A DNA stretch of 64,000 nt, taken from contig CAWBKB010000004.1 of the NCBI GenBank assembly GCA_963789265.1, positions 224,001 through 288,000 on the forward strand, in the 5' to 3' direction. The notes below the pieces were generated by a model. It was not told the origin of the DNA. It saw only the letters and a list, made by a program, of their open reading frames with translations, and ran no database searches. Positions 1-64,000 of this stretch are shown one piece after another. Numbering within the stretch: position 1 is the stretch's first letter; each line of letters starts with the position of its first letter. A program made the translations under genes and the position numbers. Origin of the DNA: an uncultured delta proteobacterium. Lineage in GTDB: Bacteria > Desulfobacterota > Desulfomonilia > Desulfomonilales > Desulfomonilaceae.

Positions 1-162
1 GTCCATAGCCATAGCCACGAACACGAGCACACACACTCTCACGAGCATGAGCACCAGGAAGGCACTTTGGCTCATGCTCACGAACACACAGGTGATCACG
101 GTTCCCATGACCATGTTCATGTTCGCCACGAGGCCGAAACTCACGACCATGTTCATGTGTGA
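1..162 (+). CDS. 3' end of a protein with a His-rich tail (5'-truncated by window edge)
   Basis: Frame 1 reads VHSHSHEHEHTHSHEHEHQEGTLAHAHEHTGDHGSHDHVHVRHEAETHDHVHV then TGA at 160-162; 20 His in 53 aa. Not in the ORF track. Confidence 0.8.
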   Translation, partial: VHSHSHEHEHTHSHEHEHQEGTLAHAHEHTGDHGSHDHVHVRHEAETHDHVHV

Positions 163-210
163 AGCGCCGCGCATGCGCTGAAGTTCATGAGTGTGGTTCC
201 ATAATTGAAC

Positions 211-672
211 TTACTCTGATGACGATTTAACAGTCAGCACAGGGCAATTCGCGGTACGCACCACGTTTTCTGCGGTGCTACCGAGGACCAGATGTTTGAA
301 GCCGGTCCACCCGTGTGTACCCATAATTATAAGATCAACTGATTCTTGCTCGGCGAAACGGACTATTTCGTTAGCTGGTACACCGATCCGGGAATAAGTG
401 GTCACGTCACTGAGCGTTTTTTTACACTCTTCCACCAGTGCCGCAAATCCCTTTTCGACCGATTCTTCTAGAGCTTTAAGCACTTCTTGGACATTAACCG
501 GGACCGCCATCTCGAATGCAGGAAATCCCAGCCTCGAAGAGTTGACCACGTGCAAAATGGCAAGTCTGGCTCCAAAGGCTTGAGCATAGTCGATCGCGAT
601 CTCACGCGCGGGGCGTGAGTTTTCCGAGAAGTCCGTGCATAGTAGGATATTTTTCGGAATCATTACATTCAT
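211..672 (-). CDS. Universal stress protein (UspA family)
   Basis: ILLCTDFSENS N-terminus and DLIIMGTHG...LGSTAENVVRTANCPVLTV C-terminus typical of Usp domains. Confidence 0.93.
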   Translation of the reverse strand: MNVMIPKNILLCTDFSENSRPAREIAIDYAQAFGARLAILHVVNSSRLGFPAFEMAVPVNVQEVLKALEESVEKGFAALVEECKKTLSDVTTYSRIGVPANEIVRFAEQESVDLIIMGTHGWTGFKHLVLGSTAENVVRTANCPVLTVKSSSE

Positions 673-867
673 CCCCTTTCAGCGTCAGCCCGTGTAATTT
701 GATCATAGCACTCAAGCGGTAGCGTGATGCCCTCACCATACCAGAATTGCCTCAGAATCAAAATTTGTTATCTTACGGAAGCAACGCGCGGGGTCCCGGT
801 TCCAAATTCACTGTTCCAGTTAATTGAGACGGGGCCCCAATCGAAAAGGTCGAAAAGAGAGCAATGG

Positions 868-2038
868 ATGAACCCTTCTCACAATAAGAGTTTTAACCTC
901 CAGATCTTGCTGATTTTGGCATTGGGCCATCTCGTGACCGACATTTACCAAGGCGCGCTACCGGCAGTCCTTCCCTTCCTTAAAACGAAGCTTGCCATTT
1001 CCTATACGATGGCCGGCGTGATTATGATGGCCGCGAATTTTACCTCCTCGGTCGTCCAGCCGGTGTTCGGCTATTTGTCGGACAAGAAGGAGAAGATGTT
1101 CTTGCTGCCGCTGGGCAGTTTCCTGGCGGGCGCAGGCATGTGCCTTGTCTCCGTGCCCGACAATTACCTCCTGGTCCTGTTTCTGGTAGTAGTCAGCGGC
1201 CTGGGAGTGGCCGCCTACCACCCTGAAGGTTACAAAACCGCCTATTTCTTCACCGGCGACAACGTGGCTACCGGGATGTCGGTCTTTTCCGTGGGCGGCA
1301 ACTTGGGTTTTGCTCTGGGACCTATAATTTCGCTTTCCATTATCACGTATCTGGGATTTGGTTACTTCCCCTTGATGGTGATCTTTTCTCTTATATTTCT
1401 TTCGCTTCTGCTTTACGCGTGGAATTCCCTTGCCCGTAAAAAGCCGGATGTGGCCATGCGAGCGAAGGGCATGGAGGCAGCGCGAAAAGGGGCGTACAGT
1501 TTCTCTTTTTCTCATTATCGGGACTGTGATTATGAGATCCTGGACCCAGATCGGGCTCATGACCTATATTCCCTTCTATTACATTGACATTTTAAAAGGA
1601 GAGCCTCTGTACGCAGGCAAGCTCGTGTCAGCCCTTCTTCTCGGGGGTGTTGTGGGCACAATCGCGGGCTCCATTATAGCCGACAGAATCGGCCACAAGA
1701 GGTACCTGATTCTTTCCATGGCCCTTACAAGCCTTTTATTCCCTCTGATCTTCGTAGCACACGGTTTCATGCTGTTCATCACTCTTGGCGTGTTCGGCAT
1801 GGTGCTGATTTCCACATTCACCGTCACTATCGTAATGGCGCAACAGCTTCTGCCCAGAAATCTGGGAATCGCATCCGGGCTCATGGTGGGATTTGCAATC
1901 GGCACGGGCGGACTTGGCGTAACAATACTAGGAGTGATCGCGGATCATTTTGGGGTGCTGAATGCTTTGAAATCCATAATGGTCCTGCCGGTGGCAGGGC
2001 TATTGCTCTGCCTGCCGATCAGGTATCAGGGGAATTAA
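868..2038 (+). CDS. MFS transporter (Fsr-like), split by a +1 frameshift near 1490-1510
   Basis: GHLVTDIYQG...QPVFGYLSDK...YHPEG...GGNLGFALGP in ORF 724..1587; C-terminal TM half in ORF 1430..2038; ATG at 868. Confidence 0.85.
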
Positions 2039-2140
2039 CGACCTTAGTTCTTACCAACTCCCATGATGGAGAGCATCACAACCGGACATGAAAACACCAG
2101 TAGGATTGTTCCGCGCTCAACGCGGGAATGCCGGTAGCTG

Positions 2141-2557
2141 TCACGCGTATTCCCCTGCCTCCCAAATCTCCTCACGCGTAGAGGACTCGATGCGACATTC
2201 TTCGCAGATCCCTCGGAGCCAATGGACCATTGTCTTTTGGAGTCCGATGAAACTTTTGGGCTTGCCTTCGCTGCAGATTTCCCATTCTCCGTCCGCACGG
2301 CAGTAATTTGGAGTAAAGGTGTCACGTTGAGTGTCGCAGTCGATCTGCACTGCGTGACGGCTCTGTGTATCCTCGAAGTATATCCGAACCACTTCGAGAT
2401 CTTTATCGAAGATCCATCCGGATTTGACAAATCCGAACGGTGCGACTATCGGACTGAATTCCTTGATAACATCGTTGGCAAATTGTTCCCGTACCAGCCC
2501 TTGAGCCGCATCAATCCTGTCCCCGTAAATTCTGAATTTAGCTTCAGTCGCCATCAT
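2141..2557 (-). CDS. Hypothetical protein (138 aa)
   Basis: ORF fills the gap, protein-like composition; no family recognised. Confidence 0.5.
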   Translation of the reverse strand: MMATEAKFRIYGDRIDAAQGLVREQFANDVIKEFSPIVAPFGFVKSGWIFDKDLEVVRIYFEDTQSRHAVQIDCDTQRDTFTPNYCRADGEWEICSEGKPKSFIGLQKTMVHWLRGICEECRIESSTREEIWEAGEYA

Positions 2558-2629
2558 CCATCACCGCCTTTCGGGTTTTTCGCACTTGCCAAACATTTTG
2601 TTCGATTCGGAAGATAAAATCCTGGGATT

Positions 2630-2878
2630 GTAGGGGCGGTCCCGCGAGACGCGCATGGGCGTTAAGTTAACGATTTATACCCCCCTTTCGTAAAGGGGGG
2701 CCAGGGGGGATTTTGGGATAACTCATTGAAAATCCCCCTAAGTCCCCCTTTAGAAAAGGGGGACTTTGATCGCCCTTGGCCTGCTGCATTTACCTCTTGA
2801 AAAGGAACGAAATTGCCTTAAGTTAACGCCTATGCGCGAGACGCGGGACCGCCCTGGGCGAATGCCATTCGCCCCTAC
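2630..2878. repeat. GTAG-type REP-like palindromic element interrupted by a MITE
   Basis: GTAGGGGCGGTCCCGCG...CGCGGGACCGCCC...CGCCCCTAC; removing the insert and one duplicate restores the hairpin. Confidence 0.8.
2654..2834. mobile_element. 181-bp MITE with IS4/IS231-like ends and 11-bp target duplication
   Basis: Ends CATGGGCGTTAAGTTAA / TTAAGTTAACGCCTATG; direct repeat CGCGAGACGCG at 2643-2653 and 2835-2845. Confidence 0.85.
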
Positions 2879-3019
2879 AACGTCCGACGAAAAAAACCCC
2901 GTTTATGGCAACTGCTCTATGTGCATCAGGTTCCCGATCGGATACCATTTTCTCAACTACCCTAAAATATGCACTTTCGGCTGAGAGGCAATCGACCAAT
3001 TTGATGCGGTCGGTGGCAC

Positions 3020-4663
3020 TCAGGAATTCTTGGAGCGCGGGACTATTCTCCACAGACGGAACCTCGGTGTTGCGTCAGCATCCGGGATGGCTTCCAGGTC
3101 CAATCCCAGGCTTCGCAAGGCCCTTACCGTTTCATCGAAAAGGGCTTGATCGTGGGCATCCGAAAAGAGATATGCAGGCTTACGAGACGTGATTAAATGT
3201 TGGAGCTTTGTCTGATTCCTAACCCAAGTCTGTTTTAGAGAAACGCCTGAGTGTATCAACTCGATCGTGGGTCTTGCTGATAGATAATGAAGCACCCTTG
3301 GATGCATTGACATCACTACATCGTCCGAAGTGTGCTCGCGAAGCCAAAAAGCAGCCTTAAAATATGGGAGATCCCGAACCGATTCAGCGCCCCCTCTTTG
3401 AATTGCAGTGCGTGCATGGAGCACAGTTATAAAGTTGTGTCCAAGGTTGAGAACCGCCAGTAGTAAAAAGATGCCGACCAGGACACTTGCAGGCCGTGCC
3501 AATCCGCCGGCGGAAACCCGGAATCTTTCGTTCGCCCATTGAGAAGCTCTCAACAGGCCCAATGCCAGGAACAGATACAGCCCGGGAAGGAGTAGAATCA
3601 GGTATCGGCTTCCAGCCGGCATCAGAAACAGAGCGCCGAATTGAATTACCGTCAACGGTATAAAAAGCCGCTCACGACGACGAACAGCCACCCACATCCC
3701 GACAAGAATCAGGCAAGGCAAAATCCATTCCAGGAAGCCCGTTTTGATGACCGCTCCGGAAAGCGCGTAGGTCGTTTCCTGAGCATATTCCCAGATGGAC
3801 GTTAATGTGACCTGTACCTGGTATGCCGGCGGTCTTCCGGTTATTGCAGCATAGTAAGTGCCTTCATTGACTGACCCGGGAAAATACGACTTGCATATTT
3901 CCCATGCTGCTATGGGAATGCTGCTCAGTAAAAGAAATAGACCGGTGTGAATTGCGCGGCGCAATCCCGTCGTTTCCTTCCAGGCGCAAAAAAGAAAAAA
4001 ACCTATGGCGGCCACTAGCCCAACGCCGTTGATCCGTATCAGTGGGGGTATTCCCGAAGCCAGAGCGGCCAGCACAGTCCAGTGCAGCCGCGCAGGATTC
4101 CTCGCCGCGGAGATAGCCGCATTTAAGCTGCAAATGCCGAAGAACGCGAAGGGAACATCTGATGCCGTGAAAGTGGAATTCTGCAACAGTACGTGATTTA
4201 TAGCAAAAAGCCCGCCCACCAGAAGTGCCGCATCCGGTCCGTAGAGTCTGAAAATCAACAAGTAGCCCGCGCCGGCCGTTAGCAGCCCTATCAAGGCCAT
4301 AAGTGCGCGATAGGTCAGAAAGCTCTTCCCGAAAAAGTGCGCGGCGACGGCCACGATGGCAGGGTAACCGGGCGGAACGTACGTGTGTGGCTCCCCGTTG
4401 AAGAGATACCCGTGTCCTGCAGCCAGGGATTCTCCCAATTCCAGGTACAGCGCACTGTCCGGAGTGGCCTTCCAGGAGCTGTTAACGACGAGGAGGAAGG
4501 GCACCACGGCGATAATTGCCAGCACGACAACGCGTTGTGCAGTGCACAGCCCTTTCAAACCGGAGCCCATATCACTGAATAAAGTAGATTCCAAAATTTG
4601 GCTGCCTTTGCAACTTTGAGGTTTTGGACTATGTTTCACGAGTTCCAACTCTGTATCGATCAT
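3020..4663 (-). CDS. Polytopic membrane glycosyltransferase, GT-C/ArnT(PMT)-like
   Basis: TPDSALYLELGESLAAGHGY...PPGYP luminal loop followed by many TM segments; start uncertain (alternative ATG 4570). Confidence 0.75.
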   Translation of the reverse strand: MIDTELELVKHSPKPQSCKGSQILESTLFSDMGSGLKGLCTAQRVVVLAIIAVVPFLLVVNSSWKATPDSALYLELGESLAAGHGYLFNGEPHTYVPPGYPAIVAVAAHFFGKSFLTYRALMALIGLLTAGAGYLLIFRLYGPDAALLVGGLFAINHVLLQNSTFTASDVPFAFFGICSLNAAISAARNPARLHWTVLAALASGIPPLIRINGVGLVAAIGFFLFCAWKETTGLRRAIHTGLFLLLSSIPIAAWEICKSYFPGSVNEGTYYAAITGRPPAYQVQVTLTSIWEYAQETTYALSGAVIKTGFLEWILPCLILVGMWVAVRRRERLFIPLTVIQFGALFLMPAGSRYLILLLPGLYLFLALGLLRASQWANERFRVSAGGLARPASVLVGIFLLLAVLNLGHNFITVLHARTAIQRGGAESVRDLPYFKAAFWLREHTSDDVVMSMHPRVLHYLSARPTIELIHSGVSLKQTWVRNQTKLQHLITSRKPAYLFSDAHDQALFDETVRALRSLGLDLEAIPDADATPRFRLWRIVPRSKNS

Positions 4664-5603
4664 GCAGGTACACGGCCGACGCGATAGGCAGACCCACTAG
4701 CCACAAGATCTTCGCCGGAACATTGGTCAAGAGGGTAAATTGCGACCGTAACCCGAAGCCGGAATGAAACGAAAACCGAGCATAATGAATCGCGCAGCGA
4801 AGGAAATACCACGGGTCGCAAAGGAACCAATCAATTTGTTCCGTCAGGACTGACTGAAGTGCCAGGCGCCCTTCAGCAGCATTATCTCCAGGCGAGCCTC
4901 CTCGAAGGAGCGATGGCTGGTCCTGCCAGTACACCCGTAACATTTCGTTAATGTATAGAGTCTTGTACACCCGTGCCATTCTGCACCATACTGTTGCTTC
5001 GGGGATGTATCTGACCTCAGGCTCAGGAAACGGGAATTCTTTCATCACAGACGTTCTAACGCAAAGCCACATCTCGTTCTTTATCTTAAACTTGTAGATC
5101 ATCTCCAGATGGTTCGAGGCCATAGCGTCGGCCGGAAACGGAACCCCAACAAGCCGTCCGTCCGAGTACCGGCACAGAGCGGTCACTCCGCAGAACAGGC
5201 CTCGATTGCTTTCATCAATGGCTTGCCAATGGTAAGCGAAACGCTCCAGGGCCTCCGGTACGCATGTGTCGTCCGAGTCCAATATGATGAAGAAGAAACC
5301 GAACGCTTCTCGGACCGCGTAGTTTGTCGCGACGTGCTTTCCTCTATTAGCCTGATAAAAATACCTTATAGGAAAGGAAGAAGATTCACTTTTCCAACTT
5401 TCGACAAGGCTGCAGGTGTCGTCCGATGATCCGTCATCCACTACGATCCATTCAAAATCCAGCAGCGTCTGTTCTTTCAAAGAGAGGTAGAGACGTCCCA
5501 AAGTATGAGCTCGATTATACGTCGGGGTGAATACCGTAAAAAGGGGCCGTGTTCTTTCCTGAAGGTTTGAAGACGTCTTCACCATAACTGTATTCTGAGG
5601 CAT
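4629..5603 (-). CDS. Glycosyltransferase family 2
   Basis: FTVFTPTYNRA, IVVDDGSSD and LDSDD motifs; ATG at 5603. Confidence 0.92.
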   Translation of the reverse strand: MPQNTVMVKTSSNLQERTRPLFTVFTPTYNRAHTLGRLYLSLKEQTLLDFEWIVVDDGSSDDTCSLVESWKSESSSFPIRYFYQANRGKHVATNYAVREAFGFFFIILDSDDTCVPEALERFAYHWQAIDESNRGLFCGVTALCRYSDGRLVGVPFPADAMASNHLEMIYKFKIKNEMWLCVRTSVMKEFPFPEPEVRYIPEATVWCRMARVYKTLYINEMLRVYWQDQPSLLRGGSPGDNAAEGRLALQSVLTEQIDWFLCDPWYFLRCAIHYARFSFHSGFGLRSQFTLLTNVPAKILWLVGLPIASAVYLHDRYRVGTRET

Positions 5604-5687
5604 TATGCCGCGATCTCTCCATTCTGGGGTTTTACGGCCTGTCTCACAAACCCGGTTCGGCACATCCTGCCGGCACTTGACATTTTT

Positions 5688-7367
5688 TCAGGCACTTTCA
5701 TGAACCGGAAGCACTCCGGCGATCCAATTCTTCACACTTCCCCACCGGATATTGCGGGAATTCCGTTTCAGATATATTTTACCCATCGGAGTGAGGGCGC
5801 TCACGTACCGTTTCTCCAGATAAGGGGCCGCTTCCTCGCCTAGGCCCCATATTTGCACGACGACATCGGGTCGCAGTTCGCCTATTGAATATGAGTAATC
5901 CCACTTCAAATGACCCGGATAAAAGGCCCGATACTTGTAAAGCGGTTTGGAATCATAAGAGAGACGATGCATCTTCTCGTGGGCGATTTTCTTGTCGTTT
6001 TTCCCCAACATGTCTATCGCAGTTCGATTTGTGAAATATGGCACTGCGCCCGCTGCCAACACAGCTATAGTGGCATCAGGAGTGGTAATCCGGCTCAGAA
6101 GCATAGCCGTCTCCACCGACTTCTGTCCGGCATCCGTATAGGGCGTGTCAAGCAACAGCCATTCTCTGAATTCTTTTATTCCGGGGATGGCATTCAAACT
6201 AATCTGAGCGAAGAGAATGATGGCAATCGCACCCAGCGTAATACCTTTCTTGCTTAAAGAGATGGGCTTGACGGTCTCGGAATCCAGGAAAGTCCGCCGC
6301 ATATCGGCCAAGGTGCATCCCAGCAACATGAAGAAAGCCGGCAATGCTATGGTAAGATACCGATTCGAGCGCCCCCAGAAACTCCACGCGTCACCCCCCA
6401 CATATATGCTGTATAAGACTTGAGTGACATAGACCCATAACAGGAGCAGCACGCGAGTATCTTTACGCAGCAGGCGATAGACGAATGGCGCCAAAAACGC
6501 TAAGGGGAGTATTGTGCACAAAGGCTTAGACATCACGATTAGACCCCTTGAGATCCGGAGCAAGAACGGATAGCCGGTCATCTTGAGATAATACGTGTTT
6601 GGCAAGAATTCGCCGTAATACGCGAATCTAAAGGCGGTTTGCAGTAGAATAAAAGCGGAGAAAAACGTTAACCCGAGCCTGGCATTGCCTGCCCTGTTAC
6701 TCGAATCTACGACAAGAAGATAAGTCAAGATGCTGACGGCAGGAACAATCATGTCCGGCCGGACGAGCGTGGCGGCTCCCAGAACGAAATACAATGCATA
6801 GGAAGGCCGACCCTGACGGAGAGATCGCAACGCCAACCATATTGAGACGTCAACCAAACAGACCAACACGCTTACTTCCATCCCCCCTAAACTCCAGTAT
6901 ACCAGCGGATAGCAGAAAGCGGTCAGGAAAACAGCAGTTAAGGCGGCCAACCGATCGCCATCCGAAATGAAGTAGGCAATCTCTTTTACCAAGAATAGGT
7001 TGATCAAAAGAAATACCATGCCGCTGAGCTGGATCGGCAAACCAATCTTGGATGCAGATATCGGCAGAAGATGGAATAGGGCCATCCAAAGCACCCATAG
7101 AAAGTTGGTATAACCTTCCACTCTCGCTCCGCCGGGGTTCCAAACCAGGCCATGTCCATTGGCGAGATTCTTGGCGTACCTCATGGAAATCATGGCGTCG
7201 TCCAAAAGACTGAAAAACCTTTCTCCGTGGACCACAAAGCTCATGCGGTAGATGAAGAGCGAAGCGTATAAACAGTACGCTATCAGTATCAAGCCGAAAA
7301 GAACTTGGGCGGTCTTCCCGAAATCATCCGGCTCATACTGCGTTGGAGGGGAAACCCGGAATTTCAT
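5688..7367 (-). CDS. Polytopic GT-C membrane glycosyltransferase (AftB-like motif set)
   Basis: [46 protein letters not shown], GGDAW...RY motifs and many TM helices. Confidence 0.8.
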   Translation of the reverse strand: [559 protein letters not shown]

Positions 7368-7485
7368 ACCATGATCTCGCGTGCGGATAATCGGATGAAG
7401 ACTTTATACCATTTTTCAGCACGCATTTCCCGTGAGGCAGAGCGATGGCCGACAATTTTCCACTACCATCAGCCATGCTCATCTT

Positions 7486-7618
7486 GTATGCATTCAGTTA
7501 CAGCCGGAATTTGCCGGTGGTTTCGTGGGGTGGGCTTTCTAGCCCGCCATTGGACAGGGGTTTCCTCGGCAGGCTGTCTCGCGCCTCGCGGGACTGCCCC
7601 ACAAGATTGAATGGTTGC
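7486..7618. mobile_element. IS66-like MITE containing a GTGG REP-like doublet
   Basis: Ends GTATGCATTCAG / TTGAATGGTTGC; 8-bp duplication CTCATCTT at 7478-7485 and 7619-7626; internal GTGGGG...CCCCAC at 7525-7602. Confidence 0.75.
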
Positions 7619-7723
7619 CTCATCTTTCCTTATTTTCTTGAATTCTACTGCTAAAATGTGCATCTGTTTAAGTAGCACGCTATGAGCATGGAGGGACTGA
7701 ATGGCCCCAAATGGAGGTTTTTC

Positions 7724-7948
7724 ATGCCTATTCTGAACTACAAGTGCCGAGAATGCGGCAAAGAATTTGCAAAAATATTCTTTGCCGAAGAAAATGCGCC
7801 CCACGAGTGCCCTGTTTGTCATGCTGAGGGGCCCGAAAAACTTGGGCCGGCCTTCAATCCGGATCGTGAGTCCTTGAAACGCCTCTTGTGTGTGTCGTGT
7901 GAAACTTGCGGAGATGAGGGTTTGTGCTCCGAAGCTCCGTCGTCCTGA
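7724..7948 (+). CDS. FmdB-family zinc-ribbon protein
   Basis: MPILNYKCRECGKEF...CPVC; GGAGG upstream of ATG 7724. Confidence 0.85.
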   Translation: MPILNYKCRECGKEFAKIFFAEENAPHECPVCHAEGPEKLGPAFNPDRESLKRLLCVSCETCGDEGLCSEAPSS

Positions 7949-8035
7949 TAGGGAGATATCCCGGAGAGTTGCTCCGGCCCGATTGCAGTCTTTATCAGTG
8001 GTCAGTGACATTGCGACATCAACACGGAGAACCGT

Positions 8036-9664
8036 ATGAAGAAAGAAACAAATGGCGAAGCAAATTCTTCCTTGGTCAAAAAATCGGCAAAGGGGGAGCG
8101 AGCCAATTGCCCGACTTGGCCAATTGAAGACAACCTTGCCGTGCTGGAGGACATGAGGGCCGAGGCCGCGCAAGGAGGCGGGGTTCAGAGGATTGCCCAG
8201 CAACATGCCCGAGGCAAATTAACGGCCAGGGAACGGTTGGATCTCCTACTGGACGAAGGATCTTTTGAGGAATTTGATGTACTTAAGGCCGGTAGGGGCG
8301 GCCATCTCGGCGGAGATCGAGAGTACCTGACCGACGGCGTGGTAACGGGTCACGGGACGATTGACGGTCGCGAGGTTTTTATTTTTAGCCAGGATTTCAC
8401 GGTCATTGGTGGCTCGCTCGGTGAAGCGCATTCCGAGAAAATCAGTAAAGTCATGGATCATGCGGTTCGGGTGGGAGCGCCGTTCATAGGGCTCAATGAT
8501 TCGGGCGGTGCCCGAATTCAGGAAGGTGTGGACGCGTTGGCCGCCTACGGGGAGATCTTCAACCGCAATGTTATGGCTAGTGGGGTGATCCCCCAGATTT
8601 CATGCATCATGGGTCCGTGCGCCGGAGGTGCCGTGTACAGCCCGGCAATGACAGACTTTACTTTCATGGTAGAAAGTTCTTCGTACATGTTCGTCACGGG
8701 TCCCAATGTGGTGAAAACGGTCATTCATCAACAAATTAGCTTCGAGGACCTGGGCGGCACAGGAGTGCACTCCGAAAAGAGCGGTGTGGCCCATTTCGTA
8801 TTACCCAATGACATTCTTTGCCTGCGGGAGGTGCGGCGACTCATAAACTATCTTCCTTCCAACAACCGGCAGAAGCCGCCCTTCCTGGATCTAAGAGACC
8901 CTTTGAACAGAATCGACCCGGCCCTTGATTATCTTGTCCCGGTCAATCCAAACCAGGCCTATGACATGAAGGTCCTGATTCACAGCATTTTGGATGGAGC
9001 CGAATTTTTCGAGATCCAGGCTCACTTTGCCAGGAATCTCATCGTAGGCTTCGGCAGACTGGGGGGCGAGACCATCGGATTGATAGCTAACCAACCTGCT
9101 GTGCTGGCCGGAGTGCTTGACACCAATGCTTCCGTCAAAGGTGCCAGATTCGTGCGATTCTGCGACGCTTTCAACATTCCGTTGATCTGCCTGGTTGACG
9201 TGCCGGGCTTCATGCCCGGGCCGGAGCAGGAACACGGAGGAATTATCCGGCATGGCGCGAAGCTTCTTTACGCGTTTATTGAGGCTACGGTGCCGCGTAT
9301 TACGGTGTTCGTGCGCAAGGCTTACGGAGGAGCTTACATTGTCATGAACTCCAAGCACATCGGAGCGGACATCAATTATGCCTGGCCCACTGCCGAGATA
9401 GCGGTTCTCGGGCCCCGGGGAGCCGCGGAAGTCATTTATCGGAAAGAAATTCAGTCCGGTGCGGACCCGACTGCTGTCCTGGCGGAAAAGGAAAGGCTTT
9501 ACCGCAAGGCGTTCGTAAACCCGTTTCTTGCGGCCAAGAGGGGCTACATAGACGATGTCATATTTCCTCGGGACACCCGCCTAAGGCTGATTCGGAGCCT
9601 TCAATTTCTCGAAGGCAAGAAGAAAGCCCAACCTAAACGCAAACACGGCAACATTCCCTTATGA
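8036..9664 (+). CDS. pccB: Acyl-CoA (propionyl/methylmalonyl-CoA) carboxylase, carboxyltransferase subunit
   Basis: GKLTARERL, DSGGARIQEG, GPCAGGAVYSP, RKAYGGAY and terminal KHGNIPL. Confidence 0.92.
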   Translation: MKKETNGEANSSLVKKSAKGERANCPTWPIEDNLAVLEDMRAEAAQGGGVQRIAQQHARGKLTARERLDLLLDEGSFEEFDVLKAGRGGHLGGDREYLTDGVVTGHGTIDGREVFIFSQDFTVIGGSLGEAHSEKISKVMDHAVRVGAPFIGLNDSGGARIQEGVDALAAYGEIFNRNVMASGVIPQISCIMGPCAGGAVYSPAMTDFTFMVESSSYMFVTGPNVVKTVIHQQISFEDLGGTGVHSEKSGVAHFVLPNDILCLREVRRLINYLPSNNRQKPPFLDLRDPLNRIDPALDYLVPVNPNQAYDMKVLIHSILDGAEFFEIQAHFARNLIVGFGRLGGETIGLIANQPAVLAGVLDTNASVKGARFVRFCDAFNIPLICLVDVPGFMPGPEQEHGGIIRHGAKLLYAFIEATVPRITVFVRKAYGGAYIVMNSKHIGADINYAWPTAEIAVLGPRGAAEVIYRKEIQSGADPTAVLAEKERLYRKAFVNPFLAAKRGYIDDVIFPRDTRLRLIRSLQFLEGKKKAQPKRKHGNIPL

Positions 9665-9673
9665 GGTTCAATA

Positions 9674-11687
9674 TTGATTGCAAAGATCTTGATCGCTAAC
9701 AGGGGCGAAATCGCTTCAAGGATAATTCGTACGTGCAAACGCATGGGCATCGGCACAGTTGCGATCTATTCAGAGGCTGATTTTCGCTCTCCGTATGTGC
9801 AGGAGGCGGATGAAGCAACATGCGTCGGTGCAAGTCCTTCGCAGGAGTCGTACCTCGTCAGGGAAAGAATCGTTGAAGCAGCCCTTGCCCATAGTTGCCA
9901 GGCAATCCATCCGGGTTACGGTTTTTTGTCCGAGAACTCGAAATTCGCTGAAATGGTGGCCGAAGCCGGTCTTGTTTTTGTCGGCCCTTCCGCGGCCGCA
10001 ATTGCTATGCTGGGGGACAAAGTGGCATCTAAGGCCCTCGCAATACGCGCGGGTGTGCCTGTAGTCCCAGGATACCACGAAGCCCTTGGAGACCCTCAAG
10101 AGGCCGCTGCCATCGCAGTGAAGATCGGGTTCCCCGTCTTGCTGAAACCGGCCGCAGGAGGAGGCGGCCGAGGAATGCGCATCGTAAACTCAAAGGAAGA
10201 GATCGCTCCGGCCCTCGCTGCATGTCGCGAAGAAACGAGAAAAAGCTTTGGGGACGAAAGAATATTCATGGAGCGCTATATTTCCAAGCCGCGCCATATA
10301 GAGATTCAGATTGTAGCCGATCAACATGGCAACGTTGTCCATCTAGGGGAAAGGGAATGCTCAATACAGCGCCGCTATCAGAAGGTTATTGAAGAAACCC
10401 CGTCTCCGGTGGTCGATGAGGCGCTCCGCGAAAGAATGGGCCGAGTCGCCTGCGCCCTCGCCGTTGAAGCCGGGTACACCGAGCGCGGGGACGGTGGAAT
10501 TTATCCTGGACGGGGAAAAGAATTTCTATTTCCTGGAAATGAATACTCGCCTTCAGGTTGAACATCCCGTGACAGAGATGGTGACCGCCGTGGATCTGGT
10601 TGAATTGCAGATCCGTGTCGCCGCGGGGCAGCCGCTGCCCGTCTCGCAAGAAGGCGTGGAAATGAAGGGGTGGGCTATAGAAGCCCGCATTTGCGCCGAA
10701 GATCCGGCCCGGGGCTTTGTCCCCACCACCGGCATGGTTACGCGTTACGCAGTCCCCCGCGGCAAGAATGTGCGAGTGGACAGCGGCATTGACGCGGGAA
10801 GTGTAATAAGCATCTATTACGATTCATTATTGGCCAAGGTGATTGCGTTTGGTGAGAGCAGAGAAGAGGCCAGGAGGACTCTTGTAAGGGCCCTGAACGG
10901 GTACCACATAGAAGGATTGATCACCAATGTTGATTTTGCCAATGCCATCATAGGTCATCCTGCGTTTGCCGCCGGGGAATTGTCTACGGACTTTATCGAG
11001 GAACACTTTGGCGGGGGACAATCCAAGATTCCGCCCGACGGAGAAAAGATTCGTTACATGGTTATAGGGGCTGCATTGATATACCAGACGCGCCAGAGTC
11101 TCGCGCGGCAATCTTTGAAGCCGATGACAGCACTGGTTGGCGGGCCGCCGGCACGGCTCGCTTCTCATCATTACGTCGTGAAAGTCGATGAAGATGTATT
11201 CGAAGTAGAACTCAAAGGGGATCAGGGATCCCGACGCTGGATCGCCCGGGTGAATGACAAATCGTATGAGGTGATCACTCCGGAATTCGAATACTATCGC
11301 CGCCGGCTCAAGCTTAAGATTGACGGCACTTACCGTATGTTCCGTTTTCAGTACAGCGAAAATCACATACAGGGTTTTTTTTGTGGGATTGTTCGCATGA
11401 TCGAAATCTACACTCCGCAGGAATGGAGCCTAACGCATTACATGCCGCGAGAAAAGAAGATCGTTCCGGAGAACGTTCTCAAATGCCCGATGCCCGGCCT
11501 GCTGGTCGCGGTATCTGTTCAAGAGGGTTCTTATGTCCGGCGTGGTGACGAGCTTTTACGCATGGAGTCTATGAAAATGGAAAGCGGTATTGCATCCCCG
11601 GTGGACGGGCAGGTTGAGAAAATCCTTGTTCATTCAGGCCAAACGGTAGAAACGGATGAGACGCTCATGACTTTCAAGCTTTCATGA
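9674..11687 (+). CDS. pccA: Acyl-CoA carboxylase alpha subunit (biotin carboxylase plus biotin carrier), +1 frameshift at about 10481
   Basis: KILIANRGEIA, HPGYGFLSEN, ERECSIQRR, then AGTVEF..FLEMNTRLQVEHPVTE and SMKME biotinylation site in the next frame. Confidence 0.9.
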
Positions 11688-11706
11688 CATCGAAGACTCC
11701 ACAGAG

Positions 11707-11981
11707 GTAACGATTCAGTTATCCGGGCAGGGGGAATCCCGAGCCCTGAAGGTGCGTACCAAGAATAGCCACGGCTGCAAACCCGTGGAACCGGATGCTC
11801 CCAGCCCCGAATCACCGACCCTAACGGGGGCGACCGAACGTGGCGATTCTGGATGAGGTGGACCCTTCCAGGTTCCTTTGGAACCAACGCCGTGCCCTTT
11901 TCCGTGGGTTTACACCCACGGCTACCGTTGGATTGCCCCTTCAGGGCACTGATGACACGCTCCGCTTAACTGAATGCTTAT
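11707..11981. mobile_element. IS66-like MITE remnant enclosing a GCCCTGAAGG...CCTTCAGGGC REP-like repeat
   Basis: Ends GTAACGATTCAGTTA / TAACTGAATGCTTAT resemble the 7486 and 53544 elements; no clean target duplication. Confidence 0.6.
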
Positions 11982-12071
11982 TTCTCGGGTCCCCTTGCGT
12001 TTGAAAATCGGGAGCCTTTCATATATATTCCTATGCCTTTATATGAAGACCATTCTGACACAAGGTATTGA

Positions 12072-13727
12072 ATGCCGGAATTCTTTCGCAAATGTTCATG
12101 GGAGACGGTTGTCCGCATTCTATTTTGGGTGATAGGCCCGCTTATGGCCGCAGTTCTCGCCTATACGACTCGCTATTTCATAAATGGCGATGCAATTGCG
12201 TACATTCAGATGGGAGATGCGCTGAGGCACGGTCAACTCTGGGGGCTAACCAACCTTACGTATAGTCCGGGATACCCTGTGCTCTTGGCGTTGGGCCAGA
12301 TCCTGCTCAACACCAGCCCTCCGAACGAACTGGAAACGCTGAGGATCGTCAATTTCTTTTGCTTTCTCCTGGCTATGGTCTCTTGCGAACTGTTCATGAT
12401 GTTCTGCAAGCGAGAAGGCGCAGCCCTTTCGAGCTCTAATGAACCCTTACTGCCGCGTCCAATCATGAGCCTCCTGTGCTACTCGACTTTTCTGCTGGCT
12501 ACGCTCGTTTGGATAAAAGTGCAGCTTCTGAACCCTGACATGCTCGTGATGGCGCTTATGCTGACCGGTGCCGCGCTTATTCTCTGGATCAGAGAAAATC
12601 CGGCAATTCATAGGTATATTGTTCTTGGGGTGTGTTGTGGAATGGGCTATTACCTCAAATCCTTTTTTTTCATTTTCTCGAGCGTCTTTTTCTTGCTTGC
12701 GGCTCTTTGTGCCCGGACTTATTGGAAAGCGTTATCTCGAACGGCAGTTGCCATTTTGGTCATGCTGCTGGTGGCCTCGCCTCTAATTGCCGCATTGTCG
12801 CACAAACTCGGACGATTCACCTACGGTGAGCTGGGGAAACAGGCGTACGCGTATTTCATTTCCGGCACGGGCAAACCATTTCGCCCCAAATTGATTGACG
12901 AAAAGACGCAAACCTTCTTTTACCTGGGTGGCGATCCAGTCGCCAGGCAGTGTGACATGTGCTACTGGCAAGAAGGAATAGTCCCCAAGTTTGATTTTAA
13001 GGCTCATGCCAAAGTTTTCTTGCACAATCTCATTGATGTGTTCAATGAGCTTCCATTCATTTTTTTGGTGGTTGCCTGGTACTTCGTACAAGTTCGCTTA
13101 TGCTCGTATTCCTTCGCCAGTTCTCATCCACCCTCCTTCTACTTGATTCTCGCATTCATTTCACTGGCGGGAGTGGGTTTCTATACTCTAATACACGTGG
13201 AAACTAGATACATTGCCGGCGCTTTGTTCATTGGTTTTGCGACTCTGGTCATGAGTGTCAGGTGTCCGGCTCGGGCTGACTGGAAGGCCCTGATGCCGTC
13301 AATCCTGTTCCTGTGCCTTCTTTGGCCGCACCTAATTTATTCGGGCGTAGATCAGAGCTTGCGCTCACTGCGATCGACCCCGACAAAACCGTCGTACAAA
13401 GAGAGCTACTTGGAGTTGTACACAGTGAAGAATTTTGTGCTAAGCAACGGATTGAAAAAAGGAAACGAAACAGCCATTCTGGGGGAACCGCCGGTTTACT
13501 GGGCCAGATTTGCGGGTGTACGGATAACGGCGGAAATCCAAGCGCCCAAGGAATTCCTGGCCATCAACGAAAATCAGAGAAAGCATGTTCTGGAAAAGCT
13601 CGATGGTCAGGGAATCAAGGCCGTAGTGGGTAGGGGCGCCTGTCTAAGCGGCCTCGTACGCGAGGGCTGGCGGCATGTGGCAGGTACACGCGATTATTAC
13701 GTGATGTTCATCCATGCGGGTCGCTGA
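12072..13727 (+). CDS. Polytopic membrane protein, probable GT-C glycosyltransferase
   Basis: NGDAIAYIQMG...YSPGYP first loop, PD motif, about 11 TM segments, next to a glycan cluster. Confidence 0.65.
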   Translation: MPEFFRKCSWETVVRILFWVIGPLMAAVLAYTTRYFINGDAIAYIQMGDALRHGQLWGLTNLTYSPGYPVLLALGQILLNTSPPNELETLRIVNFFCFLLAMVSCELFMMFCKREGAALSSSNEPLLPRPIMSLLCYSTFLLATLVWIKVQLLNPDMLVMALMLTGAALILWIRENPAIHRYIVLGVCCGMGYYLKSFFFIFSSVFFLLAALCARTYWKALSRTAVAILVMLLVASPLIAALSHKLGRFTYGELGKQAYAYFISGTGKPFRPKLIDEKTQTFFYLGGDPVARQCDMCYWQEGIVPKFDFKAHAKVFLHNLIDVFNELPFIFLVVAWYFVQVRLCSYSFASSHPPSFYLILAFISLAGVGFYTLIHVETRYIAGALFIGFATLVMSVRCPARADWKALMPSILFLCLLWPHLIYSGVDQSLRSLRSTPTKPSYKESYLELYTVKNFVLSNGLKKGNETAILGEPPVYWARFAGVRITAEIQAPKEFLAINENQRKHVLEKLDGQGIKAVVGRGACLSGLVREGWRHVAGTRDYYVMFIHAGR

Positions 13728-13728
13728 C

Positions 13729-13928
13729 TACTCCTATGCCTAAATTCGGTCGAGCATTCTGGTGTCATTGCCGTTCTCCCCTCAGTGGGACGGGCATCTT
13801 GCCCGTCATTAAGCGACAGGCAGGATGCCTGTCCCACCAAGAATCAAGACCAGACGCCGGATTGGAGTCCAGGCGTCTGATGGATTCAAAGCGTCCGAAA
13901 TAAAGCACCGTATTTAGGAAATCGGTCG
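13729..13928. mobile_element. MITE-like element (TAAATWCGGT terminal family) containing a GTGG REP doublet
   Basis: Ends CCTAAATTCGGT / ACCGTATTTAGG; subterminal sequence shared with 60226-60408; internal GTGGGACGGGCATCTTGCCCGTC...GTCCCAC at 13785-13837. Confidence 0.7.
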
Positions 13929-13940
13929 CTAAACATTCCA

Positions 13941-14657
13941 TTATGCATTTCTCGCCGAAATAAAGAGAGATTGCGCAGACCTCCTGAGAAACGGCACCCG
14001 TTCAAGCATGTCGCCTGCCTTTATAAGGACTGGAATCAGTGAATCAGGCGTGTTGGGTAGAAGAAAGTCGCGATACTCGACTCGAATATGACTGAAGCCG
14101 GCTTCAGCCAGCTTTCTTGCAATCCATTTCCCTGTAAACGCCATTTCCTGGGGCTCCATGCGAATCAGTCTGCGAAGGAGGCCGATCCTGAAAATTAAAA
14201 AAACGACAGGATTATAAAGGTTTGGTTCCCAAAAGATCAGCTCGCCACGGGGTACGAGCAGATTTTTCAGTCTTGGCAGTACATCGTTCAGATCTCCGTA
14301 AAGATGATGAAGTATCCCGTTGCCTACGATGTAATCGAATTGACTGCCGAGTTGCTCCGCCAAATCCGGCCTACTAACGTCAAGAATCTCAAACGATAGG
14401 TTCGGGGCCTGGTGATTGCGGCGGGCTTCGTCGATAAAATCTTTGCAAATGTCGGTAGCCAACACATCAGAGCCCTCATGTTCGGCCAGCAGTTTACTCA
14501 TATAGCCAGTCCCGCACCCCAATTCCAAGATTCTGTGCGGCCGGCTGACATCCATTTCAGCAACCATGCGTTGGCAGCGGCGGTCGCTTCTCAGCTCCCA
14601 CGCCTTGGTGGGAATAAAGCACTGATTGTAGCCTCTATCATCGGCAATTGCGCGCAC
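13941..14657 (-). CDS. Class I SAM-dependent methyltransferase
   Basis: ILELGCGTG motif I, FDYIVGNGILHH, EPN. Confidence 0.9.
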   Translation of the reverse strand: MRAIADDRGYNQCFIPTKAWELRSDRRCQRMVAEMDVSRPHRILELGCGTGYMSKLLAEHEGSDVLATDICKDFIDEARRNHQAPNLSFEILDVSRPDLAEQLGSQFDYIVGNGILHHLYGDLNDVLPRLKNLLVPRGELIFWEPNLYNPVVFLIFRIGLLRRLIRMEPQEMAFTGKWIARKLAEAGFSHIRVEYRDFLLPNTPDSLIPVLIKAGDMLERVPFLRRSAQSLFISARNA

Positions 14658-14685
14658 GACACTCTCCAGGAGAAGGCATGCCTAG

Positions 14686-14815
14686 TACAGGTTTTCGTAA
14701 ATACGGTCGTGGATTTGGGTGCCACTGCTGGCTTGTCCAGCAGTGGCACCCAACCAAAGGCGATTACCCCCACACGAGATGGTATTTCGTGTAATCGTAC
14801 TTAGGAAATAGAGTA
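14686..14815. mobile_element. MITE-like element (TAAATWCGGT family) containing a GGGTGCCACTGCTGG palindrome
   Basis: Ends TACAGGTTTTCGTAAATACGGT / ATCGTACTTAGGAAATAGAGTA flanked by CTAG and CTTAG. Confidence 0.65.
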
Positions 14816-14822
14816 CTTAGCT

Positions 14823-16292
14823 TCATTTCCTCAGCAACCGATCTCTCAGAATTCTCATCAAAAATGGCGGATACAAAAGCCCGTTTCTGAAAAGCAGCGT
14901 ATCCTTCAAAAGGGTGAAAAATTTTGCTCGCATGAATGTGCGGTAAAAGCGCTTCTCCCTTGTCATCAGATCGCTCTCGGAAAAGTCTTTCGTGACAATG
15001 AACGGCTTATACAAGATGTTGTCGTCACTTTCCTCTGTATCAAGAATCGTCCAATCATTCTTGATACAATCTTCATACAACTTGGTGCCCGGCAGAGGGT
15101 TGGCAAAGGCCGCGGCCGCGCCGTTCAGCGGCAAAGTCTTCAGTTGCCGCAGAGTCTTTTCGAATTTTTCCTCTGTTTCTCCGGGCATCCCGATAATGTA
15201 AAAAGCAGTAACTACAAGGCCGATTTCGGCTGCGATTTTGGTTACGCTTTCAATCTTCTCATCAGTAAGCCGTTTTCCTATGACTTTATTTCTTAACTCC
15301 TCATCTCCGCTCTCTATGGCCACGCAGATTCCTTTGCATCCCGCCTGCTTCATCGCGGAGAGGACCTCTTTATCAAGCGTATTAATGGAGATGCCATTGG
15401 GGGTATTCCATCGAATTCTAACTTCGGATCGCAGTATTGCTTCGCATATCTCCATAACCCGAGTTTTGCTGAACGTAAAATTGTCGTCCATAATGAAGAG
15501 GTCCTGGACATTATATTGTTGTTTCAGATGCAGAATTTCACCCAAGACATTTTCAGGGCTCCGCGAACGCCAACGCGGACCGTGTATTTTGTACATACTG
15601 CAGAAATTGCAGCGATTCGGGCATGATCGACTGGTGAGGATCGAAGCGGACCTTTTCAGTCCCAGGCCGTGAAGCACACTCTTCCTAGTCAAATATGCCT
15701 CAAAATCTATGAGGTCACGGGCGGGGAAAGGAATATGGTCCAGATCTTTTATGTATGAATGTTTCGGCGTGATGACTACTTCGCCGTTTCTTGAGAAAGC
15801 GACCCCTTCGATCTTCATAAGGGAGTCAGTGGAATCCGACAGAGCGTTCAATAAATCCAGTAGCGAACGTTCCCCTTCTCCGATCACGCAGTAATCGATT
15901 AAGCCGGTTTTAATGACTTCTTCAGGAAACAATGAAGGATAAGTGCCACCGGCTACAAGGGTTACACCCGGAAATCTTCGCCTGATGTCCCGGGCAAGCC
16001 TCAGAAAGTCGCCTTTCTTCTTGCTGAACATACAGGTTATGCCGATGACGTCAGGTTGATATGTGTCTATCTCCTCAAATGTCTTCTCTGTGGTGAGGCC
16101 GTACCAATACAGGTTTTGATCAACCTTTGTCACACGCTTGTTGGCCAAACAATCCAGGATGCCCACTTTGTGGCTGGAAAACTCTCTGACATAAGACGCC
16201 AAATACAAAAGCCCCAAGGGCTCCGTCACTTGCAGCCAGGGCGTTTGATAGGTAACCGGCGGGTTGACAAGGAGTAGCCTCAAATCAATCAT
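14823..16292 (-). CDS. B12-binding radical SAM protein
   Basis: PLGLLYLASY B12-binding domain, TSRSCPNRCNFC (CxxxCxxC), DDNF, IESG, IIGMPGET. Confidence 0.92.
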   Translation of the reverse strand: MIDLRLLLVNPPVTYQTPWLQVTEPLGLLYLASYVREFSSHKVGILDCLANKRVTKVDQNLYWYGLTTEKTFEEIDTYQPDVIGITCMFSKKKGDFLRLARDIRRRFPGVTLVAGGTYPSLFPEEVIKTGLIDYCVIGEGERSLLDLLNALSDSTDSLMKIEGVAFSRNGEVVITPKHSYIKDLDHIPFPARDLIDFEAYLTRKSVLHGLGLKRSASILTSRSCPNRCNFCSMYKIHGPRWRSRSPENVLGEILHLKQQYNVQDLFIMDDNFTFSKTRVMEICEAILRSEVRIRWNTPNGISINTLDKEVLSAMKQAGCKGICVAIESGDEELRNKVIGKRLTDEKIESVTKIAAEIGLVVTAFYIIGMPGETEEKFEKTLRQLKTLPLNGAAAAFANPLPGTKLYEDCIKNDWTILDTEESDDNILYKPFIVTKDFSESDLMTREKRFYRTFMRAKFFTLLKDTLLFRNGLLYPPFLMRILRDRLLRK

Positions 16293-16313
16293 TCCTCATC
16301 TGCGTAGCCCGGA

Positions 16314-18362
16314 TCAGATAGTTCGCCTCTCGCCATGCCGACCTCGAACAGAAATTTTCGCGAGCTTAATGAACTCAGTAATGTCATCAGGGGAGTCTAT
16401 GATTTCGTTTCCCTTCATGACCCTCGAACGGATGTAACGCGGTCGATTCTTTACCTCTTCAAGCACTTTTCCCAGGTAATCCCCCAATATACTGAGCGAC
16501 AAGAGTTGGATTCCACCCAGTCCCAAGATCAGAATGATGACAGTCGGTATGCCCTTGGCATTTGCCGGTGGATAAAGCAAAGCAGAGCCCAGATAGAACA
16601 GACCCATAACAAGACTGACTGCAAACATGATGGTTCCAAGCGTTTGAATATATTCCAACGGCTTGATGCTGAACGAGAAGATCGCTTTTTTCGCCCACCA
16701 GATATTCTTGAGGAAATTATTTGTTGACCTGCCGAACATCCGCTCGGGCCTCACATACAGAACTCCCGTTTGCCTGAAACCCGCCCAAGCTCTCAGTCCC
16801 CTCAGAAAAATGTCCTTCTCGGGGAACTTAACGATGTAGTCCATTACTTTTCTATCGATTAAAGAAAAGTCTCCTGCATCAACAGGTATTTCTACGTCGG
16901 ACAAATGTCGAAAGACGCGGTAAAACAACTTGTACAGCAATTGTAAGTGCAAAGGCGCGACCCGCCTTGTTCTGATGCCGTAAACCACTTCGAAACCGTC
17001 ATTCCACTTTTTGATGAACTCTGAGATCAACTCCGGTGGGTCTTGAAGATCGCCATCCAACAGCACCACCGCGTCACCGGTAGCGATCTCCATGCCACTC
17101 AAGAATGCGGACTGCGAACCGAAATTACGAGAATGAGAAACCCCTATCACATGAGGGTCCCGGCGGCACAATTGGCAGATCACTTCTTCATCTTCTGTAG
17201 GGCTGCGATCATTGACGAACACTATCTCATATTCTACGCCTTCGGCCTCGAAGACTTTTACGAGCCGCTCGTGCATGATCGGGATCGCTTCATGGTCACG
17301 ATAACAGGCAATGATGGCGGAGATTCGTTTGGTACTTTTCGGGATTGGTGCAAATCGAATGATTTTCCTTGCAGCCGTCTCCCACAGTCCGGCCAGTTTC
17401 AGACCTTCATCAAACGAAATCCGGTGTTGCCATCTCATTTTTTGTAAGGCAAGACTGGGATTGCCGAACCAATCCGATAAGTCCCATTTGCGATTTCCCA
17501 TACTTCCAAATTTGGCCTTTGCCTTCACGTCAAAAATGCGTCCTGCGATCTCGGCAACTTCTTCGAGAGAAGTCTTGGTTCCCGATGCGATGTTGATCGA
17601 GAGCCCCGGTTCCGTCTTGCACACCGTGAGGGCAGCCTTCACCAATGCCCTTAAGCAGTCGTCTATGTATACGAAATCACGTGAAATATTACGATCGACA
17701 AAAGGTGGAAATGTCCCGTCCAAAGCATTTGTCAAAAGCACCGGTATGAGACGGTCACGCTCTTCCCACGGTCCATAAACGGAGTAAAGTCTCAGATTCA
17801 CGCACGGAAAGCCCTTGATTCTGCCGTAGTACTTTACGAGAAACGAACCGGCTGCCTTGGAGACCGCATAATGGCTATTGGGCAGAAGCTCGTCCGATTC
17901 ATCGGGGGCCGAGCAATTCAAGCCGTACTCGGAAGAGCTTCCCGCCTGCACGAAGGCATCACACCCGTGTTCGAGCAAAGTTCGAATCAGATGTAACGTT
18001 CCCAAATAGTTTACATCGTGAATACGAAGCGCATCACTCTGTCTTTCGAATCCGCCGTAAGCGGCCATATTGAATACTGTTCTCGGTTGCAGTTGAGAAA
18101 CGACATCGTCCACCTTGTTCGGATACGTGATGTCCACTGAAAAGCAGCGGTGAAAGCTGTTGGGCGAGTTAGCCAACCTCCAACTGCTCCCTACGTCTCG
18201 GGACACTCCGTAGACATCGTCGCGAAGACTCGACAGCCGGAAAAAAAGGTTTGCGCCTATGAAGCCGGATGCGCCGAAAATAGCGATGGGTCCGGAGAGC
18301 CGCAGGGCATCCTCGCGATCGGCATTATTCCAATGGTCGGGAAATAGGGAATTGTCAGTCAT
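16314..18362 (-). CDS. Fusion of NAD-dependent sugar epimerase/reductase and GtrB-like polyprenol-phosphate glycosyltransferase (GT2 plus 2 TM)
   Basis: GASGFIG and YAVSK in the N-half; HSRNFGSQSA, LDGDLQDPPE, DAGDFSLIDR and two C-terminal TMs; ATG 18362 (longer ORF start lies inside a repeat). Confidence 0.88.
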   Translation of the reverse strand: MTDNSLFPDHWNNADREDALRLSGPIAIFGASGFIGANLFFRLSSLRDDVYGVSRDVGSSWRLANSPNSFHRCFSVDITYPNKVDDVVSQLQPRTVFNMAAYGGFERQSDALRIHDVNYLGTLHLIRTLLEHGCDAFVQAGSSSEYGLNCSAPDESDELLPNSHYAVSKAAGSFLVKYYGRIKGFPCVNLRLYSVYGPWEERDRLIPVLLTNALDGTFPPFVDRNISRDFVYIDDCLRALVKAALTVCKTEPGLSINIASGTKTSLEEVAEIAGRIFDVKAKAKFGSMGNRKWDLSDWFGNPSLALQKMRWQHRISFDEGLKLAGLWETAARKIIRFAPIPKSTKRISAIIACYRDHEAIPIMHERLVKVFEAEGVEYEIVFVNDRSPTEDEEVICQLCRRDPHVIGVSHSRNFGSQSAFLSGMEIATGDAVVLLDGDLQDPPELISEFIKKWNDGFEVVYGIRTRRVAPLHLQLLYKLFYRVFRHLSDVEIPVDAGDFSLIDRKVMDYIVKFPEKDIFLRGLRAWAGFRQTGVLYVRPERMFGRSTNNFLKNIWWAKKAIFSFSIKPLEYIQTLGTIMFAVSLVMGLFYLGSALLYPPANAKGIPTVIILILGLGGIQLLSLSILGDYLGKVLEEVKNRPRYIRSRVMKGNEIIDSPDDITEFIKLAKISVRGRHGERRTI

Positions 18363-18378
18363 GGACGCGGTCCTGTAA

Positions 18379-18626
18379 TACCAATGCGTCATCAAACAAG
18401 TGACAATCTTAAACAGGATATAGTGGGGCATCCCGCGTTCCGCGGGATCACCCCGGACTTCGATCCGGGCTATGTAGGGGCGGACCTGCGTGTCCGCCCA
18501 GGGCAGACACATAGGTCTGCCCCTACAATTGATCCCCGCGTACGCGGGCATGACGACAGGCAATCACGCCCGGGCGTGACTGTCCCACAAAAAACACGGT
18601 TTCACTTGTTCGAAAGCGAATCGATA
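18379..18626. mobile_element. MITE-like element with nested REP-like hairpins
   Basis: Inverted ends TACCAATGCGTCATCAAACAAGTGA / TCACTTGTTCGAAAGCGAATCGATA (18/25 match); internal GTAGGGGCGGACC...CTGCCCCTAC doublet. Confidence 0.65.
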
Positions 18627-18719
18627 TAAAGTGTCTCCGAAAGAGGGTTCGACCTAATAAGAGGAACTCCCCGGACTCTTTGAAACGCCAGACAGAACTA
18701 GCCTGTACCGTTTTACTTT

Positions 18720-19670
18720 TCAATCAGAACTAGCGAGACGGCGGACAAGCTTTCTTGCAGACCTCGCTATCAATTTCGCTGCGATGCCCTCAGCCGAAAG
18801 GCCCGCCTTGTCCCGCAAAAAATGAACACTGCCGCATAAGCACGGCATATCATCCGGGATGCCCAAACGAAGGACTCTGCATGGAAGGCCGTTTTCCGCA
18901 GCCACCTCTGAAACCAAAGATCCAAGGCCACCACACAGGTAGTGCTCTTCAACCGTGGCGACCAGAGGGTACTGTTCGAGCAATCGTGTGAGGTCGTCCA
19001 CAGGTGCCGGTCGCAGCGAAGATACAACCGCCACGGTTGCCTCAAAGCCTTTCTCGGCGAGAATTGCAGCCGCTCGCAGCGCTTCGGAACTTATATTTCC
19101 AATGGATACGATCAAAAGGTCCGGGCCTTCTCTCACGATTTCGAGGCATCCCAGACTGAATCTACCCTCCAAATTCGGCAATATCCAATTGTCCTGCTTG
19201 CTCATTCTATAGTAAATGGGTCCGGAAATGTCATAGGTCTTATGCACGGCACTTACTGCCTGTGCATCGTCGGCCGGAACTATCACTGTGAGCCCCGGTT
19301 GAACCCGCGCTATTGCCAAATCTTCGAGTGCATGGTGCGTGAAGCCCGCGTGGCCGTATTCGAAGCCTCCTCCGATTCCGATGACTCGGACAGGCAAATT
19401 GTGCAGAATCGGTCCGTTCCGCATCTGCTCGTAACCACGCATAGAGGCGAAGGTTGCGATGGAATATACAAAGGGGATGTAGCCCGAAGCTGCCAGGCCC
19501 GTCGCCAAACCGATCATGTTGGCCTCAGCCACTCCGACGTTAAAGAAGCGCGATGGATAGGCTTGGGCAAACTCTTCCAGAACCATGAAACCGAGGTCTG
19601 CGGTCAACAAAATGATCCGATCGTCAGACTCGGCTATTTCGCAAAGCGTCTGAGCAAAAGCACGTCTCAC
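18720..19670 (-). CDS. Transketolase-like protein, C-terminal subunit
   Basis: LTADLG, NVGVAEANMIG, GFTHHALED, VEEH motifs. Confidence 0.9.
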   Translation of the reverse strand: MRRAFAQTLCEIAESDDRIILLTADLGFMVLEEFAQAYPSRFFNVGVAEANMIGLATGLAASGYIPFVYSIATFASMRGYEQMRNGPILHNLPVRVIGIGGGFEYGHAGFTHHALEDLAIARVQPGLTVIVPADDAQAVSAVHKTYDISGPIYYRMSKQDNWILPNLEGRFSLGCLEIVREGPDLLIVSIGNISSEALRAAAILAEKGFEATVAVVSSLRPAPVDDLTRLLEQYPLVATVEEHYLCGGLGSLVSEVAAENGLPCRVLRLGIPDDMPCLCGSVHFLRDKAGLSAEGIAAKLIARSARKLVRRLASSD

Positions 19671-20479
19671 CGGGCGTCGGCCTCCTCGATCTCACGGATT
19701 GCCTGAACATATTGCTCATCGGACAGGGGCATGTAATGCCACTCCACTTTGCCCTCCATGAAGGACACCCCTTTACCGCTGGTGGTATTGGCAATTATTA
19801 CTTTCGGCGGGCCGCCGGCGGTGTCTAGTCCGCGAATTGTCTGCTGAATCTCCGCCCTGTCATGCCCGTCAATTTCGTGAATCTCCCAGCCGAAGGCTGC
19901 CCATTTTTCTCCTATGGGATTCAGGTTAATGATATCCTTGGTCTTACCAAAAGCCTGCTGTCCATTATTGTCGACTATAGCAATCAAGTTGGAAAGATTG
20001 TGATGAGCCGCGAACATGACCGTTTCCCACAAGGATCCTTCATTGCATTCCGCGTCACTGGCCAGCACGAAAATTCGGTAGGACGTCCCGCTCAATCTCG
20101 ACGCCAAGGCCACGCCCGCGCCAATGCTTAGACCGTGGCCGAGAGATCCGGTAGAAAACTCGATGCCTTCAAGAGTATGCTCCGGATGGACCCCCAGCAG
20201 GCTTCCATCGCAGCAGTAGGTCTGTAACTGGTCTCTGTTAAGAGTGCCGTTAAGGCAAAGGGCCGCGTACAGCGCCAGCACGGCATGGCCCTTGGATAGT
20301 ATGAAGCGATCCCGCAACGGGTCATCTGTACCCGGCAAATGCAATTCACTTTCAAACAGCACAGCAATAATATCGGCCACGGACAGGGCCGAACCTATAT
20401 GTCCAACATGGGCTCGTTTGGACTCTTCAATGATGATCCTGCGAACACTGTTCGGGGGAAACTGTGAATATGCGGTCAT
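19667..20479 (-). CDS. Transketolase-like protein, N-terminal TPP-binding subunit
   Basis: GHIGSALS, DRFILSKGHA, TGSLGHGL, SDAECNEG..DNN; ATG at 20479. Confidence 0.9.
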   Translation of the reverse strand: MTAYSQFPPNSVRRIIIEESKRAHVGHIGSALSVADIIAVLFESELHLPGTDDPLRDRFILSKGHAVLALYAALCLNGTLNRDQLQTYCCDGSLLGVHPEHTLEGIEFSTGSLGHGLSIGAGVALASRLSGTSYRIFVLASDAECNEGSLWETVMFAAHHNLSNLIAIVDNNGQQAFGKTKDIINLNPIGEKWAAFGWEIHEIDGHDRAEIQQTIRGLDTAGGPPKVIIANTTSGKGVSFMEGKVEWHYMPLSDEQYVQAIREIEEADAR

Positions 20480-20898
20480 GCGGTCTCGGACCCTGTTGAA
20501 CCTCTGATAGGATACGGATGTTTGGTCGGCGGCAAATTTACTCCACTCATACCAAGCCTCTATCCCATTTTGCAGGAGCACGTTAGCAGCATATCGGCGA
20601 TCCCGTCAATAGGAAAGGCCGGATCACCTTGTAATCTAATGGCTTGTCCCGTAATGGGCACTCAGGGGCCTGAGTCGTTGCGAAAAGCCGCCCATGAGGG
20701 AGATTCAACCAGTGATAACACACGAGCCGTGGCACTTCAATCCATCAAAAATTGGTATTTTATATTGAGAACGAATCAGGGTTCGTCCGGCAGTTTTACG
20801 GTCTCTTGCAGAAATCGCCGCCTTTCCACGCTCAGCGAGATCCGCGTATTCCGGGCCTGAGCGATGTGACACGGAGGGAGGAGGATGCAGCGAGCATT

Positions 20899-21579
20899 CT
20901 ACGTGCCGTGAATCTCACACGTGGCACAATCAATGGAAGCTAGTTGCTGACATAGTTTTGCTCCGGTCATGGCATCGGGTGCCCAATAATCCGATCCCAC
21001 ATATTTGCAGACTTTTTCATTAGTCAACCCGCCCCCGATAATCGTGGGCACAGGAGGCCTGCCTCGTTGCGTATCTTCATGTAATAAGGTGATGGTTTCA
21101 CGCATCGTATCGTACGATACGGTCAACAGCCCTGAAATACCAACAGCGTGTGGCGAGCATTCTCGTGTGGCCTTCAAGAAATCTCCAGGCGACACATCTA
21201 CACCAAGATCGATCAGCTCAAAGCCGTGGCACCGCAGAATCACCCCGAAGAGGTTTTTGCCAATGTCGTGGATGTCTCCTTGAACCGTCCCCAATACTAC
21301 CCGCCCGGACGCTTTTACGTGAATACTATTCTCAAGAATGCGTTGCAACATTTCGGAGACCTGGCGCATTATCTCCCCTGCCATCATAAGCCCGGAAAGA
21401 TAATAACGACCCTGCTCGTAATTGGCTCCGACGTAGCCTAGGGCTTGCTGGCAGCTTTCTAGAATGCTCAAAGGCGGTTCTTCTTTTTCCAGTAGACGCT
21501 GAACCTCTTTCAGCACTTCCTGCTCGTTCAAGTCCGTGAGGAGAGTAATCAACTCTAGATGCCGGAGATCCGGATTCAT
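20899..21579 (-). CDS. Corrinoid (cobalamin-binding) protein, downstream of the GntR regulator
   Basis: Helical cap plus GTVQGDIHDIGKNL (DxHxxG), DLGVDV, SGLL, IIGGG. Confidence 0.9.
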   Translation of the reverse strand: MNPDLRHLELITLLTDLNEQEVLKEVQRLLEKEEPPLSILESCQQALGYVGANYEQGRYYLSGLMMAGEIMRQVSEMLQRILENSIHVKASGRVVLGTVQGDIHDIGKNLFGVILRCHGFELIDLGVDVSPGDFLKATRECSPHAVGISGLLTVSYDTMRETITLLHEDTQRGRPPVPTIIGGGLTNEKVCKYVGSDYWAPDAMTGAKLCQQLASIDCATCEIHGT

Positions 21580-21612
21580 AGTACGACCTCTGTATTCGTC
21601 TGAAAACCGGCC

Positions 21613-22380
21613 CTAATCCCAGATACCCACTTTGGCTGAAAAATTCAGCCTATCTGAGGAACAGATGAAATAGCCGAAGCTAACGGGCTGGTTGTTGAAA
21701 TCGAAAAACGTGTGCTCCAGGCGAAACGCGGGAGTCGCCGGCTGAACTCGCAACAGCGATGCGTCTTCCTCATTCAGCAAAATGGATCTGATTACCAACA
21801 GGCCTTTCTTGATATCGGTCTCTCCTGTGCCGCTGAAAAGACCATGGAGAGAAGTCACGTCCATTTCTGCTTCCATGATAGGACGCATAGGGTCGTATAT
21901 CAGGTGTTCTTCATGACAGAGAATGGGGTCGTCGTTTCTTAGCAGTAGACGGCGAATATAGATTACCCTTGTGCCAGGCGGAATCGCCATCGCGTGAGCG
22001 ACGTTTTCCGAAGCAGGTACAATTCGCGTTCTGAGAAGTTTAACCTTCGAATGTTTTTTGTCCCGAAATAGGTTCTGTAACTCATCCAAAGCGAACGTGG
22101 AGCTTCCTAACTCCAAACCTTTGACAAATGTTCCGCGTCCTTGGACTGTGGTCACAAGGCCCTGATCCAAAAGCATGTTTACGGCCCGACGGACCGTCAT
22201 GGGACTGACTGCGTAACGGCTACAGATGGCCGCTTCCGATGGGAGTTGGTCCCCAGGTCGGTACTGCCCGGACGATATTTGCTGCCTCAAGAGCTTCACA
22301 AGCTGGGCATACGCGGGTTCGTATGAATCTCGATTTATGGTCTGCGGTGTTTCCATCAATTCAATTGCGTCCTTCACCAT
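21613..22380 (-). CDS. GntR/HutC-family regulator with UTRA domain
   Basis: PAYAQL, LPSE, VSPMTVRRA, QGRGTFV wHTH plus UTRA-like C-terminus; start may be 22356. Confidence 0.9.
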   Translation of the reverse strand: MVKDAIELMETPQTINRDSYEPAYAQLVKLLRQQISSGQYRPGDQLPSEAAICSRYAVSPMTVRRAVNMLLDQGLVTTVQGRGTFVKGLELGSSTFALDELQNLFRDKKHSKVKLLRTRIVPASENVAHAMAIPPGTRVIYIRRLLLRNDDPILCHEEHLIYDPMRPIMEAEMDVTSLHGLFSGTGETDIKKGLLVIRSILLNEEDASLLRVQPATPAFRLEHTFFDFNNQPVSFGYFICSSDRLNFSAKVGIWD

Positions 22381-22390
22381 CAACGTCGAT

Positions 22391-22411
22391 CTCTATATAT
22401 CTATATAAGAC
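22391..22411. promoter_or_regulatory. Putative GntR operator over the gntR promoter
   Basis: CTCTATATATCTATATAAGAC; similar sequence at 22588-22609; TTGACC/TTGACT lies upstream on the minus strand. Confidence 0.55.
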
Positions 22412-22571
22412 GACTGTCCAGGGTCAAGTCAAATGGCCCATAATCCGCATTCGCTAGTCCATAGGCGCAGGTTCGACCTGCCTCTGGGGTGGATGATGGC
22501 GCATAAGGTGCCGACGGTTTTCGGGGATTCCTATGGCGGACCCAAAAACTGGGCGTCACCCATCTTTTTGC

Positions 22572-22609
22572 TTGACTCAGGCGTCACCTCTATATATAAC
22601 TATATAACT
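22572..22609 (+). promoter_or_regulatory. Sigma70-like promoter of the methyltransferase operon with overlapping putative operator
   Basis: TTGACT-N17-TATAAC; CTCTATATATAACTATATAAC overlaps the -10 box. Confidence 0.65.
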
Positions 22610-22682
22610 GTATATCATGAGTAGTCGAGCGGCTCGAGCCCCTAGAGGAGTTTGCAAGGATTACGGAGGAGCAGGTTTTGTA

Positions 22683-23282
22683 ATGCACCTAATTGTAGTC
22701 ACCGGATTTCTCGGGTCAGGCAAAACCACCTTCATAGTGAAACTTGCCAAGATTGCTATGGAAAAGGGCTTGAAAGTTGCCATAATAGTTAACGAATTAG
22801 GCGAAATCGGCATTGACGACCAATTCATGAAAGAGCTTGGATTCAATGTCCGGGAAATTCTCGGGGGCTGCATTTGCTGCACGCTTGTCGGCGATTTGGT
22901 CCAAACCATCAATAAACTTCAGGCCGATTATTCACCGGATGTCGTCATTGTTGAACCCTCCGGAGCGGCCGATCCAAGAAACATTGTCGGTGCGCTCAGC
23001 ATGAATCCAATTGAGTCCCTAAGAAGTAAACGCCAGATTGCTTTGCTCGACCCGCTGCGTATGGAAATGCTGATAACCGTGGTGGAGCCACTGATCGTTT
23101 CGACGATTAGGCAAGCCGACCTGGTACTCATCAACAAGGCCGATACAGCGACCGCCGAGCAGATCGAATACACCCGACGTGTGGTTGATCAAGCCCATCC
23201 GGATGCCAGGGTCATGGTCATTTCTGCAAAGAATGATCCAGAGCCGCAGGTTTGGTCGGAGATTTCGTCATGCATGGGATGA
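22683..23282 (+). CDS. CobW/P47K (G3E) family GTPase
   Basis: GFLGSGKTT, VNELGEIGID, GGCICC, VEPSG, NKAD. Confidence 0.9.
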   Translation: MHLIVVTGFLGSGKTTFIVKLAKIAMEKGLKVAIIVNELGEIGIDDQFMKELGFNVREILGGCICCTLVGDLVQTINKLQADYSPDVVIVEPSGAADPRNIVGALSMNPIESLRSKRQIALLDPLRMEMLITVVEPLIVSTIRQADLVLINKADTATAEQIEYTRRVVDQAHPDARVMVISAKNDPEPQVWSEISSCMG

Positions 23283-23701
23283 TGCTTGAACCACTAGCCA
23301 TCCATATCCGCTTTGCGCTCTCTGCTCCAAAGCGGATTCAAGAATGGACTGAAATCTTAAAGCGTTTCCTGGAAACTTTGGCCGAGCTTTGCCACAAATC
23401 GGAGCCATGCATGATAGGCCATATTAAAGGGTTAGCACTTTTGGGTGGTAATCGGTACATGCGTGGAAGCGTCATCAGCCCCTCGTTACCCGCTCAAGTG
23501 GAAACGAATGTTTCAGAGGACCTTATCGAGTTGCCTCTAACGCTGAATATGTTGGTTTATGGACTGTCGCGAAGAAGCCTTGAGCGCAATGTAGAAAGGG
23601 CGGCCGTACAACTTGGAACGGCTTGGAGTGGAACGATTACGGTTGAACCCATCTCGGCGACAAATCACGGGGATAAGCCCGCCCCGCACCACGAACATTA
23701 A
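23279..23701 (+). CDS. Hypothetical protein, probable CobW partner (CMIGHIKG motif, His-rich end)
   Basis: ATGA overlap with the CobW stop; ends PHHEH. Confidence 0.7.
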   Translation: MMLEPLAIHIRFALSAPKRIQEWTEILKRFLETLAELCHKSEPCMIGHIKGLALLGGNRYMRGSVISPSLPAQVETNVSEDLIELPLTLNMLVYGLSRRSLERNVERAAVQLGTAWSGTITVEPISATNHGDKPAPHHEH

Positions 23702-24413
23702 ATGAAACCCTCCCGAACAAAAGTAATTGCCTGTGAAGTCTTGATAAATGAGATGCTGGACTTTATGCCGCCAGACATGGAGCACGAGGCTCTCGACGTG
23801 GGTCTCCACGTCAACCCGCAGTCATTGAAACGAGCATTGAGGGAATCGATCGAAAATTCGGCCGATACTTTCGATACGATCATCCTTGGTTACGGTCTGT
23901 GCTCCAGGGCAGTGGAAGGTTTGGGTTCCTCCAGCAGCACACTGGTGGTCCCCAGGGTAGACGATTGTATAGGGATACTCTTAGGTTCCCGGGAGGCGCA
24001 CAGGTCCGAAACGCTCCGGGAGCCCGGAACCTATTATCTCAGCCGGGGCTGGATAGATACCGGCAAGCACCTCTTCGAAGAGGTACGATTACATGGAAGA
24101 ACGCTTTGGTCCTAGTAAAGCCCGGAGTTTGATGGAGACGATGCTGAAGCATTACACACGCCTGGCATTTGTGAAGACGGGCCAAGAAGGGGATCTTGAT
24201 CGGTACCTGGATTATTGTCACAGGACAGCTCAGCGATTTGGGTTGCGTTCGGAGGAGATTACCGGGTCCCTGGCTTTGGTGAAGAAGATGATTTTTGGTC
24301 CATGGGATGAAGAGTTCGTCACGGTTCGTCCCGGCCAGGAAATACCGTATGAGGAATGGCTGCGGGATCCAAATCCGGCTCTGGAGCCGATATCAAGGGT
24401 CGCCCTCAAATGA
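23702..24413 (+). CDS. DUF1638-like protein, +1 frameshift at about 24082
   Basis: IACEV, GLHVNP, LGYGLCS, DDCIGILLGS, YYLSRGW, continuing as YMEERFG...YTRLAFV in the next frame. Confidence 0.82.
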
Positions 24414-24546
24414 GGAGAGATGCGACTTCTCCGCGCCTTATGCAGCCGCGGTACGAAATACGATGGGGACCGTCAGGGAATTACCGCAAGAACTCCCCGG
24501 CTCTTCGCGGGAAGAGGGGGGCAACATGGAGAGAAAGGAGGCAAGC

Positions 24547-25167
24547 ATGGGCAAATCACTGACAGAGCTGATAGGCGACCTCGAGGAAACCGCAGCTCTT
24601 GCCACAGTGCGGCAACAACTGAAAGATGGGACAGCTCCTCTTACGATCTTGAAAGATTGTCAGGCAGGCATGGTGGAGGTGGGGAAAAAGTTCGAAATGG
24701 GACAATACTTCATTTCCGATCTCATGATGTCCGGTGAAATCTTCAAGCAAATCCGGGAGATCCTTGCTCCGGAAATGAAAGAGGCCTCGGGGCTGTCCGC
24801 GGGAAAAGTTGTCATAGGCACGGTGGCCGGGGACATCCACGACATCGGGAAGGACCTGGTAGTGGGAATGCTCCGATCCGCTAACTACGAAGTGACCGAC
24901 TTAGGGGTGGACGTTCCGGCTGAGAGGTTCGTGCAGGCAGTAAAAGAAACTGGAGCCACCGTTGTTGGTCTATCCTGTTTGCTGACAATCGCTTTTGATT
25001 CAATGAAGACAACCATAGAAGCTTTGGATAAGGCAGGACTGCGATCCAAAGTGAAGGTGATGGTGGGCGGTGGCCCCATGGACGAGAAAGCCTGTTCATA
25101 CACCGGCGCCGATGCCTGGGGAAATGACGCCAATGCGGCGGTCAACTTTTGCAAGGAGTGGATATGA
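24547..25167 (+). CDS. Corrinoid protein of a methyltransferase system (MtaC-like)
   Basis: GTVAGDIHDIGKDLV, DLGVDV, VMVGGG; AAGGAGG before ATG 24547. Confidence 0.92.
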   Translation: MGKSLTELIGDLEETAALATVRQQLKDGTAPLTILKDCQAGMVEVGKKFEMGQYFISDLMMSGEIFKQIREILAPEMKEASGLSAGKVVIGTVAGDIHDIGKDLVVGMLRSANYEVTDLGVDVPAERFVQAVKETGATVVGLSCLLTIAFDSMKTTIEALDKAGLRSKVKVMVGGGPMDEKACSYTGADAWGNDANAAVNFCKEWI

Positions 25168-26306
25168 GCACAGACAAGGAAAAGCTGTATCAGGAAAGGT
25201 TGAACCGCGTGACAAAAGCGCTCAACCTTGAGCCGGTTGATTGTATTCCTTCGCTCTACATGGCCACAGCATTTTCCCCACGTTATATGGGCATGACTCA
25301 GGCCGAGTTTTGTACCAATCCTGATGGTGCAGTCGATGTGACTATAGCGGCCATGGAGCGCTTGGGGGACGTTGATGGCATCAACCTGATGCCGTCTGGC
25401 TACCATCCCATCAACCTGAGCCATATTTGGCTCTCGAAAGTGCTTATCCCAGGGCAAGACCTGCCGGAAGACGCTTTGTGGCAGGTCGTCGAAAAAGAAA
25501 TCCTGAGTGTTGAAGATTATGACTTCATTATCGACAAGGGGTGGGAAGCACTGAAAGAGAAAACTATTCCAGTGGTTGTGGACATGAACATGAATAAGGC
25601 CCATTGGGACTGGGTTCTCTCAAGTTTTTCGGGAGTCGTTCCGAAATTCCGCAAAGCTGGGTATGTCGTTGCTGTGTGCGGAATCACGACCGTTCCTTTC
25701 GAGCTTCTCTGTGGCGGTCGTTCCATGCCTAAATTCTTTTTGGATCTGTACCGAATTCCCGACAAAGTGAAAGCGGCTATGGACGTGATGCTTCCCGCCA
25801 TGATCGAGCAGGGAATTATGGCCTCGAAACTTGGGGGGGGGCCCACGGTGTGGGTTGGCGGTTGGCGAACCGCCAGCGCTCTGCTTGCCCCCAAGATATG
25901 GGACAAGCTTGTGTTTCCCTATTATCATGAGATCGTACTCAAATTAGCTGATAACGGCATTACCTCCGTGCTGCATTGGGATCAGGACTGGACGCGCGAC
26001 CTGGGACGCCTTCTGGAACTGCCGGCCAAAAAATTCGCATTGAATCCCGATGGGATGACCGACATCCGCAAAGCTAAAGAGATCCTGCGAGACCATGCGG
26101 CTATTATCGGGGATGTCCCCTCGTCTCTGTTCGCAGCAGGTACTCCGGAGGACATTCGCGATTACGTACGTGACCTCGTGCGCGACGTCGGGCCTGACGG
26201 GCTGATTCTCTGCCCAGGTTGTGATGCGCCTATCAACACGAAACCGGAGAACATGGAAGCTTTTGTCAGTGCCAGTCGTGAATTTGGGACTTTGGTTGGT
26301 CAGTAG
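25164..26306 (+). CDS. Uroporphyrinogen-decarboxylase-fold corrinoid methyltransferase (MtaA/CmuA-like)
   Basis: VLHWDQDW, IIGDVP, GLILCPGCD; located between a corrinoid protein and a pterin methyltransferase. Confidence 0.85.
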   Translation: MSTDKEKLYQERLNRVTKALNLEPVDCIPSLYMATAFSPRYMGMTQAEFCTNPDGAVDVTIAAMERLGDVDGINLMPSGYHPINLSHIWLSKVLIPGQDLPEDALWQVVEKEILSVEDYDFIIDKGWEALKEKTIPVVVDMNMNKAHWDWVLSSFSGVVPKFRKAGYVVAVCGITTVPFELLCGGRSMPKFFLDLYRIPDKVKAAMDVMLPAMIEQGIMASKLGGGPTVWVGGWRTASALLAPKIWDKLVFPYYHEIVLKLADNGITSVLHWDQDWTRDLGRLLELPAKKFALNPDGMTDIRKAKEILRDHAAIIGDVPSSLFAAGTPEDIRDYVRDLVRDVGPDGLILCPGCDAPINTKPENMEAFVSASREFGTLVGQ

Positions 26307-26414
26307 GGCTTCGAAACAAGAATATTCGTTTCTGGTTCGTCGTGAGCGGGGCCGATCACCTAGTAGGTTTGCGGTGGTCGGCCTTGTGTATCTTTTTTCA
26401 AAGGAAGCAGTCAA

Positions 26415-27218
26415 ATGCAAATCATCGGGGAGAAGATTAACGGAACACGAAAACAGGTGAGAGAGGCGATCGTCAGCGGGGACGCAGGCTTCATCAGAGA
26501 CTTGGCCTTGAGTCAGGTGCAAGCTGGAGCGGATCTTTTGGATGTGAACGCCGGAACAGCCCCGGACCGGGAGCTTGATGACCTACTGTGGCTGGTCAGG
26601 ACTGTGCAAGAAGCTGTTGATGTTCCGTTATGCTTGGACAGTCCCAATTCAGGGGCCCTAACCGTTGCTGTATCTGAAGTGAATCATCCACCCATGATCA
26701 ACTCAGTCAATGGCGATCACGAAAAACTGGCGAACATTATTCCTCTTGTCAGCAAGCACGGATGCACCGTAATAGCCTTGGCTCTTGACGAAAGAGGAAT
26801 GCCCAAAGGTGTCCAGGACCGGATGACCGTGATCAGAAGAGTGTTTGAGACCACAAGGGCAGCCGGGATTCAAGACGAGAGAGTGTACGTTGACCCTTTG
26901 ATCATGACCATTGCGACCGACAGTCACGCGGGTATAACCGTTTTGGAAACTATGCGGTCAGTTCGTGCCGAATTTCCTGACGCGCACATTACCGGTGGAT
27001 TCAGTAACATCTCATTTGGGCTACCCGGTCGGACCCTCATCAATCGCACTTTCCTTGCATTGGTCCTCGAGGCGGGAATGGACTCCGCCATAATAGACCC
27101 CACGGACGAGCAGTTTTACGAAGCGCTTCTCACAACCGAGCTATTGCTGGGCCGAGACCGATTCTGCCGGAACTACACTCAGGCACACCGCTCTGGACGC
27201 ATTGGACAAAGAAGGTGA
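26415..27218 (+). CDS. Methyltetrahydrofolate:corrinoid methyltransferase (AcsE-like pterin-binding)
   Basis: IIGEKINGT, LDVNAG, LCLDS, INSV, VDP, SNISFGLP, SAIIDP. Confidence 0.9.
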   Translation: MQIIGEKINGTRKQVREAIVSGDAGFIRDLALSQVQAGADLLDVNAGTAPDRELDDLLWLVRTVQEAVDVPLCLDSPNSGALTVAVSEVNHPPMINSVNGDHEKLANIIPLVSKHGCTVIALALDERGMPKGVQDRMTVIRRVFETTRAAGIQDERVYVDPLIMTIATDSHAGITVLETMRSVRAEFPDAHITGGFSNISFGLPGRTLINRTFLALVLEAGMDSAIIDPTDEQFYEALLTTELLLGRDRFCRNYTQAHRSGRIGQRR

Positions 27219-27461
27219 TTCCGAACCGCCGCTGCGCGAGGATCGGGCTCTAAGGACCAGGTCTTTTCAAATTGTGGGAGCAGCTATCGCACACTCCGGC
27301 ACTAGTCGACGAGAAAGAGTCAATGGTTAGTTGCAATATGGTCCCTAATAGATTGCCGCTTACAAGATTCCTGCCTCAAATCCTGTCTTGATTCAACTTG
27401 CCATTTTCAGGCATTATGATACGCGCTCCGGGGAAATCGACCCTACCAGGAGAAGTTCAAG

Positions 27462-27905
27462 ATGTCTCTTTTCTACATTGTGCTCGCTTTCGTTGCCGGA
27501 GCTTGTGCCCCCGCTCAAGCTGGAATTAATTCCGAATTGCGTTTGTGGACAAATGACCCTGTCTTTGCAGCCATGATTTCATTCGCAGTGGGCACTGTCG
27601 CACTTTTGTGTTACGTGCTTTTTCTCCGGATTCCCTGGCCGGCATTAAAGGTCGGCTTCGCTTCGCCGTGGTGGATATGGACAGGAGGCTTCCTGGGCGC
27701 CTTCCTGGTTTCAGCGTCAATAATTCTCGTCCCCAAGCTAGGGGCCGCCACGATGTTGGGCATCATGGTAGCGGGCCAGATGGTAGCGGGTGTCGTACTG
27801 GATAATTTTGGTCTCGTGGGCTACGAGGTGCACCCTGCAAACCTTTGGCGCTGTTTAGGGGCACTTTTGGTAGTTGGGGGCGTCATAATAATCAAAAGAT
27901 TTTAG
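27462..27905 (+). CDS. DMT-superfamily small transporter (YdcZ/DUF606-like)
   Basis: QAGINSEL, PWWIWTGGFLGA, GQM...DNFG. Confidence 0.88.
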   Translation: MSLFYIVLAFVAGACAPAQAGINSELRLWTNDPVFAAMISFAVGTVALLCYVLFLRIPWPALKVGFASPWWIWTGGFLGAFLVSASIILVPKLGAATMLGIMVAGQMVAGVVLDNFGLVGYEVHPANLWRCLGALLVVGGVIIIKRF

Positions 27906-28072
27906 CAGGCGAACTCTCATGGTGCATGTACGCCGTAGCTCGCGGCGGAAGATTACGGATTTTGCAACTTTCCGATGCTTTGAAATCTTGGCTCGGCCGG
28001 AGCAGTGTTGACCGATCGCAACGCCTGACTATATTAAAATAAGTAGGTGAAACGCTTCCGTGGAGGTTTACC

Positions 28073-28189
28073 ATGAAAGCCCGAAAAGAATGCTGCTGCA
28101 TAGGAAGCTTTTGCAGGAAATTGAATGACGAATCAGATTGTGTGAAGGCCGGCGGGAAAGTTGTGAAAGATTGTTCAGAATGCAAGTAA
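28073..28189 (+). CDS. Small Cys-rich peptide, metallothionein-like (38 aa)
   Basis: GGAGG-N6-ATG; MKARKECCCIGSFCRKLNDESDCVKAGGKVVKDCSECK*; followed by a terminator-like hairpin. Confidence 0.65.
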   Translation: MKARKECCCIGSFCRKLNDESDCVKAGGKVVKDCSECK

Positions 28190-28210
28190 TCCGGGTAGAA
28201 GAAGCTTCAT

Positions 28211-28256
28211 CGGCGTCAGGGTTCGCACGTGGGTCAGCCTTGGCGCCGTTTTGTTT
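28211..28256 (+). terminator. Putative intrinsic terminator
   Basis: CGGCGTCAGG...CCTTGGCGCCG followed by TTTTGTTT. Confidence 0.5.
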
Positions 28257-28440
28257 CCGAGAAGTCCCCGCGGTATCCTTGGCTTGATAAAACTCCTCTC
28301 GTGAAATATCCTGTAACTAAATTAGCGAACCGGGCAATTGGCGCGATGTGAATCGCACAAGTACCGGTATTTGATATTGTGAACATGACTAATTGCAAAT
28401 TGAGGCAAATGCTTCATTAGCCTGAAAGGGGAGTCAAACC

Positions 28441-29181
28441 ATGCGCGAGAAAGAGATTCGCCTCACAGCCCGTAGAGATTTTCTGGCAAAGACCGGCCTC
28501 ATAGTCACCGGAGCCGTCCTTTCTTTTCCGGTCCCTGTTCTGGCCAAAAAGGGACAACTCGAACCTGAAAAGGGTAAGAAACAAGAGGCTGAAGAGGTTT
28601 CTCCGCCGGAAGATCTGATGCGGGAGCATGGCGTCCTTCGACGAATCTTGCTCATCTACGATGACATTCAAGGGCGAGTGAATAGCGGAAAAGAATTTTC
28701 TCCCGATGTACTTGGAGCCGTGGCAGGCATAATCAAGAAGTTCATTGAAGACTATCATGAGAAACTCGAAGAAGATTACCTGTTCCCACGATTTCGGAAA
28801 GCAGGAAAATTGGTGGATCTTGTGAAGGTGCTTTTGGAACAGCATCATGCAGGCCGGCGCTTGACAGCACGGATCAAGGAATTAGCCGCAGCCGGCAAAC
28901 CGAGCAAGGAATTGGGCGAAAGTCTTCACCTATTTGCAAGGATGTATCGCCCTCACGCAGCCCGCGAAGACACGGTCTTGTTTCCAGCCCTGCACAACAT
29001 TGTCTCCGCGGAAGAATTCAATTACCTCGGAGAAGAGTTCGAGGACAAGGAGCATGCCCTGTTCGGTAAGCAAGGGTTCGAAGGCGTCGTCGTCGAGGTG
29101 GCAAAACTCGAAAAAACACTCGGGCTGTACGATCTAACTCAATTTACTCCACCGGGCAAGTCTCCGAGCAAATCTTCGTAA
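28441..29181 (+). CDS. Hemerythrin-like (HHE) protein with Tat signal peptide
   Basis: ARRDFLAK twin-arginine motif; LMREHG, YHEKLEEDYLFP, EQHH, HAAREDTVLFP. Confidence 0.88.
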   Translation: MREKEIRLTARRDFLAKTGLIVTGAVLSFPVPVLAKKGQLEPEKGKKQEAEEVSPPEDLMREHGVLRRILLIYDDIQGRVNSGKEFSPDVLGAVAGIIKKFIEDYHEKLEEDYLFPRFRKAGKLVDLVKVLLEQHHAGRRLTARIKELAAAGKPSKELGESLHLFARMYRPHAAREDTVLFPALHNIVSAEEFNYLGEEFEDKEHALFGKQGFEGVVVEVAKLEKTLGLYDLTQFTPPGKSPSKSS

Positions 29182-29253
29182 CTGGATAGCGCTTCTAAAA
29201 GATGTTCTTATTTGCCTTGACCTCGAACAGTCGAGAAGGATATTCTCCGCTCT

Positions 29254-29300
29254 CATAGCTTGATGTTAGCCAGCATACGTACAGGTAACATCAAGCTATG
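29254..29300. repeat. Perfect 15-bp inverted repeat upstream of the APC permease
   Basis: CATAGCTTGATGTTA-N17-TAACATCAAGCTATG. Confidence 0.8.
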
Positions 29301-29384
29301 TGGACCTGACGCAGTGCCAAGCGCACAGCACAATACCTTCAAAATCATCGGGGTGGATACGTCTGTAGGGGTAAAATCGGTTAA

Positions 29385-31236
29385 ATGAAAATCCCTGTTC
29401 TCTTGGTCCTCAATTCCGCCCTTGTGGTTTTCTTTGTTTTTCTCCTACGGAAACCCGGATTACTCGCAGATTACTCCAAGGGACGTTTTCTGGCTCACAT
29501 GGCTAGGCATCGGGGTGATAACCCTGATGGATGAGTTGACCTCTGTGTTTTATGCGCCTGCTGAAGCCTATCGTTTTATCGGCCCGGCTGCAATATTCTT
29601 TATCGCTTTGACCTCCATACTTATCCGTTACTTCAGTTCCCGCCTTGTGGAAATCTCGGAGATCCTGGAACATCACGGTTTGTTCGGCGGAGGAGTCTAT
29701 TCTTTTTCTTATCTTGTTCTGGGACCGGTCGTCTCGTTCGTGGCCGTATCCTCTATCATGGTGGATTATATTCTCACCGCCTGCATTTCGGCCATAAGCG
29801 CGGTAGAAAATGGGACCTCGTTCTTTGCCATGCCCCATTACGCCAAAATGGTGACGGCCATGGCAACGGTGTGGGCCATAGCCGGCCTGAATATTTTGGG
29901 CATCCGAGAGAACGTTCGCTTCACATTTGGGGTGTTCATTTTAGCAGCATTTGTCTTCATGAATCTCATTGTTTCCGGGGTGCTAGGCCTGGATCAAGGA
30001 TCGTACGTACGGTTGTATAGCTCGCTCAGTCACGGAATGACCAGTCTGCAAACGGGCTCTTTCACGAGAGACTATGGAATTTTTATTGCCTCAGTTGCGA
30101 GTTGCGTTCTTGCTTACTCGGGGGTGGAGTCTGTTCTTCAAACGGCGGGATATGCTCGCTCCTGGCGCGAAATCTCCAAAGCGTATATCTTTCTTGCGCT
30201 CACGGTAGGCATTGTCACACCGGTGGTGGCTGCACTGGCCCTGTCAGCCCCCATAGACTTTGCCAAGCACGAAGGGGACCTCATCACTCATCATGCCACC
30301 ATGCTCAACGGGGTTCCATTCGGCGTGATTGTGGGTTCGTTGGCGAGCATCACTCTTATTATGGCTGTAAATACAGCATTCGTTGCTTCCAGCGAACTGA
30401 TGGAACGAGTCGCTGACCGATACGGCTTTGAATGGCTTATAACGACCAGCCGAAGACAATCCTTGTACCGCATCCACCTGATCAACGCTACCTCCTTTTC
30501 GATTATTATCATTATCACCGGTGGTAGCCAAATGATTCTGGCGGACATGTACGCCATCGGTCTTCTGGCCTGTTTCACTATCAACCTGGGCTCTCTCATT
30601 CTTTATAGGTATTTTATGGGTACCAAGGAGGTGATTCATTATTATACGAACCGCTTCGGCACGCTCGTACTGTTCCTCATCTTTCTTAGCTGCTTCTTCT
30701 TCCTGGCCTGGCACAAACCTCACGGTACGGAGCTATGGGGCATTGTGACCAGCTTGGTGCTGATCGGGGGGCTGATCATGGCGCGGACGCGGGGTCCGGA
30801 GATAAAGGCGGTCGGAGAGACGGACAGTCACATGGATATCATCCTGTATCTTGCGGAATCAACCGAAAATGATGTTCACATTATTTTCCGCAGACCCCGA
30901 GAAGAGGGATTGAGAATCGCCAGACAGAATGAGGTTTACGTAAGCTTTTACAACCCCAGACAGGGGGCTCCGCCCCAATTGGCTTCAAATCACTTCCGAA
31001 TTGCCGGAAGTAAAAGGAGTCTTTATCAGAATATAATCGCTTTGCTGAAAGTGGTGAAATACGAGTTGCCCGATCGGACAGTAGTCATTCACTTCGGCTG
31101 GCCGTTGTCCTCCTGGCTGGATCGTATGGCTATAGGGGTGATGGTGTTTAACATCATGCGTCTGCCCAGACAATTTCCGAGCTTTGATTTTCACATAGAT
31201 TATGCCGGATCCAAGCATGTGACGCCCTCCCCCTGA
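29385..31236 (+). CDS. APC-family permease, +1 frameshift at about 29488
   Basis: ATG 29385 gives MKIPVLLVLNSALVVFFVFLLRKPGLLADYSKGRF, which joins WLTWLGIGV... if one T is removed; GGGVY, DYILT, LAYSGVES motifs. Confidence 0.82.
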
Positions 31237-31487
31237 GGCCACCATCGATGCGCACGCGGGTACACGGGAGATTTTTTGGAGACCGATCGGATTGCGCGTC
31301 TCCTTTGTCACGGCACGCGCCTTGCCCGTCCCACCTGGTCCTACCCCACTGGGCTGTACACTGGGCGGCTTGTAGGAGAGCACCCATTCCGGAAAAGAGG
31401 AATAATCTCACACTTTCCCGGATGAGTCTGGAATAGTACCTCCATCCGCCCAGGTACACCAAAATATTTGAGAGTGTAGCCTCAGAC

Positions 31488-31772
31488 TTACTTGGCTTTC
31501 TTTACGGCTTCTTTTAGTGCCTTAGCCGCCCTGAACCGGGGCACTCTCGATGCGGGGATCTTGATCTTCTTGCGAGTCTGAGGGTTCACGCCATTGCGGG
31601 CTTTCGTATGGACAGCCACGAAGGTCCCCAGATCAGCGACACGGATTTGACCGCCTTTGGCCTTCAGCGAACCGTGAACCGCACCGACGAAGGACTTCAA
31701 CACGGCAGCGGCAGCCTTCTTGGAAATGTTCGCCTCTGTAGCAATGCGGGCAACCAGTTCAGCCTTTGTCAT
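31488..31772 (-). CDS. hup: HU-family DNA-binding protein
   Basis: MTKAELV...LGTF...ARNGVNPQT...IPASRVPRFRAAKALKEAV. Confidence 0.93.
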   Translation of the reverse strand: MTKAELVARIATEANISKKAAAAVLKSFVGAVHGSLKAKGGQIRVADLGTFVAVHTKARNGVNPQTRKKIKIPASRVPRFRAAKALKEAVKKAK

Positions 31773-31927
31773 GATAGTACCCTCCAAATGAAATAGAAGT
31801 TTCAGGACCTTGTTACGACTCCAAGGAATTGCAAAAGGTTACATATACCAGACTGATTTGTCAAGATAAATCTGAACAACGACCAATCTATTCATTTATT
31901 CGGGGCCAATGACCCGCTTCCAGAAGT

Positions 31928-32257
31928 GTCGTCGCGAGTCTCGCGAGCCGAAGCAGTCTTTCATTGTGAATGTACAAAGCTGGATTGCTTCGTCGTTTCA
32001 CTCCTCGCAATGACATTCTCGCCACCTCTCATTGCGAGTCCCGAGCCTCGTGGGCAAGCAATCCTTTCTTCAGTACCGTGTTCCTGACCTCACCGTGTTT
32101 GCGAAATGATGCACCAATTACTGCGTTACGGAACTACGGTCGCATATTTGGGTGCCACTGCTGGCTTGCCCAGCAGTGTTCTTCCGGCAGTCACTTCTGG
32201 GCAAGCCAGCAGTGGCACCCGACCCGAAACAAGACACCGTATTTAGGAAATGGAATA
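31928..32257. repeat. Cluster of REP-like hairpins within tandem TAAATWCGGT-family MITE-like elements
   Basis: 37 bp at 31982-32018 identical to 42672-42708; element 32119-32257 contains a GGGTGCCACTGCTGG doublet and ends ACCGTATTTAGGAAATGGAATA. Confidence 0.75.
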
Positions 32258-32285
32258 CTAAGAAATAGTTACCCCTGAAAGGCAA

Positions 32286-33458
32286 TTAAGTTTGCGGCTT
32301 TGACATCATGGTTATCTCTAAGGGCTGCCCCGTCTTCAGGACTTCTTTCCCTTCCACGACAACAATGTCACCGGCATTCAGTCCCTTCAATACCTCGGCA
32401 TATCTGCGATCAATGTTGCCGATTTTCACGCGGGCTATTTGCGCTTTATTATTCTCGTCCACTCGGACCACGGTGTTCGCTTCATTGGCGCGAATTTGAT
32501 CCAGCAAGGCATCAATTGGTATCCTGACCACCGCGGGAACGCGTTTCACTAAAATCCGAGCCCGGCCATACATACCCTCAAGAAGCTGCATGTCGCGATT
32601 GTCTATATAAATGCGAACTTCGAAAAGTCTATTCTGGTTCGCGACAGGTTGTATGTATCCGACCGTTCCCTTGAATGTTTTGCCCGGCAGAGAATCAACG
32701 GCAATTTCGGATTCTACTCCGCGTCCTTCCCGAACCACTTTGTCAATGTTTAACTTGCTTACATCCTTGTCGCTGAGAAAGGCGTCCAAGTACACTGTAG
32801 TGTAATCGCTGATCTGGAACAGCTTCCCACCTGTGGAAACCCAGTCGCCTTTTTCCACGTACCGGTTCGACAGCACTCCATTTATGGGAGCCTTTACCAG
32901 CGTGTGTTTAAGGTCCTCCAGCGCCTTGTCAAGTGCTCCTTTGTCAGCTTCCACCGCGCCCTGAGCGTTCTGATATGCCGACAGCTTCTGGTCGTACGTT
33001 GACTGGCTTATTGATCCGGTTTTAAGCAATGGCGCGTTATTCTCAAAATCGGTCTTATTGAAAGCCAGCGTTGCTTTGTCCTTCTCCAAGTTTCCACGAG
33101 CCTGGTCTGCTGCCGCTCGAATTTGCGAATCATCGAACGTCAGAAGCGTTTGGTCTTTGTTGACGAGCTGTCCGTCACGTACGTCGATGGATTTCACCTG
33201 GGCTGAGACTTCCGAAGATACTGTGGTGTTTGCAACGAAATGTAGGTTGCCCGACACATCCACGGTCTGCCTGATGTCTCCTTTTTCAACCTCGACGGCC
33301 CTCACTTTTATTGACGGTGACGTAAGAGCCTTTTCCTGTCGTTGCCCGCAACCGGCCAGCAAGATAACGAGCATCAGGATTGTTAAGAACCGAGAAAGCA
33401 TTCCAGTCCTCGACGGCAGTCGTTCTGTAACTCGGGCCGCTTCCGCCAGCGACCTCAC
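32286..33458 (-). CDS. RND-type efflux periplasmic adaptor (membrane fusion lipoprotein)
   Basis: Lipobox LLAGC, KAPINGVLS, LLEGMYGRA, GLNAGDIVVVEG. Confidence 0.9.
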   Translation of the reverse strand: MRSLAEAARVTERLPSRTGMLSRFLTILMLVILLAGCGQRQEKALTSPSIKVRAVEVEKGDIRQTVDVSGNLHFVANTTVSSEVSAQVKSIDVRDGQLVNKDQTLLTFDDSQIRAAADQARGNLEKDKATLAFNKTDFENNAPLLKTGSISQSTYDQKLSAYQNAQGAVEADKGALDKALEDLKHTLVKAPINGVLSNRYVEKGDWVSTGGKLFQISDYTTVYLDAFLSDKDVSKLNIDKVVREGRGVESEIAVDSLPGKTFKGTVGYIQPVANQNRLFEVRIYIDNRDMQLLEGMYGRARILVKRVPAVVRIPIDALLDQIRANEANTVVRVDENNKAQIARVKIGNIDRRYAEVLKGLNAGDIVVVEGKEVLKTGQPLEITMMSKPQT

Positions 33459-33543
33459 GAATCGTCCGTTCGTCTAATTTTTAGACGGTATTTTCGGGAG
33501 AACGTTTTATCATCGTTGCCAAAGATAATACGTGAGTCTTATG

Positions 33544-33755
33544 GTAACAGCTCACCGCGGAGACTTCTGTTTTCTCTGCACGTCTATTAAGACCGAGCAA
33601 GGGAAATTTCGGTTTGTGACAGCGAATGAAACGCCGGCACGACAGTGCGCGGCGGTGACTAACGCGGAAATGAGTTGGCAATTTCTTTCTCTACGCTCTT
33701 CCCGCATCCCGCATCTCACGGGAAGGTCAATCCCGATTGCCCGTTGAACGGTTAC
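33544..33755. mobile_element. Degenerate IS66-like MITE
   Basis: Ends GTAACAGCTCAC / TTGAACGGTTAC; flanks GTCTTATG / GTCTCGCG match at only 5/8. Confidence 0.4.
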
Positions 33756-33835
33756 GTCTCGCGACACAAGGGATCCCATAAAGACCCTTGTCTCATCATC
33801 ACCCAGGAACCATAATGACAATAATGGAGGTTACC

Positions 33836-34040
33836 ATGGCGGAGAGCAAGGACAAGTCAACGATTTATGTGAAGGTTGTGGATGGTAAGGGCAAAGAGGT
33901 ACGTCTGTCCGTTGAGTGCCCTGAAGGACCCCCAAAATGCCACGGAAGAAGAATTGAAAAACTGCTTTAATTCAGTGGAAGACGCGTTCAGCGATGCGGA
34001 AGTCATTGCTATCATCAAGAGCGAATTGAAGAAGGACTAA
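33836..34040 (+). CDS. Small hypothetical protein (67 aa after correcting a +1 frameshift at about 33898)
   Basis: GGAGG SD; MAESKDKSTIYVKVVDGKGKE|YVCPLSALKDPQNATEEELKNCFNSVEDAFSDAEVIAIIKSELKKD*; stops 5 nt before the next ATG. Confidence 0.7.
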
Positions 34041-34045
34041 GGGAA

Positions 34046-34648
34046 ATGGATTTACATGCAAGAATTTTTTCGGACTTTATCTGACCCTTCTGCTACATCG
34101 GCAAGGGCATTGTCGAAGCATTGAAGAAAGAGTTTTCTTTCACAGACGAGTGGTTGGCCTACGAGCTGCGCCCCGAGATGCCGGCGGAGGGGATACCAAC
34201 CTCCAAGCTTTTCCCCGGGGTTGACCTGAAGAAACGTTACGAAAGCCTGAGCCGTGCCGGGGCTCCCTACGGGATTGCCTTCAACGAGATCTCGCTGGTT
34301 TCCAAGTCCCGCCTTGCATTGGAAGCAACGGAATACGCGCGAGACAAGGGACACTTTGATTCGTTTCATGGCCGGGTTTTCCATGCCTATTTTGTGGAAA
34401 CCCGTGATATCGGTAATCTAGATGTAATTCTGGAATTGGCGGATCAGGACGGGTTGAACCCTAATGACTTAAACCTGGCATTGCAAGAGAAGCGTTACGC
34501 TGAGCGTCTCGAAAAAGCAAAGCAGGAAGGACGCTTATACGGCGTCACTGCGGTCCCCACATTTATCTTTAACGGAGAACACAAAATCGTCGGCGCGCAA
34601 CCAATTGATGTTTTCAGAGAGAAATTACGAATGATCCAGGCGGAATGA
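34046..34648 (+). CDS. DsbA/FrnE-family oxidoreductase, probable selenoprotein (UxxC)
   Basis: MDLHARIFSDFI-TGA(34082-34084)-PFCYIG in frame with ORF 34121..34648 (AYELRP, GVTAVPTFIFN, GAQP). Confidence 0.88.
34091..34120 (+). promoter_or_regulatory. Putative bacterial SECIS element of the DsbA-like gene
   Basis: Stem TCGGCAA/TTGTCGA, loop GGGCA starting 20 nt after UGA, lower stem TGCT/AGCA. Confidence 0.7.
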
Positions 34649-34657
34649 CAAACCGCT

Positions 34658-34966
34658 CTACCCGGAATGTACCTCTTCATCTGACTCGATGACGCAGCAG
34701 CAAGCGGAACTCTTGCGCCCTAACGCTGCGTTGATCACTGCGGAGGCGCACCCGACGCCGGACCGTACCGACAACGCTTCGGCAGGGCAGTTTCGGGCGC
34801 ATGCGCCGCATTCCATGCATGCGTCCGGTTCATCAATGCCGACGCATCCGTTGTGCATGGAAAGCACAGCTTGAGGGCACACCTGGAGACACATACCGCA
34901 ACCTGTGCATTTAGCTTCATCAAGCTTCAAGGTTGCCACATTCTTTAAGTAAATCAGCCGACCCAT
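34658..34966 (-). CDS. hgcB: Mercury methylation ferredoxin HgcB
   Basis: Two CxxCxxCxxxCP motifs including CMECGAC, GVGCA, C-terminal CCC; directly downstream of hgcA. Confidence 0.93.
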   Translation of the reverse strand: MGRLIYLKNVATLKLDEAKCTGCGMCLQVCPQAVLSMHNGCVGIDEPDACMECGACARNCPAEALSVRSGVGCASAVINAALGRKSSACCCVIESDEEVHSG

Positions 34967-34979
34967 GGTTGGACTCCCT

Positions 34980-36164
34980 TCAAGCGGCCACGCGGGATCC
35001 GATCCAGAGGATGACCCCTATGCATGCCGCGGCGATTTCAAGCGGCACAGCCCATCCCATCTCTTTCTTAACCCCGGAAAGCGAAGTGTAAGTTGACGCG
35101 CCGGTAAAGTTCATTGCCAGATACGCGCTAATTGAGGGGACCAGAAAGAGCCAGGCGAGGACCTCGAGCCTGCCCGACCAATCTGCAAAAGCCGCGCTTC
35201 CTAGGAGAGCCGGGACTAACGCCGCTGCCAAGCCCAGAACGAACCCCTTGAGCGCAAAAGCTCTGCCGGGCAGCCACGGCAAGAGAATAGGAGTCAAAAT
35301 TGTCCCTGCCACCAGAGCCGCGAGAAGAGCCCACGCCGCGAATAAACCATGATCGAGGGCGCCTCGCCAGAACCCTTCTGAAGCTCTCAGACCTCCGGCC
35401 AAGAAAAACACGATAACGAGTATAAGGGCCCACTTTGCCGCGGTCACCAGTTCAACTGGAACTACAACGATTCTTTCCCATAGAGTAAATGTCTTTCGGC
35501 GCATTTCCGGAGTGGCCCTCAGTCCCGAGTCAATGAAAGCCGCCAAATCGGACGACCGCACCGGCCCGTATATGACTCTGAAACCGGATCGCCTCTTCAC
35601 TTCGTGGGCCGCGACGCCCGGCGCAGCCAATTGAGGAAGAATAACACGCCTGTGCGACACGATCTTAGCGAGGCCGGACGATTCGAGTCGCCCAACTAGT
35701 TCGTCCGTACCAAATGTCCCCTTGCCCGCCGCGCACCACACATTGACCCCATCAGTGTCCAGTACCAGAATCCATGCGTTCCGACCCGGTAAAGCCTGTC
35801 TCAAAGCATCAAAGCTCATCTTGTAGTTTGCCGTCACCAGTACCGGCGCGGTGCCGTCCGGCTGGCCGAGAGCATAGAGCCCAGGATCGACCATGTAATT
35901 CATCCGGCCGATATTCCACCTTGCCTTTATGCTTCCCCACCGATCCGTCGGCGTCAGATCCGCGGACACCCTCGGCAAAGTTCCGACTGTCGTAAGAATG
36001 GAGCCGGTGAGAAACGGCTGCTCGAGTCGAGGAAGGCTCGCCTGAGCCTTTTCTCTGGGCGGTCAGCACGAGAGGGTTGGAGTGGACGTCGAATCCGACA
36101 CAGTGCATGAATCGGAGGCCGCAGCGCGCCCTCGGTTGTCACAGTCGCATGCGCTTTGTTCCAT
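34980..36164 (-). CDS. hgcA: Mercury methylation corrinoid protein HgcA, probable selenoprotein (394 aa, Sec34)
   Basis: Cap-helix NVWCAAGKGTF, TANYKMSFD, C-terminal TMs with NFTGASTYTSLSGVKKEM; AGAGGAG SD before ATG 36164; single in-frame TGA at 36065-36063. Confidence 0.93.
36029..36055 (-). promoter_or_regulatory. Putative bacterial SECIS element of hgcA
   Basis: mRNA UGA-CCGCCCA-GAGAA-AAGGCUC-AGGC-GAGCCUU-CCUC: perfect 7-bp stem, loop 19 nt after UGA with G at loop position 2. Confidence 0.75.
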
Positions 36165-36303
36165 GGAAGAAACTCCTCTATTTTGTGTTCACAATCCTGA
36201 TCCGCACGGAAAGGTCCCATCTGCAAATTTCATGACGAAGGCACATTGGGCACGCTTCACATTTCCTTGAATTTGTTCCGCGACCTCTCCTTGAGAATAC
36301 TGC

Positions 36304-36780
36304 TTACTGGGGCTCTTGCCAATCAAAGCCGTTTTCAGCCAGAAGAGACCTCACCTTTTGATAGGTGCCTGCCACTATCCTGGGACACCTCGTCGGCGGA
36401 ATGCTGGGATCATCGAGTGTAATGTCACGGCACCTGATTCCGCCATAAATTTCACCATACTTCCCGGCAAACCAATCAACGAGCTCCTGGATCATGCACT
36501 TCATCTTGGGATTATCCTGCTCGTCAGATGAGCCTCTTCCTGCATACAAACCCAGCAGGCAGGCCCCTCCGGTAAGAGCCCCACAAGTCTCACCCGAGAA
36601 TCCGATTCCACCGGCCAGCGCGGACACGGCCTTGATAAGATCCGGATCGATTTTGCCCTGCGCCTCCAAGCCGGTGAACAGGAGGATCTCGCTGCAATGG
36701 AATCCTTGCTGCGCAAGCTCAATCATCCTCAGTTGCTCGGTAGTAAGTGAATTGACTGATGTAGCGAGGTTCGTTGGCAT
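36304..36780 (-). CDS. C-GCAxxG-C-C family putative redox-active protein
   Basis: GFHCSE, ETCGALTGGA, IRCRDI, RCP. Confidence 0.88.
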   Translation of the reverse strand: MPTNLATSVNSLTTEQLRMIELAQQGFHCSEILLFTGLEAQGKIDPDLIKAVSALAGGIGFSGETCGALTGGACLLGLYAGRGSSDEQDNPKMKCMIQELVDWFAGKYGEIYGGIRCRDITLDDPSIPPTRCPRIVAGTYQKVRSLLAENGFDWQEPQ

Positions 36781-36853
36781 GATTATCCCTCCTTAATTTC
36801 TGCTCAAGCAAGAAGTCTTGTCCTAGCCCTTCTCTTTTCAGGTGCCGATGGAA

Positions 36854-37249
36854 TTACTCCCGAACACCTCGTCCATCGGTGAGACCTGACCCTGAAAGTC
36901 CAATTTCTCTGAGCGAGCGAAGGACAGGTGCGCGGCCTGTCAACAGTTCGATCAAGGCGCTCAGAGCTACCGCGTCAACCCAGCATTCAATGTTTTTCCC
37001 TCGCCTTTCCATTTTAATGAGTCCTGCTTGCCGGAGCTCCTTTATGTGATGAGAGACAGTGGAAAGCGTTATAGTCAGTTCTTGCCCCAGTTCCCCGACG
37101 TAACGTCGAGCCATAGCTTCGGAGGTGCACTTTGTGCCCGGTGGGCAACAGGAAATCAGGCGCAAAAAGATGTCGAGGCGATTGGGATTGGACAGCGCCT
37201 TGAACATTTCAGCGAAACGGCGGACTTCTTCGATACGATGATTTGACAT
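36854..37249 (-). CDS. ArsR/SmtB-family regulator
   Basis: FKALSNPNRL, SCCPPGTKC, STVSHHIKELRQAGLI. Confidence 0.92.
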   Translation of the reverse strand: MSNHRIEEVRRFAEMFKALSNPNRLDIFLRLISCCPPGTKCTSEAMARRYVGELGQELTITLSTVSHHIKELRQAGLIKMERRGKNIECWVDAVALSALIELLTGRAPVLRSLREIGLSGSGLTDGRGVRE

Positions 37250-37256
37250 ATTGACA

Positions 37257-37285
37257 CTTTTACCACTCTAAATATGTTCTGTCAA
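37257..37285 (-). promoter_or_regulatory. Sigma70 promoter of the arsR-hgcAB operon (probably leaderless)
   Basis: TTGACA-N17-TAAAAG with an extended TG; ATG is 7 nt downstream and has no SD. Confidence 0.6.
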
Positions 37286-37363
37286 GAAAGATTCGTGCAC
37301 CAGCGCAAAAAAAACTGTTATGCCCATATTTATAGCTAGATACTTATTGCCGGCTTTAGATTA

Positions 37364-37418
37364 GTGGATGGGCATCCTGCCCGCCATCAAGAATCGACGG
37401 GCGGGACGCCCATCCTAC
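37364..37418. repeat. REP-like doublet
   Basis: GGATGGGCATCCTGCCCG...CGGGCGGGACGCCCATCC; related to 13785-13837. Confidence 0.7.
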
Positions 37419-37508
37419 TAGAGCAGGTGAGGATGCAAGTCCCTCTCAAATCGTTTCCCATATCGGGGGGCTTGCTTTTGAGACCCTCTGGAAAGCCTTC
37501 ATTTCATG

Positions 37509-38405
37509 TCAATCTGGATCAATGACGTTCCAGCCGCATGTCGCCCCCGGCGAGAAGCCTTTCTGCTGGGCGAGAACATCCAGATAAACCAGCCCGAGCG
37601 AGGCAGCCTCCCGGACAATGTCGTCGCATCGATCCCGGAGATCGATACTTACCAAGTATTTCATGCACTCATAGCACAGTTCGGCCCGCTCGAATTCGCG
37701 GTCTTCCGAGAACAGCAGTTCCAGTTTGTCCTGGTCTTCAGACTCGCAGAAAGGACACTTGATGCGCATGTAGCTCCATTCATGGCCGCAGAACGAACAC
37801 CTCAGCCATCTGCGCCCTTCTTTGCCTTCAAGAAAGCTTATTTCCGGCCAAGAACCGCAGATCGGACAGTATCCCTTGTGCCACTGAAGACCCTTGGGCA
37901 ACGGCAAGAGAGATTCCACCCGCTTATGCGCAAATGGCTTCGAGAATTGTCCCAGGACAAAATACAGAATGCCCGGGTCCACACCGAGGTCTGATGCGGT
38001 CCTTTCAATCTCTGTGCTCGAACAGCCCACAGCAGAGACCCAGAGCATTGAATCTAGATTTCCGCTTTCAATCGCACTTCTGATTGCGATCAATTGTGAC
38101 TTGATACGAGGGAATCCACGCTCCATGGCCGGCAGTAAATGTTTCGAGGCTTTTCGCAGGTCGGCAGTGGAAAGGCGAAAGGCGTCCCTGGTGAGGATGG
38201 GGACCCCTCGCGAATATTGAACAGAATCTACGGTCAAGTCATGCTCGGAGCTTATTGGAAGTTTGGCCTTCAGAGCTGCCTGCGCGGCCAAGAGCGCCTT
38301 AAACGCGTCAAATACCGTGGCAAGTTGCGGCAAACTCTCCCGCATGCCTTCTATGGCCCTTTGTACTCGCTCAGAAGCGTCTCTGCCGGACCGATCCTCG
38401 GTCAT
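37509..38405 (-). CDS. fdhE: Formate dehydrogenase accessory protein FdhE
   Basis: CPICGSWP, RWLRCSFCGHEW, CPFC, CYECMKYL; AGGAG before ATG 38405. Confidence 0.88.
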   Translation of the reverse strand: MTEDRSGRDASERVQRAIEGMRESLPQLATVFDAFKALLAAQAALKAKLPISSEHDLTVDSVQYSRGVPILTRDAFRLSTADLRKASKHLLPAMERGFPRIKSQLIAIRSAIESGNLDSMLWVSAVGCSSTEIERTASDLGVDPGILYFVLGQFSKPFAHKRVESLLPLPKGLQWHKGYCPICGSWPEISFLEGKEGRRWLRCSFCGHEWSYMRIKCPFCESEDQDKLELLFSEDREFERAELCYECMKYLVSIDLRDRCDDIVREAASLGLVYLDVLAQQKGFSPGATCGWNVIDPD

Positions 38406-38595
38406 GTTTTTCTCCTGAAAATGTCTGCGGCTCCATGTCATAAAAAAGCACGAAAAGCGATGAACGCGCAAGGTTCGGGAAAAATCTTCCCAACAGCCTT
38501 AAGGTTTATCAAACGCGCAGGCAACGATGGGCCTCTCCCTTCCCGTTCCCAATCAAGGTTCGCCCTCTTGCTCAGGAGAAGTTCTCTATTAGGAC

Positions 38596-38943
38596 TTACT
38601 CCGAGCCCTTGATCACCACGAGCAACATTTTGAATCGCTTTGCGGCTTGTAGAGAGTGGGAGACGTTTGCCGGCATGGCCACCACCTGGCCGGCTTTGAC
38701 GACCATCTCTTTGTCCGCGACGGTTATTGAGGCTTCGCCGTCCAGGATCTGGACAAAGGCGTCTCCAGCCGCAGTATGAGTGCTCAAACCCTCGCCTGCA
38801 TCAAAAGCAAACAGGGTAAGGCTCACGACACTATTCTGTGCGAAGGTGCGGCTCACCACACGCCCCCCTTCATAATCAACCAGTTCGACCAGGACTTGCG
38901 GCTCGGCAAACGGTATATTCTTCAAAAATTTACCCTGTTCCAT
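38596..38943 (-). CDS. Cupin-domain protein
   Basis: VVSRT, LFAFDAGEGLSTH, MPANVSH, FKMLL. Confidence 0.9.
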   Translation of the reverse strand: MEQGKFLKNIPFAEPQVLVELVDYEGGRVVSRTFAQNSVVSLTLFAFDAGEGLSTHTAAGDAFVQILDGEASITVADKEMVVKAGQVVAMPANVSHSLQAAKRFKMLLVVIKGSE

Positions 38944-39168
38944 TCTCGTTTCTCCTTTCTTCCCAATGGATCATTGAGGTCTAGGTCACGATGACGCTAA
39001 CGAGTGAGAAGCAAGACCCCATCGGAGTTGTTAAAAGACGATGATCATTTTCTTCGTCATTGCAACTTCTTCACCGCTCGTGACTGAATGCTTGACGAAG
39101 TATGGTATCTTACTTCTGATTTAGATTCTCCAACTGACAGTTGAGATAGAAAAATTTGCGAGATTGTC

Positions 39169-40375
39169 ATGAAACTTGAGCAGACTGAACTAAAAGCGAA
39201 TTCGAAAGTAGGAAGCGGCCGCGTGCAGAAGTTTGTCTTTCCCGGCGGGAAGCTCCGCGTCACGCAGATTACTACCTTTTGTCCCGATTACATTGGGCCG
39301 GGGCCCACGCACCTCTACCTGATCGAAAGCGATGCACTCATTTTGGTGGACGCGGGCATCCCGACAAACCTGGCGAAGTGGTTCTTTTACCACTGGCGTA
39401 ATCAACCCGTACCACCGGAGATTGAAGCGCTCCCACCAGATCACAGCGAACAGGAGCTATTGGGAGGGATCAAACTAGCGGGCTACTCTGTTCGGGACAT
39501 CGATCTTCTTGTGATTTCCCACGGCCACCCCGATCACTTTTCAATGGGCCACTCCATTCTCGACCGGAGCACTGCGGCTGTTTCGGCTCACATTCTCGAC
39601 ACACCACAGATTTGCAACCCCTGGGGGTTGCTCAGTTTCTGGTATTCCAGGCGGGGTCAGACGGTGGCTATTGGAATGCCCCCGCCTGCGTCCGCAGAGG
39701 AACCGGCCGAGGGGCGGGGGGTTGAGGGTTTGGACCTGAACTCGATGGGAATGGCGCTAAAAGTGAATTCACCGATCTTCGGTAACGGCCCTGTAAATCT
39801 GGCTGGATCGCCCATCCGGGGTTTGGGGGCAAAACACCTCCCAGGCCATTCGCCTGGGAGCATCGGCCTACTCGTGGGACAAAACGGGGAAGACAAGCTG
39901 CTTCTTTGCGGAGATGTGTTGCTGAGCCCGATAACTCCCCATCCAGATGACCTCCTGGAGTACTCTGCAAACTCTCGAGGAACTGTCAAAGGTGCAAAAC
40001 GTTGGTCTTACGCTGCCCGCTCATGGGGAGCCTATTCAATCGCTCAGGGAACGTGCGAATTTCTTGCAACATCACCATAAACAACGACTGAAAGTCACTT
40101 ATGAGGCTTGCGGTGAGCCCCGTTCCATCTGGGATATTGCGACTATGCCTGGTTACTTCGAAACTTATGTCGATCCGAACAAGTTTAATTTCCTCGCCGG
40201 AACAGAGGCTCTGGTGCACGTAGAACTTCTCAATATGGTCGGCGGTCTGAATCGTTGCTATATTCAAGACCAGGTGCATTATTTTCAAAAATCCGGGGAA
40301 CCCTTCGAGGATGTGTATTCCAGGATAGCGGCGCTTGTTGCCGATAAAAGGACGAATACGATTATGCGATATTAG
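39169..40375 (+). CDS. Metallo-beta-lactamase-fold hydrolase, +1 frameshift at about 39964
   Basis: SHGHPDH, PGHSPG, CGD, then LPAHG in the next frame. Confidence 0.85.
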
Positions 40376-40601
40376 TATTACGTCTCGGAAACAGCCGGAC
40401 GAACAGAAATTGTGTCTGAATGGCCGCGTTATGATCTGGTAGGCGAAACGCATCGGCTGTGGGACAGACGTGAATGATATTTTTTCACGCGACTCATACA
40501 GCCTCTGTCGGCGGGCAGGATGCCCACCCCACGGATGCAATATCCTGCGCGACTCGTGGAGCCGCCACATCGGCGATTCTGAATTACTGTGAGACAAGAC
40601 T

Positions 40602-41222
40602 ATGGCAAAGCGTTCCAGGGAGTCGAAGCTGATGGAAGAGCCTTCGGAAGTATTGTGTGAGGTTTGCACAAAGAAACGGGGAATTAATCTTAAGACACTG
40701 GAAGAAGTCATCATACTGGCTGTAGAAATAGCGCGGGAGGGTCGGGAAGGTAGAAGAATCGGAACCATGTTCGTGGTCTCCGATTCGGATGAAGTCCTGA
40801 AACGTTCCCAAAACTTGATCTTGGACCCACTCTACGGCCATCCCAACAACAAGAAGCGGCTGATCGATCCGGACGTGCGAGAAACTATCAAAGAGCTGGC
40901 TCAACTGGACGGGGCTTTTGTTGTCTCGGATGGGGGCGTCGTGTTGTCGGCTTCCCGGTTTCTGGACGCGCCCTCGGAGGGGATAAAGATCCCATTAGGC
41001 TTCGGAGCCCGTCACATGGCTGCAGCAGCTATAACCAAAGCCACGAAAGCAGTAGGTGTTGTGGTTTCGGAAAGTTCCGTGGTGAGAGTGTTCGACGATG
41101 GTGAGCTTGTTTCTGAAATAATTCCCGAGCTTTGGCTATTCAGCAGGTTCGGTCGTCATCTGATAGAGCCCTTTTCCAGGCGAACCGCTGAAAATTTAAC
41201 GGTGATCAGCAAGGCGGAGTGA
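40602..41222 (+). CDS. Diadenylate cyclase (DisA_N/DAC domain) protein
   Basis: REGREGRRIG, LDGA, GARHMAAA, VVSES. Confidence 0.85.
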   Translation: MAKRSRESKLMEEPSEVLCEVCTKKRGINLKTLEEVIILAVEIAREGREGRRIGTMFVVSDSDEVLKRSQNLILDPLYGHPNNKKRLIDPDVRETIKELAQLDGAFVVSDGGVVLSASRFLDAPSEGIKIPLGFGARHMAAAAITKATKAVGVVVSESSVVRVFDDGELVSEIIPELWLFSRFGRHLIEPFSRRTAENLTVISKAE

Positions 41223-41488
41223 TTCAGGCCTATGGGACGCCAAAGAATCGCTGCTTCCAGAGAGTGGCTCCTAGTCGCTCTGGACACGTCTCATCTCCGT
41301 CGAGCATTTCCGCCTTTCTACGGCCCGCCAAACTTGGTCCAAGGACAGGAGCGGGTTTAGAGCGATGATTCTCTTGACCTCGGTCCCTGCTCAGTGTACA
41401 GAGTATAAGTTTTAGAATGACGGATCGCTGAGATCAGCGGCTGTTCTATCTCAGCAGATCATTAATACCGCGCGTCGGAGGACAAATT

Positions 41489-42601
41489 ATGATTCCTGTA
41501 TGCGAACCGGTGCTTGACGGCCGAGAGATGAAATACGTAACGGAATGCATGGAGACCAACTGGATTTCCTCAGCCGGAAAATATATCTCCTTGTTCGAAG
41601 AAAAGTTCAGCCAATATTGCGGAGTTCCCTATGGAGTGGCGTGCAGCAACTGCACCACTGCTCTTCACATGTCTCTCGTAGCCTTGGACATCGGCCCCGG
41701 CGATGAGGTCATAATTCCTGACTTTACCCTGATTGTATCTGCCAACACTGTTATCTTGGCGGGAGCGCGCTCCGTGCTGGTGGACGTAGATTCGAAAACA
41801 TGGTGTATCGACGCGGCAATGATCGAGGCCAAGATAACCCCTCGGACCAAGGCCATAATGGTAGTCCACATGTACGGTCATCCTTGTGATATGGAAGCCA
41901 TCATGGAGATTGCGAGACGCCACAATCTTCTGGTGATCGAGGACTGTGCACAAGCGCATGGCGCGGAAGTAAACGGAAAGAAGGCCGGCAGTTTCGGGGA
42001 TGCCTCCTGCTTCAGCTTCTACGGCAACAAAATACTCACCACCGGTGAGGGTGGAATGGTGTTGTGCCGAGACGAGAAGCTTGCTGAAAGGCTACGCCTC
42101 TTGCGCAATCAAGGTTTTCAGGAGCCGCGTTTCGTGCATGATGTGGTGGCATTCAATTATCGCTTGACCAACATACAGGCCGCCATAGGAGTGGCTCAGA
42201 CGGAATTGGTTGATGAAAAGGTCGCACGCAAAAGATGGATCGGCCAAGTATACAATGAACTTCTCGCGGGGAACCCGGATCTCACTCTGCCTCACGAGGA
42301 GCCGTGGGCCAAGAATGTATACTGGATGTACGGTGTGTTGTTGGAAGATAGTTTTGGAGTAACTAAAGACGATCTGATGAGGAAATTAAAGGAAAAGGGA
42401 GTGGATACTCGGTCATTTTTCTGCCCCATGAGCATGCAACCTATATTTCAGGGCTCAGATTCTCGGTTCCCCGACGTGACCGGAGCTTATCCGGTTTCTG
42501 TAGATCTATGGAATCGAGGGCTTTACCTGCCTTCAGGTCTAGGTTTAACCCGGCCGCAAATGGAAGAGGTTGTCGAGAAGTTGTTTGCGTGCCGGGCGTG
42601 A
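41489..42601 (+). CDS. DegT/DnrJ-family PLP sugar aminotransferase (perosamine-synthase-like)
   Basis: WISSAG, VHMYGHP, IEDCAQAHG, FSFYGNKILTTGEGG. Confidence 0.92.
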   Translation: MIPVCEPVLDGREMKYVTECMETNWISSAGKYISLFEEKFSQYCGVPYGVACSNCTTALHMSLVALDIGPGDEVIIPDFTLIVSANTVILAGARSVLVDVDSKTWCIDAAMIEAKITPRTKAIMVVHMYGHPCDMEAIMEIARRHNLLVIEDCAQAHGAEVNGKKAGSFGDASCFSFYGNKILTTGEGGMVLCRDEKLAERLRLLRNQGFQEPRFVHDVVAFNYRLTNIQAAIGVAQTELVDEKVARKRWIGQVYNELLAGNPDLTLPHEEPWAKNVYWMYGVLLEDSFGVTKDDLMRKLKEKGVDTRSFFCPMSMQPIFQGSDSRFPDVTGAYPVSVDLWNRGLYLPSGLGLTRPQMEEVVEKLFACRA

Positions 42602-42631
42602 GAGGGCCGTGCTCGAATTTATGAAATGGAG

Positions 42632-42787
42632 CGCTCTGTTTCATAAATTTGACCGCGTATTTTCACGGTTGGGATTGCTTCGTCGTTTCACTCCTCGCAA
42701 TGACATTCCCACTACCTGTCATTGCGAGCGCAGCGAAGCAATCTTCTTCCCGGGTTGTTAATGTCACCGTATTTGCGAAATGGAGTA
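42632..42787. mobile_element. TAAATWCGGT-family MITE-like element containing GTCATTGCGAG-type REP hairpins
   Basis: Right end ACCGTATTTGCGAAATGGAGTA followed by CTTAG; internal GATTGCTTCG...CGCAATGAC and GTCATTGCGAG...GCAATC. Confidence 0.6.
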
Positions 42788-42813
42788 CTTAGCATTCATT
42801 CGGAGGTGTTTGA

Positions 42814-43527
42814 GTGGAACGAGATGCCCGGATCTCTATTGTGCTAGCCACTTACAATGAACGCGAAAATATTGTTGACACGATTCAAAGTATTTTCGAT
42901 CACGTGAAAGATCCTGTGGAAGTCATTGTTGTCGATGACGATTCCGCGGACGAGACATGGCAACTAGTGGAAAATCTTCAAGATCCCCGCATTGTGGTCA
43001 TCCGCCGGGTAGACACGCGCGGTTTGGCATCGGCGTTCAATCGGGGCATCATAGAATCGCGCGGTGAAATTGTCGGCTGGCTGGATGCCGACATGTGCAT
43101 GCCCCCGTCGATGTTGCCGGGGATGATCGACAAATTGAATGAGTACGACATCGTAATCGGGTCGCGTTATGCCCTGGGCGGAAAGGACGACAGGGCTGCA
43201 CTTCGTGTCATATCGAGCCGCTTGATCAACGGCCTGGCCGGATTGGTATTGGGATACGGAATCAAAGATTACGACAGCGGCTTCGTCGTTTTGCGAAGAA
43301 CCGTGTTTAACAAGGTTTCGATTATCCCTACAGGATATGGCGCTTATTTTATGGAATTTCTGTACACCTGTCGCAAGAAGGGCTTGACGGTTTGCGAGAT
43401 ACCGTACGTGTTTCGTGATCGAGCGAAAGGAATATCCAAATCAGCCCCCAGCATATACAGATTCTTCAAGACGGGCATGCAATACGTCATCCGCATATTT
43501 ATAGCCCGCCTGCGCAGGATTGACTGA
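42814..43527 (+). CDS. Polyprenol-phosphate glycosyltransferase (Dpm1-like GT2)
   Basis: TYNERENI, VVDDDSAD, LDAD, IGSRY, DRAKGISK. Confidence 0.88.
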   Translation: MERDARISIVLATYNERENIVDTIQSIFDHVKDPVEVIVVDDDSADETWQLVENLQDPRIVVIRRVDTRGLASAFNRGIIESRGEIVGWLDADMCMPPSMLPGMIDKLNEYDIVIGSRYALGGKDDRAALRVISSRLINGLAGLVLGYGIKDYDSGFVVLRRTVFNKVSIIPTGYGAYFMEFLYTCRKKGLTVCEIPYVFRDRAKGISKSAPSIYRFFKTGMQYVIRIFIARLRRID

Positions 43528-43901
43528 TGGAGCATGAGATACTGAATCCTTCTTTCGAACGAATCGACGATCGAGGAACATTTCGGGAGGTACTAAACGG
43601 CGGTCATTGGGAGGCTTTGATCTGCGGCCGCATGAAGCCCGACGCTGTGATGGGCAATCATTATCACAAAAGAACAGTGATTTTTTTCTGTGTTACCAGT
43701 GGCTCGGCGAAGATCGCTACAATCCATGTGGAAACCGGGGAAAGGGATGCTTTCTTATTGAAATCCGGTGAAGGCGTGATCTTGAACACTAACGAATCAC
43801 ACGCAATTCGATTCATTGACGAGTCGGATTTTGTCATGCTCAAGTCGCTAAGGTACGACCCTGCCGATCCCGACACCTATAAGTACCCTGTAAAGGAATG
43901 A
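43527..43901 (+). CDS. Cupin-fold NDP-sugar isomerase/epimerase-like protein
   Basis: DDRG, GNHYHK, ESHA; lies in a sugar operon. Confidence 0.75.
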   Translation: MEHEILNPSFERIDDRGTFREVLNGGHWEALICGRMKPDAVMGNHYHKRTVIFFCVTSGSAKIATIHVETGERDAFLLKSGEGVILNTNESHAIRFIDESDFVMLKSLRYDPADPDTYKYPVKE

Positions 43902-43908
43902 CTTTTCA

Positions 43909-44665
43909 TTGGAATCCCACGAGTATCAAACCTTATTCGATCTGGAGCCCTCTTACTGGTGGTTCAGGGGGCTTCATCTGATGATCTTGGACACATTATC
44001 CGCGTTGGGACTTGAGGGCCAAGATCCGGTTTCTGGACGCGGGGTGCGGCACGGGACAGAACCTCATCAACATTGGCCGGCAAGTCTCTTCCCGAGCTTA
44101 TGGGTTCGACGTATCGCCCGAGGCCGCTCTCTTTTGCAAGAAGAGAGAGCTTACAAATATATGCCGCGCCTCGATCAACGATATGCCGTTTGCCTCGGAG
44201 ACTTTCTCGGCTGTTGTTTCCATAGACGTGTTTGAATGCGATTCAGTGCTCGAGGACAAGGCATACGGTGAAATCTGGAGAGTGCTGAAACCCGGGGGTT
44301 ACCTGGTTCTGGTCGTCCCTGCGTATGAGTGGCTCATGAGCTCGGAACATCACAAGGCGGTTCACGCCTCTAGACGATATTCAAAAAGCGGGCTGGCGGC
44401 CTTGATCTCAAAACGCCCGGTGCAAGTGATTCGCATGACACACCTTTTCGCGTCGCTCTTTCCCCTTATAGCCTCTTATCGCCTGGTGCTCCGCTTAGTG
44501 GCCGGGAATTCTGATGGACCACCTCGATCTGAACTCAAGCCGATGCACCCTGCGTTCAACAGTTTGCTTTTCGGTATTGTTAAGGCCGAACGTCAGTTCC
44601 TCCGGCTGACAGATCTTCCATTCGGTAGTTCCATAATGGCTGTTGTTCGGAAAGTTGGTCGCTGA
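43909..44665 (+). CDS. Class I SAM methyltransferase, +1 frameshift near 44012
   Basis: EY...LEPSYWWFRG N-terminus, then LDAGCGTG, RVLKPGG, VPAY and LPFGSS in the next frame. Confidence 0.83.
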
Positions 44666-45273
44666 TGGGCGACAAGTCGTGGCAACTTGGGGCCCCCGGC
44701 TCCCTAACCTACCGATTGTACGACGCGTTGCGGAATCAACTGAACGGCAAACTGGTAAGTTATCTCCGGGGCCGCGGAATAAACCATGGCAAGTGCAAAG
44801 TGCTGGAAGCGGGCTCGGGACCTGCCTTTGCATCCTCGATTCTTGCGCAGGACAAACGGGTGGAACTCTGTGTGGCAGTTGACCTTGACATTGAGGCACT
44901 GCATGAAGCGCGCCGCCGCGATCCAGGTTTATGTCTGGTTGTCGCAGACGTGCGCAATCTGCCCTTCAAGACCGAAACGTTCGATCTTTCCTGGAACAGC
45001 AGCACCGTCGAACATCTGCCAATCCCTTGTACTGCCGTATCCGAGATGGCACGTGTCACGCGGAAAGGCGGAAAGGTCTTCGTGGGTGTCCCGAATGTTT
45101 ACGGCCCGTTGGGATTCGAACGTTGGATTCGGGAGACTTCGGTGGGCATCTGGATTGGACAGACTTTTACCGGCTCCGAGCTAAAAGAAGTGCTAATGCA
45201 GTCAGGACTCAAGCCGCAACACTCGCTCTTCTATTTCTTCCGCTTTTTTGTCGGTATGCTTGCAGAAAAATAA
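44665..45273 (+). CDS. Class I SAM methyltransferase
   Basis: VLEAGSG, ADVRNLPF, EH, EMARV, VPN. Confidence 0.87.
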   Translation: MGDKSWQLGAPGSLTYRLYDALRNQLNGKLVSYLRGRGINHGKCKVLEAGSGPAFASSILAQDKRVELCVAVDLDIEALHEARRRDPGLCLVVADVRNLPFKTETFDLSWNSSTVEHLPIPCTAVSEMARVTRKGGKVFVGVPNVYGPLGFERWIRETSVGIWIGQTFTGSELKEVLMQSGLKPQHSLFYFFRFFVGMLAEK

Positions 45274-45532
45274 CATGGCGTTCCCGTCGTAGCGAATGAC
45301 GCGATTTCCCCGCGATTTGCGGGGATAACCGCATCCTTATATGTTATTCCACCCTGAATCGGGGTGCCGTAGGCGCTGACTCAAGGCCAGTCTGTTGTTT
45401 TTGAAAGGGGCCAAGGGCCTTCAAAGTCCACCTTTTCTAAAGTGGGATTTTGGGGTATAGGCGTTAAAACAAAGCATCCCTTGCAACCTTATGAGCCCCA
45501 GGGGGGCGCCGAGATAGTAGCCCGGCGCTTCA

Positions 45533-47208
45533 GAAACTGTCTCAAAAGTCGATTTTGGGCTCGCGATTCTCAACCGATTCTACTAATGAGATGTGAAAAG
45601 AGAATCGGAGAGGGAAAGGATTATGCCGCAAATCAGAGCCGACTACAAGCAGGTGTTTCTGCTTCCGCCCGCTATAGATGACTGGATAGGGCCTGATCAT
45701 CCAGCGCGCTTCATAGGAGACTTTGTGGATTCCTTGGATTTGGAGGTGCTGGGTTTTCGAGTTCCGAATGGCGAAACGGGCCGTCCTCCCTATAGTACCG
45801 ATCTTTTGTTGAAGGCATGGCTCTACGGCTATTTCAGCAGAATCAGGTCATCGCGCAAGCTTGAGAAGGCATGCATGGAGAACATGGGATTGATTTGGCT
45901 GACGGGTATGAATGCAGCGGATCATAATACCCTGTGGCGATTCTGGAGGGACAACAAGAAGGTTTTCAAGGGAATATTCAAACAATCGGTTCAAGTGGCA
46001 GTCAAAGCCGAGTTGATAGGTATGGCGGTTCATGCATTGGATGGAACCAAGATCCCTGTCGGATCATCTCGGGAGAAGTTCAAGAACCAAGATCAGTTGG
46101 AGCGGATGCTTGAGAATTTGGACAAGTGCGTTGCCGACGTCATGACGGAGACAGAGAGGTGCGAGCAAGAGGAGGGTGGCGAATGGCGTCTTCCCGAAGC
46201 CCTGCAGGACGAGTTGAAACGCAAGGAGCGGATACAGAAGGCCTTGCAGGAATTGGATAAGACTGACAAGAAGGTCGTCCATCCCTGCGAGCCGGATGCC
46301 CGGTACATGAAGAACCGGCGGTCTACTGAGCCCTCTTACAATGCTCAAGCGGTGGCAGACCAACAAAGCGGCATGATTGTGGCTGAGGAAGTGGTCGACG
46401 AAGGCAATGACAATGGGCAGCTTGTTCCCATGCTGGATCGAGTTCAGGAAAATTTGGGCGCAACCGCAGAGGAAACCGTGGCGGACGCAGGATACTTCGC
46501 ATCGGCTCAAATCGCGTTGGCCGAAGAGAAGGAGTACGAGGTCTTGGTCGCCAAGTCGTCGGGAGAGTCCGCTGCGGAAAAAGGCGCTCAATGGGACCCT
46601 TATCACGCTTCCCAGTTCGTCTACGACCAAGAGCGAGACGTCTGTATTTGTCCGCAAGGCGCATCGCTGAACTTTCTTCAGAAGAAAGTCACAGGAAAAA
46701 ACGGAAACGAGATCCGGCGGTATCGATGCCGGGACTACTTGACGTGTCCTGAACGGTGGAAGTGCAGCAAGAGCAAGAATGGCCGTCTCATAGACATTAA
46801 CATCTATCGTGACGCAGTTGAGCGCCACCGCAAGAAACGGGAGGTCCCGGAAAGCAAGACGCTACTCCGAGCCCGCAAGGTGATCATTGAGCCGGTCTTT
46901 GCATGGATAAAGAGCCACTTGGACTTTAGACGGTGGACCGTGTCCGGATTATCCAATGCGAGGGCTCAATGGTCTTTGATGTGCGCCACCTTGAATCTCA
47001 AGAAGCTCTACAGCCATTGGCTGACGGGGCGTCTGGTGCTAACCGCGGCCTAAGACATCAGGACGGAGAGTGACTCATGGCTGCCTGAGGCATACTCATA
47101 GCCGGCCCCGGCTCGTCGGAGACAAGGGAGGCCAAGGTGCGAGATTAACCGCACCCTACCACCCCGAGAGTCGTCATCGTGCCACTACAACCGTTTTGAG
47201 ACACTCTC
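45533..47208 (+). mobile_element. Complete IS1182-family insertion sequence (1676 bp)
   Basis: Ends GAAACTGTCTCAAAA / TTTTGAGACACTCTC; 4-bp duplication TTCA at 45529-45532 and 47209-47212. Confidence 0.88.
45623..47053 (+). CDS. IS1182-family transposase
   Basis: GRPPY, YGY..IRSSRKLE, LDGTKI, YNAQ, ADAGY, IEPVF...NLKK. Confidence 0.93.
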   Translation: MPQIRADYKQVFLLPPAIDDWIGPDHPARFIGDFVDSLDLEVLGFRVPNGETGRPPYSTDLLLKAWLYGYFSRIRSSRKLEKACMENMGLIWLTGMNAADHNTLWRFWRDNKKVFKGIFKQSVQVAVKAELIGMAVHALDGTKIPVGSSREKFKNQDQLERMLENLDKCVADVMTETERCEQEEGGEWRLPEALQDELKRKERIQKALQELDKTDKKVVHPCEPDARYMKNRRSTEPSYNAQAVADQQSGMIVAEEVVDEGNDNGQLVPMLDRVQENLGATAEETVADAGYFASAQIALAEEKEYEVLVAKSSGESAAEKGAQWDPYHASQFVYDQERDVCICPQGASLNFLQKKVTGKNGNEIRRYRCRDYLTCPERWKCSKSKNGRLIDINIYRDAVERHRKKREVPESKTLLRARKVIIEPVFAWIKSHLDFRRWTVSGLSNARAQWSLMCATLNLKKLYSHWLTGRLVLTAA

Positions 47209-47486
47209 TTCATTGCCGGGTAAGGGACCAATTATGTACTGGTTCTGCGTCCCATAGGGACGCTTGAAAGATTGATTTCTAGGATGACATTCGGGCGTCC
47301 CTATGGGACGCAGAGGTTCTCCATTGACTCTTTTCCCGGCGCTGAAGCACCGGTCTACTATCAAAACGTCCCTACGGGACAACCGCGTAGTGGCCAACGG
47401 ATGAACGCATTTAAGCGCCTATGGGTTAAAGAGGATTTTCTCAAAATTTGGAACGCGAATAGGTAGAGACTTTCTTGCAAAGAAGT

Positions 47487-48779
47487 CTACGCCACACTTG
47501 CCGCCTTGAATGCAACGTCTCCTGATTCCTCCTGGACCAAGGCTTCCGCAACCAGGTTCGAAAGAAATTCCACCTTGACCCCCAATTCGTAATGCTCGTT
47601 GAGATCGGAAAGCTGACTGTAACAGTTCTCGCACGCGGTGCAAAGGATCCGGGCCCCGGTGGCCTTGACCTGGTCGGCCTTGACCTTGGCAGACTTCATC
47701 CGGAAATCTTTCTCACCGATAACCACAAGCCCGCCGCCGCCACCACAACACCAGTTCGCCTGACGATTTGGCTGCATTTCCACAAAGTCGGCGCTGAGGC
47801 TCCTCAAGATTTCCCGAGGTTGCTCGTAAATCCCTCCGTTTCGTGCGATCTGGCACGGATCGTGGTACGTGATTCTCCCGTTTGTCTTGGACTTGTCCAA
47901 CTTGATGCGCCCTTCTCTCAAATAGCGAGCGATCAGCTCTACAAAAGTGATGACTTTGAACGGATGCTCACCTGTCATGTGCCTCATAACGCGATAGGCA
48001 GTGCCGCATTCGCAGATGGCCACTTCGGGAACCTCTAGGCGAACGGCTTCGTCAACGATCCGTTGGGCAATCTCTTTTGTCTTCTTGGGGTGTCCGACGA
48101 ATGCGCCGAAGTTGACTGCCTCGAAGTAGCTGAGCGACCATTTTTCGCCCGCTGCGTTCATGATAGCGGCCGCGGGAATAATCGAGTGCTTTCCGGCAAG
48201 TGCCACGTAAAGCACGTTTGCTCCCTTGACGTCCAGCGGGATGGCATCCGCGCCGGCTTCACCGCGCCACTTTTCAATCACCTCGGCTTCAAGCTTGTGC
48301 ACTGCCTCGCCAAAATTCGCTTTGGTGGCCTCAATATTTTCACCCTTGGCAATCGACACGTCTGCAAGCATGCTCAGCACTTTCGGTTCCATATCCGCAC
48401 CAATGAGCATTAACTTTGCAATGGACTGGATGAGCTGCGTGTCAATGCCGAATGGGCAAAATGTCATACAACGACGACAGCCCGTGCAAGTGTATGCGGT
48501 CTCGTTGACCTTCTCCATCCAATAGTCGTCCAGTTCCACCGCTTCGTTGAGCCAGGGCGCTATCTTTCCCGAAAACTTGAAGTACTTTTCGTAGAGTCGG
48601 CGTATGTTCTGTGCTCGGCCCACTGCCGTGTAACGCGTCTCCGGAGACGAGGCGTAAACATGGCATGCCTCAACGCACATGCCACAGCGCGAACAATTCT
48701 CCAGATACATGCGCGCCGCTCGGTTAAGTTTACCCGAGAAGAGTTCAAGCAGTTGTCGGCGTTTTTCATGGTCCATCAT
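47487..48779 (-). CDS. Fe-S oxidoreductase, HdrD/DsrK/HmcF-like (ferredoxin plus CCG domains)
   Basis: CSRCGMCVEAC, CTGCRRCMTFCP, ECG, YHDPC, WCCGGGGG, CENC; start overlaps the upstream TAA. Confidence 0.88.
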   Translation of the reverse strand: MMDHEKRRQLLELFSGKLNRAARMYLENCSRCGMCVEACHVYASSPETRYTAVGRAQNIRRLYEKYFKFSGKIAPWLNEAVELDDYWMEKVNETAYTCTGCRRCMTFCPFGIDTQLIQSIAKLMLIGADMEPKVLSMLADVSIAKGENIEATKANFGEAVHKLEAEVIEKWRGEAGADAIPLDVKGANVLYVALAGKHSIIPAAAIMNAAGEKWSLSYFEAVNFGAFVGHPKKTKEIAQRIVDEAVRLEVPEVAICECGTAYRVMRHMTGEHPFKVITFVELIARYLREGRIKLDKSKTNGRITYHDPCQIARNGGIYEQPREILRSLSADFVEMQPNRQANWCCGGGGGLVVIGEKDFRMKSAKVKADQVKATGARILCTACENCYSQLSDLNEHYELGVKVEFLSNLVAEALVQEESGDVAFKAASVA

Positions 48780-49492
48780 TAAGCCCTCCGCAGCAGGTTC
48801 AGCGGCACTGCAAAGAAACTGTGCATTATCTTGCTGAACGGTAGAATCATGAGGAACAAGTTGGCCAGTAACACGTGCGTTCCGACGATCACATAGTGAG
48901 AACCCGAGAGCATGGTGCGGGGGTCTGCAAATGTGAACGTGACGAGGTTGCTCAGATAGGAGCCCAGGTCCTGTTTGGTGATGACAAAACCATCCGGGCT
49001 CCAGGAATTTCCCCAACTGACAACGTCACCGGTAAGGAAGATGCAAAACAGCAGGCACAAAATCAGATAGTCGGCAGGGACAGACAAGTCCCGTACTGGC
49101 GTGCGGAAGCGGCGCAATAGGAAATAGATCACGGATATGGTGAGCACTACCCCCACAGCTCCGTGGCCGATCATGTCCGGAGAATCCGGACTCGTAAGCC
49201 GCAATTGAGGTATCAGATCGAGGTGCGAGATTATGAGTAACGCGATGGCTCCATGGAAGGCCAACAGGAAAACCCAAAATACCGGCTTGTGCTTTCTGAC
49301 GGAAGGCATGGTAAATGCGTCCTTTACAGCGGCCAGAAAGGGGGTCTTGCTCTCAGGGAATATTTTCAGCGTATTCGGCATCTCGGGGGCCCGTACAATG
49401 CCGATGACTTTTGCCGTGATGCCCACAATGCACCAGACAAATGCCAGATATACCATGGGCACCATGATGAGATAAAAGATTTTGTCTATCAT
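48779..49492 (-). CDS. NarI/DsrM/HmcE-like membrane cytochrome b subunit
   Basis: Five TMs with His ligands (FHG..SH; TH...PFSKIMH). Confidence 0.85.
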   Translation of the reverse strand: MIDKIFYLIMVPMVYLAFVWCIVGITAKVIGIVRAPEMPNTLKIFPESKTPFLAAVKDAFTMPSVRKHKPVFWVFLLAFHGAIALLIISHLDLIPQLRLTSPDSPDMIGHGAVGVVLTISVIYFLLRRFRTPVRDLSVPADYLILCLLFCIFLTGDVVSWGNSWSPDGFVITKQDLGSYLSNLVTFTFADPRTMLSGSHYVIVGTHVLLANLFLMILPFSKIMHSFFAVPLNLLRRA

Positions 49493-49510
49493 GACTCATT
49501 CTCGTACCGG

Positions 49511-49750
49511 CTATTTGAGCCGCTTGACGAATATTTTGATGACGCCGTTACCTTGCTCGGATTCCAGCACTTCATGACCCGTAGTCTTGGCCCAGGCGGG
49601 AAAGTCCGAAAGTGAGCCGGGATCGGTCGTATGCACTTCAATGACCTCACCGACTCCTACAGAGTTTATTTCCTGGCTGATCTTGACAACAGGCATGGGA
49701 CATGGAAGTCCTTTGACGTCCAGCACTTTCGAAACAGTGTGTTCTGACAT
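49511..49750 (-). CDS. tusA: TusA-family sulfur carrier
   Basis: LDVKGLPCPMP, TDPGSLSDFPAW. Confidence 0.9.
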   Translation of the reverse strand: MSEHTVSKVLDVKGLPCPMPVVKISQEINSVGVGEVIEVHTTDPGSLSDFPAWAKTTGHEVLESEQGNGVIKIFVKRLK

Positions 49751-49761
49751 TTTGCTACTCC

Positions 49762-50307
49762 CTAGATAAATAGCTGATTGCTCGATTCTTTGGCATGAGC
49801 AAGAAATGTGGCCACCCCCACGTACTCGAGGTTCGGGTAGTCGATGATCTCCTCGTGTTTGAAGCCCATCAGGTCCATGGACATCTCGCAGACCTTGATT
49901 TCCACCCCGAGTTGGGCTGCAAGTTCAAAAAGCTGATCCAGGCTGGGGGCGTTTTTCTTCTTCATGAGCCCCTTCATCATGGCCGTTCCCATTCCACCCA
50001 TGTTCATTTGTGAAAGCTTCACCCTGTTGCGGCCTTTGGGCAGCATCCAGCCGAACATTTTGGACATGAAGTCCTTGCCGTTAACGTTGGCATCCGGCTT
50101 GCGAAGCGCCGCGGTGCCCCAGAACGTGAAGAATTGGACAACTTTCATCCCCATCGCGGCAGCGCCGGTGGCGATGATCATTGCTGCCAGCAATTTGTCG
50201 AGATCTCCGGAGAACACGACCATTGCGAGTTTGTTCTGCTTGCCGGCGCCGAGCTCCTCGACTTTTTTCTCCAACTCCGCTAGTTGAACCAGTGCATCTG
50301 CGCTCAT
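49762..50307 (-). CDS. DsrE/DsrF/DrsH-like sulfurtransferase
   Basis: VFSGDLDK, FFTFWG, VCEMSMDLMG, GVATFL. Confidence 0.88.
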   Translation of the reverse strand: MSADALVQLAELEKKVEELGAGKQNKLAMVVFSGDLDKLLAAMIIATGAAAMGMKVVQFFTFWGTAALRKPDANVNGKDFMSKMFGWMLPKGRNRVKLSQMNMGGMGTAMMKGLMKKKNAPSLDQLFELAAQLGVEIKVCEMSMDLMGFKHEEIIDYPNLEYVGVATFLAHAKESSNQLFI

Positions 50308-50426
50308 TTACTGTTCCTCCATTTGTGTTACGGCAGCAGGTGCCGTTATTGATTTACCTGCCGAGGGCTGAGTCAAAGCGCCCAGCGGCGGCCACAAACA
50401 TACAGGTATGTCCATATATGAATAGA

Positions 50427-50455
50427 ATAATACCGAGACGGTTTTGGATTGTCAA
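50427..50455 (-). promoter_or_regulatory. Sigma70 promoter of the dsrE-tusA operon
   Basis: TTGACA-N17-TATTAT on the minus strand. Confidence 0.65.
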
Positions 50456-50762
50456 TCATTTTTGTCGAGAAAGGTCATGTTCACAGACTCTCTCATTGAC
50501 TAAATCGGTAAGGAACCGCTAGGTAGACTGGAATCATGGTGAGCGGAGAAGAAGTCGAAAAAGCAGACAAAAAAAGTAGCCGAACTCAGGACCCAGGCGA
50601 AGGGGGAGGAAAAGGGAGAGGATGAAGATTCTGTAAGAGGTGGCGATGCCCGTGGTTCTGGGGAACCACTCCGTTCCAACCAGGGCGGCGACTTAGGTTT
50701 TGGCCGTTGTAGAGCGGCCCGTGGCCGCTCCCGCGAACGCGGGGCGTCGGGCACGGCCCGAC

Positions 50763-50996
50763 CTACCAGTTTGTCTTATCCCGTTTGTTTCGATCCCATA
50801 TCTCCTTCTTTGGGTGGTCTCTCTTGCACTGTTCCACACACTGAGAGTAGAGGCTAGGCTTGCGGATCCGATCAAAATTGAGTTGACAGTAAGTCAGGCA
50901 CGATTGCAAACCCGAATCATCGGCCTCCGGCACCTGCGGCAGTCCACAGGCAAGCGCACCGAGCAGAAGAGAAAACAACAAAGTCTTTATTAACAT
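50763..50996 (-). CDS. Small exported protein or lipoprotein with paired CxxxC
   Basis: AAGGAG SD, hydrophobic signal ending ALAC, CLTYC...CVEQC. Confidence 0.65.
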   Translation of the reverse strand: MLIKTLLFSLLLGALACGLPQVPEADDSGLQSCLTYCQLNFDRIRKPSLYSQCVEQCKRDHPKKEIWDRNKRDKTNW

Positions 50997-51290
50997 AGCC
51001 GGTCTCCTTGAAGGGCAAAATCGGGGTCCCCAGGATCTCTCCGGAGAGATCGGCCCCGGGCCCGGGATTCAATATTTCCGAGAAGACAGCATGTCCGCAT
51101 GATATGGTACCATGAGCGAATAATACTCTGATACCCATTCGCTTTCAAACAAGTGAGAATGGGCCGATAACAAACGGCACTGACCTGGGGCCATGCTGGT
51201 GCCTCTCGCGGAACGCGGGAGGCTTTGTCAGATCCGTGCTGCATTTCCTTGATTGTTCACCGTTTGATCGCGCACAGGTATGGGCCGCTC

Positions 51291-52796
51291 TCACTTGGCG
51301 AATCCTCCCGGGGTTTTCATGTATAAGATGCCATACCTTTTCTGGATTTCATTATCCAATACTTGAGCGTTCCCAAAGTCAATAGGCAACTGAAGATTTT
51401 CGGATACCTCGAGGAGAACCTTCTTTTTACCTTGCTTAATAGAAGATTGGATTGTGTTGTACATTTGCTCGATGTTCAGGATTTTTTCCCCGTTTATTTT
51501 CTTGACCCTCTTCAAATAGGGAGTTGCGTTCACCAATCCGTATTCCGGGAATACTTCCGAAATGATGACTATTTTTTCGTACGGACGTTTCGGAAACCTG
51601 TCCAGGTACTTGGCCCGAAACGTGTCGCCCGACTTCCCCAAGTTGTCAATGCAATTCAGGGAAAGTTCTACAAATCCTATGCCGTCGTAGATGAAATAAT
51701 TCGCCCGCCTAAAGAGCTTGGAAACGAGCCTCGGCAGGTCTTTTCCGACCTTTCCGGCGATCTCCAGCGGTTTTCCGTCACGAATCACCTTTACGACGAG
51801 GGGGTCTCCGACTTTCTTGCGGTTGAGGATTTCTCTAAAAGGGACTTTCTGTCCAAGAGGCTGAAAGTAGATCTCGCCAAAATTGTCAACCGCATGTCCG
51901 TCGATCTCCACTAAAATATCATGCGCCCGGAGTCCGAATTCATAAGGACCGCCGCCCGGTACTAGATAGGTTAAGAGGATTCCGCCCTGGTTCGGGCTGA
52001 GATTGTAGTAATTCTTCAACCCGGGAAACATCTGTTGGACCTGATACCGCCAAATGGGAATCTGATCCTGCTCGTGCAGAAGGGGCATCAGCGTCTTCAC
52101 AAGGTTGACGGGAATGAAGTAATTGATCCGGTCTCCAATTTGTATGCCCTGAAAGCTGATGCCAACCACCACATCATTCATCAGGACGGGCCCTCCGGAG
52201 TTGCCGCGATTTTGCTGAAGCGAAGCTTGGACCATCAGCCATTTATCCTTGGAATACGCGTACGTGTTCACCTCTATTCTACTGATTTCTCCCTGCTCCG
52301 ATTTGCTGATCCGTTCCCCGCCTAACGGGTAACCCCACCCAAGAACCTTGTCCCCCACGCGAAGCTTGTCGCTGTCGCCCAGCGCTAGAGGGACAATTTT
52401 ACCGTTACGCTGTTCATAGTCGGCCAGTTCATGAGATTCCATCTTTAGGACTGCAAAATCCGCGCTGTCACACATCCCAACGATTTTTACTTCATAGCGC
52501 CTTTTTTCGCGCCCGTTGGATACCTTAATACTTTGCGCCATGCTGACCGCGTGCGCGTTCGTGAGGATGAGCCCTTTCTCACCCGGAAAGTTCTTTTCAT
52601 CCTTGAAAAAAAACCCGCTTGCCTTGACTTGATTGAAGTCGGGGCTTTTCCACGGCTTGTGATAGTAAGATGACTTTTTCGTAGAGAACACTCGCAGCAC
52701 CTGCGTTTCGATTGACGCGATAGGTTGGGCTGCGCATAAAGCAGCAGAGGCTAAGAAGATTGGGACAAGCCAAAAAACCATCAAACGATGCTTCAT
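51291..52796 (-). CDS. HtrA/Deg-family serine protease with PDZ domains, secreted
   Basis: LTNAHAV, DFAVL, GNSGGP catalytic triad; signal peptide. Confidence 0.88.
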   Translation of the reverse strand: MKHRLMVFWLVPIFLASAALCAAQPIASIETQVLRVFSTKKSSYYHKPWKSPDFNQVKASGFFFKDEKNFPGEKGLILTNAHAVSMAQSIKVSNGREKRRYEVKIVGMCDSADFAVLKMESHELADYEQRNGKIVPLALGDSDKLRVGDKVLGWGYPLGGERISKSEQGEISRIEVNTYAYSKDKWLMVQASLQQNRGNSGGPVLMNDVVVGISFQGIQIGDRINYFIPVNLVKTLMPLLHEQDQIPIWRYQVQQMFPGLKNYYNLSPNQGGILLTYLVPGGGPYEFGLRAHDILVEIDGHAVDNFGEIYFQPLGQKVPFREILNRKKVGDPLVVKVIRDGKPLEIAGKVGKDLPRLVSKLFRRANYFIYDGIGFVELSLNCIDNLGKSGDTFRAKYLDRFPKRPYEKIVIISEVFPEYGLVNATPYLKRVKKINGEKILNIEQMYNTIQSSIKQGKKKVLLEVSENLQLPIDFGNAQVLDNEIQKRYGILYMKTPGGFAK

Positions 52797-53106
52797 ACTG
52801 ACAAACTCCTCCGGCAATAGTGCCATCCGGTCTTAAATTCGAGCAAATAGGAGCAAAAACACCATGTAACCCGTACCATTACCATGTGGTTTTGGCAATA
52901 CTACGTGTTTGTGCTCTGAGGGCCGGCTGAAACATTGTTCCGGATCAAGTCGCAACGGACTTTTCAGGATTGTATCTCAGTTGCACCTAACGGCCGTGCG
53001 ACATTTCTCGGTTAAGCGGTGCGGATGCTGTTAGCATCTACATTGACGCATGTCCGGTCAATGTTTACCTTATTGCCAGAGAGAAAATGTTGTGAGGTGA
53101 AAAACA

Positions 53107-53406
53107 ATGTTCATGATGTACGAAACGCTGGTTCTGGCCTTTATTGCGCTAATTACTCCTCTTTTCGGAAAACTGGCCGGCTATGAATTGCGGCGAAAGC
53201 CATTTGAACTCGTCGCGGTTTCGGGCCTGTTCTTCTTGCTCACCGTGGCCTTTGGGATTCTGCCGCTTCAGGGAACTTTCCTGACGTCGATCTGGACTTT
53301 CTTGGGCATAATTTCGTACTTCGTCGGTTGGTTTGCCTTGCTCGTCGGGGCAATATGGGAATTGATAGGCGTGCTGAGCATCCCGGAAGCAAGAGAACAT
53401 GCCTAA
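53107..53406 (+). CDS. Small membrane protein
   Basis: GAGGT SD, three TM segments, terminator downstream. Confidence 0.7.
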   Translation: MFMMYETLVLAFIALITPLFGKLAGYELRRKPFELVAVSGLFFLLTVAFGILPLQGTFLTSIWTFLGIISYFVGWFALLVGAIWELIGVLSIPEAREHA

Positions 53407-53467
53407 CGATATCGAGTCCGCACTTGTGTGAGTTGGGCTTCCCACAAATCTTCTCGTAAATGTAAGC

Positions 53468-53508
53468 AACTACTCTCTTATCTGCATAAGGTGGAGAGTA
53501 GTTTTTTT
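53468..53508 (+). terminator. Intrinsic terminator
   Basis: AACTACTCTC...GAGAGTAGTT followed by a T run. Confidence 0.7.
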
Positions 53509-53543
53509 CTCAGCATCCCACTACAGGAACCGTCCTTGGCGAG

Positions 53544-53700
53544 GTAACCGTTCACTTGGCGATGGGAAATTGTCATTGCGAGGAGTGAAGCGACGAAGCA
53601 ATCTCGGTTCTAGACGCTCTCCAGAAATTAGATTGCTTCGCTTCGCTCGCAATGACACCGGTTGGAACAGATCGGTGCCCCCGGATAACCGAAAGGATAC
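53544..53700. mobile_element. IS66-like MITE containing a GTCATTGCGAG REP doublet
   Basis: Ends GTAACCGTTCAC / CCGAAAGGATAC; 8-bp duplication TTGGCGAG at 53536-53543 and 53701-53708. Confidence 0.78.
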
Positions 53701-53866
53701 TTGGCGAGATGTCTATGTTTTGAGTTTTTCCGCGAGGCATGTTAACATCATATTACTTTATTGAAGGGGCCCTTTGACCCTCCGGAGAATTGATGTTAAC
53801 CGCGCAGGGCGGAACTGTGCATGCTTTTTCAGTAGTGCGAATTGGCTGATTTGGAGGCAATTGCTC

Positions 53867-54634
53867 ATGGGTGTGGGGGTGCTTGGCAATCTATCGAATG
53901 ATAAAAAATGTCTCTGCGAGGATTTGGGGGTAATCGGCGTTTCCGAGGCTGAGCGGCTTATGTCCGCATGGCAAGCCCTCCATGTTTCCGGAAATGTTCC
54001 GGATATATTGCTGTTCCTTGCGCACCCGAAGACAGTAGCGGTGGGGCTACGAGACAGGCGCGTGCACTGGCCGAAGGACCTCCTGGTAAGCACGAAACGG
54101 CTCGAAGATGAGGGGATTGCCCTAGCCCGCTCTCTGCGTGGGGGGGGCATCACGTATCATTGGCCCGGCCAGAGAGTCTGCTATCCGGTGCTAGCTCTGC
54201 ATCCCGATGAGAGAGACGTGCCACTGTATATGCAAAAGCTCGAGCAGGTCTGCATCGAAGCATTGCGTTGTTTCGATGTGGAGGCCAAACGTCGTCGGGA
54301 AAGCCCTGCGCATGTGGGATTGTGGCTGGACGGAAGAAAACTTGTTTCTATGGGGGTTCGCGTAAGTAGCTGGGTGACGAGCTTCGGCTTTGCGTTGAAC
54401 CTCGAAGGCGATCACCGCCCAGCTAACTATATAAGACCCTGTGGCCTTGAGGGAGTGAGGCTGACTACCCTCGAAGAAGTGCATGGGAAGGCTCCACCTC
54501 GTTCATGGGTCATTGAAGCATTGACCAGAAGCTTCGTAAAGGTGTTCGGCCGGACCGTAGAACGAATTCCGGTCGGTTGTGTGAACGGGATCTGTTCCTC
54601 CGCGGAACGGACCCACGACTCCGTGACAGGATGA
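53867..54634 (+). CDS. lipB: Lipoyl(octanoyl) transferase
   Basis: HP...G, RGGGITYHWPGQ, RKLVSMG, GFALN, IRPCGL. Confidence 0.88.
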   Translation: MGVGVLGNLSNDKKCLCEDLGVIGVSEAERLMSAWQALHVSGNVPDILLFLAHPKTVAVGLRDRRVHWPKDLLVSTKRLEDEGIALARSLRGGGITYHWPGQRVCYPVLALHPDERDVPLYMQKLEQVCIEALRCFDVEAKRRRESPAHVGLWLDGRKLVSMGVRVSSWVTSFGFALNLEGDHRPANYIRPCGLEGVRLTTLEEVHGKAPPRSWVIEALTRSFVKVFGRTVERIPVGCVNGICSSAERTHDSVTG

Positions 54635-54639
54635 GGCAC

Positions 54640-55701
54640 ATGGCAGAAAAAACCCTAATTCAGGTAATGGATCCTGCAGGTCGTGTGGATGAGTCCGCGA
54701 TCAAGGAGATTTCCGAGTCAGAAATCAACAACATGTATCGGCTCATGGTTTTCACGCGCCTGTGGAATTCTAAGGCACTGAGCCTTCAACGCCAGGGGCG
54801 GCTCGGAACACTTGCTTCTGTGCGAGGCCAAGAAGCATCTAATGTGGGCATGGGCTTGGCGCTGGGACCGAAAGACTGGTTTTGTCCTGCATTCCGTGAA
54901 TACGGCGCATTCTTTGCCAAAGGAGCGGATCCGGTGACGATGTTCCAGCACTGGGGCGGTGACGACCGGGGAGCCAAGCCGCCTGAGGACTCTAGGGTCT
55001 TGCCGGTCTGCATCACTGTGGGATCCCATCTTTGCCACGCTGCCGGGATAGCCTGGGGGGCCAAAATTCGCGGGGAACGAATTGCCGTGCTGTCCAGTTC
55101 GGGGGACGGCTCAACCTCTCAGGGAGATTTCCACGAAAGCCTGAACTTCGCGGGCGTGTTCAAGCTTCCGGTTGTATTCGCAATTCAAAACAATCATTGG
55201 GCTATATCCGTTCCCGTGGAACACCAGACCGCGACTGAAACCCTGTCTGAAAAGGCGTGCGCTTACAACATAGAGGGAGCACGGGTTGACGGTAACGACG
55301 TTTTCGCAGTGTACTTGACCTTGAAACGCATGCTGGACAAGGCGAGGTCGGATTTTCAACCATCACTGGTGGAGTTGGTCACATACAGGGTGGATGATCA
55401 TACCACTTCGGATGACGCCAGCAGATACCGCAAAGAAGAAATTCTGGCGCCGTGGCGTGAAAAAGACCCTATCGACAGGATGCGCAAATACTTGATGGCC
55501 GAGAGAGGGTGGGACGACAAAAAAGAAGAGCAATTGGTAACTGAATGCACAGACGAGATAGAGCAGGCTGTTCGCGATTTTGAAGCCTTAGAGCCGGCCC
55601 ATCCAACCCATATATTTGATTATGAGTACGCAGAAATGCCCTGGCATCTACGAGAGCAGAAAGAAGAAATGCTTGAACATCTGGGCGAGTCCAAGAGGTG
55701 A
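54640..55701 (+). CDS. pdhA: 2-oxoacid (pyruvate) dehydrogenase E1 alpha
   Basis: LQRQGR, GQEA, GDGSTSQGDFHE, NNHWAIS, HTTSDD; substrate could be branched-chain. Confidence 0.85.
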   Translation: MAEKTLIQVMDPAGRVDESAIKEISESEINNMYRLMVFTRLWNSKALSLQRQGRLGTLASVRGQEASNVGMGLALGPKDWFCPAFREYGAFFAKGADPVTMFQHWGGDDRGAKPPEDSRVLPVCITVGSHLCHAAGIAWGAKIRGERIAVLSSSGDGSTSQGDFHESLNFAGVFKLPVVFAIQNNHWAISVPVEHQTATETLSEKACAYNIEGARVDGNDVFAVYLTLKRMLDKARSDFQPSLVELVTYRVDDHTTSDDASRYRKEEILAPWREKDPIDRMRKYLMAERGWDDKKEEQLVTECTDEIEQAVRDFEALEPAHPTHIFDYEYAEMPWHLREQKEEMLEHLGESKR

Positions 55702-55704
55702 ATC

Positions 55705-56686
55705 ATGGCGCGTTTATCAATGGTTGAAGCCATCAACCGCACGTTGCACGAGCTTATGCAAAAGGACGAGAGAATTGTCGTGATGGGCGAGGACGTGGCG
55801 GTGGATGGGGGCGTTTTCAGAGCCACAGTAGGGCTCCTTGACAAGTTCGGCTCTGCGCGGGTTATCGACACACCCCTGGCAGAGAGCAGCATAGTCGGCA
55901 CGGCAATAGGAATGGCAATTTATGGGATGCGCCCAGTTGCCGAGATCCAATTTGAGGGATTCATGTTCAAGGGCTACGACCAGGTTTACAGCCATGCCGC
56001 CAGAATGCGCAAACGCTCTCAAGGGCTTTACGAGGTCCCGCTGGTCATTCGAGCCCCTTATGGCGCGGGGGTCAGGGCACTTGAGCATCACTCCGACGCT
56101 CCGGAGGTTTCTTTTTGCGCATCTTCCCGGTATGAAAGTGGTCATACCATCCACGCCGTCGGACGCCAAAGGACTTCTGACTTCTGCCATTGAAGATCCG
56201 GACCCGGTCATCTTTCTTGAGCCCAAACGCCTTTACCGGCTCTTCAAAGAAGAAGTTCCCGACGGGGATCATCGTGTTCCGATCGGAGACGCTCGAATAG
56301 TTCGGGAAGGTAAAGACATATCTGTCATCACGTATGGCGGGATGGTGTCGGTCTGTGAAAGGGCAGCTCAACATGTAGAAAAGGAAGGAGTTGACGCGGA
56401 AGTGGTCGATCTGCGGACGGTCTGGCCGTTTGACATCGATGCGATTACGTCTTCAGTGAAGAAAACCGGCCGCCTGGTTATCGTCCATGAGGCTCCGCGC
56501 TCGTTTGGGGTTGGGGCGGAAATATCCGCGGAGGTGGGAGAGCGCTGTCTGCTTTCCCTGTTGGCGCCGATAAAACGTGTCACCGGATACGATGTAATAC
56601 CACCATTGTCCAAGCTTGAAGAGTATAACTATCCTGACTCCGAACGAGTTGTAAGGGCCATCCACGACACCATGGAATTTGAGTAA
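55705..56686 (+). CDS. pdhB: 2-oxoacid dehydrogenase E1 beta, +1 frameshift at about 56109
   Basis: GEDV, DTPLAES, EHHS, then PGMKVV, FLEPKRLY and VHEA in the next frame. Confidence 0.85.
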
Positions 56687-56714
56687 TTATTACGGTTCAG
56701 GGAGGATCTTGCTC

Positions 56715-58023
56715 ATGAGAGAAGTATTCAGGCTTCCCGACGTAGGGGAGGGAATTGCTGAAGCGGAAATCGTCGAGTACCTGGTTAAGGTCGGCGACAA
56801 TGTCAAGGCAGATCAGCCTGTTGTTCGCATAGAAACGGATAAGGCAGTGGTGGAACTCCCCGCTCCTGTGACAGGGAAGGTGGTGGAAATCCCCAACGAG
56901 CCGGGGAGCACCATTCGGGTGGGAGATCCGTTGCTGATAATCGAGACCGAAGCTGAAGCCAAGAAAGGGAAAGCCGAAGCCGGGGAGCGCCCTAAGCCTG
57001 CCCCCAAGGAGGAAAAGGAGGAAGCTGAACGGAAGCCGGAGCCCAAGCGGGAAAAGGCCAAGGCTGAGGAGCGGGAGGAGGAGCCGCCGAAAGAGGCACC
57101 TGAAGCCCCAAGGGTCCTGGCGACCCCGCACACTCGGCGCCTTGCACGGGAACTTAAAGTCGATATAAGCACCGTGAAAGGTTCAGGCTCGCACCGACGC
57201 ATAACAGACGATGATGTGCGAAAGGCCGCTGAAAAGGCCCCATCTCCACGGCCCAAGGGACCCACCGCCGCGGCAATTCAGGCTCCTGCAACCGCGGGGT
57301 TTGATTTCGAAAAGTACGGTCCCACCAGACGTGTCCCGCTAAAAGGCGTGCGCAAGCGTATTGCTGAAGTCATGGTGCGGTCCGTATCGACTGTTCCGCA
57401 TGTTACGCATTTTGATGAAGCCGACGTGACCGAACTCCTCGAGGTGGTGGACCACGAGCGGACCCTGGCCGAACGCCGCGGCATCAAGCTTACGATCCTT
57501 TCCTTTTTGGCCAAGGCGTGCACCGCAGCGCTAAAGGAGCACCCGGCGGTCAATTGTTCGCTCGATGAGGAGACGGGTGAGTTAGTTTACAAGGACTACT
57601 ATCATATTGGTTTTGCCACGGATACCGAAGCGGGTCTGATGGTCCCGGTGGTGCGCGACGTGGACAAGAAGTCGATCCTGCAAATTGCTGAAGATTTACA
57701 AGAATTGAGCCGAAATGCACGAGACAGAACCATAGATTTGGAGAGTTTGCGGGGAGGTGACTTTCACTATCACCAATGTCGGCGCCATCGGCGGTAACTG
57801 GGCAACGCCAATCATACTGCACCCGCAGGTCGCGATATTGTGCTCACTGCGAGCCGCGCCCAAGCCTGTGGTACGTGACGGGCAAGTGGTGATCCGTACC
57901 ATGATGCCACTGACGCTTTCATTCGATCATCGCGTCCTGGATGGGGCTACTGCCGGTCGCTTTGTCAATTTTGTCATCGACCTGCTGGAAGATCCCCTGC
58001 GCATGCTGGTGGACGTAGCTTGA
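56715..58023 (+). CDS. pdhC: Dihydrolipoamide acyltransferase E2, +1 frameshift at about 57758
   Basis: LPDVGEG, ETDKA lipoyl Lys, ATPHTRRLA, then TFTITNVG and FDHRVLDG. Confidence 0.87.
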
Positions 58024-58086
58024 TGGTATCATGAGTGAAACTTGAGCTTTCAGACGGAATTGTTACATTTTTGAGGAGGAACTATC

Positions 58087-59505
58087 ATGGTCGTAGGTGA
58101 TTTCGCCCAGGGCACACAGGTTGCCGTGATCGGCAGCGGTGTGGGAGGATATGTTGCGGCTATTCGGGCCGCCCAGTTGGGCCTGGAGGTCACTCTGGTC
58201 GAAAAGGGAATCCTGGGTGGGGTTTGCCTCAATGTGGGCTGCATTCCTTCCAAAGCGTTGATATATGTGGCCGATCTGAAGGATCGCATCGAACATGCCG
58301 ATAAGATCGGCTTGATCACCACTACAGTCAAGGTGGACATTCCAAAGCTGGTGCAATGGAAGGATCAAGTCGTCAAGAAACTCCGCAAGGGGGTAGAGAC
58401 CCTTCTCTCCCACCATAAAGTCGAAGTAGTCGCAGGCACGGCGCATCTCACAGGAGATCGGTCTTTCACAGTGGAAGGGCCTGACGGTGTGCACCGCTTC
58501 GAGTTCCAACATGCCATTCTGGCCACAGGCTCATCGCCCGCGCAGCTTCCCGGCATCCCTTATGACGGCAAGATCGTCATTGATTCAACGGATGCCCTGA
58601 AGCCGCAGAATATACCTGGTCGGCTCATCGTGGTTGGGGCCGGCTCAGTAGGGCTGGAAATGGGAATGCTGTATGCGAAGTTGGGCAGTGAAGTAACGAT
58701 GCTGGATAGTGCCGACAAGCTGCTTCCCACACTGGATCCCCAAATTGCCAGGGTCATCGAGCGGGCGCTCAATAGGCTCAATGTGAAGCTGATATTGGGA
58801 GCGAAGGTGAAGGAGTTGAAGAAAGTAGATTCCGGCGCTGAATTGCACTACATCACCCCAAAAGGGGAAGAATCCTCGGAGGCGGATCAGATCCTCGTTG
58901 GAATCGGCCGACGCCCCAACACAAGCGACCTGGGAATAGAGAAAGCGGGAATTAAGCTTGATTCAAGAGGATTCGTCGTAGTAAACGAGCGCATGGAGAC
59001 GTCAGTCCCCGGTATATTCGCAATCGGGGACATGGTAGCCGGACAAATGTTGGCCCACAAAGCCATGTACCAGGGAAAGGTGGCGGCGGAGGTAATAGCC
59101 GGGCAGCCCGCGGCATTTGAAGGAGTGGAGGTACCTGGAGTAATCTTCAGCGACCCGGAGATTGCCACCGTAGGCTTGACGGAACAGGAAGCCGAGGCCA
59201 GGAATATCAAGGTAAAGACAGGAGTCTTCCCTTTTAGGGCATCCGGCAGAGCGATGACGATGGGGGAAGAAAGCTACGGGTTCAGCAAAGTAGTGTCCGA
59301 TGCGGAAACCGGCACAGTGCTGGGGGTACATATTGTAGGTCCGCATGCCTCGGATCTCATCTCGGAGGGGTGCCTGGCGGTCGCGTCCGTGTCCCACGTG
59401 GACGATCTAACACTGACTATTCATCCTCACCCTACGCTCCCCGAAAGCATAGAAGAAGCCGCAGAGCAAGTAGAACACCGGGCGATCCACATCTTTAACC
59501 CATAG
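58087..59505 (+). CDS. lpdA: Dihydrolipoamide dehydrogenase E3
   Basis: GGVCLNVGCIPSK, LAHKA, HPHPTLPE. Confidence 0.95.
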   Translation: MVVGDFAQGTQVAVIGSGVGGYVAAIRAAQLGLEVTLVEKGILGGVCLNVGCIPSKALIYVADLKDRIEHADKIGLITTTVKVDIPKLVQWKDQVVKKLRKGVETLLSHHKVEVVAGTAHLTGDRSFTVEGPDGVHRFEFQHAILATGSSPAQLPGIPYDGKIVIDSTDALKPQNIPGRLIVVGAGSVGLEMGMLYAKLGSEVTMLDSADKLLPTLDPQIARVIERALNRLNVKLILGAKVKELKKVDSGAELHYITPKGEESSEADQILVGIGRRPNTSDLGIEKAGIKLDSRGFVVVNERMETSVPGIFAIGDMVAGQMLAHKAMYQGKVAAEVIAGQPAAFEGVEVPGVIFSDPEIATVGLTEQEAEARNIKVKTGVFPFRASGRAMTMGEESYGFSKVVSDAETGTVLGVHIVGPHASDLISEGCLAVASVSHVDDLTLTIHPHPTLPESIEEAAEQVEHRAIHIFNP

Positions 59506-59537
59506 GGGAAGGGGTGGCATGGCAGGAGGAAAGTTTC

Positions 59538-60197
59538 ATGAAAAAGTCAGTCTGTGTGCCCATCACACTAGTCCTTTTCTTGTGTTGCGCCGCCTCGGTT
59601 CGGGTTTATGGGGCCGCATTGGACGAAGAGCTCTTGGACGCGGTGAGGGCTGGGGATGCCAATAAAGTCGAGGAACTCCTGTCAAAGGGAGCCAATGTGA
59701 ACGTCAAGGACGAGGACGGCTTCACACCGTTAATGGAGGCTTCGGTTGAAGGGAACACGGAGGTCGTCAAACTGCTCCTCGCAAAAGGGGCGGATGTCAA
59801 TGCCAAGAATGAAGACGGCGACACGGCTCTTATTGCAGCCGCTTTCGCGGGACACACTCAGCTTATGAAGGTGTTGCTGGACAAAGGGGCGGATGTCAAT
59901 GCAACCAACAAAGACGGCGTGTCGGCCCTGTTCGGTGCAGCTTTCGAAGGGCGGCCCGAGGTTGTGAAACTTCTGTTGGACAAGGGAGCGGATGTCAATG
60001 CTCAGGAGAGTAGGAACGGCGCTACACCCTTGATCGTAGCGGCTTTCGAAGGACATAGAGAGGTGATCGAACAACTTCTTGCTAAAGGCGCGAATGTCAA
60101 CGCAAAGGACAATGATGGAAACACCTCTTTGAGTATGGCCACGACCAGAAGCAATACAGCCATTGCGGAATTGTTGAAAGCTCGTGGAGCCAAGTGA
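59538..60197 (+). CDS. Secreted ankyrin-repeat protein
   Basis: Signal peptide and about five G-TPL/TAL...LL.KGADVNA repeats. Confidence 0.92.
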   Translation: MKKSVCVPITLVLFLCCAASVRVYGAALDEELLDAVRAGDANKVEELLSKGANVNVKDEDGFTPLMEASVEGNTEVVKLLLAKGADVNAKNEDGDTALIAAAFAGHTQLMKVLLDKGADVNATNKDGVSALFGAAFEGRPEVVKLLLDKGADVNAQESRNGATPLIVAAFEGHREVIEQLLAKGANVNAKDNDGNTSLSMATTRSNTAIAELLKARGAK

Positions 60198-60225
60198 AGC
60201 CGACATAAACGATTATCGTGGAGAG

Positions 60226-60564
60226 CACAGGTACTCTAAATTCGGTCTAGTATTCTCGTACCATTGCCGTCATTCCCCAGTACGCGGTTCCTCGCAACGT
60301 GGGACGGTTCTGGTCCCCGGATCGGTGTCCGGGGTGACGGCGTCAGATAAGATTGCAAGCACGCGCAACATCGCCCGAAATAGGACACAGTATTTAGGAA
60401 ATCGGGTATAAGTACTTTGATTAATAAGTTCGGTCGCGCATTTTGATTGTGGGGATTGCTTTTTCGCGGGCCGCGGTACTTCCTACATGCCATGAGCAAC
60501 CTAACAGAGCAATATCCCATTCGGCGCCATGTTCCTAACAGCACCGAACTTGTTGATCAGAGTA
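60226..60564. mobile_element. Two tandem MITE-like elements (60226-60408 and 60413-60564)
   Basis: First shares ends with 13729-13928; second has TACTTTGATTAATAAGTTCGGT / ACCGAACTTGTTGATCAGAGTA (19/22 inverted match). Confidence 0.7.
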
Positions 60565-60785
60565 CTGGGTCTTTACATCACGTAAATAAATTTGACACTC
60601 CCCTAGTCTGAACAGGACACCGAGCGTATGCCCGCAAGGGCTTTTGACGCTTCCGGTCGAGTTGGTTCTTATAACCATGCATCCCACAAGTTGGCACGCG
60701 GTTTGCTTGACTTGAGCAATGCCGCCTGATTCGAGATGACATGTCGGCCTCCGATACGTCCCGGAAGGGCCGGCGGGAGAACCAG

Positions 60786-61484
60786 ATGAGGAACAATGTG
60801 CGCCGGAGGCTCCTCAGAAAGATAGAAGAATTGAATAAACGCCTTCTTGCGCTGGGAGCACAAGTGGAAGAGAGCGTCTATCTTGCTGTGAAGGCGATCG
60901 ATCGCAGAGACGCGGAACTGGCCGCGAGGGTCATTGACGGTGACTTTGATATAGACCGCAAAGAAGTTGACCTGGAAGAGGAATGCCTCGAAATTCTTGC
61001 CCTACATCAGCCCGTAGCTATCGACTTGAGACACATTATGGCAGTGCTCAAAATAAACAAAGATCTTGAAAGAGCGGGGGACCTGGCGGTCAACATAGCG
61101 GAAACCGCGATTAATCTCAGCAGCAGGCCGACCATGTGTGTGCCCGAAGACTACTTTGTGATGGCGCAACAGACTCAGAGCATGCTGAAGAAAAGCCTCG
61201 ACGCATTCGTCAATCTATCCGCGGACACTGCATACGAAGTGCTGGCGCAGGATGACGAAGTGGATCGTAAGAAACATACTTTGCACAAGCAATTTGAAGA
61301 AAGATTGTTGGAAGAGCCGGATTTGATTCAGCCGTTAATTCATTTATTCCTGGTTTCCAGGCATCTGGAGCGCATAGCGGATTTGGCGACCAATATTGCG
61401 GAAGAGGTCATTTACATGGTGACCGGGGAAATCGTACGACATGGGGTAGACCAAGGTTATTGGGCTCATGGGAGTTTCCGGTGA
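60786..61484 (+). CDS. phoU: Phosphate signalling protein PhoU
   Basis: QPVAIDLR, DLERAGDLAVNIA, DDEVD, LERIADLATNIAE. Confidence 0.93.
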   Translation: MRNNVRRRLLRKIEELNKRLLALGAQVEESVYLAVKAIDRRDAELAARVIDGDFDIDRKEVDLEEECLEILALHQPVAIDLRHIMAVLKINKDLERAGDLAVNIAETAINLSSRPTMCVPEDYFVMAQQTQSMLKKSLDAFVNLSADTAYEVLAQDDEVDRKKHTLHKQFEERLLEEPDLIQPLIHLFLVSRHLERIADLATNIAEEVIYMVTGEIVRHGVDQGYWAHGSFR

Positions 61485-61630
61485 ATCCGTGTACCTGCCC
61501 TTATATTTGGGCTGCCGGGACTCGGCTCTTGCCCTCCTCTATTCGAGAGGGCGGACCCAAAGGGGATCTCCATCTCAGGGGACTCCTGGCCCAAGCGTCT
61601 TCGTCACCTGTCAAAGGGTCGCGGGTTGAG

Positions 61631-62026
61631 TTAACTTGCCTTGCGCTTGCTTGTGACGAGTTTTCCGGAGGATCTGGTTTTGCGGTACGCAGGTTTTTTG
61701 GGCGCCCTGCACCTGTTTTTACCGACTGCATATTTCCTTGAGGTCTTTTTTTTGTGGCTTGAGAGCCTCTTTGATTTGGTGAGTTTGTGGCGGGTGGATT
61801 TTACTCTTGAAAACTTTTTCTTGGCGCTAGGCTTGTTTTCCGTTGAGGTTTTTTTATCGTGGGCTCTAAGAAGTTTGACTAGACTATCGGTCGGAGTGAA
61901 TTTGTGGCACCTGAGCCTGTGAGAAGGTTTAGTCTTCACTTGAGGTTGTCGGGCGAACGAGCCTTCGGCAATAAACGCGACAAATCCCAAAGCCAAAAAT
62001 GTCCCCAATAACAGTATCCTTGGCAT
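61631..62026 (-). CDS. Lys/Arg-rich putative secreted protein
   Basis: Signal-peptide-like N-terminus followed by a very basic low-complexity region. Confidence 0.5.
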   Translation of the reverse strand: MPRILLLGTFLALGFVAFIAEGSFARQPQVKTKPSHRLRCHKFTPTDSLVKLLRAHDKKTSTENKPSAKKKFSRVKSTRHKLTKSKRLSSHKKKTSRKYAVGKNRCRAPKKPAYRKTRSSGKLVTSKRKAS

Positions 62027-62110
62027 TACACTATGCTCCACAGTTATACGATTTAGCCAACATTACCGAATTTAATATGATTTGTCAATATAAGGATAAT
62101 ATTAACATCA

Positions 62111-62581
62111 TCATCCGGTTATCTCGGAAAGTCGAGGCAATGACAAGGCTATGGCCAAGATAATGACCGCAATAACGGAAATGATTACGAGAATGTCCGG
62201 AAGAACCGAAAAAACGGCCTCTCCTCTGTTTATGTGTCTTCTTATCCTTAGAAACCGAACACCCGACATAAGCATAGCCAAACCGGCCAGGAAGAATGAG
62301 AAGAGACTGAGATAGATGGCGTGAGGAGATGCCTTCAGATGCGACGTTTGGCCGCCGAGTTGGCCGAGTTGTAGGAGGTGTTTCAGGAAAATGTCGAAGC
62401 GTTCAATGACAAAACCAAAAGCGAGAAGCGCAATGCTGGTGCGAGACCATGCCAGAAAAGTGCGTTCATTGGCCATGTGGCTCCGTTGCCACGCGAGAAA
62501 TATCCGATCATCGCTCATTACGTCTGGGGGTCTTGGCTGTCTGATACGGATTCCGCTGTCGTCGTCAGGCTCCTTGTTCAT
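62111..62581 (-). CDS. YidH/DUF202-family membrane protein
   Basis: RSHMANERTFLAWSRTSIALLAFGF. Confidence 0.88.
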   Translation of the reverse strand: MNKEPDDDSGIRIRQPRPPDVMSDDRIFLAWQRSHMANERTFLAWSRTSIALLAFGFVIERFDIFLKHLLQLGQLGGQTSHLKASPHAIYLSLFSFFLAGLAMLMSGVRFLRIRRHINRGEAVFSVLPDILVIISVIAVIILAIALSLPRLSEITG

Positions 62582-62788
62582 TGTACCAATTCCTCCGGCA
62601 AGTGAGGTAGCATTTCATCCCGGGTATCTAAGGTCTTAATTGCAGCGTTTGTCTTTGATGTCAACCGGTATCGTGTCGTCCGGACGGAGAGCCGCTGGTT
62701 GTTTGCCGAATCGCCGTCATGTGATTTTCGGTCATGAAGCAGTGACAAACGCTCCCCTTCCATCACGACAAATCCTTCGAGGAATTGA

Positions 62789-64000
62789 ATGAGTCTGAAG
62801 AATTCCCTTAAAACAACCCTAACCGGTCTTCTAGAAATGCCGGAAGAGGGGACCTCTCCGGACCGGTACAGGATTCTCCGACGAAACATCGTAGCACTAA
62901 TGCTTCTCATAACTATCATTCCACTTCTTTTGATGGCGTTCATCAATTATCATCAGTATCAGTCGGCCTTAGAGACCGAAATTGTGACACCGTTCCGAGT
63001 GCTGGTCAACAAGACCAAACACTCCTTTGAGCTTTTTTGGGCGGGGCGTGTATCAACAGTGAGCTTTATCGCGTCCGCGTATTCCTATGACGATCTAGCT
63101 GATGAAAAAAGCCTGAATCGCATTTTCCGGGTATTGAAACAGGAGTTCAAAGGGTTTGTCGATCTGGGCCTCATTGACGTCAATGGCCTACAGGTAAGTT
63201 ACGTAGGTCCATACGAGCTCAAAGCCAAGAATTACGCGGAGCAGGACTGGTTCCATAAAGTGAAAGTGAAAAGGGTTTACGTAAGCGATGTATTCATGGG
63301 GTATCGGAGGTTCCCTCACATGGTTGTCGCAGTCCAGCACGTCACGGATAGCGGCAAGAGTTGGATTGTGCGCGCCACTATCGACACTGCAGAATTCGAC
63401 GATCTGATTACTTCCATAGGCCTGGATCCTCAAAGTGATGCGTTTGTGACCAACCGAAACGGGGTCTTTCAGACGACATCAAAGTTTTACGGCAAGGTAT
63501 TGGAGAATTGCCCTCTGCCAGTTCCTCCGCTCAGCTACGAACCCAACATAATCGAACAGAAAGACCCGATGGGGCGGAATGTTCTCCTGGCCTACGCATA
63601 TCTTAATTCGTGGGATTTTGTTCTTATGGTCGTAAAGCCTAGAGCTGAGGTGCTCAAAGTTTGGTACACCCTGAAGGGTGACCTTGTATTGGTCTTTGTA
63701 GGAAGCGTTCTGGTCATTTTCGTCGTTGTTTTCGGGCTTACCAGAGTGCTGGTCGATCGACTGAGAGAAAGTGATGAGAAGAGGGAACTTGCTTTCCGCA
63801 GCATCGAACACAGTCAAAAACTCTCTTCGATAGGAAGACTTGCTGCGGGAGTGGCTCATGAGGTCAACAATCCTCTGGCGGTCATCAACGAAAAAGCCGG
63901 TCTCATGAAAGACCTGGTTGAATACACCGGCAACTTTGCCGATAAAGAAAAGTTTCTCGCCTTGACCGGATCGATCATTCAGTCAGTCGAGCGGTGCCGA
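62789..64000 (+). CDS. Membrane sensor histidine kinase with Cache-like domain (3'-truncated by window edge)
   Basis: Open frame from ATG 62789; TM, YVSDVFMGYR, second TM, H-box KLSSIGRLAAGVAHEVNNPL; absent from the ORF track. Confidence 0.9.
   Translation, partial: MSLKNSLKTTLTGLLEMPEEGTSPDRYRILRRNIVALMLLITIIPLLLMAFINYHQYQSALETEIVTPFRVLVNKTKHSFELFWAGRVSTVSFIASAYSYDDLADEKSLNRIFRVLKQEFKGFVDLGLIDVNGLQVSYVGPYELKAKNYAEQDWFHKVKVKRVYVSDVFMGYRRFPHMVVAVQHVTDSGKSWIVRATIDTAEFDDLITSIGLDPQSDAFVTNRNGVFQTTSKFYGKVLENCPLPVPPLSYEPNIIEQKDPMGRNVLLAYAYLNSWDFVLMVVKPRAEVLKVWYTLKGDLVLVFVGSVLVIFVVVFGLTRVLVDRLRESDEKRELAFRSIEHSQKLSSIGRLAAGVAHEVNNPLAVINEKAGLMKDLVEYTGNFADKEKFLALTGSIIQSVERCR

Follow-up and report, generated by a model that had tools for sequence, protein, structure and literature searches.

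An hgcA gene with a Cys-Sec N-terminal arm and a SECIS-type hairpin in an uncultured Desulfomonilaceae bacterium: a probable selenoprotein gene of an already described type

Results

The hgcA locus and its reading frame

The window, that is, the whole stretch of 64,000 nucleotides that was analysed, carries hgcA on its minus strand, with a coding sequence that, when TGA is read as selenocysteine (U), starts 62 codons upstream of the TTG 35978 at which the gene was called. The features of the locus are:

34046..34648, plus strand: DsbA-like gene (PF01323, 99.8 bits, residues 7-194, spanning a TGA)
34658..34966, minus strand: hgcB, encoding a 102-aa ferredoxin (NF040864, 116.9 bits, cut-off 99)
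34980..36164, minus strand: full coding sequence of hgcA, 394 aa plus the stop codon TGA 34982-34980
35979..36062, minus strand: residues 35-62 (…SLPRLEQPF.TGS…), translatable only by UGA read-through
36033..36050, minus strand: SECIS-type hairpin, with stem AAGGCUC 36050-36044, loop AGGC 36043-36040 and stem GAGCCUU 36039-36033
36065-36063, minus strand: UGA, probably read as Sec34, directly 3' of TGC and conserved in relatives
36066..36164, minus strand: arm residues 1-33, ending in Cys33 (TGC 36068-36066), fast-evolving and predicted to be disordered
36164-36162, minus strand: start codon ATG of hgcA, behind AGGAG, in the frame read with TGA as U
36179-36173, minus strand: Shine-Dalgarno-like AGAGGAG, followed by an 8-nt spacer and then ATG 36164-36162
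36304..36780, minus strand: gene for a DVU_1555-family C-GCAxxG-C-C protein, upstream of hgcA (NF045669, 161.2 bits, cut-off 103)
36854..37249, minus strand: ArsR/SmtB-family metalloregulator gene, upstream of the cluster (NF033788, 57.9 bits, cut-off 55)

On re-reading, the Shine-Dalgarno sequence, the ATG at 36164, the TGC-TGA pair, the peptide and the perfect 7-bp hairpin with its loop 19 nt after the UGA were all exactly as the first-pass annotation had given them. The frame that opens at ATG 36164 reads, with TGA as U, MEQSACDCDNRGRAAASDSCTVSDSTSTPTLSC-U-PPREKAQASLPRLEQPF… and runs without a further stop to 34982-34980. In the ORF listing of the window, TTG 35978 is the first ATG, GTG or TTG in frame after the TGA at 36065-36063, there being none between the two, and at the other end an in-frame TGA lies 10 codons upstream of ATG 36164, which is the sole start after that TGA. 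The genus comparison places a Met at the same start position in L016, L013, L014 and L015, and both the AGGAG core and the ATG were kept in all 4 of the 4 same-genus loci compared. Scans for promoters and terminators yielded consensus-level matches only, with a -35/-10-like site on the minus strand (36322-36294) and 4 sites where 2.1 were expected. As for the TGA itself, the identical codon is present in a contig of the public run X1 at a depth of about 4, which is not independent support since X1 may be the source sample; the contigs of a further public run, X2, have no coverage over 35968-36072.

Genes next to hgcA

The hgcB gene starts 16 nt after the stop codon of hgcA, and in the comparison of HgcB tails its product has Cys, not Sec, at Cys73 and a tail without the usual terminal Cys-Cys. 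With regard to the metalloregulator gene at the other end of the cluster, the accessible part of one preprint reports an ArsR-like regulator of hgcAB in ND132 (10.1101/2022.10.17.512643). The DsbA-like gene, which is convergent with hgcB, contains an in-frame TGA at 34082-34084 within a U-P-F-C motif and is accompanied by a hairpin, so that by its sequence it appears to encode a second hidden selenoprotein; its TGA and its adjacency were kept in 7/110 hgcA loci.

The product is HgcA, with a disordered arm in the predicted structure

The NCBIfam model NF040863 (HgcA_corrinoid), whose cut-off is 275, matches residues 64-392 of the product with 467.6 bits, and PF03599 matches the product as well. 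Because the NF040863 match starts at residue 64 and leaves the extension uncovered, family membership is silent on the arm. The cap-helix motif of HgcA proteins is N(V/I)WC(A/S)(A/G)GK and contains the cobalt-ligating Cys. In the window it takes the form NVWCAAGKG at residues 141-149, of which W143 and C144 are invariant in alignments A2 and A3. An AlphaFold2 model built from 47 sequences (mean pLDDT 77.0) predicts helices at 228-256, 265-297, 303-327, 329-351 and 362-393, in agreement with a C-terminal membrane domain of about five helices. A search of the PDB for a structure of HgcA found none, the nearest solved relatives being large subunits of corrinoid iron-sulfur proteins.

In the same model the arm, which the first reading of the sequence took to be flexible, is predicted to be disordered, with pLDDT below 50 over residues 1-40; residues 51-70 are modelled with a pLDDT of about 91 and contain the predicted strands 52-58 and 61-66. 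A start at the TTG (residue 62) would cut this confidently predicted beta hairpin. Before U the arm counts 33 codons in 5/5 genus loci, constant in length and fast-changing in sequence, with more non-synonymous than synonymous changes over residues 1-33 among the genus loci; over residues 35-61, changes within the genus fall mostly on the third codon position. Residues 45-61 are conserved across the family, with Q49 and F51 invariant in A2 and a Q-P-F motif that is family-wide.

Within the arm, residues besides C33-U34 are poorly conserved. An arm with C6, C8, C20 and C33-U34 had been proposed, and from this proposal the conserved C-U pair stands; C6 and C8 are already gone in the nearest relative, that relative is the only one to share C20, and other members of the genus carry their arm cysteines at other positions, which leaves a fixed four-Cys-plus-Sec site unsupported. 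As far as the alignments tell, the conserved feature of the arm is a C-U pair on a presumably floppy tether, and not a fixed multi-Cys site.

TGA-type and Cys-Cys forms among relatives

Relatives were compared in two samples. The first consisted of 61 genomes, the organism's own and others of its genus, family and class, searched with the HgcA profile, with 32 above the cut-off and 30 loci returned. Upstream sequence was readable at 29 of these loci, and 21 of the 29, the window locus among them, had a TGA in frame at a distance of 29-31 codons ahead of the core. The rest comprised 7/29 without a TGA, 2 of which were Cys-Cys, and 1 further locus, L017, a second copy in genome G006, which was left out of alignment A1 for its several TGAs and scrambled upstream frame. 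The second sample was drawn from public species genomes as the best 80 of at least 595 candidate loci and is biased towards kin.

Taken together, the 110 loci of both samples divide into 53 of the TGA type (2 of them probably misclassified), 28 of the Cys-Cys type, 28 other or unreadable, and 1 duplicate. The 'other' class includes L041, L086 and L087, whose upstream regions are unreadable owing to N or a contig end. Two loci, L109 and L110, were caught by the TGA rule but have neither the Cys nor the context and were counted as misclassified, so that the credible TGA-type loci are 51/110. In 44 of these 51 the distance from the TGA to the core is exactly 30 codons; Cys directly precedes the TGA in 43/51, the other 8 being without a preceding Cys, and in 2/51 a Cys follows the TGA instead. 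The commonest context is CUP (30 of the 51), PCUGP occurs once, and the pentapeptide of the window is SCUPP. The loci compared are kin, not independent trials, so all of these counts overstate the independent support.

Alignment A2, of 16 full-length protein homologues, covers the two columns of the Cys-Sec pair, where 9 proteins have Cys-Cys, 5 a single Cys and 2 no Cys at all; at the U column itself, 11/16 have Cys. The Cys-Cys homologues are encoded in a single uninterrupted frame. The first-pass expectation that gene callers would truncate such genes is borne out by the TTG 35978 call in the window and by the homologues, for among the 120 listed, 66 are calls of 353 aa whose start is immediately behind the position of the TGA, and 29 have 360 aa or more, which puts them at or above the length of the 360-aa stop-to-stop frame. 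Sec in some proteins and Cys in others at the same columns is what classically marks out a true selenoprotein. Both of the features that had been proposed as a check upstream of hgcA homologues, conserved TGA or Cys pairs and hairpins, occur in the relatives.

A covarying hairpin follows the TGA

The hairpin of the window begins 12 nt after the UGA. Counting both strands of the window, 120 of 128000 positions carry a perfect Watson-Crick stem of at least 7 bp with a 3-8 nt loop, and from this density the chance of such a stem in the 11-nt interval used is about 1%. The 86-nt stretch around the hairpin has a folding z of -0.70 and is not more stable than its shuffles, so that what speaks for the hairpin is where it lies and how it is conserved, and not its energy.

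Covariation was assessed in an alignment of 21 TGA-type sequences, 20 of them distinct. Of the cells of the 7-pair helix, 92.1% are paired, a share that drops to 29-49% if the 3' partner is shifted by 1-3 columns, and 4/7 stem pairs have changed on both sides, e.g. from G-C to A-U. Neither the observed covariation score nor the percentage of cells paired was reached in any of 500 column shuffles; 18/500 reached the number of pairs with a two-sided change, and 49/500 the number of further pair types. A SECIS-like rule (a stem of at least 5 bp, a loop that starts 14-24 nt after the codon, a G at one of the first two bases of the loop, and -5 kcal/mol or lower) returned a hairpin after 45/53 TGA-type loci versus 1/28 Cys-Cys loci. 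The 8/53 TGA-type loci that fail the rule are L034, L059, L072, L075, L081, L093, L109 and L110, the last two being those that are probably misclassified. In 39/51 TGA-type loci the loop starts 19 nt after the codon, as in the window, and the loops are mostly AGGU, AGUU and AGGC.

The hairpin overlaps a conserved peptide, K-A-Q-x-S-L, and this could inflate the apparent conservation of the stem. The stem is, however, kept where the peptide differs, e.g. K-T-R-T-S-L and Q-V-R-V-G-L, and together with the contrast between TGA-type and Cys-Cys loci this speaks against conservation of the peptide as the full explanation. A scan of 35900-36300 against Rfam, at E up to 10, gave no match, which carries little weight, since Rfam would not be expected to include bacterial SECIS elements. 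The rules quoted for bSECIS elements ask for a loop of 3-9 nt, a stem of 4-16 bp, a G in the first two loop positions and a distance of 16-37 nt from the UGA (PMC13188914), and the window hairpin falls within all of them.

Selenocysteine machinery in the genome

All four genes of the selenocysteine system for which a search had been proposed (selA, selB, selC and selD) were found in the 6.06-Mb assembly. The selA match scored 507 bits; selB scored 386 bits, above its cut-off; selD scored 360 bits and has one in-frame TGA of its own, read as SGUAAK; and a single tRNA-Sec with the anticodon tca is present. As far as gene content goes, the organism is equipped for selenoproteins.

Discussion

The reading that fits these findings best is that hgcA in the window truly encodes a selenoprotein, one of a type known already from the HgcA family, and we consider this very probable. 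It draws on the open frame, the TGA conserved in relatives, the Cys-Cys homologues, the covarying hairpin that goes with the TGA, and the selenocysteine machinery of the genome. The claim of a 394-aa selenoprotein with Cys33-Sec34 is, at the level of sequence, upheld by the same observations. We infer with high confidence, from the sequence and its relatives, that Sec is inserted at codon 34 in a SelB-dependent manner. Translation would begin at ATG 36164 behind its AGGAG Shine-Dalgarno sequence, and the UGA at codon 34 would be decoded as selenocysteine by SelB and tRNA-Sec, a decoding presumably directed by the 7-bp hairpin with its G-containing tetraloop, which lies within the coding sequence 12 nt downstream. 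The predicted product of 394 aa would carry its first ~40 residues as a disordered cytoplasmic arm, in which the vicinal Cys33-Sec34 would be separated by some 15 residues from the strand that opens the structured part of the corrinoid-binding domain. Since there is no alternative start before residue 62, a failure of Sec insertion should yield a 33-residue peptide only and no functional HgcA, and for want of a fallback start the synthesis of HgcA would depend on selenium.

It could be argued instead that the UGA is an ordinary stop, that hgcA starts from TTG 35978 or from a non-canonical codon, that the 33 codons ahead of the UGA form a leader peptide or an untranslated leader, and that the hairpin is regulatory or a matter of chance. 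This is the choice that gene callers make, and the one with which the ORF listing starts; it agrees with the many 353-aa calls among the homologues, with an NCBIfam profile that begins at residue 64, and with the fast evolution of the arm ahead of the UGA. We nevertheless hold it to be very unlikely. The stretch between the UGA and residue 62 offers no ATG, GTG or TTG, residues 45-61 are conserved, change in the manner of coding sequence and contribute to a confidently modelled beta hairpin, and a stop codon would hardly be kept in frame and at a spacing of 30 codons in most TGA-type loci, be replaced by Cys-Cys in homologues with an uninterrupted frame, or be tracked by a hairpin that the Cys-Cys genes as a rule lack. 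Read-through by something other than Sec, be it near-cognate insertion of Trp or Cys or a reassigned code, seems extremely unlikely given a complete Sec system and a SECIS-type hairpin; moreover, hgcA and the DsbA-like gene both end at TGA, from which it follows that TGA serves as a stop in this genome, against a reassigned code. An error of assembly or base calling, or a nonsense mutation that recently turned a Cys-Cys gene into a pseudogene, is barely conceivable as the origin of the TGA: the site is indeed covered by the shallow contig of one public run only, possibly the source sample, but the same TGA recurs in 50 other loci from separate assemblies, and a matching hairpin and an unbroken frame downstream accompany it.

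The role of the arm is a matter on which we are more guarded. By analogy, a thiolate-selenolate pair on a flexible tether may take up Hg(II) through ligand exchange and then hand it to the methyl-corrinoid site, or clear methylmercury from that site, a proposal that we prefer to the others, regard as possible and put forward tentatively. Alternatively, the arm might be real and yet bind no mercury, if Cys-Sec were a redox centre on a mobile tail that forms a reversible selenenylsulfide and passes electrons, or protects the corrinoid and Fe-S centres. A vicinal C-U pair on a tail predicted to be disordered would suit such a centre, as would the thiol-redox character of the neighbours, namely the U-P-F-C DsbA-like protein, whose gene stays beside hgcAB in 7 loci, and the C-GCAxxG-C-C protein. 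Against this, the Cys-Cys and multi-Cys versions of the arm, with their extra cysteines, look more like soft-metal sites, and CU motifs are linked to metal handling in the SAO system (SaoL, SaoB, SaoC) and in MerT-family selenoproteins according to the accessible text of 10.1101/2022.07.06.499078. We take a redox centre without mercury binding to be rather unlikely; the redox and Hg-handling roles of the Cys-Sec arm are in any case not mutually exclusive.

A bolder scheme would join hgcA and hgcB with the DsbA-like gene that converges on them into one module dependent on selenium. In it, HgcA would be made only with Sec; the HgcB of this locus having lost its terminal Cys-Cys, the Cys-Sec arm of HgcA would have taken over the delivery of Hg(II); and the U-P-F-C protein would recycle the selenenylsulfide of the arm. 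We think this scheme doubtful and offer it as speculation; if it were true, selenium supply would, by way of translation, act as a gate on the capacity for mercury methylation in such soils. With regard to what the arm is needed for, the portion of a 2024 PNAS paper that we draw on reports that N-terminally His-tagged HgcA of ND132, produced in E. coli, supports Hg methylation in lysates. If that construct began at the old start, the arm would be dispensable for catalysis in vitro and accessory, serving in metal acquisition or regulation.

These considerations matter for practical reasons as well. The gene hgcA is the marker gene for mercury methylators, and many of its database entries are truncated at the UGA, while the right start is needed both for annotation and for expression constructs. 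The well-defined SECIS hairpin could be used for calling such hgcA genes automatically. Mechanistic models of Hg(II) delivery must account for the arm, and the antagonism between selenium and mercury, noted long ago, could have one of its molecular links in the Cys-Sec site.

Comparison with known systems

Mercuric reductase MerA takes up Hg(II) by ligand exchange through vicinal Cys pairs on mobile tails, and mammalian thioredoxin reductase carries a Gly-Cys-Sec-Gly tail that forms a reversible selenenylsulfide. Neither is homologous to HgcA, whose arm is N-terminal and has a putative function, and yet all of them would share the principle of adjacent soft ligands on a flexible terminal arm that shuttle metal or electrons to a buried active site. 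Among solved structures, the large (gamma) subunit of the corrinoid iron-sulfur protein (PDB 2h9a, 4c1n, 4djd) resembles the corrinoid-binding domain of HgcA at residues 89-212 (E 8e-14); unlike HgcA, it is without a transmembrane domain and without an N-terminal Cys-Sec arm, and it catalyses another reaction. As they are described in the available text of 10.1101/2022.07.06.499078, SaoL, SaoB, SaoC and the MerT-family proteins have in common with HgcA a vicinal Cys-Sec tied to mercury-like or organometallic chemistry; they differ in that their folds are unrelated and that the motif is found at the C-terminus or close to it, and none of them is encoded in the hgcA locus. The hairpin, for its part, corresponds to the bacterial SECIS consensus of PMC13188914 in being a stem-loop within the coding sequence just after the UGA, here with a 4-nt loop that has a G at position 2 and then another G, and we claim for it no sequence likeness to the element of E. 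coli fdhF.

The closest counterpart is HgcA itself in its extended form. Haft and Gwadz, in the accessible part of their preprint (10.1101/2022.07.06.499078), state that the majority of HgcA proteins are selenoproteins carrying an N-terminal CU motif, that 20/20 HgcA genes examined extend to 363-400 aa by way of one UGA, all with PCUGP, and that the NCBI annotation pipeline was supplied with reference data. The journal version appeared in J Bacteriol in 2023, as cited in the consulted portion of the 2024 PNAS paper, and the selenoprotein table of a 2026 review lists HgcA under NF040863 with the motif CU. The caveat in the first-pass annotation that CU extensions of some HgcA proteins may have been reported was right, and any novelty of the Cys-Sec arm falls away with it, the extension being in print. 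Going by the text available, the window gene agrees with theirs in having one UGA upstream of the old start, Cys directly before Sec, and a length (394 aa) within their range, as well as in the Sec machinery of the genome, the Cys-Cys homologues and the truncation by gene callers. It differs in reading SCUPP where theirs read PCUGP; since PCUGP looks like a trait of the 20 proteins of the preprint and not of the whole family, we do not take SCUPP to exclude membership, and CUP-type motifs may already be contained in the preprint's supplementary alignment (Figure S7). The passages on SECIS elements in the preprint, as far as its available text goes, include none on hgcA. The Cys-Sec arm of HgcA was described in 2022-2023, and what was seen at the window locus is a known kind of thing, correctly found anew, to which the present analysis makes small additions: a description of the SECIS hairpin with its covariation, the SCUPP motif, and the contrast between the Sec and the Cys forms.

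Variation before Sec in HgcA

The CU motif is not universal in the HgcA family, since 8 of the 51 credible hgcA loci with an in-frame TGA upstream of the core have no Cys before Sec (L031, L081, L106, L035, L040, L050, L059 and L093). Two of these eight have the order U-C (TUC, GUC), while in the other six the residue before U is S, T or G. A separate observation concerns L017, an hgcA copy on contig C14 of the same-genus genome G006, whose upstream frame is poorly conserved and contains four TGAs. Here unrelated sequence precedes the conserved post-UGA peptide, and the N-terminus may have decayed or been rearranged; G006 also holds more hgcA-like matches.

The selD of the source genome was located as follows:

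Contig C7 of G000, 193442-194362, minus strand: selD (L010), one in-frame TGA

As the frame continues across this single TGA (…ASGUAAKL…), SelD is itself a selenoprotein in the source genome.

Surroundings of hgcA

The following features of the window flank hgcA:

36294-36322, minus strand: sigma-70-like match (TTGGCA, 17 nt, TATTCT), at consensus level only
37509-38471, minus strand: gene for an FdhE-like protein, adjoining the ArsR gene
34658-34966, minus strand: hgcB, its product ending without Cys-Cys
34046-34648, plus strand: DsbA-family gene convergent with hgcB, in-frame TGA at 34082-34084

The sigma-70-like match lies about 130 nt ahead of the hgcA start, where it overlaps the C-GCAxxG-C-C gene at its end, and four such consensus sites were observed in the region against 2.1 expected. 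The TIGR01562 match to the FdhE-like protein covers only the C-terminal Cys-rich part and, at 55.4 bits, is below the cut-off.

The terminal Cys-Cys of HgcB, present in 17 of 24 other relatives inspected, is absent from the HgcB of the window and of the nearest relative (L016), where the protein ends in …CCCVIESDEEVHSG or …CCCVIEPDAEEQSG before a TAA/TAG stop. HgcB residue 73 is Cys, not Sec.

In the convergent DsbA-family gene, the TGA occupies the first position of a redox motif, U-P-F-C, and 14 nt beyond the TGA begins a hairpin whose loop reads GGGCA. A profile search matched PF01323 to residues 7-194 of the product, spanning the TGA; gene callers would place the start at TTG 34121. The sample of 110 hgcA loci consisted of 30 from the source genome and its relatives plus the best 80 of at least 595 candidates; in 7 of them, belonging to two genera, the gene still has its TGA and still lies next to hgcAB. 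DsbA-like UxxC proteins are a listed kind of selenoprotein (PMC13188914).
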